Positions 1 to 50,584 of a stretch of DNA of 50,584 nt are shown in pieces. The DNA comes from an uncultured Flavobacteriales bacterium (GTDB lineage: Bacteria > Bacteroidota > Bacteroidia > Flavobacteriales > UBA7312). The notes below the pieces were generated by a model, which saw only the letters and a program-made list of their open reading frames with translations, made no database searches and had not been told where the DNA came from. Location: positions 1 through 50,584 of the forward strand of contig CAXDOW010000003.1 of NCBI GenBank assembly GCA_963991165.1. The letters are read 5' to 3'. Position 1 is the stretch's first letter, and each line of letters begins with the position of its first letter. The translations under genes and the position numbers were made by a program.

Positions 1-81
1 TGTCGGAAGTGGTAAAAAATCACCATGTGGTGTGGTGAGGTGCGTTATGCCAAGGTCTGCCATGGAAAGGAGAGGTATGGT

Positions 82-327
82 ATGGATAAGTTAATTTGTG
101 TTTTGTTGGGTGCTTCTTTAACTTATTTTGCAACTGTAGAAAACATAGATCACATGAAATCAATGTGGGAGACTGCTTATAAAATAGGATACGAAGATGG
201 TAAACGAGTTGCAAAAGCACAATATAAATGGACTGATGAGAGATTACGACAAGAATGTATGCTCTTACATTTTGAAGCAGACGAAGAACGTAGAAAAAGA
301 TTAGGACTTAAGGGGCTTGGGGAATAA
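82..327 (+). CDS. Hypothetical protein with N-terminal hydrophobic segment
   Basis: ORF 25..327; start moved to ATG at 82 downstream of AGGAGAGG; MDKLICVLLGASLTYF is hydrophobic. Confidence 0.55.
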   Translation: MDKLICVLLGASLTYFATVENIDHMKSMWETAYKIGYEDGKRVAKAQYKWTDERLRQECMLLHFEADEERRKRLGLKGLGE

Positions 328-708
328 TTTTGATTTTTTTAATTTTCTTTTTCGTTTCTTCTTTTTCAATAGTTCTTCACTCCAATGGAGTATTCTATGA
401 CAGTTTGCACAAAGAGGAACGCATTTATTAACTTCTTCCATAGCGGCTCGATACCGCTTATTTTTAATCAATTGATTAACTTTTGGGTTGTCTTTACTTC
501 TTACTACATGATGGAAATCTATAACAGCCGGGTGTTGCATACCACAATGGGAACACTTTTGAGATGCTTTAAATTCATCCCATTGTTTTTTATATTTCCT
601 TCTATTTTTATAAGCGTTTAATTTATGAGTAATTTTGTTTTTCTGATACCACTTTTTACCATACTCTCTAGCTTTTATTCTTCTTACTTCGGGGTCTTTG
701 TAAGGCAT
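301..708 (-). CDS. HNH endonuclease-like protein
   Basis: CSHCG...IDFHHV...CVPLCANCHRILH zinc-finger/HNH pattern; likely start MPYKDP at 708. Confidence 0.75.
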   Translation of the reverse strand: MPYKDPEVRRIKAREYGKKWYQKNKITHKLNAYKNRRKYKKQWDEFKASQKCSHCGMQHPAVIDFHHVVRSKDNPKVNQLIKNKRYRAAMEEVNKCVPLCANCHRILHWSEELLKKKKRKRKLKKSKLFPKPLKS

Positions 709-1097
709 TTTGTCCAGTATATTGTTTGCTCGTTCAACCCCCAAGGAGAAGAAGGCTCAATTATTTTATACTTACTACGTATTAAATTGTTTGCACTGGC
801 CGGATTTTCTGTTGTATCCGTTATTGACCAAGTATACCCTAGTTTACGAGCATGGCGTTCTCTTATTGATAACATCTTTCTCTGTAAACCTTTTCCTCTC
901 CAAGCTGGTAGAACTCCGCATCGAGACATGTACATAGCATCTTCCCACTGAGATGAAGGTCGTGATGAGCAAAACGCTGCGGATTGTTTACCATCAAAGC
1001 CTAACCACCAATAGCCTTCGTTGGTCGCCATTGGTTCGTCTTCTGGTAGACATGCTAATTGTAGGCTTGTTAATATATGCCTTACTTTAGTTGTCAT
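684..1097 (-). CDS. GNAT-family acetyltransferase
   Basis: Acetyl-CoA motif A-like CGVLPAWRGKGLQRKML and motif B-like NPASANNL; start probably MTTKVR at 1097 (track start 1124). Confidence 0.75.
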   Translation of the reverse strand: MTTKVRHILTSLQLACLPEDEPMATNEGYWWLGFDGKQSAAFCSSRPSSQWEDAMYMSRCGVLPAWRGKGLQRKMLSIRERHARKLGYTWSITDTTENPASANNLIRSKYKIIEPSSPWGLNEQTIYWTKCLTKTPK

Positions 1098-1134
1098 TGT
1101 ATAGATAAATTTAAATTTAACCACAGGAGAATGT

Positions 1135-1401
1135 ATGAGTTCTAATAAATCAATTATACAAGACCCCGATCAGATTCAATATGGTGGGGAACATTATAAA
1201 AAAATGACAGTCTCACCATGGGACGTAATAGATTCCTTTCCCAGAGAACAACGGATTGGTGCATACAGAGCCAACGCTATCAAGTATTTACTTAGAATGG
1301 GGTCAAAAGACGATTCTGTATTAGAGGTTAAAAAAGCAATCCATTATTTGAGAAAACTAGTAAAAGTCTTAGAAGATGACGCAAAACTACCTGACAATTG
1401 A
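1135..1401 (+). CDS. DUF3310-like phage protein (T7 gp1.7-related)
   Basis: QYGGEHYK...PWDVI...NAIKYLLRMGSK...KKAIHYL pattern; RBS AGGAGA at 1125. Confidence 0.75.
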   Translation: MSSNKSIIQDPDQIQYGGEHYKKMTVSPWDVIDSFPREQRIGAYRANAIKYLLRMGSKDDSVLEVKKAIHYLRKLVKVLEDDAKLPDN

Positions 1402-3220
1402 TTTTGAAACTTATTACGACAAAAAAACATATAGCTTAAGTAAACAGACTACCGAAGCATATATTAGAAGTCCTGAGTTTGAAGTCATTGGAGTTTCCGT
1501 ACAGTTTAACGATGAAAAACCTGAGTTTTTTACAGGCACATTTGAAGAGACTAAGAACTTTTTAGAACAGTTTGCTTGGGAAGATAGTGTGGCTATTGCA
1601 CATAACGCAATGTTTGATTCTGCTATTTTATCTTGGGTATACGATATATCTCCTTTGGTTTGGGCAGATACTTTATCTATGGCAAGAGCGATTCATGGTT
1701 TTGAAGTTGGTAATAGTCTAGCTAGACTTTCCGAGTTTTACGAACTAGGATGCAAAGGCACCGAGGTACATGATGCTAACGGCAAACGTAGAATTATGTT
1801 TACAGAAGAAGAGATGGTTCGATACGGAGAATACTGTTCAAACGATGTAGCTCTTACTTATAAGTTGTATCACGAACTGAAAAAGAATTTTGTACAAATA
1901 GAACTTGACCTGATTGATTTAACAATAAAGATGTTTTCAGACCCAGTCCTTCATGTTGATATTGCAGCCTTAGAAAAACATTTAGAAAACGTAAAGTCAA
2001 AAAAGGAGGAACTGTTAAACAATGCGGAAGCATCTAAAGAAGTTATTATGTCTAACGATAAGTTTGCCGAGGCTCTGTTGGCCTTAGATGTAACACCCCC
2101 AAAGAAAATATCTGCACGTACAGGCAAGGAAGCTTGGGCGTTTGCAAAAAGTGATAAAGAGTTTATGAATTTATTAGAGCATGAAGATATACGTGTGCAG
2201 AGTTTGATGTCAGCTAGATTAGGGGTGAAAACAACAATTGAAGAAACACGTACTGAGAGGTTTATAGGTATTGGTAAAAGAGGACTTCTCCCGGTGCCGT
2301 TAAAGTATTATGCGGCACACACAGGTAGGTGGGGTGGCACTGATAAAATCAACTTACAAAACTTACCATCAAGAGATGGCACATCAGGTATAAAAAAATC
2401 TATCGTGCCGCCAAAAAATTATTCTCTTATAAACTGTGATTCTTCTCAGATAGAAGCTAGAACTCTGGCTTGGTTTGCGATGCAACAAGATTTAATAGAT
2501 GCTTTTGCTGATGGTCAAGACGTATACAAGATTATGGCTTCTAAGATTTATGGTAAAGAAGTAGAAGATATTACGAAAGAAGAACGATTCTTTGGTAAGA
2601 CAGTGATTCTAGGTTGCGGTTATGGAATGGGGCACGTTAAATTCCAAGCCATGCTAAAACTTCAAAATATAAATATTGACTTAGAAGAATCAAAGCGAAT
2701 CATCACCGTATATAGAACTACTTATCCAAGAATAAAGAGTTTATGGTATGCGGCAAATAGTGCGTTGGATGATATGGTAAGAGGTACGAAGTGTGTGGTG
2801 GGTAGAAAAGGTATTATAGAACTGTGCAAAAATGGTTTTGTACTACCAAACCACATGAAGTTGATATACAACAACTTGACTGTGAAACAAGAAAGCGACT
2901 ACTCTTTTGGGGTTCGATCTGTATTTACCTACGATAGAAAGAAAAACGAAAAAGATGTGTATATATACGGTGGTAAGGTGGTCGAGAATATTGTTCAAGC
3001 GTTGGCTCGTTGTATTGTGGCGGAGCAGATACTAAAAGTCAGTAAGAAATACAAAGTAGTTTTGACAGTGCATGATGCTGTTACATGTTTAGTTAGAGAT
3101 AGAGAGATAGAGGAGGCAAAAAAGTATGTCGAAGAATGTATGCGATACGTCCCAGAGTGGGCAACAGGACTTCCAATCGACTGTGAACTTGGAGTCGGAA
3201 AGTCCTATGCAGAGTGCTAA
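1376..3220 (+). CDS. polA: Family A DNA polymerase with 3'-5' exonuclease domain
   Basis: Exo I IDFETY, Exo II AHNAMFD, Exo III YCSND; TGRW, NLQNLP, motif A DSSQIEAR, motif B RFFGKTVILGCGYG, motif C VHDA. Confidence 0.95.
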   Translation: MTQNYLTIDFETYYDKKTYSLSKQTTEAYIRSPEFEVIGVSVQFNDEKPEFFTGTFEETKNFLEQFAWEDSVAIAHNAMFDSAILSWVYDISPLVWADTLSMARAIHGFEVGNSLARLSEFYELGCKGTEVHDANGKRRIMFTEEEMVRYGEYCSNDVALTYKLYHELKKNFVQIELDLIDLTIKMFSDPVLHVDIAALEKHLENVKSKKEELLNNAEASKEVIMSNDKFAEALLALDVTPPKKISARTGKEAWAFAKSDKEFMNLLEHEDIRVQSLMSARLGVKTTIEETRTERFIGIGKRGLLPVPLKYYAAHTGRWGGTDKINLQNLPSRDGTSGIKKSIVPPKNYSLINCDSSQIEARTLAWFAMQQDLIDAFADGQDVYKIMASKIYGKEVEDITKEERFFGKTVILGCGYGMGHVKFQAMLKLQNINIDLEESKRIITVYRTTYPRIKSLWYAANSALDDMVRGTKCVVGRKGIIELCKNGFVLPNHMKLIYNNLTVKQESDYSFGVRSVFTYDRKKNEKDVYIYGGKVVENIVQALARCIVAEQILKVSKKYKVVLTVHDAVTCLVRDREIEEAKKYVEECMRYVPEWATGLPIDCELGVGKSYAEC

Positions 3221-3413
3221 CAAAGTGGCACTAGAGAATAGTAAACAAATGGTTACAGTTATACAACTTGTTGATAAGCTTAGACATTTTACGGCATTTA
3301 AACAATATGTAGATGCACAAAAGACAGCAGAAAAGCTTATAATAGAAGCTAGAATGTTACGAAACACATTCATACTTCTTGATGAGGAATCCAATGACAG
3401 AACAAAAGGTTAA
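3207..3413 (+). CDS. Hypothetical protein
   Basis: Fills gap between polA and nuclease, overlapping both; start MQSANK at 3207. Confidence 0.5.
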   Translation: MQSANKVALENSKQMVTVIQLVDKLRHFTAFKQYVDAQKTAEKLIIEARMLRNTFILLDEESNDRTKG

Positions 3414-4092
3414 TCTACCTTGGTCTTACAGTAGCTATGGGGTATTTCAGCAATGCCCTAAAAAGTATTATCACCTAAAGGTTATAAAGGATGTAAAAGA
3501 AGAGTCATCTACAGCCATGATGTATGGGAAAAGTGTCCACAGTGCGGCAGAACATTTTGTTGCAGATGGTACACCCATTCCTAAGAAATACGAATACATA
3601 CAAAAAGTTATGGAAAAGCTACGAGATAGAGAAGGCGATAAACACTGTGAAATTAAAATGGGTTTGACCGAATCTGGTGAACCTACTGGGTTTTCAAGTA
3701 AAGATGCTTGGTATAGATGCATTGCTGATTTACTAATTGTTGATGGTAAAGATGCTGTGCTAATAGATTACAAGACAGGAAAGTCAACACGATTTGCAGA
3801 CACTAAGCAGTTAGACTTACAGGCTCTTTGTGTATTTGCACATTTTCCTGAGTTAGAGAACATCAAAGCGGGGCTGCTATTTTTAGTTTGCAACGATATA
3901 ATTAAAAGAGAATATACTCGCTCGGACATTATAGGGATAATGGGAGAATGGACAGAAAAGTTTTCTCGTTTAAAAATCGCATACAAAGAAGGTATTTGGA
4001 ATCCAAAAGAAAACTTTACTTGCGAGAGGTATTGCCCAGTTGTAGAGTGTACTCATAACGGGAGACATTTATATCATGCCATATGTAAATAA
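3394..4092 (+). CDS. Cas4-like PD-(D/E)XK exonuclease (RecB family)
   Basis: WSYS...QCPKKY, IADLL...IDYKTGK, QLxxQ, C-terminal CxxxCPxxxC; 1+3 Cys layout typical of Fe-S Cas4/AddB nucleases. Confidence 0.85.
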   Translation: MTEQKVNLPWSYSSYGVFQQCPKKYYHLKVIKDVKEESSTAMMYGKSVHSAAEHFVADGTPIPKKYEYIQKVMEKLRDREGDKHCEIKMGLTESGEPTGFSSKDAWYRCIADLLIVDGKDAVLIDYKTGKSTRFADTKQLDLQALCVFAHFPELENIKAGLLFLVCNDIIKREYTRSDIIGIMGEWTEKFSRLKIAYKEGIWNPKENFTCERYCPVVECTHNGRHLYHAICK

Positions 4093-4393
4093 AAAACGAC
4101 CATATAAAAAAGAATACAAACAACAAAAAGAGCGTGGCGAACATAAGAATCGCATGGAACGCCAACGGGCTAGAAGAAAATTAGATAAAGAAAAGCCTGA
4201 TAGAAATAAAAATGGTAAAGCTGACATGCGTGAGGGTAAAGATGTAGCTCACAAAAAAGCTTTATCAAAGGGAGGAAGTAATAAGGACGGGGTAAAGGTG
4301 GTATCAAAATCAAAGAACCGTTCTTTTAGAAGGAACTCCAAACACAAATTAGTGTCAGAAAGGAGTAAGCGTGAATCAAAAGGAAAAGCATGA
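4076..4393 (+). CDS. Small basic HNH-like protein
   Basis: GKDVAHKKALSKGGSN...SKNRS resembles the minimal phage HNH motif. Confidence 0.6.
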   Translation: MPYVNKKRPYKKEYKQQKERGEHKNRMERQRARRKLDKEKPDRNKNGKADMREGKDVAHKKALSKGGSNKDGVKVVSKSKNRSFRRNSKHKLVSERSKRESKGKA

Positions 4394-5937
4394 GGATAAT
4401 AAACGAAAAAGGATTACTACTCAAATTAAAAAACCCGGGCATAGTATTAGATAACATAAATAAAAGTAAGTTAATAGAAGATGAGCAAGTTCTAGTTCGT
4501 TGGGGGTTAGAAGAATCACTAAAACTTAGAGAACTAAATTTTATAAACACACCCTCTCCCATCACCAGAGATTATAAATGGACAGGGTTTCACAAACCCA
4601 TGGAGCATCAGATAGATACAGCATCGTTTCTATCTATAAATAAAAGAGCGTTTTGTTTTAACGAGCAAGGTACAGGTAAAACTGCTTCTTGTATATGGGC
4701 GGCTGACTATCTTATGAATGAAGGATTAATAGATCGTGTACTAGTTATATGTCCTCTTTCTATTATGCAATCAGCATGGCAAGAAGATTTATTTAAGTTT
4801 GCGATGCACCGAACCTGTAGTGTTGCTTATGGAACTCCTAGAAAAAGAAGAGCAATCTTAGAAGAGGGGTCAGAATTTGTAATTATAAATTACGATGGAG
4901 TAGAGATATTAAGTGATGAAATTAAAGATCAGTTCGATTTAATTATTGTAGATGAAGCAAATGCTTACAAAAATTATTCGACTAAAAGATGGAAATGCTT
5001 GTATAAACTATTAAACGATAGTACATGGGTTTGGATGTTGACAGGTACACCCGCCGCACATTCCCCAGTAGATGCGTTTGGATTAGCTAGAATGATTGTC
5101 CCAGATAGAGTGCCTAGATTCATGGGGGCGTTCAAAGATAAAGTTATGCAGAGAATATCTCAATTCAAATGGATTCCTAGACCAGAAGCTGTAGATATAG
5201 TACATAACGTATTACAACCCTCTATTCGATTTACAAAAAAAGAGTGTTTAGATTTACCAGAAATAACTTATTTGACCAGACGTATACCACTAACAAAACA
5301 ACAAGATATATACAGAAACAAAATTAAAAAAGATAATTTAATCTTAGCAGCAGATGAATGTATATCAGCAGTCAATGCGGCGACTTTATTAAACAAACTC
5401 TTACAGCTCTCGTGTGGGGCAGTTTATTCAGATACTGGTGAGATCATATCATTTGATGGTGGTAATCGACTGCAGGAGCTACTTGCAGCAGTTAGAGAGT
5501 CATCTAATAAAGTCTTAATATTTGTGCCTTTCAAACACGCTATAGAGATCATATCCGAAGCACTTACAAAAGAAAAAATAACAAACGATATAATATCAGG
5601 AGAAGTTACCCCTAAGAAAAGAACAGGGATATTTTCAGCGTTTCAAGATAAACCTGACCCTAAAGTTCTAATAATACAACCACAGGCGGCGGCTCACGGC
5701 GTTACTTTAACTGCCGCAGACACAATTATCTGGTATGGGCCACCTCTTAGTTTAGAAACGTATTTACAAGCAAATGCACGTGCTCACAGAAAGGGGCAAA
5801 AAAATCCCTTAACAATCATAAACTTAGAAGGTAGCTATGAAGAGAGCAAAGTTTATGCGGCACTTATGAAAAAACAAAATATACATGAACAAATCGTGGA
5901 ACTTTTTAAGGAGAAAGTAGACAAAGTAAATAATTGA
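4390..5937 (+). CDS. SF2 (SNF2-like) DNA helicase
   Basis: Walker A EQGTGKT, motif Ia VICPLS, motif II IIVDEAN, motif III LTGTP, motif VI QANARAHRKGQ. Confidence 0.92.
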   Translation: MRIINEKGLLLKLKNPGIVLDNINKSKLIEDEQVLVRWGLEESLKLRELNFINTPSPITRDYKWTGFHKPMEHQIDTASFLSINKRAFCFNEQGTGKTASCIWAADYLMNEGLIDRVLVICPLSIMQSAWQEDLFKFAMHRTCSVAYGTPRKRRAILEEGSEFVIINYDGVEILSDEIKDQFDLIIVDEANAYKNYSTKRWKCLYKLLNDSTWVWMLTGTPAAHSPVDAFGLARMIVPDRVPRFMGAFKDKVMQRISQFKWIPRPEAVDIVHNVLQPSIRFTKKECLDLPEITYLTRRIPLTKQQDIYRNKIKKDNLILAADECISAVNAATLLNKLLQLSCGAVYSDTGEIISFDGGNRLQELLAAVRESSNKVLIFVPFKHAIEIISEALTKEKITNDIISGEVTPKKRTGIFSAFQDKPDPKVLIIQPQAAAHGVTLTAADTIIWYGPPLSLETYLQANARAHRKGQKNPLTIINLEGSYEESKVYAALMKKQNIHEQIVELFKEKVDKVNN

Positions 5938-5946
5938 TAATAAGAT
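5918..5946 (+). promoter_or_regulatory. Possible sigma70-type promoter
   Basis: TAGACA (5918-5923), 17 bp, TAAGAT (5941-5946) just upstream of gene 5957. Confidence 0.35.
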
Positions 5947-5956
5947 AGGAGAAGGT

Positions 5957-6349
5957 ATGAATATAAATGCAGATAAACTTTCACAAGTTTATGTGAAGAT
6001 GCGGGAGAAATTATACGAGATGCAACAAACTCACGAAGAACAACAAAATGCTTTAAAAGAAAAAATGCAAATCGTAGAAGCTGAGATGCTAACACTTTGT
6101 GAGAAAACTGGAGCGGATAGTATTAAGACTCCAAATGGTACGATTATGCGTACAACCAGAACCCGATTCTGGACTTCTGACTTTGACTCTCTATATGACT
6201 TTATTAGACAAAGAGATTGTTTTGATCTTTTAGAGCGTAGAGTTCATCAAGGTAATTTTAAAAGGTGGGTAGAGGATAATCCTGATGATTTACCAAAAGG
6301 TATGAATGAGGAGACTAGATACACCGTAACTGTACGTAAAAGAAAGTAA
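5957..6349 (+). CDS. Hypothetical replication-module protein (N-terminal coiled coil)
   Basis: Intact ORF with RBS AGGAG at 5947. Confidence 0.75.
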   Translation: MNINADKLSQVYVKMREKLYEMQQTHEEQQNALKEKMQIVEAEMLTLCEKTGADSIKTPNGTIMRTTRTRFWTSDFDSLYDFIRQRDCFDLLERRVHQGNFKRWVEDNPDDLPKGMNEETRYTVTVRKRK

Positions 6350-6356
6350 AAACTTA

Positions 6357-7037
6357 GTGAATAAGATTATCGTAAAAGATGGGTCTTTTTGCCTCGATCA
6401 AAATGGGGAAGTTACTACTTCTACTAAGAAAACATTAGACGTAATCATACTCAAACAATCTCCACATGTTAGTAGGATGTACCATGATGGGGAGCATTAC
6501 ATCTGTTGGTCTTACGATGGTATGAAGCCAGATAAAGAAGTTAATGAGAGACAGAATGTTACCTGTATAGGTTGTAAGAAAAACATCTCTGGTTCAGATG
6601 AAAATCTAACCAAAGCCTGTAAATATCAAAAACAATTAGCTGTATTGTTAAGCCACGACATGAAAGGCGATGTTTTTAAAATTAGTTTATCCGCTAGTTC
6701 TATATTTGGAGCGGCGAAAGGTAATAAGTTTTCGCTAGATGCCTACACAAAATATTTAAAGAACCATGGTGTAATACCAGAAAATGTTGTTACACAACTA
6801 AAAATTGATGAAGAATCAGAGTTTAATAAATTGTTGTTTTTTCCTAAAAGACCTTTAGAGGAGTATGAATATGATTTGTGTGTAGAGAAAAGTAAAACTC
6901 AAAAGAGTTTAGATGCAACTAAATTGCATTTCGTTAGTCATAAGAAAAACATCACAAAGGAAGATTTAGTTCTTAGTGATAAAGATAATATTTTAACTTT
7001 AACAGAAGCCATGGGAATGGCTGCCGACATTAAATAG
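6357..7037 (+). CDS. Cys-containing hypothetical protein, possible ssDNA-binding/recombination protein
   Basis: CWSYDG...CIGC...ACKY Cys cluster; position between helicase and primase; function inferred. Confidence 0.55.
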   Translation: MNKIIVKDGSFCLDQNGEVTTSTKKTLDVIILKQSPHVSRMYHDGEHYICWSYDGMKPDKEVNERQNVTCIGCKKNISGSDENLTKACKYQKQLAVLLSHDMKGDVFKISLSASSIFGAAKGNKFSLDAYTKYLKNHGVIPENVVTQLKIDEESEFNKLLFFPKRPLEEYEYDLCVEKSKTQKSLDATKLHFVSHKKNITKEDLVLSDKDNILTLTEAMGMAADIK

Positions 7038-7046
7038 GAGAAGTGT

Positions 7047-7991
7047 ATGTCAGAACTTGCAATAATGGATAAAGAAAATTTTGCATCAATTGCAAAAGAT
7101 ATGGGAATGTTAGCTGATGTTTCTGCGGGAAAGAAAAGCAGTCTAGCTAGATTAAAACTTGATCATAAAGGTGTTGAGGGTACAACTAATATTAAAGGTA
7201 AGAGTAAGACTGTATTGGTTGTAGACCCCGGGATGTATTGCCTTGATTTACCTGATGGCTCTAAGGTATATGATTCTAGTCCAACTATTCGTTTGTACAA
7301 TCAAAGGTTTTGCTACAAGAAGTATGTGCAAGCAGATAATACCTACGTGAAAACAATCATGGAACTTAATCTTAAAAAAGATTTACCTGATACAGATGGT
7401 GGATATAACTGTGGTAAACCTGCGGGATGGGTCGAAGATTATGATTCATTAGATCAAGCAACAAAAGATTTGATGAAATCAATCAAGAGAGTGCGTGTGT
7501 TTTTTGGTGTAGTTACATTCAACGACCCTTACAACGATAAGGGAGATGAAGTAGATAAAGTAGAAGTCCCATTTATCTGGGAGATTGACAACAGAGAAGC
7601 TTTCAAACATATGGGTGCTCCTGTAAAAACCATGGCTGGTATGGGACATATCCTTCCGCAACATACTTTGACTCTTGGTAGTGATGAGAAAATCATATCA
7701 AATACCATTCGTTATTTTGTACCAACGTATGAGTTCAATGAAAAGGTTTTAGATTTAACAAAAGAAGATCAAGAGATATTCAACAATTTTAATGATTGGA
7801 TAACTGATTACAATTCTTGGGTATCTAAAACTCATAACGATAATCGTGGGGGAGCAAACGGAGCATCTCCAGAAGTAATAGAAGCTCCAAAAGATCCTAC
7901 CCCTAAACCTACTCTTCGCTCCAGTAAAAAGGTTGAAGAAAAGTCAAAGCCGTCTTTAGAGACAGTAGTTGACGAATTTTTTGACGATTAA
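7047..7991 (+). CDS. Putative single-stranded DNA-binding protein
   Basis: Low-complexity linker and acidic/aromatic tail VDEFFDD typical of phage SSBs; RBS AGGAG at 7036. Confidence 0.55.
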   Translation: MSELAIMDKENFASIAKDMGMLADVSAGKKSSLARLKLDHKGVEGTTNIKGKSKTVLVVDPGMYCLDLPDGSKVYDSSPTIRLYNQRFCYKKYVQADNTYVKTIMELNLKKDLPDTDGGYNCGKPAGWVEDYDSLDQATKDLMKSIKRVRVFFGVVTFNDPYNDKGDEVDKVEVPFIWEIDNREAFKHMGAPVKTMAGMGHILPQHTLTLGSDEKIISNTIRYFVPTYEFNEKVLDLTKEDQEIFNNFNDWITDYNSWVSKTHNDNRGGANGASPEVIEAPKDPTPKPTLRSSKKVEEKSKPSLETVVDEFFDD

Positions 7992-7997
7992 CCGTAT

Positions 7998-8070
7998 CCA
8001 TACCATCCGCTAGGTATGGCTCCGAAAAGGTGGAAAACTCGTGCCGGACGAGGTTAGCGGAATCCGGCAC
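7998..8070 (+). ncRNA. Candidate structured RNA element (two hairpins with complementary loops)
   Basis: CCATACC/GGTATGG and GTGCCGGA/TCCGGCAC stems; loops contain TCCGCTA and TAGCGGA; strand uncertain. Confidence 0.55.
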
Positions 8071-8086
8071 CATTTAAAGGAGCGAC

Positions 8087-8317
8087 ATGATAGGCTACAC
8101 ACAATTACTAGCAACAAAGAACAGTGAAGCGGATCAGACTAATCTAGGTGTTCAACTTGGTAAGATCTGTATATACAAAAAAGTACCAGTTCAAACTGTT
8201 GCAAATTATTTTGGGGTATCAAGAGCGGCAGTATACGCTTGGTTTTCTGGAGAGTCTAAACCTAGAAAAAGCAAAGAACCTGAAATAAAAGAGTTTATAA
8301 GAAGTTTAGAGCAGTAG
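8087..8317 (+). CDS. Helix-turn-helix (Cro/XRE-like) protein
   Basis: VQTVANYFGVSRAAVYAWFSGESKP HTH signature; RBS AAGGAG. Confidence 0.85.
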   Translation: MIGYTQLLATKNSEADQTNLGVQLGKICIYKKVPVQTVANYFGVSRAAVYAWFSGESKPRKSKEPEIKEFIRSLEQ

Positions 8318-8318
8318 T

Positions 8319-11180
8319 ATGATAGAACTACTGCAATCCGTACTAGCAAACGAGGGTTTATATCATCTTGCGGGGCATAACGACTATGAACCCATAAAGA
8401 GAAAGATCAAATTTTTTGATTCCTTAGACGATGCTGAAAGTATATGCAATAGTTTTTTAGATGAAGATCGAAACGTATACTTTGCATTAGGAACTTTTAA
8501 AGATGAAAAAGCAAAGAAGCCACGAGGTAAAGATAACGTAAAATTTTTAAAGTGCATCTGGTTAGATATAGATTCTGGAGATGCTAAAACTTACAAAACA
8601 AAAGATGAGGCATTAGAAGCTTTATCTACTTTTCTTTCTGATTCTAAATTACCTATACCTTGGATTGTGGATTCCGGTAATGGTTATCATGTATATTGGC
8701 CTTTTGATAAACCACTAACAGTAGAAGAGTGGCAACCTCTGGCTATGTCTTTGATTGACTTGTGTCTTCAACATAAATTGAATATAGATGCAGGAGTAAC
8801 TAAAGACGCTGCAAGAATATTAAGAGTACCAAACACAAAGAACTTTAAGTCTGACCCACCGAAAGATGTGCAAGTGATACAAGCTTGCCCAACAGAATAC
8901 GACATAGATGAAATCAAAAATTTACTACCCATTGGAGAAGTAGTAGAAGTTACTAAGTCAGCCAGACCCGCACCTGTTTTTGATGTAAAAGAAAAACCAG
9001 AACTCAGCAATATGACTTTCTTGTTTTCTACTTTACTAAACAAATCTAAACGAGGTAAAGGTTGTGAACAAATAAAGTATGCGTATGAAAACCAAAAAGA
9101 TGTAAGTTACGATTTATGGAGGGCGGTGCTCTCAGTAGCAGAGTATTGTGAAGATAAAGATACTGCTATGCATCTCATGTCAAAAGATTATGATAAATAC
9201 AATCCAGAGGAAACAGAAAAAGTAACATCTGGAACTAGAAGTGAGAACTCAAAACCTTTTTTATGTGCAACATTTGCACAGTACAATCCCGGTGGATGTG
9301 ATAAGTGCATACACAAAGATAAAATAAACAGTCCGTATAAATTAGCAAAAGTTGTAGAAGAAGATGCAATACCAGAAAGTTTAGATGATTTAGTTGCTCC
9401 ATATAAAAATGTAGCACCTGTAGAAGAAGTAGAAGAAGTAGAAGAAGTAGAAATCGAAGATCAACAGTTTGATGAGAAGACTCAGTATGTTATGCCAAAA
9501 CCATACTTTAGAGGTAAACAAGGCGGAATATTTTTCACTACAAAAGACGAAGAGCAAAAACTAATTTATAAGTATGATCTATTTGTAACTCAAAGAATCT
9601 ATGACGACCAAGAAGGAGAGAGTATTTGTTTTAGATTAATCTTGCCGCATGATTCCCCACGTAATTTTACTTTGAAAGCAGAGGAGATATCGACAACGGA
9701 TACGTTTGCAAAAAGGATGGCAAACAAAGGAGTGCTTTCAACGACATATAAATTAATTCGTGAGTATGTGTTTGCGGCTATCCTACAGTTACAAAACAAA
9801 AAAGAATCTGATACTGCTCACCATCAGTTTGGTTGGACAACTAAAAAATCATTTGTAGTTGGTTCAGTAGAGTTTACTGCAGACGGTAGAAAGAGATATG
9901 CCCCACCTACAGTGGTTACTTCTGACATGATTGATTGGTATCACAGTGCCGGGAATTTAGAGAAATGGAAAGAGGTATATAACAGCTACAACAAAGATGG
10001 TTTAGAAGGTAGTGCGTTTGCGGCTTTGTCTGCTTTTGGTGCTCCGTTGTTAAAGATAGGTACAGCGTTCAATGGTATTTTCTTAAATGTAAAACATAAC
10101 GATAGTGGTTCTGGAAAGTCTACTATATTAAGAGTTATCAATTCAGTTTGGGGACATCCAGAAAAACCGCTACGTGCACCGCATGACACTAATAATGCGT
10201 TGGCACAACGTATGGGTTGCTTAAATAATTTACCTTTTACTATTGATGAGTTATCAAACACAAAACCAGAGGAGATATCTAACTTACTATATGCTGCTAC
10301 ACAAGGTAGAGGTAAAGATAGAATGGAGAACAATCGTAACGCCAACCGATATAACAAAACAACGTGGTCTACGATCACAGTAACAAGTGGTAACTCTTCA
10401 TACTACGGTAAACTACGATTGATAAAAGATTCTCCAAAAGGTGAACTTATGCGATGTGTAGAATACCCTGTTAGTTTGAAAGATATTATATCTGTTGAAG
10501 AAGGTAGAAGATTGTTTGATGATGTTCTTCTTAATAACTATGGTCTAGCGTGGGAGCCATACATGTGTGCGGTGCAACAGAACAAAGAAGCTGTCATTGA
10601 AAGAGTTCGTAAGATGGCTACAGAGATAAACAAGTCTTTGAATCTAACATCAGCATACAGGTTCTATTCTTCTTTAGGAGCAGTCAATATAGTGGGTGGA
10701 CAGGTCGCTCAAGAAAAAGGCTTACATGACTATAATTTAAAACACTTGTATGAATTTTTTAAAGATATGGTATCGCAGATTCGTAGTAACGAGAAACTAG
10801 ATACTAAAGATCACTCAGAAATGTTAGGTAGATTTTTGACAGACAACCATAGAAAGTATACTTTGATTATTCAAAGTACATCAGATGGTAGAAAAGGTGG
10901 TAATTTAGAACGTCCACAGCATGAGCCTATGGATAGTATCAAGATAAGATACGAGCCTGATTTACAAAAGTATTATGTGGATAAGAAGTTTTTTACACAG
11001 TATTGTGCTCAACAACAGATAGACTGTGAAGACTTAATTGATGCTCTTAGAACGAAGAAGTTTGTTATGGGCTTTAAAAAGAAAGCCATGGCTAAAGGCA
11101 CAGCGGCTAGTTCACTTGCAATTGACACAATAGTGTTAGATGCTAAGAAGATAGATGATATCACTTACAAAGAGGAATGA
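8319..11180 (+). CDS. Primase-helicase (AEP/RepB-type primase plus DUF927-like helicase region)
   Basis: WLDID, SGNGYHVYW, RILRVP primase motifs; Cys cluster C...CDKC; Walker A SGSGKST, Walker B TIDE. Confidence 0.88.
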   Translation: MIELLQSVLANEGLYHLAGHNDYEPIKRKIKFFDSLDDAESICNSFLDEDRNVYFALGTFKDEKAKKPRGKDNVKFLKCIWLDIDSGDAKTYKTKDEALEALSTFLSDSKLPIPWIVDSGNGYHVYWPFDKPLTVEEWQPLAMSLIDLCLQHKLNIDAGVTKDAARILRVPNTKNFKSDPPKDVQVIQACPTEYDIDEIKNLLPIGEVVEVTKSARPAPVFDVKEKPELSNMTFLFSTLLNKSKRGKGCEQIKYAYENQKDVSYDLWRAVLSVAEYCEDKDTAMHLMSKDYDKYNPEETEKVTSGTRSENSKPFLCATFAQYNPGGCDKCIHKDKINSPYKLAKVVEEDAIPESLDDLVAPYKNVAPVEEVEEVEEVEIEDQQFDEKTQYVMPKPYFRGKQGGIFFTTKDEEQKLIYKYDLFVTQRIYDDQEGESICFRLILPHDSPRNFTLKAEEISTTDTFAKRMANKGVLSTTYKLIREYVFAAILQLQNKKESDTAHHQFGWTTKKSFVVGSVEFTADGRKRYAPPTVVTSDMIDWYHSAGNLEKWKEVYNSYNKDGLEGSAFAALSAFGAPLLKIGTAFNGIFLNVKHNDSGSGKSTILRVINSVWGHPEKPLRAPHDTNNALAQRMGCLNNLPFTIDELSNTKPEEISNLLYAATQGRGKDRMENNRNANRYNKTTWSTITVTSGNSSYYGKLRLIKDSPKGELMRCVEYPVSLKDIISVEEGRRLFDDVLLNNYGLAWEPYMCAVQQNKEAVIERVRKMATEINKSLNLTSAYRFYSSLGAVNIVGGQVAQEKGLHDYNLKHLYEFFKDMVSQIRSNEKLDTKDHSEMLGRFLTDNHRKYTLIIQSTSDGRKGGNLERPQHEPMDSIKIRYEPDLQKYYVDKKFFTQYCAQQQIDCEDLIDALRTKKFVMGFKKKAMAKGTAASSLAIDTIVLDAKKIDDITYKEE
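9420..9452 (+). repeat. 9-bp tandem repeat encoding an acidic linker
   Basis: (GTAGAAGAA)x3 + GTAGAA = VEEVEEVEEVE. Confidence 0.85.
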
Positions 11181-11371
11181 AATCTGACGGTGTAGACTTT
11201 ATAGTGCCATGGTTGGAATTTGAGGTGGGCACTTCTGTCTTTGTTCCTACACTCCACCCAAAGAAGACATTGTATGCTTTCCGTAAAGAAGCTAACATAA
11301 GAGGCATAAACTTCCTTCACCGTTTGGTAGTAGAAGATGGCATACAAGGCTTGCGTTTTTGGAGAACTTAG
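11177..11371 (+). CDS. Small hypothetical protein
   Basis: ATGA overlap with primase stop; last gene of the + strand module. Confidence 0.7.
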   Translation: MKSDGVDFIVPWLEFEVGTSVFVPTLHPKKTLYAFRKEANIRGINFLHRLVVEDGIQGLRFWRT

Positions 11372-11379
11372 AATATTCT
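11351..11379 (+). promoter_or_regulatory. Sigma70-type promoter with no downstream CDS
   Basis: TTGCGT (11351-11356), 17 bp, TATTCT (11374-11379). Confidence 0.5.
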
Positions 11380-11384
11380 AAATG

Positions 11385-11464
11385 AAAGTATTCATACTTT
11401 CTCCTTCAAATCCCCGGGGGTTTTTTGTTGTTTTTCCTTTTTTCCTACTCTCGGGGTCTTTTTT
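11385..11464 (+). ncRNA. Candidate anti-RBS small RNA
   Basis: Upstream promoter, 5' hairpin, 17-nt segment complementary to RBS+ATG of gene 5957, terminal G-U-containing stem and T tract. Confidence 0.55.
11412..11464 (+). terminator. Intrinsic terminator at the convergent junction
   Basis: CCCCGGGGG (11412-11420) pairs with CTCTCGGGG (11448-11456) using two G-U pairs, then TCTTTTTT. Confidence 0.6.
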
Positions 11465-14400
11465 AAACTTCAGAATCGTCATCAGTAAGCAGTGTTTGGT
11501 ATGGTTTTAACCGTTTCTGCAAACTTTTATTTAAACTAACCCCGTCAAATACTTTAGTTTTTGTAAATTTTTTCCTTATCTTCCTAGACTTAGTTATAAA
11601 TTTTCTATCCATTTTTAGCTCTGGTATAGCCTTATTAAACGGAACTATTTCTTCCCTATAAAACTCTTTAGCTTGCGGTGAATTTACGCCGTGTAATCTC
11701 TCTAAGAAGAAGTATCTATCTGCTAACCTGTTTTTACGTTTAAGTATAGACTGCTCTATATTTTTAGATTTTCTATTAACTTCATACTGTAAAGAAACTC
11801 TAGCTGGAGAGAAACCCATAAACTGAAAGATCATTTCTCTAGTCATTAAATCTTCAACAACAGGATCACCCCTTTTAGTTAGCACCCCACCTTCTAATTC
11901 ATATCGAGTTGTTTTTAGTGGATTACGTAGAAATACAGGAGTCATCTTTTCGATTCCTCTTATAGTGTGTCCTTGAACAATATCATCAATACCTTTCAAA
12001 GCTCCTCTACCTAAAGAAAAACCTGCCCCTAATAATTCATCAAATATATAACTTGCTTTTTCAGAAGGGGAGTGTTCTGGTATTTCTCTAAGTCCTAGCA
12101 CTCCACCAACAAACGGCAAAGAAGGATCTACATTTCCACCACCCAATAAAAAACTACCTTGATATCCAACCCTAGAGGATATGTCCATACCCGTTACTTC
12201 ATTTAATAACCCTTTGTATACAATTCTTGCACCTTTTGCTCCCAAAGTACCTTCTAAAGCTTCCATAATTGCTAGGTCAGCATCATACGGTACATTTTTA
12301 TCGTGGAACGGAGATATTGGGGAACCAAAAATAAAATTTAAAAGATCTCTTACTATGTAGTAAAATGGCATACCAGCAGCACCCGCCATCCCAGCAGACA
12401 TAGTCATTAAAGCTGTAAATTGTTGCAGTGCTACTCTACGAGCCTTTGGATTTGCATTTCGTATCGCTTCTTTAAATAAGTTTATATATACAGATGCCAT
12501 AAATGCAGGGAATTTTTTAAACATCCCTATAAACCTAATTGCTGGATTCATAAACGGAGCAGGGGCTTGATCGGATGCATAAGAACCTTGCGATTCGGTA
12601 ATCATATCATTTGTAAAATCAAACAACTCTTTTTTATTAGTTATTTTACCTCTACCAACTATAGGATATTTTTTAGCTAGTCTAAGTGCAGCTAAACCTG
12701 TTACCTCTCTATTTAAAAGCTCTACCTTTTGAAACATAAAAGCTGACCACTTATTAAATCTTTCTAATATGACAGATGTTTCTGTAGCATTTTCAAACGC
12801 TAAGTTCATATCATACATGTGCATACCAGAACGCATTTCACCTAAGTTATCGTTATACTCAAGCATTTCTAATTCTTCTCTGGTAAGACCATATTGTTTT
12901 TTTAATTGTGCGTCATCTAAAAGTTTTAATTCTTCTAAACGCTCTGAATACGTATATTTACCAAGCATACCACTTGCTCTTATTACAGATTTGTATGCTC
13001 CTATAACTTCACTAATCACTTCAGATGTTCTACTAAAACCAAATTTACCAGTTAATAAAGGCACTGTAACGCCGGGAACCTGTGTGAAATTAATAAATGC
13101 AGATGCGGGGTTATAACCTAAGTACCATAAAAAACCTAATCGGTTTCCAAAATTAGCAATCCTATCAAAAACAGTTGGTAAGTTTTGTTGGTTTTGCCTA
13201 ATAGAAACTAACCGATCTGCATATGATCTGGCTCTACTTTTTTTACGTACAGCGTCTGGTGTATTACCTGCGGTATCTCGTATTTGTTGGTCTAAACTTC
13301 TATATTCTTTTTCAAAGTCAGCAGCATACTCTATACTACCTATTTGCGTTGCATAACGGTTTGACATTTCACCTACCACTTGTAGAACATCTGTCATATA
13401 TCCCGGAGTTCCTTTTCTACGTTCAACTAGATTTCTTCTAACTGAAGTATCTGGAAACAAATGCATAGATAACTTTCTTAAATCTTGTTTAAGATTTTGC
13501 ATATCATTAATTCTTTTTAATCTAGTAGCTTCATCTATATTAGGATTGTTTTTTATATCCTGTGCTACTTTATTTAACTCTGCGTTTAACGTATCACTAA
13601 AATTATTTAGTCTATTTAGAACTCTTCCATTTATACTTTTATCTCCGGTCATTTCAGAGTCTCTAAAATACTCTATTTGTATATTTTTATTTTCTCTATT
13701 TAACTTATCAATAGCTTCCGTGGCTTCTCTTTCTGTCGCATACTCACCACTAAATATTGGGTCGCCTTGTTTAACTTGTGTTACATCATTTCCTTCGCCA
13801 TCTTTTATTGTTTCTGTTTGTCTTGCAAATACAACGTGTTTTCCCTCTCTTAAAAAAGTAATGTAAGCATCAGAATCGGCTCGTTTAAATTGTTCTTTTA
13901 GGGTGTCAATCGTATTACGCACTTCTGGAGAAGTTTGACTGTCTGGTATACCAGCTTCCCCAGCTCTTGTTTTTATTTGCTTTATTAAGGTTTGTAAAAT
14001 TTTATTTCTAAAGTATGGGAATATATCAAATACACCTTTTAGTAGTTTCCTACCATTTTTATTCATACGATCTAAGGCTTGTAAATCAGACTGTAATTCA
14101 TCCCATACAGCAGCTTTATCTCTCTTCTCTTCTTTTAAAGTAGTAGGGTCAGAAAAAGTTATTGTCTTACCTTCATACCTAGAACGGCTTTCAAATGGGT
14201 TTACCTCTGTCCTAGAAGCTAAAAATGCAATCTCTGATAATTTAGCGTATGCTTCTCTATGGTTAAATTTAAATTCAATCAGAGGATCTATTATTTCTAC
14301 TTTTGCATATCTATTTAGTTCTTCTGTCAAAGCCCTAGATTTTTTGAATATTTCATTTATTCTTTGAGGTTGCAAAAACCCCATATTTTTCATCTCTCTT

Positions 14401-14585
14401 ACGATTGTTTTAGTAAAAGATAAACTAGAGTTCGTAATATCTACGATATTTTCTCTTATTTGATTAAGATCACTACCTGCTATTTTTTTGGCTGCGTTTG
14501 TGGCTACTGTTAAAGTGCTAGTTAAAAAAGCCCGAGGGTTATCTGCTAAACTCTCGTTAGCTGTCATCTCTTTACATACTTTCAT
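11463..14585 (-). CDS. Large internal virion/ejection protein (PLxRFG-like C-terminal region)
   Basis: 1040 aa, last late gene; LGYNPASAFINFTQVP segment; hydrophobic Gly/Ala stretch MSAGMAGAAGMPF. Confidence 0.6.
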   Translation of the reverse strand: MKVCKEMTANESLADNPRAFLTSTLTVATNAAKKIAGSDLNQIRENIVDITNSSLSFTKTIVREMKNMGFLQPQRINEIFKKSRALTEELNRYAKVEIIDPLIEFKFNHREAYAKLSEIAFLASRTEVNPFESRSRYEGKTITFSDPTTLKEEKRDKAAVWDELQSDLQALDRMNKNGRKLLKGVFDIFPYFRNKILQTLIKQIKTRAGEAGIPDSQTSPEVRNTIDTLKEQFKRADSDAYITFLREGKHVVFARQTETIKDGEGNDVTQVKQGDPIFSGEYATEREATEAIDKLNRENKNIQIEYFRDSEMTGDKSINGRVLNRLNNFSDTLNAELNKVAQDIKNNPNIDEATRLKRINDMQNLKQDLRKLSMHLFPDTSVRRNLVERRKGTPGYMTDVLQVVGEMSNRYATQIGSIEYAADFEKEYRSLDQQIRDTAGNTPDAVRKKSRARSYADRLVSIRQNQQNLPTVFDRIANFGNRLGFLWYLGYNPASAFINFTQVPGVTVPLLTGKFGFSRTSEVISEVIGAYKSVIRASGMLGKYTYSERLEELKLLDDAQLKKQYGLTREELEMLEYNDNLGEMRSGMHMYDMNLAFENATETSVILERFNKWSAFMFQKVELLNREVTGLAALRLAKKYPIVGRGKITNKKELFDFTNDMITESQGSYASDQAPAPFMNPAIRFIGMFKKFPAFMASVYINLFKEAIRNANPKARRVALQQFTALMTMSAGMAGAAGMPFYYIVRDLLNFIFGSPISPFHDKNVPYDADLAIMEALEGTLGAKGARIVYKGLLNEVTGMDISSRVGYQGSFLLGGGNVDPSLPFVGGVLGLREIPEHSPSEKASYIFDELLGAGFSLGRGALKGIDDIVQGHTIRGIEKMTPVFLRNPLKTTRYELEGGVLTKRGDPVVEDLMTREMIFQFMGFSPARVSLQYEVNRKSKNIEQSILKRKNRLADRYFFLERLHGVNSPQAKEFYREEIVPFNKAIPELKMDRKFITKSRKIRKKFTKTKVFDGVSLNKSLQKRLKPYQTLLTDDDSEV

Positions 14586-17095
14586 TTTTTACTCCCTGTA
14601 CAACCATCTGTCATAGACTCATTTACAACTTCATTTGTAGCTTTTTTAGTACCTTGAGGATCATCTGCGTCCTCTATGTTTTCGTTTGTGGCTTCTTTTA
14701 AATCTGCATTACTATCAAGAGTTGAATTTTCTGCTTCTTGTCTTATTTCGTTAATAAGATTATCTATAGCCATTCTTTCTTTTTGTAATTCTGTTTCAAC
14801 AGAACCATCTTTATCAGGATTTTCCCTTGCTTTTTTTAAATCCTCACCATAACTTTTTATCTCATCTATAATATTTTGAGTTTTTTCTGGATCTACTGAA
14901 ATTTCATCAGTCAAGTCTTTTAATTTTTCAAACGCATTATCAAAAAACTCAGTGTCACTACCAAACAATCCTTCTTTTAAATTACTATTGGTTGTGTTAA
15001 AACTTTTAACTAATTTTTGGCTTTCTAACTGTTTAGCCTGTAGTTGAGCAAGAAGTTTTTTGTTTTGTCTTTTTATCGCAGTTTTTGTTTTATCTTTGGG
15101 TATACGAAAACCTCTATTAGCACCTTGCTTTGTTTTAAAATCCTCAAGCCCAAATCGTTCAAACATTTCTATGTTAATTAGTTCATTAGCTCGTTCTTTT
15201 TCAGAGTCATTAAGATTACTGTTGTCTATGCGATCTAAGAATACATTTTCAGTTTCAGTAGCATTAAGTGGTCTTTTCTTTTCGTTTTTATTGTATTCTT
15301 TTATGTAATCTCTTAAAAAATTACGAGCTGCATCTTCTGGAGATCCCGCCTCTATTTTTATACGTGATTTCTTTCCCGTATCAGGATCAATTTCTTGCTC
15401 AAAACCAAAAATTTCTTCTACTTCTTTTTTCTCTTGAGCTTGTTCGTCAGCAGCAACAGTGCCTGTTGTCTTATTTTCATCTTCTAGTTTTTGCTTATTA
15501 GCTTTTTTCTTAGCGTCTTCGGCTTCCTTTCTTGCTCGTATTTCTGTGGTATGCGTGTCTGCAATTTTATTTGCTGCTATTCTTGCTAGTCTTAAATTTT
15601 CTTTTGTTTGGTTATAAAGTTCTTGACTAGATAAATCTTTTTCATCTTTGTATTGAAAGTCTATTTGTTTCTTTTGTCCCGTAGTATCTTTTTTCTTTTC
15701 TAGCACCTCTAGTTTTTGAGATTTTGCATAATCTAAAATCTTCTTAGCCATGCCTTTCAGACCGGGCATCATTTTTCTTAACTGTTCCTGTGTTTTCCTA
15801 TCAGTTTCTATATCTTGTGATTTACCTTTATTCAATAAAATATTTTGTTCGATATCTTCAAAACTATCTAATAGAGAAGTAAACACAGTGCTTGTCTCTG
15901 GCATATCATCAGTAGACTTGTCAATTAATTGTGCTACGGTAGGATTATAATCAGCAGCCTTAAATGATTTAACATCTTCGTTAAACCCTAAATCTACAAG
16001 ATTTTCTGGAGTAAAATCTACTTTATTGTTGTCAAAATCTGTGCGTACAGGAGATACGTATATGTCTGTTTGAGCCTCTTGATTTCTCGCAACTCTTTCT
16101 TCTCGTAACCCTCTTTCTTTTTCTGCTTGACCTTGTTGTTCAGCAGCCACCCTTGTAATTTTTTTAGCCGCAATGTCCAAGGCTCCTACTGGGCCACCAA
16201 GTAATGCTCCACCAACACCAGAGGCTATATACTCTCTGGTAGCTTCGGGGCCACTAAGTTCAGCTCCAGCACCAAAACGACTTATCATGTTTTGTATAAC
16301 TTCTTGCCCTCCTTCAATCGTAGCTCCTCTCAATGTACCGAGAGTAAAGGAGTCACTATCAAGTAACCTACCAAGAGCGGGCAGCATACCTCGAGATTGT
16401 GCAGTCTCTACTATTTCTTCCCCAACTTTTTGTTGAGCAGCTTTTCCATTTTGTCCTAATAAGCTTTGTAGTCTTGGGAAAGCAGCTAAAGTAACTCTAT
16501 CTAAAGCACCTGAAGCAAAACTAGAACCTAAGATTTTTGCAGTATCGGGATCAATCGGACTTTCACCTTTATCTACACCCTCTTGAGATAATCTAGCCTG
16601 TCTTCCTGCAATCTCAGGGGTATACTGTGCGGCTGCAAGAGTACTAAATACACCAGCACCAAGAAGAGGCGTACCAAAAAAACTAGCTATGCCGCCACCT
16701 ATGGTGGGTAAAGCCATTTGCCCTAAACTACCACCTAATAATTCTTTAAAAAACTGACCGCCTTTACCTACTCTTTCTAAAGCTGTACCTTCACCAATAT
16801 CATAAAAATCTTGATATTTATACTCAGGGTCAGTATCTTCTATTAAAGCTTTTCTTGTTTCAGCAGAAGGGTCAGCTAAATATCGCAATGCTTCTGGAAG
16901 ACCGCCGATAGTTTGCAGACCTTCTCCTAATGCACCTGCAAATCCAGCTTGTTCTTTTTCTTTAGGGCCAATACCTCCAAGAATGTCATCGGGTAACGCA
17001 TCATAGTATGCGTTATAAACTTCATCATCAGAAGTTCCCTCTGGAAACGTGAGTTCTCTGCCACTCGGTAAAGTTATAAACCTCTCAGTAGCCAT
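14582..17095 (-). CDS. Internal virion/ejection protein
   Basis: 837 aa; Gly/Ala-rich hydrophobic N-half (EGGQE...GGALLGG), charged coiled-coil C-half. Confidence 0.6.
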   Translation of the reverse strand: MATERFITLPSGRELTFPEGTSDDEVYNAYYDALPDDILGGIGPKEKEQAGFAGALGEGLQTIGGLPEALRYLADPSAETRKALIEDTDPEYKYQDFYDIGEGTALERVGKGGQFFKELLGGSLGQMALPTIGGGIASFFGTPLLGAGVFSTLAAAQYTPEIAGRQARLSQEGVDKGESPIDPDTAKILGSSFASGALDRVTLAAFPRLQSLLGQNGKAAQQKVGEEIVETAQSRGMLPALGRLLDSDSFTLGTLRGATIEGGQEVIQNMISRFGAGAELSGPEATREYIASGVGGALLGGPVGALDIAAKKITRVAAEQQGQAEKERGLREERVARNQEAQTDIYVSPVRTDFDNNKVDFTPENLVDLGFNEDVKSFKAADYNPTVAQLIDKSTDDMPETSTVFTSLLDSFEDIEQNILLNKGKSQDIETDRKTQEQLRKMMPGLKGMAKKILDYAKSQKLEVLEKKKDTTGQKKQIDFQYKDEKDLSSQELYNQTKENLRLARIAANKIADTHTTEIRARKEAEDAKKKANKQKLEDENKTTGTVAADEQAQEKKEVEEIFGFEQEIDPDTGKKSRIKIEAGSPEDAARNFLRDYIKEYNKNEKKRPLNATETENVFLDRIDNSNLNDSEKERANELINIEMFERFGLEDFKTKQGANRGFRIPKDKTKTAIKRQNKKLLAQLQAKQLESQKLVKSFNTTNSNLKEGLFGSDTEFFDNAFEKLKDLTDEISVDPEKTQNIIDEIKSYGEDLKKARENPDKDGSVETELQKERMAIDNLINEIRQEAENSTLDSNADLKEATNENIEDADDPQGTKKATNEVVNESMTDGCTGSKK

Positions 17096-17100
17096 GTTAT

Positions 17101-18705
17101 TTACCTAGTTTCTCTGGTTCCTATTTGTGGTGTTCCTCCTACACCTTGTGTTGCCCCACTTATTATTACACCAGCCATTTTCATAGCTTGTTCTTCATCT
17201 AAATTAGGCATCAAATCTACTAAGACATCAAGAAAACCTTTTTGAGCAGCCAAAAAGTCTTTTTGAGTCATTGCACCAGAATTTTTATTAGCCATAGCTT
17301 GATAGTATTTACCTAGTTCTCTCCTATAAAGTTCGGTGCTCATAGCTTTCCGTGCTTCATTTCTTAACTGTTCTTCTTTTGCAGCTATATCTACATTTAC
17401 TTTTTGAACATCAAGTTTACGCTTCTCAAGATCTCTTTCAGCAGCTAGGATTTCTTTTACATTACCCTTTTGTTCAGCATCTAATCTTCTCTTTTCTGCT
17501 AACTCTAAATCTTCAAAGGCTCTCTCTGCTTTTCTCTCTGCTCCTTTTTCAAGAGCTAAACTCTTAGTATACGCACCTATACCTTTAGCAAGTGTTTGGC
17601 CGAGACTCATTCTTTTATCTGCTAAACCAGCTTCTGTAAGTGCACTTATACCTGCAAGTTGAGCTAATTCTTTATCTTTTGCTAATCTTTCTCTACCTTT
17701 TGCCAATACTTCTTCACTAAGATTACCGATACCTAATTTCTGTTCTAAGGCTTGTTTTTTAGCAAGATAATCTTGATCTTCCGGTACTGGTAATCTATCC
17801 AACTTAATACTTTGAAGAGCAGCTCTTGTTTGATCGGGAGCTAAAGAACCTATACCTTTTGTAACTTCTTTATCTAATTTTTCTGGCCCTACAGTTATTT
17901 CGCCACGTTCAATAGCCCTGTCGATTGCACCTGTATCAGATCTATCTGGGAAATATTCTGCTGCTTTAGGGTCTTCTTGTTTTCGTTTATATTCTTTATC
18001 AGCTTGTTCAAACTTATAATCTTGTAATTTTTTTAAATTTTCGGAAGATAATCTTTTATCCACGAATACCTTATCAAAAACATCTTGTAAATCAAGTAAA
18101 GAAGGTCTGAGTCCTCTGGACTTATATGTTGGTAGGTCTGGGAGAGATGCCTCAAAATCTTCAGCCGCAGTTGTAGGATCTAAACCTAATTGCTCCGCTA
18201 ATTTTTCATCCCGCCGTGCCATTTCTTCTCGAGCTAATCTTTTTGCTTTATCAGCAGGAGATTCAACGTATCCTCGTTCGTTATACCCCTCAACCACACC
18301 ACCAGAAGCCATCATTTTAGATGGTGGGGGTGGCATACCTTGTTCCATTTGGTTGACTATATTTGATAGACCTACATTTTCATCTTCAGCTAATCTTCTA
18401 CGCATATCAGCAAAAGCTAACTGTTGCATGTTTTGATCTGCGACAGTTTTAGGCATACCTGCTTTAGCAGCACCATCCATGAGCTGTGCTCTGTTCCGTC
18501 TATCTATTTCTAGTCCTACTAACGTGCCAACAGGAAAGGGTTGACCTTTAAGTTGAGCTAGACGTTCAGGTGGAAAAGAATTTGGATCTCTGAGAGCTAT
18601 TCGTAATTTTTCTAAATCCTGAGTTTTAAATGTGTTTGTACTAGGAACTGGTTTCATTGCTTGTGCTTGCGGTGGAACCATCCGTGGTTGTTGTCCTTGC
18701 ATCAT
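17101..18705 (-). CDS. Putative internal virion protein
   Basis: 534 aa helical, Cys-free, MASGG motif; in the ejection-protein block. Confidence 0.55.
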   Translation of the reverse strand: MMQGQQPRMVPPQAQAMKPVPSTNTFKTQDLEKLRIALRDPNSFPPERLAQLKGQPFPVGTLVGLEIDRRNRAQLMDGAAKAGMPKTVADQNMQQLAFADMRRRLAEDENVGLSNIVNQMEQGMPPPPSKMMASGGVVEGYNERGYVESPADKAKRLAREEMARRDEKLAEQLGLDPTTAAEDFEASLPDLPTYKSRGLRPSLLDLQDVFDKVFVDKRLSSENLKKLQDYKFEQADKEYKRKQEDPKAAEYFPDRSDTGAIDRAIERGEITVGPEKLDKEVTKGIGSLAPDQTRAALQSIKLDRLPVPEDQDYLAKKQALEQKLGIGNLSEEVLAKGRERLAKDKELAQLAGISALTEAGLADKRMSLGQTLAKGIGAYTKSLALEKGAERKAERAFEDLELAEKRRLDAEQKGNVKEILAAERDLEKRKLDVQKVNVDIAAKEEQLRNEARKAMSTELYRRELGKYYQAMANKNSGAMTQKDFLAAQKGFLDVLVDLMPNLDEEQAMKMAGVIISGATQGVGGTPQIGTRETR

Positions 18706-18711
18706 TATTGT

Positions 18712-19662
18712 TTACCCTCCACCTTGAGATAATCTATATAAAGCTAAAGCATTTATTCCGGTTTGTGCAATGTCTTGATACGGTGCTACTGCTGGTCTAT
18801 ACATGGCAGTGCCTCCAGTTGATGCTAAATTGCCAGAACCTCGCAAAAGATCTGATAGAAATCCAAGTCTTGTAAACGGTGCTCTTTCTTCTGTTAAGAA
18901 ATCTTCGTACCCTTGGGTCAAAAGTGCTTGTTCATCTGCTCGTTGTTGTGCTCCAATTTGCTCTTGTAGGCCAAACAACCCAAGACGTGATTCTAAATCT
19001 TGTTGATCTAACGCTGATAACTGTGAACCCAACCCTGCTATACCTTGAGCTTGAGAAAATCTAGCTGCTCGATCTCTTTCTAATTGAGCCATAGCAGAAT
19101 CATAGGCTGCTTGCTGACCTGTTGCTTGAATATCTCCTAATTGTTCTCTAAGTTGTCCCTCTCGTAGTCCTTGCATAAGTGCTTGTCTTGAACCACCAAG
19201 TGTTCCTTGTGTGGCTGCACCTAAATTAGCACCTAATTGAGTTCTTTGAGCATCTTCAAAAGCTTTACGTTTTTGAACATCCACTACGTTTTGCATGTAT
19301 GGAGACATATACTGGGAAACAGTATCTCCTGTGAACTCCATTGGTATATCTCTTACACCTGTAATAGCTTCTTGTGTTAATGCTTTTCCTGAAGTAAATC
19401 CTTCTAGTGGCTGCATACCCAGTATGTTTGTTCTAGCTGTTAGCTGAGCCGCTGTAGGGCCAGCGATTCGTTGTCCACCATAGACAGCTTGTTCAGGTGC
19501 CTCAAACTCACCTGTTGGTTTACCTTCATCATCTAATACTGGATTACCTAAAGTTAATGCTGAAGCCTGACCTAGCAGGTTCTCCATGTAAGGTTGTGCA
19601 TACTCCGGTATCGTAGTTTGACTTACACTGCTTGGTTGACTGCCTCCGCCTCCCTTAGCCAT
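18712..19662 (-). CDS. Putative internal virion (pilot/ejection) protein
   Basis: Gln/Ala/Gly-rich; MAKGGGGS start; YMSPYMQNVVD and GTLGGSRQA segments. Confidence 0.6.
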   Translation of the reverse strand: MAKGGGGSQPSSVSQTTIPEYAQPYMENLLGQASALTLGNPVLDDEGKPTGEFEAPEQAVYGGQRIAGPTAAQLTARTNILGMQPLEGFTSGKALTQEAITGVRDIPMEFTGDTVSQYMSPYMQNVVDVQKRKAFEDAQRTQLGANLGAATQGTLGGSRQALMQGLREGQLREQLGDIQATGQQAAYDSAMAQLERDRAARFSQAQGIAGLGSQLSALDQQDLESRLGLFGLQEQIGAQQRADEQALLTQGYEDFLTEERAPFTRLGFLSDLLRGSGNLASTGGTAMYRPAVAPYQDIAQTGINALALYRLSQGGG

Positions 19663-20075
19663 TATAGTATCCTTTCAACAGTATTATAAATTTTCTTAAA
19701 CCCAACTTTTGATTCGTAAAGCCGAGTGGCAGAATCTGAAGCAGAGGCATGGCATCTGGTAGCCCCCGCTTGTTTTAGTAAAAGTGCTAATTTTTTCCAA
19801 TTATCTTCATTTGTAATCATTTTTCCACCCATAGCTGTTACATACGCTAGTCTATAATTTGGATAATTAATAAAATTTACAGTGGCTGCTCCTGCAATTT
19901 TATTTGTATCTTTATCTAAAGCAATATACAAAGATTGAAGTCCTGCAACAACATGAGCTTTCACATGGTCTATATTGAACTCACCAGCAGATTTTTCCAA
20001 AGTTGCTTTCAAATAGTCCTCAACGTGCCGCCATACTATATGCACAGTGTTTAATGGAACAAGCTCCACTATCAT
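19662..20075 (-). CDS. Hypothetical protein, possible GNAT-fold virion assembly protein
   Basis: C-terminal RLYESKVGF resembles a GNAT motif B end; position among virion genes. Confidence 0.45.
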   Translation of the reverse strand: MIVELVPLNTVHIVWRHVEDYLKATLEKSAGEFNIDHVKAHVVAGLQSLYIALDKDTNKIAGAATVNFINYPNYRLAYVTAMGGKMITNEDNWKKLALLLKQAGATRCHASASDSATRLYESKVGFKKIYNTVERIL

Positions 20076-21310
20076 GTAAGTAAAAACCTATCTGCGTTCA
20101 TATCTTCACCTTTATCTGCTTTTCTTCTTGCAGCATGTATTCTATTCATCATTTCAGTTAATTTTCTTGCTCCTGCTTCACTAGAACCATTACCTATTTC
20201 TGCAACACCTCTAGCATCAATTACATATTCTCCATCTGATAAAGCTGCAGGTCGTTCTCCTTGATTCACTGTTGCAGGAATAGAATCACTGACTCCATCA
20301 CCAGCACCTCGTAAGAACCTACTCGGCGATCCACCTGTATTTAAATTGACAATACCACCATCTCGTCTATTAAGTCTATACGGAGGTAGAGCAGTAAACT
20401 TTGGATTAAAATACCGTCTTTGTCCTTCTGCATAAGTAGGAGTTCCCCCTCTTTCTGCACCTGTTGGGTTAGCATCAAATCTAAACGGTCTTATTGTTGC
20501 TGGTGTCTGTCGAACATTAAACTCTGGCTCTTGAAAAGCATATGGAGCAACAGACGCTAACCCTGCTTTTACTAAGTCTCCTGTTGGAGCTTGACCTAAC
20601 TGCTCAAAACTAAAATTCTGTAAAGCTTGTGAATACGTTGGATCTATCATTCGTCCTTGTAACCCAGACCCTATACCTGTACCTGTTCCAGCTTGTGCTA
20701 AATTAGCCTGTTGTGTTATAGCACCTTGACCTGCATATGGGTTAAATGATGCGGGAGCTGTGCCTGTGCCCATCAAAGTAGTTACTTGATTTGCTTGTGC
20801 TAAGTCTGGTGTTACAACTTGTGCAGCTCCTTGATAACTATCTGCTGCTAATTTTGCTGCATCACTAGCGGCAGTTCCCGTGGTTAAAGAGGGGGCAGTA
20901 GCTCCGATTGATGTAGTTGGAGGAGGTGTAGCAGCAGGTGCTGCTATTTGCTCTCCGGGGCCGGGAACTCCTCCCGCTCCTGCTAAACTAGCTCCACCGT
21001 ATGCACCAAGTCCAGCAGATAATCCTTTTTGTATATCTCCAGTAAGCACAGTAGTTCCTCCACCTACAGCTAAAGCCGCTGCGGCTGGCCCCATAACCGG
21101 AGCTAAAGCAAAACCTGCAACAGCAGGTAAAATAGCATCTAAGAATCCTGCCTCTGGTAGTCCAGTGCTAGGGTTAGTTGTTAAACTACCTCCAAAGTTG
21201 TTAGCTAGAGTTTGTAAACCCCCAACTTCGTTTGGAGTCATATGCACAAGCATGGTATCATTACCACGACCTTGTGATTGTATTGCTTGGGCTAAAGATT
21301 GCATACTCAT
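20072..21310 (-). CDS. Putative internal virion protein
   Basis: GRGNDTMLVHM N-terminus, Gly/Ala hydrophobic segment, C-terminal GDGVSDSIPA...LSDGEYV. Confidence 0.6.
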   Translation of the reverse strand: MSMQSLAQAIQSQGRGNDTMLVHMTPNEVGGLQTLANNFGGSLTTNPSTGLPEAGFLDAILPAVAGFALAPVMGPAAAALAVGGGTTVLTGDIQKGLSAGLGAYGGASLAGAGGVPGPGEQIAAPAATPPPTTSIGATAPSLTTGTAASDAAKLAADSYQGAAQVVTPDLAQANQVTTLMGTGTAPASFNPYAGQGAITQQANLAQAGTGTGIGSGLQGRMIDPTYSQALQNFSFEQLGQAPTGDLVKAGLASVAPYAFQEPEFNVRQTPATIRPFRFDANPTGAERGGTPTYAEGQRRYFNPKFTALPPYRLNRRDGGIVNLNTGGSPSRFLRGAGDGVSDSIPATVNQGERPAALSDGEYVIDARGVAEIGNGSSEAGARKLTEMMNRIHAARRKADKGEDMNADRFLLT

Positions 21311-21318
21311 AAATTATC

Positions 21319-21621
21319 CTAAGATATGGTTACTGTTACAGTCCCTACTGACATTGTGCCACTAAGCCCAGCGGTTACAAAGTGATCCCCCGGTAACTTG
21401 ATTCTAACATTTCTGTCTTGTCTATATAAACTATAACTTGGCAAATTTGTAGGGTCTGTTGTTAATTCTGATAATACTAAGCCTTCTAAATGCAGTGGAT
21501 TCTCAGAATCCAACTGTCCAAAATAAATATTAAGTAGTTTTATTAAAGTATCAAAGTACCTCTCATTATATACCGTTGGAGGTAATGGTAAAACAGGTGA
21601 TTTAAAAGAACGCATTGCCAT
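21319..21621 (-). CDS. Hypothetical virion protein
   Basis: Start MAMRSF at 21621 in TAATG coupling with upstream gene. Confidence 0.6.
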   Translation of the reverse strand: MAMRSFKSPVLPLPPTVYNERYFDTLIKLLNIYFGQLDSENPLHLEGLVLSELTTDPTNLPSYSLYRQDRNVRIKLPGDHFVTAGLSGTMSVGTVTVTIS

Positions 21622-23522
21622 TATCTTCTCCCGTCCGGCTTTCCATCTACACGAGGCGAACCTAGTTTCCAAAATGTGCCCTGTGAAGTGGATTCTATTT
21701 TAAATCCTATTTGTCTGGCTCTGGCTCTCATAAACACTTGATTTGTATAGTTATTTACAGACGTTTGTACCACCCTTTGTTCTGCTTCATCAGAGTGTAC
21801 AGCTCCATTAAAGTCTCTTGGTAACACAGACAGCAATGCTGTTGGTTGTGAGGTGGTAGAAGTCTTAAAATCTATGTCAGGAATAATACGTTTTATCAAC
21901 GTAAATTTGTCCCCATCTGCAATATCTATATCAGAAGAAATTATAAAAGATGATAATGCAGAACCATCTGCATCATTTCCTAATTCATGGTTAAATAAAA
22001 ATGACTCCCCAGTAGCTTGTGGATATCTTCTCAAACTAGAATCTAACCACGCTGATCTTTGTATACTTCCGTAAAACCATATGTTGTCTTTGTAGTTATA
22101 TGTGATGTAAGAATCGTTGATATTACTATCTTGAGAAGGATAGAACCACCAAATCTCATTTTGTGATTCTACAGCTCCAGCGTATACATAAGCTAACGCA
22201 TCAAAGTTTAAATTATCAAATACATGATCTCTCAAAGTGCAAGGTAATGTATCCACTCTACCATTGTATATATAGAACTTATCAGTGCCCATCCAGTAAG
22301 TAACACCCTCAACACTAATTGGCGATCTAGCAGAAGCTATAGAGATGTGTGGGTCTAACTCTTGTAATCCAAATACGTCAAAAGTTCCTAAAAATTGTAA
22401 TGAGTGTAGACTAGAATCGGTAAATACTAATATCTCTTGACGTGTGCTTATTGCGGATACAATTCTTGATCCGCTACTCACTCTAATAAACCCAGCACTT
22501 TTTGCATCGTCTGCAGGATCAAAATTATATGGTTCGTTTTGACTTGCAAATCTTATAAGTAAAGGATCAAAGTCGCCTGTATCTTCAGTAGGTGTGCCTC
22601 CAGCATACGCAGAAGCTCCAAACGCTAACAAGTGTCTATCTTTTTGAGACACCAATATTTGTCCTACTTCAGCAGGTACGTTTTTCGGTGTAACAGAACT
22701 CCCCGCAAAACTAGTTATGCTGGATAATTTAACTGCTCTTGTGCCTAACGCATCGCTGGGGTTGGTAACTGTGCCTCTTGACCAATAATATAAAGCTCCC
22801 TTTCCATCTGTGTTTACGTTGGCAAATAGATCATTATCAAAATTATCAAAAAACCAAACTGTAAGTGGTAAACTTATGGGTTGTAATGAACCTTCACCCC
22901 AACCTCCACTGTTCCAATTATCTGTTCCCCAACCATAACCTAAAGTAAGAGTACCATTTCCAGCATCTACTTCATAAGTAGCAATTGCACTTGAACCACC
23001 ATTTCCTGTGTCGGAAGAATTAGCAGTGGCAGTAGCAGTAAACGAATAATTGTTGGTATCTATTTTTGTTATTTCATAATTTTGATTTAAAACATCTGCT
23101 GTAATTAAACCACCTAAAGCCGTAGCTCCAGAAAATGTTACAAAATCTCCAGTGTCTGCACCATGAGATGCATCTGTAGCTACGATAACAGTAGAACCCG
23201 CTGTGGCATCAAACGTAACATCCCCTGCACCAGTGGTTGCTCTTATAGGTGTTATGTCGTTTAAGTTAGTACCAACTTCTATATATAACTTACTATTTGT
23301 TCCTATAGCTAAAAAATTGTCATTAAATGATGTTACCCAATTAAATAATCCTCTACACGTGCCAGATAAAGAAGTTACAGAATGTTTTTGCCACCCTTTT
23401 AATTTTTCAGGGTAACCATCTAAAAATCTTACTTTATCACATTCAAACCACCCACCTTCGTTAGAGTAGTTGGTTAGGTTTCTATTTATTCCCGGTTTAA
23501 ATTGTAGTTTTGTTAAAGGCAT
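21621..23522 (-). CDS. Tail hub/nozzle (DNA stabilization, P22 gp10/T7 gp12-like) protein
   Basis: 633 aa beta-rich with repeated aromatic strands; position before ejection proteins. Confidence 0.6.
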   Translation of the reverse strand: MPLTKLQFKPGINRNLTNYSNEGGWFECDKVRFLDGYPEKLKGWQKHSVTSLSGTCRGLFNWVTSFNDNFLAIGTNSKLYIEVGTNLNDITPIRATTGAGDVTFDATAGSTVIVATDASHGADTGDFVTFSGATALGGLITADVLNQNYEITKIDTNNYSFTATATANSSDTGNGGSSAIATYEVDAGNGTLTLGYGWGTDNWNSGGWGEGSLQPISLPLTVWFFDNFDNDLFANVNTDGKGALYYWSRGTVTNPSDALGTRAVKLSSITSFAGSSVTPKNVPAEVGQILVSQKDRHLLAFGASAYAGGTPTEDTGDFDPLLIRFASQNEPYNFDPADDAKSAGFIRVSSGSRIVSAISTRQEILVFTDSSLHSLQFLGTFDVFGLQELDPHISIASARSPISVEGVTYWMGTDKFYIYNGRVDTLPCTLRDHVFDNLNFDALAYVYAGAVESQNEIWWFYPSQDSNINDSYITYNYKDNIWFYGSIQRSAWLDSSLRRYPQATGESFLFNHELGNDADGSALSSFIISSDIDIADGDKFTLIKRIIPDIDFKTSTTSQPTALLSVLPRDFNGAVHSDEAEQRVVQTSVNNYTNQVFMRARARQIGFKIESTSQGTFWKLGSPRVDGKPDGRR

Positions 23523-23523
23523 T

Positions 23524-24939
23524 TTAGTTAGACTCTAGTTGTTGTATTCTTGCTTCTAAAGCATTTACTTTATTAGATAGCTCTTGTATTGCTTTCATCA
23601 TAGGAGCTATAAACTCTTCGTATCTTAACATTTGTGTTGAATTTGAATCGCCGGGATCTGTTAAACACCACCCTGCAAAAGTAGACTTATCAATATTTTG
23701 ATTGTATAAAGTTTGTTCAACTTCTTGAGCAATTAATCCATGGTGAAATCTAACTCCTGCAGTAACTCCATACGTGGGCATGTAATTTGGAGTATCATCA
23801 ACTCCAGTTATGTACCCTCCACCTTGATTAACTTTATATCTGCGAGGTTGTAACTGATTTATAAAATCTAAACCTAATTCAGAATCTGTAATACTGTTCT
23901 TTAATCTTCTATCAGATGATGTAGTTACACCATTGGCTGCAAACACATCATTGAATCTTTTAGAGCTAGAGCCTAGATCATTTGTGTTATCAACAAAAGG
24001 AACAACACTAGTTGTAACTAGAACATCAGCGTTTCCACCATTATTTCGCACCGCTAAAGGTGTTATTGCGTTGTTAGTTTCTCCAGCCTTATATACGTGT
24101 AGATTACATTGATTCACACCAGCAGAATCGTTTCTTGTAGCAGTAATTCCTGTTTCTTCTCTAGCTGCATTAAACGCCCCTACTGCATCAAAACCTACGT
24201 AAGTAGTATCTTTTGAAAGTAGGTAACTCTGTATTGCTTGCATACCTCCGTTTGCTACGGTGGGTTGAGTGTTACCTGCAGCAGTATATCCACCAACATT
24301 TGTCCTAACAACATTGGACAAAGCAGCAGACTGAAAAGACGCACTAATAAACTTATCACCATCACTCGTTAATACATTACCAGTTGGCCCAGCAGAAGCT
24401 ATAGTAAAAGCTGTACCTGCTGAGTTCATAACCATTACTCCACCAGCTTCAGCAGATACTAACCCTGTGCCTCCAGAAGATACAGGTAAAGCCGTGCTTA
24501 ATGTTAAAGAATCTAATGTGCTTATTGTAGGTAAAGCAGTTGCTCCGTTTAAATAAATAGCATTTGTTTTACCTACTGGTATTTGTAAAGGTGTAACCTG
24601 AGTTGACGTTTTAACATTAATAGTATGTTGTAATGAGTTTTTTATTACATACTCTTTATCTAAAGAAGCGGGTAAAGTTAATGTAAATGTTGCCGCAGCA
24701 GTACCAGTGGACGTTCCTGTCAACTCTAAAAAATGATTTCTAAAATCTTGTGTAGATGTATTATCAGCAGGTGCTGTTAATGTATGACTGTTTGTGCTAG
24801 ATATACTTATCTGTTTAAAACCACCTACAGAAGATACTAAATTATTAAAGTTAGAATTTGTAATAGTGCCCCACGTACCTGACTCGGTTCCGTTGTCAAT
24901 GTTACTTATCTTAAAATCGTTTGGGAATGTTTGACTCAT
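23524..24939 (-). CDS. Tail fibre with C-terminal intramolecular chaperone (peptidase S74/ICA) domain
   Basis: TSSDRRLKNSI autocleavage motif, GLIAQEV, LRYEEFIAPMMKAIQEL followed by coiled coil. Confidence 0.85.
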   Translation of the reverse strand: MSQTFPNDFKISNIDNGTESGTWGTITNSNFNNLVSSVGGFKQISISSTNSHTLTAPADNTSTQDFRNHFLELTGTSTGTAAATFTLTLPASLDKEYVIKNSLQHTINVKTSTQVTPLQIPVGKTNAIYLNGATALPTISTLDSLTLSTALPVSSGGTGLVSAEAGGVMVMNSAGTAFTIASAGPTGNVLTSDGDKFISASFQSAALSNVVRTNVGGYTAAGNTQPTVANGGMQAIQSYLLSKDTTYVGFDAVGAFNAAREETGITATRNDSAGVNQCNLHVYKAGETNNAITPLAVRNNGGNADVLVTTSVVPFVDNTNDLGSSSKRFNDVFAANGVTTSSDRRLKNSITDSELGLDFINQLQPRRYKVNQGGGYITGVDDTPNYMPTYGVTAGVRFHHGLIAQEVEQTLYNQNIDKSTFAGWCLTDPGDSNSTQMLRYEEFIAPMMKAIQELSNKVNALEARIQQLESN

Positions 24940-24941
24940 AT

Positions 24942-25244
24942 TTAATCCTTAATTTCTGTCCAGTTAGGAGTTTGATCTTGATCTATTTCTCCCCATACAA
25001 GAGAAGAAGTAATTTCTGATGATCCAATCAAACTAGTTACAAATACACTAATATCTACAGGCACTAAAACATCATTTACTATTCCAGTTGCAGACACACC
25101 CGTAGGAGATAAATTTTGATCTATTATAAAAGATACAGTTCCTACCACGCCTGTAGCAGAAGCTCCGGTAGGAACTATTTCTGCGTTAGGATCTGTACCC
25201 TCTGCAGAATAAGGTACTTCAGAATAAGAACTATTTCCAAACAT
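24942..25244 (-). CDS. Small tail-associated protein
   Basis: TGxSATGxV repeats; tail region. Confidence 0.55.
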   Translation of the reverse strand: MFGNSSYSEVPYSAEGTDPNAEIVPTGASATGVVGTVSFIIDQNLSPTGVSATGIVNDVLVPVDISVFVTSLIGSSEITSSLVWGEIDQDQTPNWTEIKD

Positions 25245-25247
25245 ATT

Positions 25248-25631
25248 TTAATATGACCAGACCGTAGGTCTTGGTCGCTCCTTTGTATTTTTTAGTGTAT
25301 CTAAATGAATAAATCTCCCTGAACCTTTTTGTTGTATTCCTATACCTGTAAATCCTTTAGTTAAAGCTAAACTTAATAAATCAAAAGCATCTTCTCTCGA
25401 CACTGCTATATCCGCAGCTTGTCCTGTTGTATGTGCTCCCGGAGTTTTTTTCTTTCTTTCAATGGGATGGCTAGTGTGTCTATATCCTGATGTAATTTTC
25501 ATAGGTTTACCAAAAGCCAACCTTAAGTCGTTGAGTTTTTCTATAAACTCAGGATTCATATCACACTGCCCAGTGTGACTACATTTAAATTCATACATTG
25601 AAAAATAAGTGCTTGTATTCCAATCCATCAT
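25248..25631 (-). CDS. Endolysin, peptidase M15 family
   Basis: EFKC, ITSGYR, HTTGQAADI, FIHLD zinc-peptidase motifs. Confidence 0.9.
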   Translation of the reverse strand: MMDWNTSTYFSMYEFKCSHTGQCDMNPEFIEKLNDLRLAFGKPMKITSGYRHTSHPIERKKKTPGAHTTGQAADIAVSREDAFDLLSLALTKGFTGIGIQQKGSGRFIHLDTLKNTKERPRPTVWSY

Positions 25632-26065
25632 TTCTTCATTAACCCCTTTATCTCTTCTGTTTTATCTTTACTGCCTACCGAACTACCAAAATAATATGAA
25701 CACACCAAACCAACTAAAGTTGTTAAATTACCTAATAAAAAAATTAGAATATCTTTATTAGCAGGTGTTACCTCAAGAAATAAGATAACAGCAAATAAGG
25801 CAAAAGCAAGACCCACAATTCCAAGTGCGAGTAAGCTGGTAATAATTTTATTTAACCAAGGACTATGCTCACTAGTGCTGATAGCCATTTCACGCTGTCT
25901 AGCACTGTCTTTGTCAGCAAACTCGGCTTCCATTTTCTTAAGGCTCCCATCTTGCTCCATCTTCTTTAACTGCTGAAGAGCCTTTTGTTTAGCTTGTGGA
26001 TCGGGAATCAACTTATCTACAAGTTTCTCGCCTATTGGTAATAACCCTGATATTAAATTAAGCAT
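25628..26065 (-). CDS. Putative holin
   Basis: Two TM segments ending YYFGSS; adjacent to endolysin. Confidence 0.7.
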   Translation of the reverse strand: MLNLISGLLPIGEKLVDKLIPDPQAKQKALQQLKKMEQDGSLKKMEAEFADKDSARQREMAISTSEHSPWLNKIITSLLALGIVGLAFALFAVILFLEVTPANKDILIFLLGNLTTLVGLVCSYYFGSSVGSKDKTEEIKGLMKK

Positions 26066-26077
26066 ATTCTTCCTTTA

Positions 26078-26614
26078 TTAATGTACTTCATTACCCCAAA
26101 CATCCCAACCTTTTGTTTTTTGTCTTGCAAATAATTCAATGCGAGGTAGATTACCGCACAGCTTAACAATGTGGTCTTTTACCACATCAGGTTTTTTACT
26201 ATGCTTTTCTATTGGAGTATCAACCACACTTAAAATGCTTGCATCAATTCTTCGTGGTTTACCTTTTGTTGCTAATAAACATAATTCAGAATTAGATCTC
26301 GTCCAATTACCCATACCCATAAACCAACTATCTTTGATTTTATTTTTCTTTACCCATGTAAATCCGCAAGTTTTATATTTAAAACCCCATGAATTTATGA
26401 CCTCAAAAGCATTTGGAAGCTGGGGCATAGTAACCCACATAAACAAAATGCAGTTATCATCAGAAATATCTTGAACAGGCAAATTACAAATCCAATCCTG
26501 TTCTTGTACTTTATACTTAAAACTTGCTCCTCTTTTACCCGCAGACGCTCTATCACGGTACGACCACGGAGGGTCAGCATAAATTATGTTATATTTTTTA
26601 TTAGGTAAAATCAC
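26078..26614 (-). CDS. MT-A70 family N6-adenine methyltransferase
   Basis: IIYADPPW catalytic motif, LFMWVT, WGFKYKT, HSKKPD, IELFAR. Confidence 0.92.
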   Translation of the reverse strand: MILPNKKYNIIYADPPWSYRDRASAGKRGASFKYKVQEQDWICNLPVQDISDDNCILFMWVTMPQLPNAFEVINSWGFKYKTCGFTWVKKNKIKDSWFMGMGNWTRSNSELCLLATKGKPRRIDASILSVVDTPIEKHSKKPDVVKDHIVKLCGNLPRIELFARQKTKGWDVWGNEVH

Positions 26615-27132
26615 TTACTTGCTTCCATAATTGCTGTCCATAAAAAATGACATAACCATATTAAAATTAGTACGAGGGTTCCAATTGCCACACCCATTTT
26701 GGTGTTATATAAGAAAGCCTTCCTTCTTCGCATCTGATTATATATTTGAGCTTTGCGTTTGGCTTTGACCTCCCTACGTATCTTAATGAAGGCTCTATAG
26801 CCGTAAGGCCCATCCATGCCAAGGTGGTGAAGTTTTCCCCATGTAAATTCATGCTTGATTGCGTCTTCCATCTCTTTAATTTTTTTCTTTGCAATAAGTT
26901 CATCAAATGCTTCTGCTGTTTCGCTTTTGTCCCAAGTTAATTTTTGCCATAAAGTCGGTTTCTTAAATTTTCTCTCTTGCCCCATCCACTCCTGTAAATC
27001 AGAAACGTGTCCACTCCAAGTAGATAGCTGTTTAAAAATGTCTTCTAAATCTCTCCCTACTTGAATAGCTTTCTTGACTCCGTTGAAAGCTAAATTTGCG
27101 GCGGATAATGCTGTAAGTGGATCTATCAACAC
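26611..27132 (-). CDS. Hypothetical membrane-anchored protein
   Basis: IDPLTAL start, coiled region, C-terminal TM segment. Confidence 0.65.
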   Translation of the reverse strand: MLIDPLTALSAANLAFNGVKKAIQVGRDLEDIFKQLSTWSGHVSDLQEWMGQERKFKKPTLWQKLTWDKSETAEAFDELIAKKKIKEMEDAIKHEFTWGKLHHLGMDGPYGYRAFIKIRREVKAKRKAQIYNQMRRRKAFLYNTKMGVAIGTLVLILIWLCHFLWTAIMEASK

Positions 27133-27596
27133 TATACTCCACTAGCAGAACTTCCATCTAAACTTATGCTAGGCCAATCACTCCATGTTCTTGGGTCTGC
27201 ACTACCTATCGTAGCAGGGACATTTCTTAACGCTTGTCTATAACTAGCCATAGCACTAGGCATAGCTGTTCCTGTTTCTGCTTTTCTAATTGCAGCCCAA
27301 TCTGTCTTTTCTAACATAGTATCTCTTTGAGAACGTATTTTAGACATGGCATTTTTCTTAGCTGAAGTTATTTCATCAGCAGTCATGTCTGTTTTTTCTA
27401 CAGTAAATACATATGTGCCTGATACATACGGTGTAGCACCTGTTAGTCGTTCCGTTAAAACATTGTAAGGTTTATGCTTGTTTATTTTTTTGTAGCCTCT
27501 AAGAGCTAACTGTTCATCGGTAGGTACACTACGAAATACTTTTGTGTAATGTACTATTTCACCGACAACATTTCCATCTACTTTTGCAATATACAT
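27132..27596 (-). CDS. Tail fibre assembly chaperone-like protein
   Basis: IRSQRDTMLEKTDW...YRQALRNVP...WP motif. Confidence 0.75.
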   Translation of the reverse strand: MYIAKVDGNVVGEIVHYTKVFRSVPTDEQLALRGYKKINKHKPYNVLTERLTGATPYVSGTYVFTVEKTDMTADEITSAKKNAMSKIRSQRDTMLEKTDWAAIRKAETGTAMPSAMASYRQALRNVPATIGSADPRTWSDWPSISLDGSSASGV

Positions 27597-27604
27597 TTTA
27601 TCTC

Positions 27605-30600
27605 CTATCTATTAGCAAAGGCTTTTGTTGGGACTGTAAAGTTTGAAGTGTATTTAGCAGCACCTTTAATTATTCTAATTTCATCCATGTATCCCCCTTG
27701 AAAGAATCTATTAAAACTAGGGCCGATACCTCCAATTTGCAAACCATTAGAAGCATGATGAAAGTCAGTAGTACTATTTACTACTGCTCCTTGTTGTGTA
27801 CCATCAACAAAAATACGAATATCATTTGATGAGTCCCTAGTAACAGCTAAGTGATACCATTGGTTAATATTATGTGACCATGCTCTTTCTATAACTGCAC
27901 CACTACCTTGAGCAAGTTCTAATTCACCTGCATATATTTGAAAATACCAACCCGGACTATCATTCCCAAGAAATCCTTGTGTGCCATTAGTAGAAGTTAA
28001 ATATACAAAAAACTCTACTGTAAACTCACCCGTTCCTAATTGGTGATACTTATGATAAGCAATTTCAATTTGATCTCCCGCTGAAGGGCTAGAAGGAAAG
28101 AAAATACTTCCAGTACCAAATTTCTTTTGTATAGTTGAGATTCTTACACCACCTTCTGTCTCAAGGTTGCTTCTCATTGTGTGGTCAATGATACCTGCGT
28201 TGTCAAAATTAAGTTGAACATAAGTATCTGAATCAAGAGTAGTTAGTGCAGTAGGAACTGATTTTGTTGTTGAGCCTGAACCTATATTATATTGTACGTT
28301 TGCGACATAACCATATGCAGAACCACTACCAGAACTATCATAAGTGCTTATATGAAGTGGTGCAGTTGCTATTGTAAAATCTGTATTCCAAGTAGTTCCA
28401 TTGCCCGCAGAAGCAACTCCATTCACGAAAGCATATACCGCATTACTAACACGGCTTAAATATATGTGATTCCATGAATTAGCTTTAACTGTTCCTAAAT
28501 TGTGGTTATTAAAAACATTCCAACCACCTCCAGTACTACTACTATAAAGTCTGACATCTAAACTAACAATATAAATTAATATAGGGCCAAAACTACTATT
28601 GTTATGGCTAGTATTAAATACATAACCATTATTACTGCTACCTATTGGATAATACCAAAACTCAACTTCAAAATTATTGGTACCTAGAGGTTGTTTTGCA
28701 TCAGTTAATACTAATCCATCAGTTGAGCCATCAAAATAAGCACTACCGCCTACTACATCTTTACTATATGACCTAGATGGTGCAAAGGGTGAGAATGGTT
28801 GTACACTTTGGCCACTTCCTATTGTAAGTGTGTATGGGCTAGATGAGTTGTCTATAAATCTATTTGATTGACAAGTTAATAGAGAAGTACCTGTTACTGC
28901 TGTTAAGGGAGTGGTAGGTACTGATATTGATGTGTTAGTAGTTCCATAAACATCATAGCCTTTTACTATTCTAATATTTGATATATAGCCATCTACTTCT
29001 CCAGTAGTGCTATTATAAGAACCAATATAAAAAGTACCACTTGAATTTCCATACGATGTTGATTGCCCTGTAGCTAAAGCACTTATTCTAGTTCCATCTA
29101 ACCACAAAGCTACTTGATTTGAAGCATCTCTGGCAACAGCAATATGATGCCATTTATTTTTTGAGATACTATTATTAGTTGTATTAACTATGTTTCCATT
29201 ATAATACCAACCAACATAGTTATTACTAGATTGTAAATAAAGCTGTGTTACATAACTTCCATTAGAAGGAAAAGTAAGAATACTTGGATGAGGCCCACCA
29301 TCAGTTGTTAAACTATTTAAATAAACCCAACATTCTACTGTAAACACTCCACTTAATTGTAAAGCAGCCGTAGATGTAAGACTCATAGTAGTATCATTCA
29401 CAGTAAACAAATTACTCCAATAACCTTCTTCTAAACTAAACGGGCTAAATGTACCCACGTTAGAATCACCAATACGAGTAACCCGATGATTATATTTAGA
29501 GTCATCTACAAATCCTACGTTACGAACTGCTCCTGAGTATTGGCATGTAAGTATTTTAGTATTTGAATCAGCAGATATCGTGGATGTTGAAGGTGTAAAA
29601 TTCGATGTGTATTTTGCTGTGCCTTTTATGATATGTACATCTGCTATGTACCCAAAGAAAGAATTAGTATAAATCTCTTCAGCAATATCTAGATGAAAAA
29701 CCGTACTATAATTATAACTATCAGACCATGTTGTCACTTGTACACCATTAATATACATTCTAGCTGTACCTGACTCTCTAGTAACTGCTAAATGATTCCA
29801 AGCATTAGGTGTTACTATATATGGACTAGAATTTGCAACTGCTGTTCCACCTGTATGCCAATGAAGTTGATTAGCAGTAGTACCAAAATAATGTAATGCC
29901 CAATAGGTATTACCGCCACCTTCTCTATTACTTAAAATACCTCTAGCATCTGTTACGCTGCCATTTGGATATACCCAACATTCTACTGTAAAATCTCCAG
30001 TTCCAAATGCCCAGTCTGCTGAAGTTGAAGTAGTAAATATTTTGTCTCCAGTTGTTGATCGAGAAGAAGTTGATGTAGTATCTCCATTAAAAAATCCAGA
30101 ACCTACATTTGCAGTTTTTGTAACTGTGAATGGTATGTAGGCAGATACTTTTGGATTTCCACTTACAGTTAAAGTATGTCTATTAGGTATGATGTCTTTA
30201 AATCTATTGCCTTGGCAGGTAATTAATTTTGTTTGTCTTGATAGTAACTCAAATGGTATATATTCATCTATGCTTGGGCTTCCGTTAAAATTACTAAATG
30301 TTTTAGCAGTTGTATCAGTATTAAAATCTATAAAACGATTGCCCAAAGATGTTAATATTTGTGTTCCTGATACAGAAGTTAAAGGCGTAGTTGGCACTGT
30401 AAAACTACTTCCGCTTGTTAAACCAGAATAAGGAAAAATCGTATTAGACCCACCAGTTACAAGACGAACATTTGAAACATAACCAGTCATTGATTCTGCC
30501 CCATTATTTGCACCAACAAAAAAATTATTTGCAGAATTATTAGGGGAGCCACTCATTGTTCCTGTATTTTCTTGTGCTCCATTAAAATAAAATCTAAGTG

Positions 30601-32317
30601 TTGTGCCGTCTTTAACTCCCATAATGTGATAGTAACCACCGACTACTGGCGTAGTTGATGAGCTAACGGCTGACCAAGACGAACCGTTATAGATTGCAAA
30701 AACAAATTTATTAGAAGCTCCTCCAATTCCAGTATGATTATAACCAAGCCAGTAATTAGATTCTCTACCAGTAATTAATACACCAGACCCTAGACTAGCA
30801 AAACTAACCCAACACTCTAAAGTTACATAATCGGTTATATTAAATCCTGTGTTTGATGAAAATTCAAAATCTTCACTGCCAGAAAAATAAGTGCTCCAAT
30901 ACCCATGATTAAATGGGCTGAACTCTGTTACACGAGGAGCACTAACTAAAGATATTGGATGAGTATTAGATGATTCATCAACAAAAGATTTAGATTGACA
31001 AGTAAGCAATTCAACTTCGGATGCTGTAGCACCTTGTGATGTTGTGGTAAATGGAGATGTACTAGGTGTAAATCCAGAAGTATATAAAGCAGTGCCTTTA
31101 ACTACTCTAAAGTTAGAAATAGAACCGCCAAAAAATCTACTAAATCCGTTAAGATTTCCAACAAGAAATGGAGTTGAGTTATCATTATTACCACTAAATG
31201 AAAGAGTGTCAATTTGAGTGCCATCTAACCAAACGTATAAAGTATTACCATTTCTAGTAACTGCTAAATGATGCCAACTATTTAAACTAAATGTAGCTGT
31301 AGAAGTTGTTGAGGTAACATTAGAAACTCCTAAAAGTATGGCACCTGTGGATGTTGTATGAACATAATATCCTGCGTTGCTTGCATACTTTGACCATAAA
31401 GTTTGATAATTAGATAAAGCTTTTGTTTGATAAAACCAACATTCAATTGTCCAATCGCCTGTTCCAAAATCTAATGATGTATCATCTGGAATACTTAATA
31501 CATCATCTGTTCCATCAAACTCAACTGACATTTCTCCTGCTACAGATGGGTCTGTGAATGGGGCTGTTGGGGGAGTAAATGCACTGCCATACACATTTGA
31601 ACCTTTTACAATTCTAAAGTTAGAAAAATTACCCGTTGGATTATTTCCCTGACCTATATCATTAGCACCAAAATACCAAGTGCCTGTGGTGGTTGAATAA
31701 TTTGTTGTATCTGTTCCTGTAGCTTTAGAAACTCCATCAATATATAAAACAATATTATTACTTTCACTTCTTTCAATAGCAACATGATGCCAAGTACCGT
31801 CTGATATTAAATCTGTACCAGTTGTTATTGTTGAACTTCCAACATATCTTAATGCACCTGCTGTTGAACCTCCATAACCCCCAAATGTAATGTGTAGTGT
31901 TCCAACAGAAGCTCTTCCGCTTAATATAAATTTATCATTATTCAAAGGGCCATTAAACCAAAACTCAATAGTAAAAGCTCCTGTACCAAAAGCAAAATCA
32001 CTATTGTTTGGAAAAGATATATAACCTGTGCCATCAAAACTATTACTCCAATACCCATCAGCATAATAATAAGGACTGAAGTCATTACCATAAGCATTGC
32101 CCTGTACTGTAAGAGCATGGGCTGATGTAGAGTTATCTTTAAATGCTTTAAAGTTTGGATCTCCTAATGCAGCAGTATCTCCTGCACCTTCAGAACCATC
32201 ACCATGAAGAAGTAATGTAGTTTGATTAAAATTAGGATCTGATTCTTCTGCAGCAGCTCCAAGACCATAACCTAGTGGTTTTACACCTGACCCTCCTTTT
32301 AATCCTTTGAGTGGCAT
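27605..32317 (-). CDS. Multi-LamG/concanavalin A-like tail or virion adhesin
   Basis: Seven repeats of FTxE(C/F)W...WxHxAxxR...(F/Y)xDG with LLTCQSNRF-type linkers; start MPLKG at 32317 (TAATG overlap). Confidence 0.85.
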   Translation of the reverse strand: MPLKGLKGGSGVKPLGYGLGAAAEESDPNFNQTTLLLHGDGSEGAGDTAALGDPNFKAFKDNSTSAHALTVQGNAYGNDFSPYYYADGYWSNSFDGTGYISFPNNSDFAFGTGAFTIEFWFNGPLNNDKFILSGRASVGTLHITFGGYGGSTAGALRYVGSSTITTGTDLISDGTWHHVAIERSESNNIVLYIDGVSKATGTDTTNYSTTTGTWYFGANDIGQGNNPTGNFSNFRIVKGSNVYGSAFTPPTAPFTDPSVAGEMSVEFDGTDDVLSIPDDTSLDFGTGDWTIECWFYQTKALSNYQTLWSKYASNAGYYVHTTSTGAILLGVSNVTSTTSTATFSLNSWHHLAVTRNGNTLYVWLDGTQIDTLSFSGNNDNSTPFLVGNLNGFSRFFGGSISNFRVVKGTALYTSGFTPSTSPFTTTSQGATASEVELLTCQSKSFVDESSNTHPISLVSAPRVTEFSPFNHGYWSTYFSGSEDFEFSSNTGFNITDYVTLECWVSFASLGSGVLITGRESNYWLGYNHTGIGGASNKFVFAIYNGSSWSAVSSSTTPVVGGYYHIMGVKDGTTLRFYFNGAQENTGTMSGSPNNSANNFFVGANNGAESMTGYVSNVRLVTGGSNTIFPYSGLTSGSSFTVPTTPLTSVSGTQILTSLGNRFIDFNTDTTAKTFSNFNGSPSIDEYIPFELLSRQTKLITCQGNRFKDIIPNRHTLTVSGNPKVSAYIPFTVTKTANVGSGFFNGDTTSTSSRSTTGDKIFTTSTSADWAFGTGDFTVECWVYPNGSVTDARGILSNREGGGNTYWALHYFGTTANQLHWHTGGTAVANSSPYIVTPNAWNHLAVTRESGTARMYINGVQVTTWSDSYNYSTVFHLDIAEEIYTNSFFGYIADVHIIKGTAKYTSNFTPSTSTISADSNTKILTCQYSGAVRNVGFVDDSKYNHRVTRIGDSNVGTFSPFSLEEGYWSNLFTVNDTTMSLTSTAALQLSGVFTVECWVYLNSLTTDGGPHPSILTFPSNGSYVTQLYLQSSNNYVGWYYNGNIVNTTNNSISKNKWHHIAVARDASNQVALWLDGTRISALATGQSTSYGNSSGTFYIGSYNSTTGEVDGYISNIRIVKGYDVYGTTNTSISVPTTPLTAVTGTSLLTCQSNRFIDNSSSPYTLTIGSGQSVQPFSPFAPSRSYSKDVVGGSAYFDGSTDGLVLTDAKQPLGTNNFEVEFWYYPIGSSNNGYVFNTSHNNSSFGPILIYIVSLDVRLYSSSTGGGWNVFNNHNLGTVKANSWNHIYLSRVSNAVYAFVNGVASAGNGTTWNTDFTIATAPLHISTYDSSGSGSAYGYVANVQYNIGSGSTTKSVPTALTTLDSDTYVQLNFDNAGIIDHTMRSNLETEGGVRISTIQKKFGTGSIFFPSSPSAGDQIEIAYHKYHQLGTGEFTVEFFVYLTSTNGTQGFLGNDSPGWYFQIYAGELELAQGSGAVIERAWSHNINQWYHLAVTRDSSNDIRIFVDGTQQGAVVNSTTDFHHASNGLQIGGIGPSFNRFFQGGYMDEIRIIKGAAKYTSNFTVPTKAFANR

Positions 32318-33534
32318 TAGTAAGTGACCTTTCCAAACTGAGTTTGAGAAGCTAGACAAGTATATTGTGCTGTGCCACTACCCGCATCTGCTCCTCGAGT
32401 TATATTAACTAAATAACTATCTATACCATCTGCATTACCTTGCGATGGTGCAGTAGTTCCTCCTTGCCAATGAACAGGTGAAGCCGTGGCTCCATCTATC
32501 TTTATAGCTGTTAAATAATAAGCCGTGCTACCCATACTAGATTCAAAAGCAAATGAAGTTGTTTGACCCACTGCTACAGTTGCAGAAAAAGCGGTGCTGA
32601 CATTTCCTCTAAAATTAAGCTCAAAATTAGCCGCTGCATCATTTGTTCTAAGTTCAACATTGTGACTTAATATGTCAAAGTTAATTGTTCCAGTGGCACT
32701 TGTAGTATTTATACTAGTTCGTTCCCTTAAATTATTTTGAAAAGCAACCTGACTAACCATTGTTGATATATCCGCTGTACTTGTTCCTAAAGTTACATCA
32801 TCAAAAGTTTTATTTGAGATTGTTTGTGTGCCTGTATCAGAAACTAAAGTAGCATCTGAGTTACCTATTGTGCTACCTCCGGGCAATGTTAATGTATTAG
32901 TAGCTCCTAAAGAATGATCTGCTGCGGTTATTTTTTGACCGTGTGTATTAACAGCACAATTAAGTTGGACTTGTCCCTCAGTTGAACCAGACCCTTTTAT
33001 TTCAAATATCTGAGTAGCTGGATCTACCGTAAAATTACCCGATGTGTTTTTAAGATCACCTTCTACATTAAATGTGCCACCAACCGAGCCATTACCCGCA
33101 ACATCCAAAGTGCCACTAGCTGAAATATCTGTTAAGTTAAATTCACCTGTTACCTGAAACGTGCCACCTACGGAAACATTTCCTGCCACACCTAAAGCAC
33201 TTGCTAAATTTAATTCATTATTAGAATCTAAGATTACTGCTTTAGGGCCGGGGTACGTAGTAAAAACATTTTTTGATCCTGCTCCCCAATCCACGGCAGC
33301 ATTAGAATTAGAGGAAGTTATAACTGTAGTTCTAGCTAATGTAGCAGAAGCGTTTAACGTGCCTAAACCTACTTCATAACTGCTGTCATCTGTAATTACA
33401 TAATAACAAGTATTACTAACTCCTACACCATCTGCAAAAGTTCTAAAACCTGTTACTGCACCTCCTAATGTAAAGTTACCTGTGCCTGTTGTAGAGGAGC
33501 TTTCTTTTACTCTGTCTGCTTGTATTAGAGCCAT
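32317..33534 (-). CDS. Tail fibre/structural protein
   Basis: ADRVKESSSTTGTG N-terminus, Gly/Thr-rich beta repeats. Confidence 0.7.
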   Translation of the reverse strand: MALIQADRVKESSSTTGTGNFTLGGAVTGFRTFADGVGVSNTCYYVITDDSSYEVGLGTLNASATLARTTVITSSNSNAAVDWGAGSKNVFTTYPGPKAVILDSNNELNLASALGVAGNVSVGGTFQVTGEFNLTDISASGTLDVAGNGSVGGTFNVEGDLKNTSGNFTVDPATQIFEIKGSGSTEGQVQLNCAVNTHGQKITAADHSLGATNTLTLPGGSTIGNSDATLVSDTGTQTISNKTFDDVTLGTSTADISTMVSQVAFQNNLRERTSINTTSATGTINFDILSHNVELRTNDAAANFELNFRGNVSTAFSATVAVGQTTSFAFESSMGSTAYYLTAIKIDGATASPVHWQGGTTAPSQGNADGIDSYLVNITRGADAGSGTAQYTCLASQTQFGKVTY

Positions 33535-33546
33535 TTAATCCTCCCA

Positions 33547-33975
33547 TTAAGCTATACGTATAATTGCGTTACTAGCGTCTGGAGTAGGAAATATAACCGA
33601 AAAAGTTCCAGATGTAGATGATTTATCAGATCCAAAATCTAACACCACAACAGCTTTATCACTTTGAGAACTGTTGTATATCAACGCTCCTCTGGCTGTT
33701 ATAGTAGAACTTGTAAAAGAAGTATCCACAAAATCTGTAAATGCTGTAGTACCGCCAGATGTGGGTGTTACATTAGTTAAAGTATTACCACCTGCAGAAT
33801 ACCCTGTTCCACTAGCTTCATTTGCTGTTGAGTAAGCAGTTGTGCCCGCACCCAAAGTAGCTGCATTTGTAAACAAAGCTAATTTAAAAGTGTGTCCTGA
33901 ACTGTTTGTGAAATTATGCGTAGCAGTTAAAAGCTCTACTTTAAAACTGGTACACATTGCTTGTGTAATTGCCAT
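33547..33975 (-). CDS. Virion structural protein
   Basis: MAITQAMCTSFK...FKLALFT...GYSAGG; Thr/Ser/Ala-rich. Confidence 0.65.
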   Translation of the reverse strand: MAITQAMCTSFKVELLTATHNFTNSSGHTFKLALFTNAATLGAGTTAYSTANEASGTGYSAGGNTLTNVTPTSGGTTAFTDFVDTSFTSSTITARGALIYNSSQSDKAVVVLDFGSDKSSTSGTFSVIFPTPDASNAIIRIA

Positions 33976-34262
33976 TATGATCTCCTTAATATATCTGCTG
34001 CCTCACTATGTCCTCCTCGTATACAGGTTTGAATATCCCTGTCTCTTTGAGATTCCATAGCTTGATTTATATATACTTTTAGGACAAGTTGTAAGTTGTC
34101 TTTAAAAAACTTAGCTTGTTCTCTAATTGCAGGAGGAGCAGTTTCTGCAACGGATATTATTTTATTCGTGCATATTTCTGCGATATCATCAGCCGATAAT
34201 CCACCATAGTTACTGGTTTTTACGATTGGTGATTTTATATCTCCAGTTTTAATATCAAACAT
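33975..34262 (-). CDS. Hypothetical protein
   Basis: Intact coupled ORF in late operon. Confidence 0.65.
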   Translation of the reverse strand: MFDIKTGDIKSPIVKTSNYGGLSADDIAEICTNKIISVAETAPPAIREQAKFFKDNLQLVLKVYINQAMESQRDRDIQTCIRGGHSEAADILRRS

Positions 34263-34263
34263 T

Positions 34264-34941
34264 TTACCCTACTCCTACTCTATTTTGTTTAGTTCTGTAC
34301 GTATCTTGTCTGTTTTTACCTTCACTAAGAACTTTAAGGCCACTTAAAGCTTCGTTATATCTATCCATATAATTCTTAAACACATCTTGCTCACCTTTCA
34401 TATACACTTGAGCTTCTAATAAAGCACCGTACAAAAGAGCTGAATCGTAGTTATCCCCTAACCATGTATTAGTAGCAGTAACAATAGATTCTGGGTAATA
34501 AAAATAATAAAGTTCTACGGTATATCCAGTATCAGGTGTAGGGCCAACTATAAATGTATCTTTATCAAAAAGAGCGTAGTGTGTGGGTCTTCCTGTGGCA
34601 GTGGGATCAGGGAAAGCTTCTCTAATAAAATTTACGTCTTTATTCATGAGATAATGATAAATTCCAGAACCGTCTACGACAGCTAGTGAAAAATTAGACA
34701 ACCAATCAGTAGGAGTTTGTAAATATCTATTATTCTGAGTTACGTTTCCTGTAACAGATTTTCTTAAACTTAGTATTTGCACAGAGTTGTATATTTTTTG
34801 TTCAGCTAAATCTATAAATCTGTTTATTTGCTCTGTGCTAGTGTTTGTTGTAGCTCCTCCTAAAGAGTCAGTAAACTCCGTATCTGGAAAGTCATTTTCA
34901 CAAAAACTTTTTATTGTTTCAAATAATTCAGTGTAATTCAC
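34264..34941 (-). CDS. Head-tail adaptor / tail tubular protein
   Basis: FIDLAEQKIY, GRPTHYA, VGPTPD, LLYGALLEA pattern. Confidence 0.65.
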   Translation of the reverse strand: MNYTELFETIKSFCENDFPDTEFTDSLGGATTNTSTEQINRFIDLAEQKIYNSVQILSLRKSVTGNVTQNNRYLQTPTDWLSNFSLAVVDGSGIYHYLMNKDVNFIREAFPDPTATGRPTHYALFDKDTFIVGPTPDTGYTVELYYFYYPESIVTATNTWLGDNYDSALLYGALLEAQVYMKGEQDVFKNYMDRYNEALSGLKVLSEGKNRQDTYRTKQNRVGVG

Positions 34942-34950
34942 TTATAACTC

Positions 34951-35310
34951 CTAACTCGTAGTGACAGTGACAGTTCCCACACCGCCAGTGCCTACTAAAT
35001 CATTTATATCATCTAAATTAAACGCATCACTTAAACCTACGGGATTAAACCCAAATTGATAATTTCTAGCATCTGACTCTGCAAATCTTGATAAATCAGG
35101 TCTGGGATTTCGTATGGCTTGTGGATCTTCTACGGGATACAGACCTAATCTGTTCTGCGGATGATCTTTTTCAAAACATGGAGGACATACAAAGATGTTT
35201 GTATGTTTACCTCTTATTACTAGAGGCTTAAGTTCCTTGAGTTTATACCTAAATCCACATCTATCACATTCGGCAATAGTGTGTTTTCCAGCGGCATAAC
35301 GATTTCCCAT
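34951..35310 (-). CDS. Hypothetical protein with zinc-ribbon
   Basis: CDRCGF...VCPPC...DHPQ...NPRPD. Confidence 0.65.
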   Translation of the reverse strand: MGNRYAAGKHTIAECDRCGFRYKLKELKPLVIRGKHTNIFVCPPCFEKDHPQNRLGLYPVEDPQAIRNPRPDLSRFAESDARNYQFGFNPVGLSDAFNLDDINDLVGTGGVGTVTVTTS

Positions 35311-36024
35311 TTAACCTCCTAAATAAAATTCTCTAGGGACAAATCTAACTGCTGCCTTTTCTCTATCTTCTCCAGATGCAAACAACCATTGTTCTTCGTA
35401 CGACATCTTTAACATCTCAATCCTCGGAGTTGCTTCTGGTATCTTTAAAGATAAGTAGTACGCTAAACCAGCTACCATACATGGAATCAACCTAAACGGT
35501 ATGTCTTGAGTTTCTACGCCGTTCCCTGCGTCTTGAATCCTCCTCATTCTCCAATATACAAATGTATATGTGGTAGCCGAATCTGGTACAGGCCACAAAT
35601 GTATCCGAGGACTTTCGACTCCTGTAGGTGTAGTCGCTCCCGATCTTCTATCTACCCAAACTTGCACAGGTCTTCCTGTGTTGTTTTTACTTGGGATAGA
35701 AGCATAAGTGCTAACAGATATTCTGCTAATTGATAAATCTTGTTGAGTTGTGCCTGACCCCGTTCTAATAACGTGGTCTAGTAAATCTATTGTGTCAAGA
35801 GGTAGATCATATTCTGAAGTTCCAGAGGTGAGTGCAACAGACCCCTCTTCTATAGTCCATAAATTGACTCCTCTATTTGCCCACTCAATAGTTAATAAAT
35901 TTAAAGAGCGTCTTGCAGTGGATAAGTCGTAACCTGTGCGTAACTCAGTGCCACACCTAGAATATGCCTCTTCTATCAAATCTATTAAGTTTGGGTTAAA
36001 ATTAGTAGTTCCGGTTGTAGTCAT
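35311..36024 (-). CDS. Head-tail adaptor-like protein
   Basis: ARRSLNLL.EWANRG, LWPVPD, CMVAGLAYYL; position after capsid genes. Confidence 0.6.
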   Translation of the reverse strand: MTTTGTTNFNPNLIDLIEEAYSRCGTELRTGYDLSTARRSLNLLTIEWANRGVNLWTIEEGSVALTSGTSEYDLPLDTIDLLDHVIRTGSGTTQQDLSISRISVSTYASIPSKNNTGRPVQVWVDRRSGATTPTGVESPRIHLWPVPDSATTYTFVYWRMRRIQDAGNGVETQDIPFRLIPCMVAGLAYYLSLKIPEATPRIEMLKMSYEEQWLFASGEDREKAAVRFVPREFYLGG

Positions 36025-36314
36025 TTTGCTTTCACACTGTTAATATATTTTCTGTAAACTCCAGCAGCAGATTTTTTACCCATAACTCTAGCTCTTTGTT
36101 CCATAGCTATAGCAGCTTGAATTTTGTGGGCTTTTGACCTACCACTATTTCTTATTTTACTTACGCTTTTTACCGCATCCTCTCTAGTAGCAAACTTCAA
36201 CCCTTTTATTGTACCCTTTGGGTTTTCGTCCGTATAGAGGTCAGAGTGTTTTTTAGACCTTGCGGGTTGACCTTTTTTTCTTGGTATTCTTGGGTTTGAG
36301 GATCGTTTTAACAT
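36021..36314 (-). CDS. Small basic hypothetical protein
   Basis: HSDLYTDENPKGTI motif; Lys/Arg-rich. Confidence 0.6.
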   Translation of the reverse strand: MLKRSSNPRIPRKKGQPARSKKHSDLYTDENPKGTIKGLKFATREDAVKSVSKIRNSGRSKAHKIQAAIAMEQRARVMGKKSAAGVYRKYINSVKAK

Positions 36315-36546
36315 TTGTTGGTTTGCCTCCCGGATTCCCTGCTGCTCGTTTTCTTTGAACAGCAGATTTACGTTGTGCTGCAGTCATAGACTTAGCTTTT
36401 GCTCTTGGTACACATTTAGGATAGGCTCTTTTACTGTCTTTAGCAGACTTACGTCCACAGGCTTGGTATTTACCCTTTTTCTTTGGGGCACCTATATCTA
36501 CCCAATCTCCTTTTGGGCCTTTACCAAACCACTCTTTAAGAGACAT
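36253..36546 (-). CDS. Small basic hypothetical protein
   Basis: LKEWF...WVDI...CGR...YPKCVP. Confidence 0.65.
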   Translation of the reverse strand: MSLKEWFGKGPKGDWVDIGAPKKKGKYQACGRKSAKDSKRAYPKCVPRAKAKSMTAAQRKSAVQRKRAAGNPGGKPTNVKTILKPKNTKKKRSTRKV

Positions 36547-36722
36547 TATCTATACCCCCCACCCCTTTTCTTGTACTCACGCACTATGTAGCCTGATGCA
36601 TAAGCACTTGGAAAAACCTTAAATTTACGCTTAGCTTCAGCTTTTACACGAGCATATAAAGATGGGTTAGTGGGTTTTGCCCCCGCTTTTTTCTTAGAAG
36701 TTTTTTTCTTTTTAGCAGCCAT
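36546..36722 (-). CDS. Small basic protein not in the ORF track (58 aa)
   Basis: MAAKKKKTSKKKAGAKPTNPSLYARVKAEAKRKFKVFPSAYASGYIVREYKKRGGGYR; TAATG coupling on both sides. Confidence 0.7.
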   Translation of the reverse strand: MAAKKKKTSKKKAGAKPTNPSLYARVKAEAKRKFKVFPSAYASGYIVREYKKRGGGYR

Positions 36723-37111
36723 TATTTAACCTTTCCACCTCTAGCCATCTTCTTCATAACAGCACCGCCTTTGGACATCTTAACAGCACCGCCTTTAGCC
36801 ATTTTCTTCATAACGGCTCCGCCCTTGGACATTTTTGTCATAACGGCACCGCCCTTGGACATTTTAACTGCTCCTCCTTTAGACATCTTAACTGCTCCAC
36901 CTTTGGACATCTTTACAGAGTTACCTTTAGCCATTTTCTTTCTCATCGTAGTTCCTTTCCGTTGTCTAAGTAATGCGAAATCTTTTCCAGTTATTTTACC
37001 ATCACCATCAGCATCTAGTTTTTTTCTATTGCCAGTAGCAATGTTACTTTTTTTCTTTTCCTTTTTGTTTCCTTTTAGTTGTTTTGACATCTGACTTCTC
37101 GAGATCGACAT
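36722..37111 (-). CDS. Basic protein with EF-hand-like loop and KMxKGGAV repeats
   Basis: DADGDGKITGKD loop; eight MxKG/MxRG units; SD GAGGAG favours start at 37111. Confidence 0.7.
   Translation of the reverse strand: MSISRSQMSKQLKGNKKEKKKSNIATGNRKKLDADGDGKITGKDFALLRQRKGTTMRKKMAKGNSVKMSKGGAVKMSKGGAVKMSKGGAVMTKMSKGGAVMKKMAKGGAVKMSKGGAVMKKMARGGKVK
36725..36935 (-). repeat. Degenerate 24-30 bp tandem repeat encoding KM(S/A)KGGAV
   Basis: Repeated CC(T/C)TT(G/A)G(A/C)CAT units on + strand with synonymous variation. Confidence 0.85.
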
Positions 37112-37778
37112 TTTCATCTCCTCTATAAAGATTGTTGAATGTTACGTCCGGATCCATGTATGAATCATCTTGTTCCGCACAATGTGTAAATTGTGTTGGT
37201 CTAAAATCAGGAGCACCTTCACCTGTAACCCAGAGGGCAGGAGAAGTAACTCTGACTCTATTGTTAGGTAAAGCGACCATGTTACCCTTCCATTTTCCGT
37301 CTGTCAGCACCATAACGTGACTCTGCTTGTGTTGGGCTGGACAGTCTGCGATTTCGCTTTCGGTGTAGTCCACAGTGAAGAGATATCTCGCTGTGTGAAA
37401 TTCCCCTGCAATTTTTGCAAGCCATGGGCTAGGTTTACACCTGTCAAGGGACACAATTGAGTGGTGGTGCGATGGGCAGTCCCACGGTTGTGCGAGGTGT
37501 GTTTCCATTCTTTCAGGCCATTCATCCATTGGGATGTCCCCACACAAGGCTGTGAGAGGCATCCTTGCCCACATTGCTCCTCCATGGGGGTTACTTTCAC
37601 CTTCCTCTTCTTCACATCCTGTAAAGATGATTTGGAAACTGAGGCATCTGTCGGGCATTGTCGTGACAGCAATCGCCAATCCGTGTATAAACTCCCCGTG
37701 ATATTTTTGATGTCCATGTGTAAATTCTTTTCTAATCCAAACTTTCGTATAAGGTATGTTACTTATTAAATACGCCAC
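37044..37778 (-). CDS. Hypothetical protein (Cys/His/Trp-rich)
   Basis: 244 aa ORF, GGAMWARMP and QPWDC motifs; function unknown. Confidence 0.7.
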   Translation of the reverse strand: MAYLISNIPYTKVWIRKEFTHGHQKYHGEFIHGLAIAVTTMPDRCLSFQIIFTGCEEEEGESNPHGGAMWARMPLTALCGDIPMDEWPERMETHLAQPWDCPSHHHSIVSLDRCKPSPWLAKIAGEFHTARYLFTVDYTESEIADCPAQHKQSHVMVLTDGKWKGNMVALPNNRVRVTSPALWVTGEGAPDFRPTQFTHCAEQDDSYMDPDVTFNNLYRGDENVDLEKSDVKTTKRKQKGKEKK

Positions 37779-38076
37779 GAATTATTCTCCCTTTTGTTTT
37801 TCCTTTTTTAGCGATCCCATCTCTCGGTTTACTTCTAATTAAACCTCCTTTTCTAACCTTTAAAGATTCCACCCCATCTGGGAGTTTCTTTATTGGTTTT
37901 TTATCTTTCTTTGGTTTTTCTTCCTTCTTTTCTTCTTCATCATCTGAAAAATATTTTCGATAGAATTCCTCAGCCGCTCTACCTGCACCAAATGCACCCC
38001 CCAAAATAACACCCCCTCTTACAATTGGTGCGATAGCAACTTGGGTTGGCTTTTTCTTTGTATCTTTCTCAGCCAC
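37759..38076 (-). CDS. Small charged hypothetical protein
   Basis: C-terminal KGG...RDGIAKKGKTKGR. Confidence 0.6.
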   Translation of the reverse strand: MAEKDTKKKPTQVAIAPIVRGGVILGGAFGAGRAAEEFYRKYFSDDEEEKKEEKPKKDKKPIKKLPDGVESLKVRKGGLIRSKPRDGIAKKGKTKGRIIRGVFNK

Positions 38077-38351
38077 TAAACCATTCGACCTTTTGTCTTA
38101 CCTTTTTTAATAATACCATCAGCACGGCTAGAAGCATTTGATGCTACCTTTTTCTTTTTAACACCACCAGCAGCTCCGCCTTTTGATTGCATGTAACCAC
38201 CACCTGCTTTTTTATCTTTATCTTTAGGTCTTGTAGTTAATACCCTTGACACTGCTCTAGCTTGTGATCCGGGATCATCACTTTCCATTACAGCATCTTC
38301 TAACTCTTTTGCTGTTTTGTTCTCTTTTTTATTTTTGTCATGTTTAGCCAT
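38076..38351 (-). CDS. Small basic hypothetical protein
   Basis: C-terminal KGG...RADGIIKKGKTKGRMV; start at 38351 by TAATG coupling. Confidence 0.6.
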   Translation of the reverse strand: MAKHDKNKKENKTAKELEDAVMESDDPGSQARAVSRVLTTRPKDKDKKAGGGYMQSKGGAAGGVKKKKVASNASSRADGIIKKGKTKGRMV

Positions 38352-38644
38352 TATTTTCCCCAAAAAAATTGTTGCACCATAATTATAAAAGCAGTTACAG
38401 CACTACCTGCACCTGCTGCCCACATCAATGTTTTCCAACCACCTCTAGCTTCTGATAATACCTTATGTATCTCAGCTAGAGATGTTTTAATCTCTTCTAT
38501 ATCAGCTTTCATTTCATCCATATCATCTTGAATGTGATGTATTTCGTTTGCTTGAACAGCTATTTCACTTTCAATAGTTGGTTTTTTCCTACGTCTTCTA
38601 GGTTTTGGTTTTGGCTTAGTCTTTGTTAAGATTGCTTCACTCAT
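38351..38644 (-). CDS. Coiled-coil protein with C-terminal TM segment
   Basis: Heptad IQDDMDEMKADIEEIK then GGWKTLMWAAGAG hydrophobic tail. Confidence 0.65.
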   Translation of the reverse strand: MSEAILTKTKPKPKPRRRRKKPTIESEIAVQANEIHHIQDDMDEMKADIEEIKTSLAEIHKVLSEARGGWKTLMWAAGAGSAVTAFIIMVQQFFWGK

Positions 38645-38940
38645 TAGCATTTCCACCTTTTTCTAGCTTGTCGTAAACGACTGTTTGGATCTTTAGCTGC
38701 CTTTGGGAACATTTTCATTTGTCCAGCAGAACGTGCACAAAATGATTTGCGTCTTTTTGCATCTTTTGAACCTTTTTTAACTTTTCCTGTTACAGCAGTT
38801 TTTAATTTAGAACCGGGATTAGCTCTGCGATATGCAGCTACTCCTTTTTTAGTCATACCTGCACCCTGCTTAGTCGGGCGAAAATTACCCGACTTCACAG
38901 AAGTTTTAATTCCCATTCCTTTTTTTCTTTTAGCCTTCAT
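38644..38940 (-). CDS. Small basic hypothetical protein
   Basis: GMTKKG...NPGSKLK...RRKSFCARS...DPNSRL...WKC. Confidence 0.7.
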   Translation of the reverse strand: MKAKRKKGMGIKTSVKSGNFRPTKQGAGMTKKGVAAYRRANPGSKLKTAVTGKVKKGSKDAKRRKSFCARSAGQMKMFPKAAKDPNSRLRQARKRWKC

Positions 38941-39217
38941 AAAACAAAGTAACACTAGGTATATTAGTTGTGCTACTAGATGTTACATGAATACCATCAC
39001 CGAACAAAAGACCTCTACCCGGTACATAAACTGTTTCTGTACCAATTGCACTAGGAGCGGTCAACTCTAATAGTGTAGTTCCTCCGCCTGATCCATTACT
39101 AAAAGTCAAATCAGCACTGGCAGCATGAACGTAGTATATGGCTTGTAGTCTTGAACGAGGTGTAACTGTCGCTGAAGAAGACGTAAAAGATAGACTTCTA
39201 ACATCTGATTCCATCAC
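38930..39217 (-). CDS. Small beta-rich virion protein
   Basis: VPGRGLLFGDGIHV...VTLFY; RBS AAGGAG. Confidence 0.6.
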   Translation of the reverse strand: MMESDVRSLSFTSSSATVTPRSRLQAIYYVHAASADLTFSNGSGGGTTLLELTAPSAIGTETVYVPGRGLLFGDGIHVTSSSTTNIPSVTLFYEG

Positions 39218-39224
39218 CTACTCC

Positions 39225-39674
39225 TTATGAGTCAGTTACATTTAAATTTACGTTCTGTAGATATTTAACGGTTACATCAGCAATACCTTCATCACCATCT
39301 ACTATACCTGTTGGGTTAAACGTAGCGATGACTGTACGATCACCAGTACCAATATTTATAGAAGCTGTAGCCATTCCTGTGCTTTGTGTTAAAGCAACTG
39401 CTTTAGCGTTTGCACTATTTAATAAAGCCGTTGTAGCTCCTGAAAAACCAACAGAAAGAGTGGCTGCTGCAGAATTATTAGAAGCCTCTACAACATTAAA
39501 TGAAACTTCTGTAATTTTAGAGTTTGCTGGTACGACACCGACTGTTGTTGTAGCGGTTGCCCCAACAATATCTACTACTGCTGATTGAGCCATAATTACA
39601 AAACCAGTGTTTGAAGTAGCTCCATCTCTTTTATCGCCCGCTTTGATTGGGCCTGAAAATGTTGTTGTTGCCAT
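39225..39674 (-). CDS. Putative capsid decoration/minor structural protein
   Basis: MATTTFSGPIKAG start, Thr/Ala-rich, downstream of the capsid gene. Confidence 0.6.
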   Translation of the reverse strand: MATTTFSGPIKAGDKRDGATSNTGFVIMAQSAVVDIVGATATTTVGVVPANSKITEVSFNVVEASNNSAAATLSVGFSGATTALLNSANAKAVALTQSTGMATASINIGTGDRTVIATFNPTGIVDGDEGIADVTVKYLQNVNLNVTDS

Positions 39675-39686
39675 TTTTATCTCCGT

Positions 39687-39755
39687 GTATTAGCACATCG
39701 TCACACAATCTCTAATACGTCTGCTAGGTCAGTATGTGTGACTAATTAACCCTAG
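39687..39755 (-). ncRNA. Candidate double-pseudoknot cis-regulatory RNA
   Basis: Four interleaved complementary pairs (5, 8, 3 and 7 bp) in 69 nt, ending 2 nt before the GGAG RBS of gene 39674. Confidence 0.55.
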
Positions 39756-39908
39756 TTATTTTTTGATAGTTTCTTTAACCCAATTATAAGGTTTTTCAGA
39801 ATAATCTACCATTGCTTTTGCCATAGCAGCGTTACCGTCTATGACACTTTTTGTTGATTCAGATACTTGCTTTGTCCAAGCATCCCAAAATTTTATAATT
39901 ATATCCAT
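39756..39908 (-). CDS. Small protein not in the ORF track (50 aa, amphipathic)
   Basis: MDIIIKFWDAWTKQVSESTKSVIDGNAAMAKAMVDYSEKPYNWVKETIKK with RBS GGAGA. Confidence 0.6.
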   Translation of the reverse strand: MDIIIKFWDAWTKQVSESTKSVIDGNAAMAKAMVDYSEKPYNWVKETIKK

Positions 39909-39918
39909 TTATGTCTCC

Positions 39919-39950
39919 AAAAATGAGAAGGGGGCACATGGCCCCCACTC
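39919..39950 (-). terminator. Hairpin/terminator after major capsid gene
   Basis: - strand GAGTGGGGGCCATGTGCCCCCTTCTCATTTTT. Confidence 0.65.
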
Positions 39951-39952
39951 GA

Positions 39953-40864
39953 TTAAGATGAACCGGGCGATCCAAACATTCCCAATGGATCAGAAAATCC
40001 AAAGGAATATCTCTCACGAGCCTTGTACCGTACATTACCTGTGTCGAAATCTCCATCCATAGATGTAGCCATAGGTGAACGAACAAAGTGCTTAAGACCG
40101 TTAGGTATATCTGTTGTTAAGAACCAAGCGTTTGTATCAGTTAAATAGTGGTTTATTGAATAACCTTCAGGTATAGAACCATTATTAGCCAATGCATTAA
40201 GATCATTATCAGCAGTACCAACTCTTCCTTGAGTTTCTAATAAACGTGTTGCCACGAATTGTAGTGCTGGAGGAATGATTAACTTTCTTGGTTGTGATGC
40301 AATTAATAAACCACGCTCATCTACCCAAGCTGCAATCTGAATTACTGAATCTTCTAAAGATGTTTCATTCAAGTCTGCTCCTGTAGACGGACGGTTACTG
40401 TTTGTACCACCACTTACTAATGGATGATCTGTAGCAAACAAAGGCTTGCCATCACCACCTGTAAATGCAGTGTTAAAACCATTATTTAAAGTAGCTGCAG
40501 CTTTTACTTGTTTTGTATAAGCCATCGCTCTTGCTAAAGCCTTTGTGTAACGAGAAGAAAGACTATCGTAAAGATTATCTTCCATTGCTTCTTCAGTTAC
40601 CGCAAAACCCATAGCTATGGTTTCGTGTGAATATCTAGCAGTAAACGCCTCTTGTGCATTATCAAATTCTACAGCAGCACCTTCAGTTTTAACTGGAGCT
40701 GCACCAAAGCCAGAAAGCTTTGTTTCCTCTTCAAACGAACGCTCGGAAGTTTCTTGCTCGTATATCTCCTTGTGCTCTTCGCCGTACTTGGCATACTCTA
40801 AACCAAACAAAGCATTTAAGCCCGGAAGGAGTTCTTTCAGTAGTTGTGCTCTTGAAATAGCCAT
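39953..40864 (-). CDS. Major capsid protein
   Basis: 303 aa after scaffold; ELLPGLNALFG, DGKPLFATDHPL, KLIIPPAL, KARERYSFG; strong RBS and downstream terminator. Confidence 0.88.
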   Translation of the reverse strand: MAISRAQLLKELLPGLNALFGLEYAKYGEEHKEIYEQETSERSFEEETKLSGFGAAPVKTEGAAVEFDNAQEAFTARYSHETIAMGFAVTEEAMEDNLYDSLSSRYTKALARAMAYTKQVKAAATLNNGFNTAFTGGDGKPLFATDHPLVSGGTNSNRPSTGADLNETSLEDSVIQIAAWVDERGLLIASQPRKLIIPPALQFVATRLLETQGRVGTADNDLNALANNGSIPEGYSINHYLTDTNAWFLTTDIPNGLKHFVRSPMATSMDGDFDTGNVRYKARERYSFGFSDPLGMFGSPGSS

Positions 40865-40875
40865 TTAAAGTCTCC

Positions 40876-41538
40876 TTATACGCCTAATGAGTTGTCATAC
40901 GCATGTACGCCAACATTAAATTTAACAATGAACTCAGGGAAATTATCAGTTTCAGTGCCTTCAACAACATCAATAACTCTCATAGCAAGAGTTTCAGTTG
41001 CTGCTAAAGTACCACCGTTAGTATCAATTTTAAGTGATACACCTGAATTACCTGTACTTGTGCTACCTGATGTACTGAAATCTAAAGAACAGTTTTTACC
41101 AACAGCACCAGCAAAACCAGATCCATCTGTACCGCTGTTGAATGTTCCCAACGCTGCGTTACCTTGAATCTTATACAACTGTCTTGGATCATCATTAACC
41201 AGTATTTTGATTTCTGTAAATCCTGAAGTTGTAGCATTAGCTGGTAAAAATTGCTTGAATAATAGCTGTCCGTTATTATCAACATACCTAGCACCAACCA
41301 TAACTCCTACAATTCCCGGCGTTCCGTTTGCAGATGTAGCTGCAAGTTCGTTAGCAGTGGGAGTTGAAGATACAGCGGCTGGTAAACCAGCGGCACTTAA
41401 CACAACTAAATCACCATTAAAAATAGCGGCAGAGTTATTAGCTTTCACATGATAATGTCTAATAGCACCGCCATTGTAGGGTGCACCACCAATCATATTG
41501 GTAGGCTTTAACCCAAAGGGGGAAGCAGTAGCTGCCAT
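40876..41538 (-). CDS. Capsid-associated structural protein
   Basis: PFGLKP...IFNGDLV...VNDDP; immediately upstream of MCP. Confidence 0.6.
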   Translation of the reverse strand: MAATASPFGLKPTNMIGGAPYNGGAIRHYHVKANNSAAIFNGDLVVLSAAGLPAAVSSTPTANELAATSANGTPGIVGVMVGARYVDNNGQLLFKQFLPANATTSGFTEIKILVNDDPRQLYKIQGNAALGTFNSGTDGSGFAGAVGKNCSLDFSTSGSTSTGNSGVSLKIDTNGGTLAATETLAMRVIDVVEGTETDNFPEFIVKFNVGVHAYDNSLGV

Positions 41539-41553
41539 TTTCTATCTCCTAAA

Positions 41554-42000
41554 TTAATTACCTTTACCGAATGTCGTGGTTGACTTTTTATCTGAATATA
41601 AAGGCATCCTCGGATCATTCTCTCGCATAAAATTATTCTCAACAGCAGTGAGCTGTTGACTGGCTTTATCCTCGTAATACTTTTGACGACTATCTGTCAT
41701 CTCAACAGGTGCTTTACATAACATCAAACCACCTATCTCTACGTTACCGGACTGCTTAGATGAATCATCTAAAGACAGAGCCAACTCCGGATGATCCTCC
41801 GCTCTACAAGGTTCCCAACCTTCCCTACGGCGAACAGAAACATTACGGACATCAGACTGTCCATTTATCGCAGTTCTAACCCAACGGAATTTATAGCCGT
41901 CCATAGGTTTCGGGTCAGGTAGTTGTTGTGGAGGTGCATAACTCATAGCACGAGATTCTTTTTCTCTCGTTTGAAGTTCTCGATCAACACGATTACCCAT
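41554..42000 (-). CDS. Hypothetical head-module protein
   Basis: GYKFRWVR...REGWEP...GGLMLCK; start MGNRVD at 42000 after AGGAGA. Confidence 0.7.
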   Translation of the reverse strand: MGNRVDRELQTREKESRAMSYAPPQQLPDPKPMDGYKFRWVRTAINGQSDVRNVSVRRREGWEPCRAEDHPELALSLDDSSKQSGNVEIGGLMLCKAPVEMTDSRQKYYEDKASQQLTAVENNFMRENDPRMPLYSDKKSTTTFGKGN

Positions 42001-42001
42001 T

Positions 42002-42988
42002 TTATCTTTTCTCCTGTAGTGCAACTTGTTTAGCGTAAACTTCTAAGGGAACGCCTAATTTCCTAGCAATAGCTACTTGACTTTTTGTCAACGTAATTTT
42101 TTTACTTGGAGTCGTTCTTGTCGCCGGGGCTACCACCGTTTTTTGTTGTTGGCTAGTAATTTCCTTTTGAGGTTCCTCATCGAACTTCTCTGGAAATACT
42201 TGTCTCAGCCGAGAATCTATTTTCTCGTAATATTCATCTGAACGGGGATCAGTCCCGTCCTTTACCAGTTTGGTATGCAGTCCATAAGCAAATGATGTTA
42301 ATTCATCATCAACCCCAAACCATTTGTTTTTGTCGTACCAAGCCATAGCTTTTTCATCTGGTGGGGCTGGCTGTTGAACAGGTTGATTTAACGGTATCTC
42401 TTTTTCTTCTTTTTGTAAAGTATTTTCTGTAGTTTTTTCAACTGTTTTATCGTATTGAGGTACGTACCGCTTCCAATTTTCCAACTCAATGTTTTGTTGA
42501 GTTAACTCTGCCATCGCTTGAGATATTTGTTCAGCATCTCCTGATTCTTGTGCGGCAACTAAATTTTTCTTAGCCATGGCAATAGAAGCTTCTGCTTTTT
42601 GTTTGGATTGCTCCATCAAAGTCTTTTCACCATCTGATAATTTTTGTCTTAACGCTTCATTTTCTTGTTTAACTTGTTTTGCGTATTTAATAGCTTCTTG
42701 TTGTTCTCTAAATGCTTTTTCTTTTTCTCTGCGTTCATCGTGCCAAGCACGTTTCATCTCATCTATTCGTTTTTGTACTTTTGCGTTATATTCTTTAACT
42801 TCATCTTCAGTAGGTTCTTTCGGAGGAGTCTTCATAGACTTACGCCCACGGTCTTCTGCGGGAGTATCATCTACTACTTCTATTTCTAACTCTTCTTTTT
42901 TCGCTTCTTTTTTTGGTTCAGTTTCTTCTACAGGAGTACCTTCCTGTTCTACTGCTTCTACTTCAACTTTTTCTTCTTGGTTTTCCAT
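42002..42988 (-). CDS. Capsid scaffolding protein
   Basis: Acidic N-terminus, long coiled coil, C-terminal IARKLGVPLEVYAK; RBS AAGGAG before 42988. Confidence 0.7.
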   Translation of the reverse strand: MENQEEKVEVEAVEQEGTPVEETEPKKEAKKEELEIEVVDDTPAEDRGRKSMKTPPKEPTEDEVKEYNAKVQKRIDEMKRAWHDERREKEKAFREQQEAIKYAKQVKQENEALRQKLSDGEKTLMEQSKQKAEASIAMAKKNLVAAQESGDAEQISQAMAELTQQNIELENWKRYVPQYDKTVEKTTENTLQKEEKEIPLNQPVQQPAPPDEKAMAWYDKNKWFGVDDELTSFAYGLHTKLVKDGTDPRSDEYYEKIDSRLRQVFPEKFDEEPQKEITSQQQKTVVAPATRTTPSKKITLTKSQVAIARKLGVPLEVYAKQVALQEKR

Positions 42989-42998
42989 TTCATTCTCC

Positions 42999-43397
42999 TT
43001 ACGCACGGGTATATCCACGAGGGTCATCGACAACCGCCTCTATTTGGTCATCATTAATTAATCTAAATTCTTCATTGCGGATATTGAATCTAGTGCCAGA
43101 GTAATTTCTCATAATTACAAAATCGCCTTCTTTACACCAAGGCCCATCAGGAAACTTCGACTCATCTTTATAAGCAAGAGGCCCAAGCTTTACTACAAAA
43201 CCTAAACATGAAGCGATCTCTTCAGCTCTTTTTGTAGAATCTGCTAAAACAATTCCAGCATCTCCCACAGTATCTTCAATCTTTGGTAAAGTAATAAGGA
43301 TCTTATATCCTGACGGTTGTGGGAGTTTTAACTCTCCAATTTCTTCAGCTAGTTTTTGCGTTTTTTGTTTATCTATCGCACCTATTCTAGTGTTCAT
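42999..43397 (-). CDS. groES: Co-chaperonin GroES-like protein
   Basis: PSGYKILI...GIVLADS...VVKLGP...EGDFV...YSGT...RLINDDQIEAVV. Confidence 0.85.
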   Translation of the reverse strand: MNTRIGAIDKQKTQKLAEEIGELKLPQPSGYKILITLPKIEDTVGDAGIVLADSTKRAEEIASCLGFVVKLGPLAYKDESKFPDGPWCKEGDFVIMRNYSGTRFNIRNEEFRLINDDQIEAVVDDPRGYTRA

Positions 43398-43594
43398 GTA
43401 CTATCCTCTGTTTGTTTCGCAGTTTCAATTACATCAAGGATGTCTCTTTCAGCAAGAGACAGTCCATGAATTACCCCAACCTGAAACCGATAGTCAGGGA
43501 AATTTTGTGCACTTCCGGAAGCTAATCCATCAGCGTAATTATTCATATGTTCTCTAAGTTTTTCTACAATTACTTCTTCAAACGATCTAGGCAT
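43394..43594 (-). CDS. Hypothetical protein
   Basis: Coupled ORF between portal and GroES; LASG...DY...VGVIHGL. Confidence 0.65.
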   Translation of the reverse strand: MPRSFEEVIVEKLREHMNNYADGLASGSAQNFPDYRFQVGVIHGLSLAERDILDVIETAKQTEDST

Positions 43595-46109
43595 CTGGCG
43601 TTCCTTCCGGTGGGGTTGGTTTTGTATCGTCTTCAGATTCTTGTTGTTGCCTGTCTACAGCATCTCTGGCTATTTCCATACCTATTTTTAACCCTGCAAG
43701 CTGTTGATCGGCAGCTTGTTTATCTTTAGCCTTTGCTGCTTCAAGACCAATTCTTGCCCCCTCAGTTTCAGCCTGAGTTGATATTCTTTGCTTTTCAACT
43801 TCAATCTGGTCAGCTTTAGCTGCTGAATCCATAAAGTCTTTTGCTTTCTTTCTCTTAATTTCTTCTTGTTTGAGTTGTAAGTCTGCTTGCTTAAGTTGTA
43901 GTTCAGCTTGTTGCATTTTAACAATTGGATCTTGTTGTGCTTGTTGAGCTTGTTGTGCTGCAACTTGTTGTTTACTCATACCCAATACAATATCTGAAGC
44001 TTTTGCTGCAACTTTAGATAATTCAACTTCCATATCTTTTGGTAGATCTTCTTCTGGAGGCGGTAAAGAAGTACCCATGGCATCTTCAATTTTTTGTCTA
44101 TATGCAAACGCTAAATGTTCTGCAATATGTGCCTGTAGAGAAGAAGCTATTGCTTTTGCGTTTGGATTCTGTCCTATCATTTGTTGAATCAAAGGATCTT
44201 GCATAGCGTTCATGTGAACTTTTATATGTGCTTCGTGATCTTGATATATAAACGCTTTTAAAGGTCGTAACTGTATAGCGTTCATGTTTTCACTTATTGG
44301 ATTCAACGGTTTTTGGTCATCATCCAACGGAAGTATCTTCTCTACTGCTCTCACGCCTAAAGTTTCTAACATTTGTCTATGTAACTGAGCCATATCATAC
44401 ATCTGAGGAGCAGAAGAAGCTAACTGTAAAACTGCCTGATATTGCACAACTCTTTGCGACATTGTTGACGCATTTGGGTCAGAAACAGGGATAACCTCGA
44501 CTATATCGTAGTCTTCTCTAGTAGTTACACCTTCAGAATCGTTATATTTCGGGGTATATTCGTAGTTTTTAGGTGCAGATTCACTAATTATTGCGGCTAA
44601 AAGCTGAAATTCTGTCTTCATAGCCGCATGAATACGGGCTTGTACTGCTGACATAACCTTTAAACTACGTTCTAACAACGCTAAAGTCGTTCCAACAGGA
44701 GTTTCTTTATTAATATCAGATATTTTTAGCTCTGCAACTGCTGCAAGTGATCTTCCTTGCTCTACAATCATATTCATGAGGGCTAAAAGCGTTTGGGAAG
44801 GCTCTTTATACGGTAAAAATGTGATATTTTCGTTAATTTTACCCCCCGGAACGTCCACATCTCTAAATTCTCCCGGAGAAATAGGCGTATCATCGCCTTT
44901 TATACGTAATCCTCGTGTTTTTAGACCCCCCGGAAGGTTACTTAACGTACCAGAATCCACTAATTGACGTAAAAGTGAGGTTGCTGACTTGGCATGACCT
45001 CCAACTAAGTGAATTAAACCATATCCATAAAATCCAAAACCGGGAATATAGATGTAATGGACAAAATGCATACGCTTTTGATAACTTTTATCTTCAGAAT
45101 CCCAGTTTCTTCTAATAGCTAAAATCTCTCCAGAAGATTTTTCAATAGTTATTACGTATGGAACAGCTATATCATCTTCACTTTTTAATGGGTCGCCTTC
45201 AATAACTAAATCAGCATGAACTTCTAACAAAATATAACGATCATCTGCACTGACACTAGCTTCTTCCATATCAGGACGTATTTCAGAATAGTCAGGACTT
45301 ACTTCTTCCGGCTCTGGTAATTCTACATCTCTATAAAAACCAGCCACCTGTAGTTTTTTTACCTCATTTGCATTTTTACGCATGATGTGTGTATAGCGTT
45401 CAGAGGTTTTTAAATCTGATGCACCATATGAAATAACAAAATCCTCTGCTGGCACAAATATAGAGATTTGTCTTTCTAACGCAGGATCGTAATACACTTT
45501 TTTAAATGCACTTCCTGCTAAAGCCAAAGACCATAACATCTTTTCATGTTCAGGTCTGTACTCTGCCATTTTTACGGTAAGTTGATAATTCATGTCGTCT
45601 TTGACACGTCTCGCAGCTTCTTCTTTTTCCTTAGTAAGTTTACCTATGATTTGTGTTTTAACTGGCCCCTGTGCAGGAAAAGTTTCCATGATTGCATCGG
45701 CTTGAAACCTAACAACGGCTTCTGATAAGATGGGATTAAAGACACCACATGCTCCCGTCCAAGGTTCACTCCTGTCTTCAATTTTTAATCCAAGTAATTT
45801 AAGACCATCTCTATAAGTTTTTTCCCAATCTTTTCTTGAAGCTTTATCACTTTCAAAACTCGCTATTAAATCTTCAGATATTTGAATTAATTCTTCTTCG
45901 CCCAGATATTCAGCCAAGTTTGCTGAAAACTCTTTTATGCCTGTACCTACGTCAGCATCAGGATCAATGATAATTTGCATATCATCTGTGGTTATAGTTA
46001 CCTGTTCCGGATCTTCTATTTGTATCTGCACATCAGGTTCCATAGCGTTTTCCATGGGCATACCCTCTGGTGCGGAATACAAACTTTTTTCTATACTATT
46101 TTTAGCCAT
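43587..46109 (-). CDS. Portal protein
   Basis: 840 aa directly after TerL; GSAFKKVYYD, GFGFYGYGL; Gln-rich C-terminal coiled-coil barrel as in P22-like portals. Confidence 0.88.
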   Translation of the reverse strand: MAKNSIEKSLYSAPEGMPMENAMEPDVQIQIEDPEQVTITTDDMQIIIDPDADVGTGIKEFSANLAEYLGEEELIQISEDLIASFESDKASRKDWEKTYRDGLKLLGLKIEDRSEPWTGACGVFNPILSEAVVRFQADAIMETFPAQGPVKTQIIGKLTKEKEEAARRVKDDMNYQLTVKMAEYRPEHEKMLWSLALAGSAFKKVYYDPALERQISIFVPAEDFVISYGASDLKTSERYTHIMRKNANEVKKLQVAGFYRDVELPEPEEVSPDYSEIRPDMEEASVSADDRYILLEVHADLVIEGDPLKSEDDIAVPYVITIEKSSGEILAIRRNWDSEDKSYQKRMHFVHYIYIPGFGFYGYGLIHLVGGHAKSATSLLRQLVDSGTLSNLPGGLKTRGLRIKGDDTPISPGEFRDVDVPGGKINENITFLPYKEPSQTLLALMNMIVEQGRSLAAVAELKISDINKETPVGTTLALLERSLKVMSAVQARIHAAMKTEFQLLAAIISESAPKNYEYTPKYNDSEGVTTREDYDIVEVIPVSDPNASTMSQRVVQYQAVLQLASSAPQMYDMAQLHRQMLETLGVRAVEKILPLDDDQKPLNPISENMNAIQLRPLKAFIYQDHEAHIKVHMNAMQDPLIQQMIGQNPNAKAIASSLQAHIAEHLAFAYRQKIEDAMGTSLPPPEEDLPKDMEVELSKVAAKASDIVLGMSKQQVAAQQAQQAQQDPIVKMQQAELQLKQADLQLKQEEIKRKKAKDFMDSAAKADQIEVEKQRISTQAETEGARIGLEAAKAKDKQAADQQLAGLKIGMEIARDAVDRQQQESEDDTKPTPPEGTPDA

Positions 46110-46117
46110 GATTTATC

Positions 46118-47641
46118 CTAGTAATATCCAGCCCGTCTTGGGCTTTTAAAATATGTAATTTCATCGGGTTCGTCAGACGCTAAACGTACAAGCCCGCCTT
46201 GTCTAAAACGTAAAAGAGCTTGTGTTGTTGCATCAACTAAGTCGTCATGTTCACCCGCAGGAAAAGAAGCAAACTCTTCCACTACTTCTTCTGCCCATCT
46301 GGTTTGTGGGTACCATACCATTCCCGAAGCAAAGAAATCCGTAATCGCATTGACTCTGGTAATCTTGTCATTTCCTCTGGTTGGGGTATAATCTTGTATA
46401 GGAATACCCATACTCCTTAATTCATGAATTAGAGGTGAACCTGCTGCTTTAGCCTCTATAATACAACAATCCGGTTCATAGTCTCTATAAAGTTCTAATG
46501 CTTTCTGTTTTAAGTCAGGGAACTCTAATCTATCTTTAAATGCATCTAATATAATAATCTGATTATCCTGTGAGTTATCATCTTCATCATCTCGGCGAAA
46601 GATACCTAACGTAACACATGCTGAGTAGTCAGCACGTGTGCTTCTTGAATAAGCTGTATCCCAAGACTGGATAATATAATTACAAGCTGGAGGTCTATCT
46701 CCTTCCCAAACTTTCCACCACTCTTTTTTAATCATCGCTCCTTCAGCACCTGTCGGCTCTTGCATATATTGAGCTGACCATTTGTGAGCAGGTAATTCAT
46801 CTTTTAGAGCGGTTAATTCTTTTAAATCCCAAAACTCAGGCCAAAGAGGTTTACCACTTGGCATAATCGCAGGAAACTCTATAACCTCCCATTCTTCTCC
46901 ACCTCTTTGAACAGAAGCTTTTACAACTTGAGCTGTTAAATCTCTTTTTCCCCAGCGAGTCATCACGATCACAATTGCTCCGCCCGGTTGCAAACGCTGT
47001 CTAGGCCCAGAAGAATACCACTCGTACACTTTGTCGTAGATATCAGGATTCACTTCTGCCAAAACAGCTTCTTGCTCAGAATGGGGGTCGTCTATAATAA
47101 GTAAGTCCGCACCTTTACCTGTTACAGCTCCCCCCACCCCGATAGCAAAATAGGTACCACCATGACTAGTATTCCACCGACCTGCGGCTTTTGAATCAGA
47201 TTGAAGTGATACGTTTGGAAAAACCTCTTTATAAATAGGGTTATCCACTAGATTTCTTACTTTTCTACCAAAATCTGTAGCCAATTCTGCCGTATGTGAG
47301 GTTTGAATGACTTTTTTATTAGGGAATCTACCTAGATACCACGATGGTAACAAATAACTAGCGAACTCAGACTTAGTATGTCTGGGTGGCATGTTCACAA
47401 TTAATCTTTTTAGTTCTCCTTTAGCAACTTTCTCAAAAGCTTCTGCCATGATCTTGTGATGTCTGCCATTAATAAACTCAGGCCACATGTGCTTTACATA
47501 GTCAAGAAAACTATTTTGTGATTTTGTTTTAATTTTGCGTTTGTTAAGTTCTTCTAAAATCCGCTTTACAGTGTCTTGTTTCTCCACTGGTAAGTTTGGA
47601 ATTGCTTTTAAGATCTTATCACGCTCTAGTTCTTCTATCAT
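46118..47641 (-). CDS. terL: Terminase large subunit
   Basis: MPPRHTKS Walker A, LLIIDDP Walker B, VMTRW, SWDTA, IEAKAAG, HDDLVDA nuclease motifs. Confidence 0.95.
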   Translation of the reverse strand: MIEELERDKILKAIPNLPVEKQDTVKRILEELNKRKIKTKSQNSFLDYVKHMWPEFINGRHHKIMAEAFEKVAKGELKRLIVNMPPRHTKSEFASYLLPSWYLGRFPNKKVIQTSHTAELATDFGRKVRNLVDNPIYKEVFPNVSLQSDSKAAGRWNTSHGGTYFAIGVGGAVTGKGADLLIIDDPHSEQEAVLAEVNPDIYDKVYEWYSSGPRQRLQPGGAIVIVMTRWGKRDLTAQVVKASVQRGGEEWEVIEFPAIMPSGKPLWPEFWDLKELTALKDELPAHKWSAQYMQEPTGAEGAMIKKEWWKVWEGDRPPACNYIIQSWDTAYSRSTRADYSACVTLGIFRRDDEDDNSQDNQIIILDAFKDRLEFPDLKQKALELYRDYEPDCCIIEAKAAGSPLIHELRSMGIPIQDYTPTRGNDKITRVNAITDFFASGMVWYPQTRWAEEVVEEFASFPAGEHDDLVDATTQALLRFRQGGLVRLASDEPDEITYFKSPRRAGYY

Positions 47642-48144
47642 TCCGTAACTTCTTTGACCTCGACATCTATATAATCACCTACTAACTTAAATAATTCTTT
47701 TTCTAAATCTTCTGTACTTCTAGTACCGATAGTTATCTCAGTTCGTTCGGCAAACAATCCTACGTCTGCAATCTTACCTATAAGTTCTATGGCACGTATT
47801 TGTATTTTAGGATCTGGGTCAGACATGAGTTCTATTAACTTATTAGTAGCAACAGTCCTTAACTGGGCTGCGTCTTTTGCTACCTGCATGTCGTATTCTG
47901 TTAGTATCGCTCCGAGCTTGATAGCAGCTCCGGGCTTGAATATTTCTTTTGTTTTTAGTGGTGAATCTTTTTTTAGGATGCTCTGTGCAAAGAGTTCATC
48001 TTCTGTATCGACCTCAATCGGCATACCTTTAGCATTTAATGTTAATGCAGTTTGGCAAGCTACTTTAGCTTTCTCATAAGTATCTTTATACTCGTGATTC
48101 TTTGTAGGTATCGCCATGTCCTTGTCAATGTGAAGAAATTCCAT
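47638..48144 (-). CDS. Putative terminase small subunit
   Basis: Directly upstream of TerL; RAIELIGKIADVGLF motif. Confidence 0.6.
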   Translation of the reverse strand: MEFLHIDKDMAIPTKNHEYKDTYEKAKVACQTALTLNAKGMPIEVDTEDELFAQSILKKDSPLKTKEIFKPGAAIKLGAILTEYDMQVAKDAAQLRTVATNKLIELMSDPDPKIQIRAIELIGKIADVGLFAERTEITIGTRSTEDLEKELFKLVGDYIDVEVKEVTE

Positions 48145-48152
48145 GTAACTAA

Positions 48153-48181
48153 ATAATATATAACAAAAAACGGAATATCAA
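48153..48181 (-). promoter_or_regulatory. Sigma70-type promoter for the late strand
   Basis: - strand TTGATA, 17 bp, TATTAT, ending 8 nt before the ATG at 48144. Confidence 0.55.
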
Positions 48182-48296
48182 CTATTTAATTGACGGGGGG
48201 GTCTTTTTGAGAATGTTTTTGATAAATTGTGCAGATTAATATACACATATATGCCCCCCCTCCTGACACAGATGGGGGGGTCGGGTACCCGTGCCC

Positions 48297-48311
48297 TGCT
48301 GCAATGCAGCA
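48297..48311. promoter_or_regulatory. 15-bp palindrome, candidate regulator site
   Basis: TGCTGCA-A-TGCAGCA; related GCTGCACTGCAACA at 49003-49016. Confidence 0.5.
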
Positions 48312-48354
48312 AAAAAACAATGCCATACCCCCCAAAAAAAGTTAAAAAAAACTT

Positions 48355-48401
48355 AAAAAAGTTTTAAATATTGGGAACTTTACATGAAACATACACTCTC
48401 A
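48355..48401 (+). promoter_or_regulatory. Early promoter 1 (A-tract + GGAACTT-N16-TCTCA)
   Basis: 28-bp block identical to 49817-49844; RpoE-like geometry. Confidence 0.65.
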
Positions 48402-48435
48402 TATATACCAACAACAAAAAATAAGGAGCTTTAAA

Positions 48436-48750
48436 ATGAACTACGATCTTTATGAATTAATTAGCATTGTTTTATTAATTGGTTTGTCTGTATTCTCTCT
48501 TTACTTTGTTATTAGTGAGATGATGTTTAACAAAGCAGTACAGAAACAGCGAGAGATATTAAGAGAGCATAAGCTACGCAATAGACTAGCAAAGGTAGAT
48601 CCATTGTTTAGCTTGAAGCAATTACAAAATGCTAATTGGGCACAACGTAATAACAAGCCTACCATTGTGTTAGCCAGAATGAATCAGGCCGACTACAACT
48701 GGAGAAGGCAACGTGACTACAACAGCCCACAACTAGAACTATTTAATTAA
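48436..48750 (+). CDS. Early hypothetical protein with N-terminal TM helix
   Basis: RBS TAAGGAG; LISIVLLIGLSVFSLYFVI. Confidence 0.7.
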   Translation: MNYDLYELISIVLLIGLSVFSLYFVISEMMFNKAVQKQREILREHKLRNRLAKVDPLFSLKQLQNANWAQRNNKPTIVLARMNQADYNWRRQRDYNSPQLELFN

Positions 48751-48755
48751 CCAAC

Positions 48756-48779
48756 GGGGGGATTCTCCCCCCACTTTTT
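48756..48779 (+). terminator. Intrinsic terminator
   Basis: GGGGGGA-TTC-TCCCCCC then ACTTTTT. Confidence 0.65.
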
Positions 48780-48793
48780 AAGGAGGAAGTAAA

Positions 48794-48904
48794 ATGAGTT
48801 ATTCATACAGACATAGGAAGAAGTTAATCAAAAGAGGTCAATGGCCGTATTTCAGCCCATGGAAAAGAATAAGAGATAGTTGGAAGTTTCCATCGAAGAA
48901 ATAA
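48794..48904 (+). CDS. Small cationic Trp-rich peptide not in the ORF track (36 aa)
   Basis: RBS TAAGGAGG; MSYSYRHRKKLIKRGQWPYFSPWKRIRDSWKFPSKK; terminator follows. Confidence 0.6.
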   Translation: MSYSYRHRKKLIKRGQWPYFSPWKRIRDSWKFPSKK

Positions 48905-48909
48905 CCAGC

Positions 48910-48941
48910 AAGGGAGGCGAAAGTCTCCCTTCTCTTTTTTT
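48910..48941 (+). terminator. Intrinsic terminator
   Basis: AAGGGAGGC-GAAA-GTCTCCCTT then T tract. Confidence 0.8.
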
Positions 48942-48969
48942 AGTTCGAAGAACTGGTATCAGTTTCGAC

Positions 48970-48994
48970 CTCTCCTGTCGTAGCTTCTCTCCTC
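48970..48994 (+). repeat. 25-bp spacer repeat, copy 1
   Basis: CTCTCCTGTCGTAGCTTCTCTCCTC; 23/25 identical to 49747-49771. Confidence 0.8.
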
Positions 48995-49070
48995 GTTTGC
49001 ACGCTGCACTGCAACAAAAAACCTCTAAAAAATATCCAAAAAATAACAGTGTTACATTCAAAAAAAGTTA

Positions 49071-49117
49071 AAAAAAGTTTTATTTATTTGGAACTTTATA
49101 TGCAAACTACCGTCCTA
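49071..49117 (+). promoter_or_regulatory. Early promoter 2 (A-tract + GGAACTT-N16-TCCTA)
   Basis: 25/28 match to the block in promoters 1 and 3. Confidence 0.6.
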
Positions 49118-49154
49118 CTAATACGAGTAACGTATTTTATAGGAGGTCAATACC

Positions 49155-49655
49155 ATGACTGAAAAACTTAGTAGGACTGCAGTGAACACTGCTATTAAAA
49201 GTGCCATCTCCGGCGAGATGGGTGTCTCTAAAAGATGGAAGGAAACTGCTAGTATTTGCCTAGCGTATTTCGGGGCAAGTAATAACAATCACTTCCTTCT
49301 CGCAAACGCTGGTGTTATGGCTATGCAAAAGCTTAAGGGCTTGCACTCTGCAGAGGAGATCAAAGAGTTTAAAGCGACTCTAAAGTCCCTCCGCACTGAT
49401 GTTGTCAACATGGCTGAGAGTTTAAAGCACTCGAACCCTAGGTTATGTTGGAAGCGTTTGCTTCAATACATGAAGGACGAATCAGGGCTTGCCCATTTCA
49501 AGCAAGCTACTGTTCAACGCACTGATGATAAGAAGTTTTGTACCTTCATTTCGTCAGCCTCAAAACTCAGTGAAGCTATGCCTCAAGAAGTTCAGGATAA
49601 ATTCCTAGACTTGTATGAGGTAATGGTTAGCCTTGAGTTAATCAAAGAGAAGTAA
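49155..49655 (+). CDS. Early hypothetical protein, paralog A
   Basis: RBS AGGAGG; shares FLLAN, HSNPxLCWxRxLxYMKxxSGLxHFKQ with 49923..50459. Confidence 0.8.
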   Translation: MTEKLSRTAVNTAIKSAISGEMGVSKRWKETASICLAYFGASNNNHFLLANAGVMAMQKLKGLHSAEEIKEFKATLKSLRTDVVNMAESLKHSNPRLCWKRLLQYMKDESGLAHFKQATVQRTDDKKFCTFISSASKLSEAMPQEVQDKFLDLYEVMVSLELIKEK

Positions 49656-49676
49656 TCACTAACACGTTACTCGTAG

Positions 49677-49699
49677 GGGGGCGAAAGCCCCCTTTTTTT
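49677..49699 (+). terminator. Intrinsic terminator
   Basis: GGGGGC-GAAA-GCCCCC-TTTTTTT. Confidence 0.9.
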
Positions 49700-49746
49700 G
49701 TGCCTGAAATTTCCCGACGTTTTCGGGAACTGGTGTCAAATAAAAA

Positions 49747-49771
49747 CTCTCCTGTCTTAGCCTCTCTCCTC
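49747..49771 (+). repeat. 25-bp spacer repeat, copy 2
   Basis: CTCTCCTGTCTTAGCCTCTCTCCTC. Confidence 0.8.
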
Positions 49772-49816
49772 ATCCCAAAATTTAAAAAAGTAACACTGTT
49801 ACTTTTTAGAAAAAGC

Positions 49817-49863
49817 AAAAAAGTTTTAAATATTGGGAACTTTATAGGTGAATATTTGACTAA
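49817..49863 (+). promoter_or_regulatory. Early promoter 3 (A-tract + GGAACTT-N16-ACTAA)
   Basis: 28-bp block identical to 48355-48382. Confidence 0.65.
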
Positions 49864-49922
49864 CATATATGTCCAGCAGTTGTGGGCATATTTCACTTAA
49901 TTTTAACTTTGGAGGTATTACC

Positions 49923-50459
49923 ATGAAAGATCCAAAAAGTAACACTGTTACATCTTATCCTGCTCAACTTAAGAAGTTTTCAGATGCGTTAGTTAAAGCA
50001 TTTGATGCTGATGCGGCGGTTACTCACACGTGGAGCGAATGTGCTGATGTTGGGTTGGCAACATGGGGTTCGGACAATGAGAATAAGTTCTTATTGGCTA
50101 ACGTGCCACAGTTGCGTGGTCGTCTTATCGACTCTGGCATTTCGCCTGATGAGATTAAGAGTTGGAAAGAGCGGTTAAAAACTGCTCGGGGTATGGTTGT
50201 TGACTACGCAAAGCAACGCAACCATTCCAATCCAAACCTATGCTGGACACGTATGCTTAATTACATGAAGCAACGCAGTGGGTTGTCGCACTTCAAGCAG
50301 CTCACGAAAGAGTCTACGCCAACTGATAAGTTCTTAGCAGCTCTGGCACAGATTGCCAAACACCTCGATGATGCTGAACTACGTGATGATACACGTGAAG
50401 CCGCTCACGAATTAGTAGGTGCGGCGATGCTCGATGGGCATTTGAAAGATAAAAAGTAA
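49923..50459 (+). CDS. Early hypothetical protein, paralog B
   Basis: RBS GGAGG before ATG at 49923; paralog of 49155..49655. Confidence 0.8.
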   Translation: MKDPKSNTVTSYPAQLKKFSDALVKAFDADAAVTHTWSECADVGLATWGSDNENKFLLANVPQLRGRLIDSGISPDEIKSWKERLKTARGMVVDYAKQRNHSNPNLCWTRMLNYMKQRSGLSHFKQLTKESTPTDKFLAALAQIAKHLDDAELRDDTREAAHELVGAAMLDGHLKDKK

Positions 50460-50479
50460 CACTGTTACTTTTTCAATAC

Positions 50480-50509
50480 AGGGAGAGTCAAGCGGCTCTC
50501 CCTTTTTTT
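50480..50509 (+). terminator. Intrinsic terminator
   Basis: AGGGAGAGTC-AAGC-GGCTCTCCCT then T tract. Confidence 0.85.
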
Positions 50510-50584
50510 GTCTCTTTTTTGTTACAAAAATAACACTGTTACTTTTTTACTACATTCTAAACCCTGATGGGTCAGGAACTGGTC

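What the first reader, a model, noticed from the sequence alone, without database searches (positions are those of the whole stretch)
11351..11464. Candidate phage sRNA that pairs with the RBS and start codon of several replication genes
Seen: the gap between the converging modules holds a + strand promoter (TTGCGT-17-TATTCT), no CDS, and a terminal stem. That stem needs two G-U pairs, which work only on the + strand, and is followed by T6, defining an RNA of about 80 nt. Its segment 11389-11405 (TATTCATACTTTCTCCT) is complementary to AGGAGAAGGTATGAATA at 5947-5963, the RBS+ATG of gene 5957, with 16 Watson-Crick pairs and one G-U. It also fits AGGAGAATGTATGAGT at 1125-1140 (gene 1135; one mismatch, one G-U), AGGAGAAGTGTATG at 7036-7049 (SSB-like gene; one G-U, one bulge), and a perfect 12-mer AAGGAGAAAGTA at 5908-5919. 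The 27-nt terminator loop carries two more TTCCT anti-SD motifs and a low-complexity 12-mer complementary to AACAACAAAAAA in the leader of early gene 48436. Established: trans-acting sRNAs repress translation by occluding the SD/AUG. Inference: one RNA could shut down the replication module (middle-to-late switch or dormancy), with target RBSs converged on AGGAGAAnGTATG.
Basis: partly seen in the sequence, partly recalled or inferred. Interest (0 to 1): 0.88.

Follow-up and report, generated by a model that had tools for sequence, protein, structure and literature searches.

The report
Phage small RNA matching early-gene start
Between the early and late gene blocks of this uncultured phage lies what looks like a small RNA gene whose sequence is the mirror image of the ribosome landing site of one early gene, and this match is kept, with different letters, in many distant relatives, so it probably throttles that gene.

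Summary
The 91-nt gap between the converging early (+) and late (-) operons holds a promoter-like TTGCGT-17-TATTCT, a 17-nt segment complementary to the SD and AUG of gene 5957, and a + strand-only terminator.

The element is not chance or window-specific. In 24 non-redundant clusters of relatives (primase about 35% identical) the same gap has:
- a TAnnnT hexamer 17-18 nt after the aligned -35 position in 21 of 24;
- CTCCT in 19 of 24, against 4.75 expected from shuffles;
- a + strand terminator in 45 of 49 distinct gaps.

The gap also co-varies with the start region of the 5957 orthologue. A perfect complement of at least 9 nt occurs in 14 of 21 own pairs but in 5.7% of cross-phage pairs, and 0 of 10,000 permutations reach this. 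In that test four control genes show nothing.

The - strand mini-ORF is not conserved.

No transcript data could be obtained. The multi-gene shut-off is only weakly supported.

Verdict: a new family of phage small RNA of a known kind. It probably blocks translation of one conserved early gene of unknown function.

The parts
11351..11356 (+). -35-like hexamer TTGCGT, formed by the Leu-Arg codons of the conserved C-terminus (G-L-R-x-W-R) of the 64-aa ORF
   Evidence: Sequence. The aligned hexamer starts with TTG in 15 of 24 relative clusters. It lies in coding sequence, so its conservation alone is not evidence of a promoter.
11374..11379 (+). -10-like hexamer TATTCT, 17 nt after the -35-like hexamer and 2 nt after the stop codon
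   Evidence: TAnnnT starts 23-24 nt after the -35-aligned position in 21 of 24 clusters. The offset stays fixed relative to the -35, not to the stop codon, whose position shifts by one codon. The simple sigma-70 scan did not call it, because it matches only 7 of 12 consensus positions.
11386..11464 (+). Predicted small RNA of about 79 nt. The 5' end is inferred as 7 nt after the -10 hexamer. The 3' end is the U-run.
   Evidence: Relatives with a seed core of at least 8 nt give predicted RNAs of 60-95 nt (median 74.5). No read-level evidence is available.
11384..11401 (+). Hairpin 1 (GAAAGUA-UUCA-UACUUUC). Its 3' arm is part of the seed, and its 5' arm is mostly upstream of or at the predicted 5' end.
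   Evidence: Fold. In 8 close relatives 92.9% of cells are paired, two pairs change A-U to G.U in one sequence, and the terminal pair is lost in 4 of 8.
11389..11405 (+). Seed, or anti-start-region segment, TATTCATACTTTCTCCT. It includes CUCCU, the same letters as the ribosomal anti-SD core.
   Evidence: Invariant in 8 of 8 close relatives. It makes 16 Watson-Crick pairs plus 1 G.U with 5947-5963, and is a perfect 17 of 17 match in L003, L004 and L008. CTCCT is present in 19 of 24 clusters against 4.75 expected.
11412..11464 (+). Intrinsic terminator: 10-bp stem with two G.U pairs, a 25-nt pyrimidine loop (UUCCU twice), then UC and U6. The U-run overlaps the stop codon of the - strand gene.
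   Evidence: In 8 close relatives the helix is 100% paired, two pairs show compensatory C-G to U-A changes (4 of 8 and 3 of 8), and both G.U pairs are invariant. There is no A-run upstream, so it works on the + strand only.
5947..5963 (+). Main predicted target: SD, spacer, AUG and 4 further nt of gene 5957
   Evidence: Duplex energy is -27.1 kcal/mol with the 26-nt 5' part, and 0 of 500 shuffles reach it. Orthologous start regions co-vary with their own gap in relatives.
5957..6349 (+). Target gene: 130-aa early protein of unknown function. It is the first gene after the SNF2 helicase.
   Evidence: Pfam DUF7307 and Gam/Gp157-like hits are below their cut-offs. It matches phrog_13900. The AF2 model has pLDDT 89.7 and no PDB fold match (best E 0.71). 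Orthologues were found in 21 clusters at E 1e-24 to 1e-43.
5908..5919 (+). Second perfect 12-nt complement (AAGGAGAAAGTA), inside the end of the SNF2 gene and 28 nt upstream of the main site
   Evidence: It is conserved in 5 of 5 close relatives, but it lies in coding sequence.
1125..1140 (+). Possible secondary target: start region of the DUF3310 gene 1135
   Evidence: -20.9 kcal/mol, second best of 61. The orthologous DUF3310 start regions match the gap loop exactly in the two relatives where the site was located (L097 and L100). The family-wide signal is weak: own 7.55 against cross 6.11, with 29 of 10,000 permutations reaching it.
7036..7049 (+). Possible secondary target: start region of gene 7047
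   Evidence: -15.8 kcal/mol, fourth of 61. No orthologue exists in the relatives, so covariation could not be tested.

Best explanation
The gap holds a small RNA gene on the + strand. A sigma-70-like promoter has its -35 inside the last codons of the 64-aa ORF and its -10 just after the stop codon. It would drive an RNA of about 79 nt (about 11386-11464) that ends at a + strand-only intrinsic terminator.

The 5' single-stranded part of the RNA is an antisense copy of the translation start region (SD, spacer, AUG) of gene 5957, the first gene after the SNF2 helicase, 5.4 kb upstream in the early operon. By pairing there the RNA would keep 30S subunits off the site and lower synthesis of that protein. 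Other early genes with look-alike start regions (1135, 82, 7047) may be hit more weakly.

Shown here: the sequence parts, their conservation, and covariation of seed and target. Inferred: that the RNA is made, that it acts in trans, and that the effect is repression.
For: 1. Anatomy.

2. Conserved layout. Of 82 sources examined, 59 have primase, a roughly 64-aa ORF, a gap and a converging large - strand gene within the DNA held. They give 50 distinct gaps.

3. Terminator. A + strand terminator is called in 45 of 49 gaps of at least 30 nt. Its U-run ends on the late gene's stop codon and no A-run lies upstream.

4. Promoter geometry. TAnnnT sits at spacer 17-18 from the -35-aligned hexamer in 21 of 24 clusters, independent of stop codon position.

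5. Motif enrichment.
- CTCCT occurs in 19 of 24 clusters (dinucleotide-shuffle mean 4.75; 0 of 1000 shuffles reach 19).
- CTCCTT occurs in 14 of 24 (mean 1.84).
- AGGAG on the + strand occurs in 0 of 24.
- The motif is mostly unpaired: 0.76 against a background of 0.58.

6. Covariation with the 5957 orthologue's start region.
- The longest perfect complement averages 8.57 nt for own pairs (at least 9 nt in 14 of 21).
- It averages 5.87 nt for cross-phage pairs (at least 9 nt in 5.7%).
- 0 of 10,000 permutations reach the observed value.
- The matched letters differ between clades, for example GGAGCTAACT, AGGAAAACGAA, CGAGAGAGAC and GTAGCATGG.
- Control start regions show no signal in the same test: g6357-like, g8087-like, SNF2 and primase give 2716, 8263, 1243 and 7804 of 10,000.

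7. Closer relatives. The target is a perfect 17-mer in 3 of 5, and carries an A-to-G change that keeps a G.U pair in 2 of 5.

8. Seed position. The seed lies 3-35 nt downstream of the predicted 5' end in 14 of 14 clusters with a core of at least 8 nt. Targets fall between -16 and +6 of the start codon.

9. Five larger relatives. The loop complement AGGAGCTAAC occurs 10 further times. All 10 are on the primase-sense strand and all are SD plus spacer of early genes.

10. In the window, the five best of 61 start regions are all early genes.
Against: - There is no expression evidence. Only assembled contigs of relatives could be laid, and they run across the terminator into a different downstream sequence.
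- The window's promoter is weak by consensus (7 of 12) and the scan did not call it. Its -35 is in conserved coding sequence.
- Half of the seed is in hairpin 1 if the RNA, or a read-through mRNA, starts further upstream.
- Reverse complements of ordinary strong start regions of this phage also pair well with other start regions. The best of 61 such pseudo-seeds gave -21.2, -18.7 and -17.6, against -24.0, -19.2 and -18.3 for the candidate. The secondary targets are therefore not distinctive.
- 6 of 21 clusters show only background complementarity to the orthologue. One clade (L030, L063) has a 34-36 nt gap with no -10.
- Wobble counts around the duplexes do not favour either strand (G.U-type 20, A.C-type 26). 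Folding energy does not either (+ strand more stable in 9 of 23).
- Start codons of orthologues were chosen by my own SD rule, and two were corrected by hand.
- The clusters are related, so the counts are not fully independent.
- The assembly bin is Bacteroidota-like and makes little use of SD, so the host and its promoter type are uncertain.
Confidence: 0.6

Rival explanations
1. The pairing is the same, but there is no separate small RNA. The segment acts as the 3' untranslated end of the long early mRNA and pairs with the 5957 start region on the same or a sister molecule. This would be a delayed feedback set by the 5.4 kb that must be transcribed first. A piece might also be cut off the mRNA.
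For: The segment lies between the last stop codon of the early operon and that operon's terminator, so any full-length early mRNA carries it. The window's promoter match is weak and was not called by the scan. The -35 part is explained by the conserved protein sequence GLRxWR. The covariation evidence fits this reading equally well.
Against: A TAnnnT hexamer is kept at a fixed 17-18 nt from the -35-aligned position in 21 of 24 clusters, even where the stop codon shifts. A mere untranslated tail would not need this. Within an mRNA that includes 11384-11388, hairpin 1 would mask 7 nt of the seed.
Confidence: 0.2
2. The functional strand is the - strand. Late transcripts that read through the one-way terminator would carry a copy of the early start region. 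It would serve as a start site for a tiny ORF (MNTFI), or as a decoy for a protein or RNA that recognises that start region.
For: The - strand reads GAAGGAGAAAGTATGAATACTTTCATTTAG, a canonical SD, spacer and ATG. No - strand terminator is present, so late transcription could reach it. Close relatives keep a 5-codon frame: MNTPL and MNTFV, read from the alignment. Strand tests by wobble and folding energy were inconclusive.
Against: A start codon at SD spacing exists in only 11 of 24 clusters, and the ORFs run 1-57 aa with no shared sequence. In the GGAGCTAAC-type clades the copy stops before any start codon. The promoter and terminator that flank the segment are both on the + strand. The terminator of the window's clade keeps two G.U pairs in 8 of 8 sequences, and these would be A.C mismatches on the - strand. 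The A-to-G change in the target of the window and L002 is a G.U pair only if + strand RNAs pair.
Confidence: 0.07
3. It is only the terminator of the early operon, and the complementarity has no RNA function. The shared letters would reflect a DNA site bound by one protein at both places, or chance similarity among SD-rich sequences.
For: Any CU-rich stretch pairs with SD sequences. Pseudo-seeds made from ordinary start regions reach -21 kcal/mol. CU-rich CTCTCCT repeats also occur in other + strand intergenic spacers of the early region. That could point to a DNA-level or compositional cause.
Against: Chance is excluded by the shuffles and by the own-versus-cross permutation. A protein site would have to change its letters in step at both places in every clade, and always in inverted orientation. 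The matches include spacer and start codon letters, not only the SD. Control start regions of the same phages, which also carry SDs, show no signal in the longest-complement test.
Confidence: 0.06

Closest known systems
c4 antisense RNA of phages P1 and P7
   Same: It is a phage-encoded RNA that acts on the phage's own mRNA at a distance. It pairs with the ribosome binding region to block translation, with the complementary letters placed in loops. The specificity differs between related phages (review PMC12197685, section 7, read). Here too the seed letters differ between clades and match each phage's own target.
   Different: No sequence or structure match to any Rfam family was found. From recall, c4 is cut from the leader of the very transcript it controls and governs an antirepressor. 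Here the RNA gene lies 5.4 kb downstream of the target, at the 3' end of the operon. It has its own promoter-like element, and the target is an early protein of unknown function.
sar RNA of P22 and OOP RNA of lambda (cis-encoded antisense RNAs)
   Same: They are small phage RNAs that lower synthesis of a phage protein by base pairing, at the start region in the case of sar (PMC12197685, section 2, read).
   Different: Those RNAs are transcribed from the strand opposite their target gene, so complementarity is automatic. Here the RNA and its target are on the same strand and 5.4 kb apart, so the match has to be maintained by selection. The covariation shows that it is.
Bacterial small RNAs that overlap the 3' end of a gene and have their own promoter inside it (for example DapZ, MicL; named from recall, no call)
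   Same: The promoter lies within the end of the upstream coding region, the terminator is shared with that gene's mRNA, and a short single-stranded seed is followed by a terminator hairpin and U-tail.
   Different: Those are host RNAs that depend on Hfq, and most act on unlinked genes. Here the gene is in a phage and the target is in the same operon. Dependence on a chaperone cannot be tested, and the host is unknown.
icaR mRNA of Staphylococcus aureus: an anti-SD motif in the 3' untranslated end pairs with the SD of the same mRNA (recalled, no call)
   Same: A pyrimidine anti-SD motif downstream of the stop codon is complementary to an SD upstream on the same transcript.
   Different: That case is a monocistronic mRNA with no separate promoter. 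Here the target lies 5.4 kb upstream in a polycistronic mRNA, and a conserved -10-like element suggests a separate RNA.
Newer phage small RNAs that act on host genes (VpdS of VP882, PreS/LPR1 of lambda)
   Same: They are phage-encoded trans-acting small RNAs (PMC12197685, section 2; abstract of 10.1101/2024.10.31.621285).
   Different: Those were found by experiment and mainly act on host transcripts through Hfq. The present one is predicted only, and its conserved target is a phage gene.

Membership tests
Trans-acting base-pairing small RNA that blocks translation initiation | A discrete transcript with defined 5' and 3' ends | not testable with these tools
   Only assembled contigs of runs could be laid. 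They cannot show ends or strand.
Trans-acting base-pairing small RNA that blocks translation initiation | Own promoter | tested here: met
   In silico only. TTGCGT-17-TATTCT is present in the window. TAnnnT sits at spacer 17-18 from the aligned -35 in 21 of 24 clusters. The consensus scan did not call it.
Trans-acting base-pairing small RNA that blocks translation initiation | Rho-independent terminator with U-tail | tested here: met
   (45 of 49 gaps). Two compensatory pairs and two invariant G.U pairs occur in 8 close relatives.
Trans-acting base-pairing small RNA that blocks translation initiation | Seed complementary to the SD and start codon of a target, beyond chance | tested here: met
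   16 Watson-Crick pairs plus 1 G.U. Energy is -27.1 kcal/mol, reached by 0 of 500 shuffles.
Trans-acting base-pairing small RNA that blocks translation initiation | Seed and target change together in relatives | tested here: met
   At least 9 nt in 14 of 21 own pairs against 5.7% of cross pairs, with 0 of 10,000 permutations reaching this. Four control genes are negative.
Trans-acting base-pairing small RNA that blocks translation initiation | Measured effect on target translation, and chaperone binding | not testable with these tools
   No cultured phage or host is known. No relative was found among 185,579 species genomes with the patterns used. The nearest named phage, Rollin, lacks the gap.
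P1/P7 c4 RNA family | Sequence and structure match to the curated family | tested here: not met
   No Rfam family matched at gathering score over the whole window, or at E up to 1 over 11250-11550.
P1/P7 c4 RNA family | Encoded upstream of its target in the same transcript and released by processing (recalled) | tested here: not met
   The element lies 5.4 kb downstream of its target.
Translated mini-ORF or leader peptide on the - strand | A start codon at SD spacing and a reading frame kept in relatives | tested here: not met
   A start codon is present in 11 of 24 clusters. ORF lengths are 1-57 aa with no common sequence.
Plain intrinsic terminator of the early operon | GC-rich stem followed by a U-run right after the last gene | tested here: met
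   This is a component of the element. It does not account for the 40 nt between the stop codon and the stem.
3' untranslated end pairing with an SD on the same mRNA (icaR-like) | Anti-SD motif downstream of the stop codon, complementary to an upstream SD on the same transcript | tested here: met
   Whether pairing happens within one molecule was not testable.

The most novel reading that the evidence does not exclude
The small RNA and its co-evolving start region may form a phage-specific translational lock, comparable to the c4-based heteroimmunity of P1 and P7 but in lytic-looking environmental phages. Each clade has its own seed letters. A resident or first-arriving phage could then silence the first post-helicase early gene of an incoming close relative, while distant relatives would escape. 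The fast divergence of seed and target would be the trace of competition between co-infecting phages. Late read-through transcripts, which are perfectly complementary to the RNA, could switch it off late in infection.
Probability: 0.12. Interest if true: 0.8.

Novelty: new member of a known kind. Interest (0 to 1): 0.62.

Why it matters
Few phage small RNAs are known, and nearly all come from a handful of model phages of enteric bacteria (review PMC12197685, sections read). This candidate has three features that together make it unusually strong for a purely computational call:
- a conserved promoter, seed and terminator;
- seed and target that change together;
- presence in a large family of uncultured aquatic phages. 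The scan confirmed 437 primase relatives, and 59 of the 82 sources examined show the layout.

It names one concrete, testable target, a conserved 130-145 aa early protein of unknown function placed right after the SNF2 helicase. That suggests the protein's dose matters to the phage. It also shows that own-versus-cross complementarity across relatives can pick a real target out of the many SD look-alikes.

Tried and rejected
- **Nucleotide search of the phage collection** with 10600-12400 found nothing. A protein search with the primase found only distant phages (best 26.9%, Pseudomonas phage Rollin). Rollin has no gap at the junction.
- **Rfam:** no match.
- **RNA evidence.** One search for runs and one laying were made. 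All four runs are kept as contigs. Those of the two runs listed as RNA (X2) or guessed to be RNA (X1) are relatives, 90-99% alike or lower. They cover up to 11463 and then continue into different sequence. This says nothing about transcript ends, strand or level.
- **Strand tests.**
  - Folding energy of the upstream part favours neither strand (+ more stable in 9 of 23, Wilcoxon p 0.57).
  - The count of wobble-compatible against incompatible mismatches around the duplexes is 20 against 26.
  - Both tests are uninformative.
- **RNAduplex on 80-nt start regions.**
  - It gave own-versus-cross signals for the 5957 orthologue (0 of 5000).
  - It also gave signals for the g6357-like gene (p 0.0012; I first mislabelled this set g7047) and for primase (p 0.007).
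  - The stricter longest-perfect-complement test did not confirm the last two, so I do not count them as targets. The RNAduplex signals remain unexplained.
- **Pseudo-seed control.** The candidate is at the top of, but not far outside, the distribution of reverse-complemented start regions. The window alone therefore could not settle the matter.
- **Perfect matches of at least 9 nt** between the gap and the whole window are only mildly denser in early sense sequence (0.366 per kb) than in late sense sequence (0.218 per kb). Many involve the AT-rich 5' part.
- **The + strand ORF 11382-11510 (42 aa)** is rejected. It has no SD, its ATG lies upstream of the predicted 5' end, and the ATG is lost in L002 and L004.
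- **The loop 12-mer against AACAACAAAAAA at 48410.** The loop letters change in 5 of 8 near-identical relatives. The target region of those relatives was not available. I treat the match as chance.
- **Host.**
  - The bin has 74 T9SS sorting-domain matches, no 16S gene, and low SD use (10.6% against a 5.6% control, 1455 long ORFs).
  - Phage SD use is 52% of 27 long ORFs.
  - TAnnTTTG is not enriched in the window (80 against 65 expected).
  - A search of 60 relatives of the bin found no primase relative beyond one weak hit.
  - A scan of species genomes found none.
  - The host stays open.
- **Function of the target protein.** There is no PDB sequence match (best E 0.054) and no fold match (best E 0.71).
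- **Literature.** Two full-text searches listed no paper describing a small RNA at a convergent junction that targets an early-gene start region in such phages. I read only the listings, two outlines and two sections of one review. Supplements were not used.
I added it and sent the report again.
Full report
**Setting**

The window is a whole 50.6-kb contig (C3) of a 2.1-Mb assembly bin, with 37.5% G+C. It reads as a phage genome with two gene blocks.
- A + strand block runs from 48436 over the contig ends to 11371. It holds a family A DNA polymerase, an SNF2 helicase, a DUF927 primase-helicase and small genes.
- A - strand block runs from 48144 down to 11463.

The finding lies in the 91-nt gap where the two blocks converge. 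The 64-aa + ORF stops at 11369-11371. The 1040-aa - ORF stops at 11463-11465.

**The observation**

The + strand folds into two elements:
- a 7-bp hairpin at 11384-11401;
- a 10-bp stem (11412-11421 with 11447-11456) that contains two G.U pairs, encloses a 25-nt pyrimidine loop, and is followed by UC and U6 (11459-11464).

The fold energy is -21.3 kcal/mol, z = -3.4, and none of 200 shuffles folds as well. The - strand does not fold better than shuffles (z = -1.07).

The 17-mer 11389-11405 makes 16 Watson-Crick pairs and one G.U pair with 5947-5963, which is the SD, spacer, AUG and four more letters of gene 5957. Seven letters of this seed form the 3' arm of the first hairpin.

**Is the match special within the window?**

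I took 61 start regions, using my own start-codon choices.
- The 26-nt stretch 11386-11411 pairs best with 5957 (-27.1 kcal/mol), then 1135 (-20.9), 82 (-19.6), 7047 (-15.8) and 3126 (-14.2). The best late gene gives -14.2.
- None of 500 dinucleotide shuffles of the stretch reaches the best or the third-best value.

A harder control uses the reverse complements of the 61 start regions themselves as pseudo-seeds.
- The best of these reached -21.2, -18.7 and -17.6 for their three best partners.
- The 17-mer reached -24.0, -19.2 and -18.3.

Within the window, therefore, only the 5957 match stands clearly apart. The secondary matches look like what any strong start region would give in mirror image.

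**Relatives**

A nucleotide search of named phages found nothing. Scans with the primase protein gave two groups.
- Near-identical relatives with 94-100% primase identity: L002-L004, L008, L010, L013 and L014.
- A large distant family, found with a three-sequence alignment. 437 relatives were confirmed and the best 80 kept, at about 35% primase identity.

I examined 82 sources. Of these, 59 showed the same layout within the DNA held: primase, an overlapping ORF of about 64 aa, a short gap, and a converging large - strand gene. They gave 50 distinct gap sequences. One source had no full primase frame. Most of the others are cut contigs. I clustered the upstream parts of the 45 gaps with a called terminator at 70% identity, which gave 24 clusters.

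**What is conserved in the gap**

1. A + strand intrinsic terminator.
   - It is called in 45 of 49 gaps of at least 30 nt.
   - Its U-run ends on the stop codon of the late gene, and no A-run lies upstream, so it serves the + strand only.
   - In the four uncalled gaps the terminator seems to be overlapped by my - ORF call.
   - The window's clade is unusual in having a 25-nt loop, where others have 3-8 nt.
   - In eight close relatives this helix is 100% paired. Two pairs changed C-G to U-A on both sides (4 of 8 and 3 of 8 sequences). Both G.U pairs are invariant.

2. A promoter-like geometry.
   - A TAnnnT hexamer starts 23-24 nt after it (spacer 17-18) in 21 of 24 clusters. Examples are TACACT, TAGACT, TAAACT, TATGAT and TATCAT.
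   - Where the ORF is one codon longer, the hexamer follows the stop codon directly. Where it is shorter, two letters intervene.
   - The hexamer therefore keeps its distance to the -35 position, not to the stop codon.
   - The Leu codon is TTG in 15 of 24 clusters.
   - The window's TTGCGT-17-TATTCT is the positional counterpart. By consensus it is weak (7 of 12), and the simple scan missed it.

3. An anti-SD-like motif on the + strand.
   - CTCCT occurs in 19 of 24 clusters, against a mean of 4.75 in dinucleotide shuffles. None of 1000 shuffles reaches 19.
   - CTCCTT occurs in 14 of 24, against 1.84.
   - AGGAG on the + strand occurs in 0 of 24.
   - The motif is mostly unpaired in predicted folds (0.76 against 0.58 overall). 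In several clades it sits in a hairpin loop (TTAGCTCCTT).
   - In the window, CTCCTT occurs in sense orientation only four times in 50 kb.

**The - strand reading**

On the - strand the window has a canonical SD, spacer and ATG, followed by five codons (MNTFI). Close relatives keep five codons (MNTPL, MNTFV; read).

Across the family the picture is different.
- A start codon at SD spacing is present in only 11 of 24 clusters.
- The frames run 1-57 aa and share nothing.
- In the GGAGCTAAC-type clades the copy of the start region stops before any start codon.

The mini-ORF is therefore not the conserved feature.

**Covariation with a target**

I searched each gap's reverse complement in its own early region. 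Perfect matches of at least 9 nt fell again and again on one place: the start region of the gene that follows the SNF2 helicase. That gene is the orthologue of window gene 5957, with phmmer E values of 1e-24 to 1e-43 in 21 clusters.

I then compared own and cross-phage pairs, using start regions of -24 to +9.
- The longest perfect complement averages 8.57 nt for own pairs. It is at least 9 nt in 14 of 21 and at least 8 nt in 15 of 21.
- It averages 5.87 nt for cross-phage pairs, and is at least 9 nt in 5.7% of them.
- After removing row and column effects, none of 10,000 permutations reaches the observed value.

The matched letters differ from clade to clade and include spacer and start codon letters, not only the SD. 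Examples:
- GGAGCTAACT
- TAAAAGGAGCTAA
- AGGAAAACGAA
- CGAGAGAGAC
- CTAAGGAAA
- GTAGCATGG
- ACTTGAAGGA

Controls in the same test:
- Start regions of the g6357-like, g8087-like, SNF2 and primase genes show no signal (2716, 8263, 1243 and 7804 of 10,000).
- The - strand of the gap against the start region gives 4.67 nt.

Caveats and exceptions:
- An earlier, looser test with RNAduplex on 80-nt regions also gave signals for the g6357-like gene and the primase. The stricter test did not confirm these.
- In the L015 clade an extra 82-aa gene sits directly after the helicase. The 13-nt match is to that gene's start region.
- Six of 21 clusters show only background complementarity to the orthologue.
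- The L030/L063 clade has a gap of 34-36 nt with no -10 hexamer.

Closer relatives add one more point. The seed is invariant in 8 of 8. The target is a perfect 17-mer in L003, L004 and L008. In the window and L002 it carries an A-to-G change, which is a G.U pair if two + strand RNAs pair and a mismatch otherwise.

**Position of seed and target**

The 5' end is placed 7 nt after the -10 hexamer, which gives about 11386 in the window.
- The seed starts 3-35 nt into the RNA in 14 of 14 clusters with a core of at least 8 nt.
- The predicted RNAs are 60-95 nt long, and 79 nt in the window.
- The targets lie between -16 and +6 of the start codon.

That is the region a 30S subunit must reach.

**More than one target?**

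Five larger relatives point that way.
- The 10-mer complementary to the gap loop occurs 15 times exactly.
- Five of these are the gaps themselves.
- The other ten are all on the primase-sense strand. All are the SD and spacer of early genes, with an ATG 5-8 nt after the GGAG core.
- Two of the ten belong to a DUF3310 protein, the family of window gene 1135.

Across 11 clusters where I could find the DUF3310 gene, own pairs average 7.55 nt against 6.11 for cross pairs, and 29 of 10,000 permutations reach this. The signal comes from the related GGAGCTAA-type clades, and several start codons there are uncertain.

Gene 7047 has no orthologue in the relatives. The loop 12-mer is not conserved. A regulon is therefore possible but not shown.

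**Mechanism proposed**

The pieces fit a small RNA gene of the kind that overlaps the 3' end of a coding gene.
- Its own promoter lies in the last codons.
- It has a single-stranded seed.
- It shares a terminator with the upstream gene's mRNA.

I commit to repression of translation of the post-helicase gene by occlusion of its SD and start codon.
- Shown: the sequence parts, their conservation, and the covariation.
- Inferred: that the RNA is made, that it acts in trans rather than as the tail of the long early mRNA, and that the effect is negative.

The late operon has no terminator of its own here. Late transcripts may therefore run through and be perfectly complementary to the RNA. Whether that matters is open.

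**The target protein**

The target protein is 130 aa in the window and 129-144 aa in relatives.
- Its Pfam similarities to DUF7307 and Gam/Gp157-like domains are below the cut-offs.
- It matches one PHROG family (phrog_13900) that is labelled minor head protein. That label sits oddly in a replication block.
- The predicted fold is confident (pLDDT 89.7): a 47-residue helix followed by a small alpha-beta domain.
- It has no match among solved structures, either by sequence (best E 0.054) or by fold (best E 0.71).
- Its function is unknown.

**Comparison with what is known**

- The nearest case is the c4 RNA of P1 and P7. It is a phage RNA that blocks the ribosome binding region of a phage operon through loop sequences, and its specificity differs between relatives (PMC12197685, sections read).
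- The present element is not a member of that family. No Rfam family matches, and the gene lies downstream of its target, not upstream.
- It differs from sar and OOP, which are encoded opposite their targets.
- It resembles host small RNAs with promoters inside the upstream gene, and the 3'-end-to-SD pairing of icaR. Both comparisons are recalled, not tested.
- Two literature searches listed nothing on such an element. I saw only the listings, two outlines and two review sections.

**Limits**

- All evidence is computational.
- Start codons were set by a simple SD rule, and two were fixed by hand.
- The clusters share ancestry, so the counts overstate independence.
- The host is unknown. The bin looks like a Bacteroidota genome that hardly uses SD sequences, whereas the phage uses them in about half of its long ORFs.

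**Verdict**

There is a well-founded candidate small RNA with one conserved, co-varying target. The wider shut-off of replication genes is not shown.
- It is a new family within a known kind of regulator.
- Confidence that + strand RNA from this locus pairs functionally with the 5957 start region is about 0.8 (best explanation plus the cis rival). Confidence that it does so as a separately transcribed small RNA that represses translation is about 0.6.

Noticed in passing
window 49044-49054, 49791-49801, 49940-49950, 50457-50467, 50531-50541; also G000 contig C107 at 479-507 and 2168-2200: The palindrome TAACA(C/G)TGTTA, often within AAAAAGTAACACTGTTACTTTTT, occurs five times exactly within 1.5 kb of the early region and nowhere else exactly in the window. 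Two near-copies sit on another contig of the bin. It looks like an operator for an early regulator, or a weak two-way terminator.
   Followed up: partly
window about 48340-48390, 48900-49110, 49670-49850: The early region has repeated intergenic cassettes. Each has a GC-stem terminator, then a CU-rich pair of repeats (CTCTCCTGTCnTAGCnTCTCTCCTC, in two cassettes), an A-rich tract, the palindrome above, and a shared box AAAAGTTTTAAATATTGGGAACTTTA (three copies) that may be the early promoter. CU-rich anti-SD-like letters are thus not confined to the studied gap.
   Followed up: no
whole window versus the rest of G000: An SD-like motif precedes 52% of 27 long phage ORFs, but only 10.6% of 1455 long ORFs of the bin (control position 5.6%). 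The bin has 74 T9SS sorting-domain matches, so it looks like Bacteroidota. Either the contig is mis-binned or the phage uses SD-like start regions in a host that rarely does.
   Followed up: partly
window 11463-11560 and L002, L003, L004, L008, L013, L014: There is a mosaic boundary exactly at the stop codon of the 1040-aa - strand gene. Near-identical relatives, and contigs of runs X1, X2 and X6, share the gap but carry at least three different sequences for the C-terminal end of that gene.
   Followed up: partly
window 11463-14585 (-): The 1040-aa protein at the end of the late block matches the C-terminal parts of giant phage proteins (phrog_10089, DarB-like antirestriction, E 7.6e-38; phrog_11358). 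It has no Pfam family.
   Followed up: no
L031: gap 6511-6601, and early-region sites at 770, 798, 836, 1508 and 5213: In this clade a second hairpin loop of the gap (GTTGATGATC) has five perfect 9-10 nt complements (GATCATCAAC) inside its own early coding regions. That is far more than chance for 6 kb, and suggests possible extra target sites or a repeated peptide motif.
   Followed up: no
window 48190-48290: The divergent region between the two gene blocks holds long G and C runs that can form hairpins (for example CCCCCCCCTCCTGACACAGATGGGGGGG), and a GGGGGGG-TC-TTTTT element.
   Followed up: no
L106 (Pseudomonas phage Rollin, OR577172.1): Rollin is the nearest named phage (primase 26.9% identical). 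It keeps the primase and small ORFs, but the converging genes overlap by a few bases, so it has no gap and no counterpart of the element.
   Followed up: yes

Follow-up and report, generated by a model that had tools for sequence, protein, structure and literature searches.

The leader of phage T4 gene 32 contains one H-type pseudoknot and an unstructured, protein-coated tract before the ribosome binding site (RBS), and gene 32 as well as the autoregulated scaffolding protein of phage P22 are precedents for operator-type control. The site in the alpha operon of E. coli is itself a double pseudoknot. HDV-like ribozymes are nested double pseudoknots with the strand order P1 P2 P3 P3′ P1′ P4 P4′ P2′, and translational riboswitches are typically about 70–80 nt long, pseudoknotted, and equipped with conserved unpaired junctions and a closing helix adjacent to the Shine–Dalgarno (SD) motif. 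The putL and putR RNAs of phage HK022, which consist of two stem-loops and not of pseudoknots, bind RNA polymerase as nascent transcripts and make it resistant to pausing and termination. Structures at the very 5′-end that leave at most about two unpaired bases were reportedly found by Emory, Bouvet and Belasco in 1992 to stabilise bacterial mRNAs, and Richards and Belasco are said to have found in 2019 that obstacles hinder scanning by RNase E.

Here we describe an RNA element of ~70–80 nt on the minus strand of the window (the whole stretch of 50,584 nt that was analysed). It occupies positions 39755–39685, within an 80-base stretch directly 5′ of a putative phage capsid cement protein gene, and comprises four interleaved helices, A, B, C and D, and a fifth helix, E. 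Scans of viral contigs yielded at least 334 distinct copies in marine and freshwater phages. In our main reading, to which we assign a probability of roughly 40%, the element could act in cis as a leader in which the 5′-end of the mRNA is buried and the context of the RBS is fixed.

Architecture of the element

The pairing strands follow each other in the order A B C A′ C′ D B′ E D′ E′, and helices A and D both cross helix B. The 5′ strand of helix A, CUAGG (CTAGG in the DNA; 39751–39755), pairs with A′, CCUAG (CCTAG; 39728–39724), which lies inside the 6-nt loop of hairpin C. It is separated by an A/U-rich spacer (39743–39750; 5–12 nt in the length distribution of the relatives) from helix B, which is formed by the strands GTCACACA (39742–39735) and TGTGTGAC (39707–39700) and was identified by covariation and by RNAalifold. 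Its ninth pair (39734/39708), with which the two strands extend over 39734–39742 and 39700–39708, is a U-U mismatch in the window and is paired in relatives. Hairpin C (39721–39732) has the stem CUG 39732–39730 / CAG 39723–39721, and is followed by the conserved junction AC and one variable base (39720–39718), the 5′ strand of helix D, UAUUAG (39712–39717), the bases AGA (39711–39709) and the 3′ strand of helix B. Hairpin E (39685–39696) has the stem GUG 39696–39694 / CAC 39687–39685, and its 6-nt loop (39693–39688) is D′, in parallel to A′ as the loop of hairpin C. The SD motif GGAG (39681–39684) stands directly after helix E, followed by ATAAAA and the ATG at 39674–39672. No helix exceeds 9 bp, the secondary structure contains no three-way junction, and besides the A/U-rich spacer there are few unpaired stretches.

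The original prediction had placed the element exactly at this position on the minus strand, and rereading the sequence confirmed both the position and the four perfect complementarities in the order A B C A′ C′ D B′ D′. It had given helix D 7 bp, formed by GTATTAG (39718–39712) and CTAATAC (39693–39687, followed by AC and then GGAG). This pairing is real, but its first pair, G39718–C39687, is not conserved and C39687 belongs to helix E, so that helix D has 6 bp; helix E itself (GTG/CAC) had been missed.

Two crossing perfect stems of at least 7 bp arose by chance in 2 of 5000 dinucleotide-type shuffles of the 75 nt. Folding restricted to nested pairs gave a minimum free energy of −16 kcal/mol (z = −0.40), which was matched by 64 of 200 shuffles; this value is uninformative because the element is a pseudoknot. 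A covariance model found a single copy in the window, and a candidate second copy at 22327–22345 on the plus strand, a core match with one mismatch inside a 633-aa ORF, was rejected as it lacked the flanking complementarity.

Distribution and conservation of the fold

The copies, which were collected from three scans of viral contigs, belong to three subtypes, and each phage genome contains one significant copy. Among the carriers are phage DSL-LC04 and two cultured phages of Pelagibacter, HTVC023P (subtype 2) and HTVC027P (subtype 3). A blastn search with the element against 50,697 phage records matched DSL-LC04 alone; the copies of HTVC023P and HTVC027P were reached only through the capsid gene. 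A search of genome contigs revealed 11 true copies among 59 pattern matches, all in MAG records, ten on separate contigs and one within a 1.12-Mb record labelled “chromosome”. Because the labels of these 11 copies are unrelated phyla, no host can be read from them, and the assignment of a host from MAG records was rejected. The divergent upstream regions of L035–37, L044 and L287 (phage 023Pt_psg01) fell below significance with model R1; by eye, helix B followed by “AC” is retained, and they were not counted as copies.

Conservation of the pairing was judged by shuffle and register-shift controls. For the 106 distinct sequences of subtype 1, 96.4% of the cells are paired, compared to 81.1% in shuffles, and 15 of the 21 pairs change on both sides, a value that was reached in 0 of 500 shuffles. 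When the partner strands were slid by 1–3 columns, pairing fell to 15–56%. Both-side changes occur in all nine pairs of helix B (93.2% of cells paired), which RNAalifold recovered independently, and in three of the six pairs of helix D (98.9% paired). The middle pair of helix C is UA in 102 sequences, AU in 2 and CG in 2 (100% paired), and pairs of helix E vary likewise (UA 94, CG 4, AU 2, UG 1; and GC 101, AU 3). Helix E is present, in the register given above, in 106 of 107 subtype-1 copies and in 3 of 97 subtype-2 copies.

The strands of helix A pair in 53 of 53 sequences, and three of its five pairs are compensated between subtypes 1 and 2. When no filter on A was applied, a G came after the upstream CTAG in 106 of 107 copies of subtype 1, and a C came before it in 100 of 100 copies of subtype 2. 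Subtype 3 retains the architecture with swapped helix sequences: the sequence of helix D is wholly different, and the loop that pairs in helix A, which occurs in three variants, has an upstream complement in 117 of 117 copies, compared to 4 of 234 in a wrong-variant control. Conserved pairing in homologous regions, a check that had been set beforehand, was therefore found for helices A–E.

Within subtypes, the sequence is preserved in helices A, C and D and at the junctions, and the junction bases A, AC and AGA are near-invariant; for A′, C and AGAGA, the search patterns account for part of the apparent invariance in the large sets. The variable helix B contains no conserved pyrimidine tract, and inspection of the alignments revealed no conserved competing or anti-SD pairing.

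As judged from the alignments, compensatory double changes keep five helices paired, which would not be expected of a DNA-level signal. That the block has no function as RNA, and is instead a promoter, a recombination boundary of mosaic genes or a product of chance, is extremely improbable. CTAG-containing palindromes are present and a mosaic boundary indeed exists, at which the conserved leader and 17 codons give way to a hypervariable gene body, but neither accounts for compensatory changes in this many distinct sequences, and the above-mentioned frequency in shuffles argues against chance.

Neighbouring genes

The element is flanked by the major capsid gene and its terminator on one side and by the cement-like gene on the other. 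The capsid gene (39953–40864, minus strand; 303 aa) matches the PHROG major head protein (E 1.9e-24) and Pfam Phage_capsid_4 (E 1.2e-13), and in 170 of 193 relatives the same strand carries a homologous capsid C-terminus upstream of the element. A consensus scan found a terminator-like GC hairpin with six GC pairs and a T-run after this gene (39930–39946, minus strand), and the upstream consensus of subtype 2 contains an equivalent hairpin and T-run.

The downstream gene (39225–39674, minus strand) encodes a protein of 149 aa, the sequence of which has no match in PHROGs, Pfam or the PDB. Its AlphaFold2 model (pLDDT 75.5) is an 8-strand beta sandwich, i.e. it has the jelly-roll/beta-sandwich type of fold of cement proteins. 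The best Foldseek match in the PDB is KHP30 7dn2 (E 7.9e-5, TM 0.55/0.64), and further matches are Pam1 7eel_H (E 2.1e-4), GP4 8h89_J (E 6e-4) and the KHP40 cement protein 7dou (E 7e-4). In addition, the homologue in phage DSL-LC04 is annotated as “cement protein”. These matches to solved cement proteins support the original assignment of the gene as probably of the capsid decoration type.

Cement proteins in solved capsids suggest that they are needed in roughly the amounts of the capsid protein. It is reasonable to assume, as the original prediction did, that the element may set the capsid:decoration stoichiometry. In HTVC027P, the gene downstream of the subtype-3 element, gp62, is classified as “Late” in the transcriptome (PMC12753301). 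At the last time point its mean TPM is ~28,568, next to 11,866 for gp60, 36,186 for gp61 and 74,585 for the capsid gene gp59 (PMC12753301); these values would be compatible with a separate or stabler transcript.

The association with one gene is strict, and 206 of 215 downstream ORFs begin with the same N-terminal motif, as might be expected if the leader were an operator. A phage protein, i.e. free cement protein, the capsid protein or a dedicated repressor or activator, would bind to it and control the access of the 30S subunit, and synthesis of the cement protein would follow capsid assembly. The sequence conservation of helices A, C and D and of the junctions within subtypes would fit sequence-specific recognition, and the pseudoknot touches or overlaps the SD motif. 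However, the cement protein, a neutral beta sandwich rich in T, S and A, matches no RNA-binding family, and the RNA is conserved whereas the body of the protein is hypervariable: of the 215 ORFs, no more than 58 are recognised by an HMM built for the window's protein family. Moreover, subtypes 2 and 3 have different sequences in helices A and D, which points to recognition of shape rather than of sequence. On balance, we regard control by a bound protein as unlikely.

Transcription start and upstream context

In most relatives, a sigma-70-type promoter puts the predicted transcript start 1 nt before helix A. The pattern TTGnnn-17 nt-TAnnn[A/T], mostly TTGCAC and TATAAA, precedes helix A in 94 of the 117 subtype-3 copies, with a gap of 6–8 nt (7 nt in 90 copies), and the base before helix A is an A in 94 of these 94 copies. 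A −10-like box lies 7 nt before helix A in 56 of 99 subtype-2 copies (5–8 nt in 90 of 99) and 7–11 nt before it in 49 of 111 subtype-1 copies, and at any other offset 0–8 copies of these two subtypes have such a box. Because the predicted start is 1 nt before helix A and the last helix reaches the SD motif, the element would represent the whole 5′-UTR in most relatives.

The upstream regions of other copies differ. About 13–15% of the subtype-1 and subtype-2 copies have a terminator hairpin directly upstream and no −10 box. In the window and in its close relatives L003–L017, a lineage-specific 50-aa ORF (39756–39908, minus strand) ends at helix A, which its TAA stop codon abuts; it has no match in Pfam or PHROG, and the upstream sequences of L003–L017 show amino-acid-conservative changes in its frame. 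The window itself has only a weak −10-like hexamer, TATCAA (39763–39768, minus strand), at the offset found in relatives (7 nt before helix A), which may be a −10 box; a promoter scan of the window called no promoter there. The 5′-terminal position is thus predicted from the relatives and not for the window's own copy.

The upstream contexts therefore vary (promoter, terminator or ORF stop), and the conserved block always begins at helix A. This regularity, the compact double pseudoknot and the conserved junction bases would also suit a new self-cleaving ribozyme or a nuclease processing signal by which the cement mRNA would obtain its 5′-end, and the contigs of two metatranscriptome runs (X1 and X4) end inside the element, at 39716–39728, a weak hint in the same direction. 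Four metatranscriptome runs cover the region as contigs, which show no RNA start, end or strand, and assembly-graph branching at a conserved core shared by strains explains the contig ends best, so that they were rejected as RNA ends. In addition, the order of strands is that of no known class, none of the ribozyme models of Rfam matches, and, where a full promoter is present, the predicted transcript already begins 1 nt before helix A, so that such a 5′-end requires no cleavage. The latter also weakens the idea of a processing site between the capsid and cement mRNAs. Taken together, cleavage within or at the element is very unlikely.

As the first thing transcribed from the predicted promoter, at the head of a long run of co-directional late genes, the element could in principle act like a put RNA, with the nascent leader binding RNA polymerase and conferring resistance to pausing and termination through the late operon. 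Yet the next gene (38930–39217) abuts the end of the cement gene (39225), and no terminator-like site was found on the minus strand between 39150 and 39929. The tight coupling to the SD motif would be left unexplained, and the pseudoknotted fold differs from the two stem-loops of put RNAs. An action on the polymerase is thus highly improbable.

Coupling to the ribosome binding site

Helix E directly before GGAG and the conserved fold support the notion of a structured cis RNA that abuts the RBS. Of 107 subtype-1 copies, 72 have 3 nt and 30 have 5 nt between the end of D′ and the SD motif; in the 97 subtype-2 copies this distance is −2 to +5 nt, for subtypes 1 and 2 together it is −2 to +6 nt, and D′ lies 10–19 nt from the ATG. 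Overall, the end of the last helix ranges from 5 nt before the SD motif to 2–3 nt within it. The SD motif is outside all helices in subtype 1 and partly inside helix D in 112 of 117 subtype-3 and 11 of 97 subtype-2 copies. In the latter cases, the fold may restrain rather than promote translation.

An SD motif partly inside helix D in subtype 3 would be compatible with a riboswitch-like sensor, in which an aptamer for a small molecule or ion makes formation of helix D near or over the SD motif ligand-dependent and thereby tunes translation. Size, pseudoknot, conserved unpaired junctions and the SD-adjacent closing helix resemble those of translational riboswitches. In contrast, no Rfam riboswitch model matches at E values up to 10, and the gene under control encodes a structural component of the virion rather than a function in metabolism or transport. 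Furthermore, subtype 1 has its SD motif outside all helices, no conserved anti-SD pairing was seen in the alignments, and the variable helix B offers no conserved pyrimidine tract. Sensing of a ligand is, in our view, improbable.

Proposed function

From the structure, conservation, position and gene association that we observed, we infer the start of transcription and the effects on stability and translation as follows. In the fold itself, helix B encloses both strand D and hairpin C within its loop. The bases at the predicted beginning of the transcript (A) pair with the loop of hairpin C, and the bases before the RBS (D′, often the loop of hairpin E) pair back onto D, resulting in a compact double pseudoknot. 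The 5′-end, with about one unpaired base, may be hidden from 5′-end-dependent decay, i.e. from pyrophosphohydrolase, from 5′ sensing or scanning by RNase E, and from an RNase J-type exonuclease. At its 3′ edge, the fold may hold the SD motif at a fixed position and set the initiation rate. The gene behind the capsid terminator would thereby still be made in capsid-like amounts. The original prediction had named four options (translational switch, nuclease-resistant 5′-end, processing site or new ribozyme); the comparative data seem to favour a 5′-end and translation leader among them.

It is possible, if rather doubtful, that the element is the first nuclease-blocking or ribosome-docking fold of a bacterial virus, a protein-independent “cap and enhancer” of late mRNAs, or alternatively a new class of ribozyme or riboswitch. 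As a “cap and enhancer”, the five-helix double pseudoknot would tuck the triphosphate 5′-end into its coaxial stack and sit on the 30S platform beside the SD–anti-SD helix. The phages concerned would be HTVC023P-type pelagiphages and freshwater relatives; the former are, according to the authors of PMC12753301 in the part of the article available, the most abundant of the known groups of pelagiphages in the ocean.

Few structured RNA families with such covariation and copy number come to light outside Rfam. HTVC023P and HTVC027P, which grow on Pelagibacter HTCC1062, carry the element and thus offer a direct way to test its function. If the fold blocks RNases or recruits ribosomes, it would be a bacterial analogue of viral elements of the xrRNA or IRES type, and could serve synthetic biology as a compact, protein-free stabiliser or insulator part. 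If it is merely a stabilising leader, it would still be a clean new family for Rfam.

Comparison with known RNA classes

A covariance-model search against Rfam had been proposed with the original prediction, and it matched no described family to the element. The whole window had no match at the gathering threshold to the 4227 models of Rfam 15, which include riboswitches, ribozymes, leaders and xrRNAs. For positions 39500–40000, only three matches were found at E values up to 10, all of them located upstream of the element and on the opposite strand, and ten related loci of subtypes 1–3 had no match on the element at E values up to 1. From IMG/VR, Fremin et al. reported in 2023 8,495 unnamed candidate structured RNAs, which are intergenic, covarying and ~67 nt long on average (PMC10690425, in the part available). 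The element, being abundant, could well be among them. Four 10-base core strings, covering both subtypes in DNA and RNA spelling, and six contig ids were absent from the readable supplements of that study, and the accessible portion of its main text describes no capsid- or cement-associated pseudoknot. The element is thus a new RNA family relative to Rfam, with a possible overlap with the unnamed catalogue of 2023.

HDV-like, twister, pistol, hatchet and hammerhead ribozymes are likewise small (50–90 nt), often doubly pseudoknotted and found in phage or metagenome DNA, but the strand order of the element fits none of them. The original prediction had excluded HDV-like, hammerhead and pistol ribozymes, and this holds: the order given above differs from that of HDV-like ribozymes, no HDV-like model matches, and no covariance model of hammerhead, twister, pistol or hatchet ribozymes matches at E values up to 10.

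Like the T4 gene 32 leader, the element is a phage mRNA pseudoknot 5′ of the RBS of a highly expressed late or middle gene, with a presumed action in cis on translation. In contrast to it, two interlocked pseudoknots reach the SD motif, there is no sequence relation, and a partner protein is only hypothetical. According to the available part of PMC10690425, gene 32 has no model in Rfam. The rpsO (S15) and alpha-operon (S4) pseudoknots of E. coli also include or abut the SD motif and act at 30S binding, and the element shares with translational operators a leader pseudoknot next to or over the RBS. However, these are ribosomal-protein operators with SD and AUG inside the fold, whereas the SD motif of the element is mostly outside, and the host is different.

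The xrRNAs of flaviviruses and plant viruses are compact as well, protect the RNA downstream of them, as the element may do, and have the same pairing order with respect to the closing helix, in that the 5′ flank pairs with bases inside the helix-closed region and this region pairs with the 3′ flank. They form a ring at a three-way junction, act against the eukaryotic Xrn1 and belong to RNA viruses, where they reside in 3′-UTRs or intergenic regions, whereas the element has no three-way junction and no Rfam match, lies in a 5′ leader of a DNA phage, and would resist nucleases only hypothetically. The ompA-type 5′ stabilisers begin within about 1–2 nt of the transcript start of stable, highly expressed mRNAs, a position that is predicted for the element in most relatives, but they are plain hairpins without conserved sequence, whereas the element is a five-helix pseudoknotted fold that reaches the SD motif. 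A plain hairpin would suffice for protection of the 5′-end; the elaborate fold and the near-invariant junctions point to a more specific function.

Structure of the element in the window

The element lies between the major capsid gene and the gene for a 149-aa cement-like protein. On the minus strand, positions 39755-39672 read CTAGG (A), 8 nt, GTCACACA(T) (B), A, CTG (C), A, CCTAG (A′), CAG (C′), AC, G, TATTAG (D), AGA, (T)TGTGTGAC (B′), GAT, GTG (E), CTAATA (D′), CAC (E′), GGAG, ATAAAA and the ATG at which the 149-aa ORF (39225-39674, minus strand) begins. The four complementarities A to D of the original prediction are exact and interleaved in the order that it gave. We added a fifth helix, E, i.e. 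GUG/CAC on either side of D′, so that a 3-bp hairpin forms whose 6-nt loop, D′, is paired throughout, in parallel to A′, which is the loop of hairpin C. No helix is longer than 9 bp. A pair of crossing perfect stems, each of at least 7 bp, appeared in 2 of 5000 dinucleotide-type shuffles of this 75-nt stretch. The nested-only fold is not unusual (z = −0.40), as expected because the element is a pseudoknot. Stop codons are present in several frames (CTAG and TAG motifs), and the element is therefore not coding.

Covariation in subtype 1

The downstream-protein search of viral contigs yielded 43 loci. For 41 of these and for phage DSL-LC04, the sequence preceding the start codon was read, and 17 of the 22 distinct sequences contain the window's form of the element (subtype 1), with obvious compensatory changes. 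A scan with the core pattern found at least 120 loci; the matches listed comprise 104 full-length copies, one truncated copy and 15 chance matches.

In an alignment of 111 subtype-1 sequences (106 distinct), helices B, C, D, and E are paired in 96.4% of the cells versus 81.1% in column shuffles, although these cell counts overstate the independent events because many sequences are closely related. Compensatory changes on both sides were found in 15 of 21 pairs, and none of 500 shuffles reached the observed values. When the partners are slid by 1-3 columns, pairing falls to 15-56%. Both-side changes affect all nine pairs of helix B, which was recovered independently by RNAalifold, 3/6 pairs of D, 2/3 of E, and 1/3 of C (UA 102, AU 2, CG 2). 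Large parts of the "invariant" core are fixed by the search patterns themselves. Two IMG/VR contigs (L215 and L235) have an 8-nt loop variant of hairpin C, CGCCUAGG, and an upstream strand lengthened to CUAGGC, giving a helix A of 6 bp and one more compensated change.

Two further subtypes

A second scan revealed subtype 2, with at least 120 loci and at least 109 distinct sequences. Its hairpin C loop is CUAGG and its 5′ strand CCUAG, reversed relative to the window's subtype. Without a filter on A, and among the matches listed, a G follows the upstream CTAG in 106 of 107 subtype-1 copies and a C precedes it in all 100 subtype-2 copies. Because CTAG is palindromic, the reversal may have been a single register-shift event. 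Helix A is paired in all 53 sequences of an ungapped alignment, with both-side changes in 3/5 pairs.

Subtype 3 was first met in phage HTVC027P and three further loci (L032-34), which the covariance model aligned at 20-28 bits. The architecture is kept and the helix sequences are exchanged: D/D′ is CCUAG/CUAGG, and A/A′, among the matches listed, is CUAUA/UAUAG in 113 copies, CUGUA/UACAG in 2, and CUGCG/CGCAG in 2. The matching complement is present upstream in 117/117 of these copies; as a control, another variant's complement was present in 4 of 234 tests. Subtype 3 is thus stronger evidence than subtype 2 for helices A and D, which, at the level of sequence comparison, the three subtypes together prove. 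The distinct copies number at least 334 (113 + 104 + 117). More distant cement-gene leaders at five loci (L035-L037, L044, L287) retain helix B with covariation, "AC" after it and (A/G)GA before its 3′ side; they score below significance with the covariance model and may belong to the same superfamily as additional subtypes.

Ribosome binding site and promoter

The Shine-Dalgarno (SD) motif follows the end of D′ at 3 nt in 72 and at 5 nt in 30 of 107 subtype-1 copies. The distance is −2 to +5 nt in 97 subtype-2 copies (SD overlap in 11), and in 112 of 117 subtype-3 copies D′ lies inside CUAGGAG and overlaps the SD. D′ is separated from the ATG by 10-19 nt in subtypes 1 and 2. Helix E is present in 106/107 subtype-1 copies versus 3/97 subtype-2 copies in the same register; some subtype-2 copies have a shifted helix E, e.g. 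GGUC/GACC.

Among the subtype-3 matches listed, 94 of 117 have TTGnnn-17 nt-TAnnn[A/T] followed after 6-8 nt by helix A; the other 23 fall outside this strict pattern or come from slices with insufficient upstream sequence. The boxes are mostly TTGCAC and TATAAA, the spacing to helix A is 7 nt in 90 copies, and the preceding base is A in 94/94. For subtype 2, the end of a −10-like hexamer precedes helix A by 7 nt in 56/99 copies and by 5-8 nt in 90/99; for subtype 1, by 7-11 nt in 49/111. Any other offset has 0-8 copies. The subtype-2 upstream consensus is a terminator hairpin, a T-run, ATG, TATAAT, 7 nt, and helix A. Full −35/−10 promoters precede 28/111 subtype-1 and 15/99 subtype-2 copies, and a GC hairpin without a −10 box lies just upstream of 15/106 and 13/100, respectively.

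From this geometry, the predicted RNA of most family members starts with pppA and runs directly into helix A, and we infer that the element starts at the transcript 5′ end. The window's copy, with a weak TATCAA alone at the right offset, lies outside this claim. In HTVC027P (MN698241.1, 2950-3050), TGTATAAT resembles an extended −10 box but is the 5′ strand of helix A, in which CUGUAU pairs with the loop GUACAG; the −10 box is likely 7 nt further upstream. This case calls for caution in promoter calling in such phages. Contigs from two metatranscriptome runs (X1 and X4) end within the element at 39716-39728, most likely an assembly-graph effect of the core common to strains and not an RNA end.

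Genomic context and the cement-like gene

The covariance model found a single copy in the window (87.6 bits) and one significant copy in each of three complete phage records (HTVC023P, DSL-LC04, and a 56-kb IMG/VR genome). In 170 of 193 copies, the element is preceded on the same strand by the C-terminus of the major capsid gene. In the window, this gene (39953-40864, minus strand) is followed by a terminator-like hairpin (39946-39930) and a 50-aa ORF without family match (39756-39908, minus strand), which is found only in close relatives (L003-L017) and missing from most other copies. Its TAA stop adjoins helix A, so that ribosomes terminating there would open up the 5′ pseudoknot.

The window, 50,584 bp long, is a complete contig from a MAG of 2.14 Mb in 198 contigs. 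In its capsid region it is related to Pelagibacter podophages of the HTVC023P type (~65% nucleotide identity across the capsid gene), and it may be a mis-binned phage contig. A subtype-1 copy is also present near the end (1,090,635-1,091,258) of the 1.12-Mb "chromosome" of a Dehalococcoidia bin MAG (CP070693.1), which may represent an integrated or mis-scaffolded phage, and ten further copies are on MAG contigs labeled as unrelated phyla.

The 149-aa protein has no sequence match in PHROG, Pfam, or PDB. An AlphaFold2 model built on 14 homologues (pLDDT 75.5) predicts an eight-strand beta sandwich with 17 disordered N-terminal residues. Its best structural matches are the cement proteins of phages KHP30, Pam1, GP4, and KHP40 (E 8e-5 to 7e-4, target-normalised TM up to 0.64), in agreement with the depositor label "cement protein" in DSL-LC04; the model thus favors the decoration-type product that had been proposed. 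An N-terminal motif of ~17 residues (M-A-x-T-T-F-S-G-P-V-x-S-x-N-G-F) is common to 206 of 215 downstream ORFs (L001-L285). The HMM of the window's protein family matches only 58/215, and the protein body is therefore hypervariable. The predicted protein would seem to combine a conserved capsid anchor with a domain that is exposed at the surface and exchangeable. Third-codon positions vary within the conserved N-terminus, so that the RNA constraint ends at the start codon. Small, very lysine-rich ORFs run downstream (36722-37117, 36253-36722, and 37759-38955, minus strand), one of which (131 aa) contains a tandem K-M-S-K-G-G-A-V repeat; they may encode internal or DNA-associated virion proteins.

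Possible function

With the predicted transcription starts, the five-helix double pseudoknot would make up the complete leader of the cement-gene mRNA. The transcript 5′ end, with one unpaired base, would stack where helices C and A meet, and the fold would keep the SD at its 3′ edge. Helices of up to 9 bp are probably too short for RNase III. The simplest function would be protection from 5′-end-dependent decay together with a fixed translational context, which would give capsid-like output of a gene behind the capsid terminator. We assign a probability of roughly 40% to a leader that hides the mRNA 5′ end and fixes the context of the ribosome binding site. However, this combination as the whole story is at odds with several observations: a plain hairpin would suffice for protection, conservation extends to the junction bases, part of the SD is buried in subtype 3, and the window's copy follows an ORF and not a clear promoter. 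An operator bound by a protein is an unlikely alternative explanation of such a conserved fold.

Comparison with known RNAs

Full-text searches on phage pseudoknots, structured RNAs, cement/decoration proteins, and HTVC023P did not turn up the motif. It may be among the 8,495 unnamed structured-RNA candidates from IMG/VR (Fremin et al. 2023, PMC10690425); the readable supplements of that paper contain none of four 10-base core strings and none of six contig ids.

The proposed comparison with Rfam 15 gave no match to the element: there were none in the whole window at gathering thresholds, none on the element's strand within 39500-40000 at E values up to 10, and none on the element at E values up to 1 at ten loci covering all three subtypes. 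The Rfam models include known self-cleaving ribozymes, riboswitches, ribosomal-protein leaders, and xrRNAs. We regard a riboswitch as improbable, a ribozyme as more so, and a put-like RNA as the least probable of these. The original prediction had set the element apart from HDV-like and pistol ribozymes, and the Rfam result agrees with this, as does the strand order, A B C A′ C′ D B′ E D′ E′, which we take to be unlike that of the HDV-like, twister, pistol, and hatchet ribozymes.
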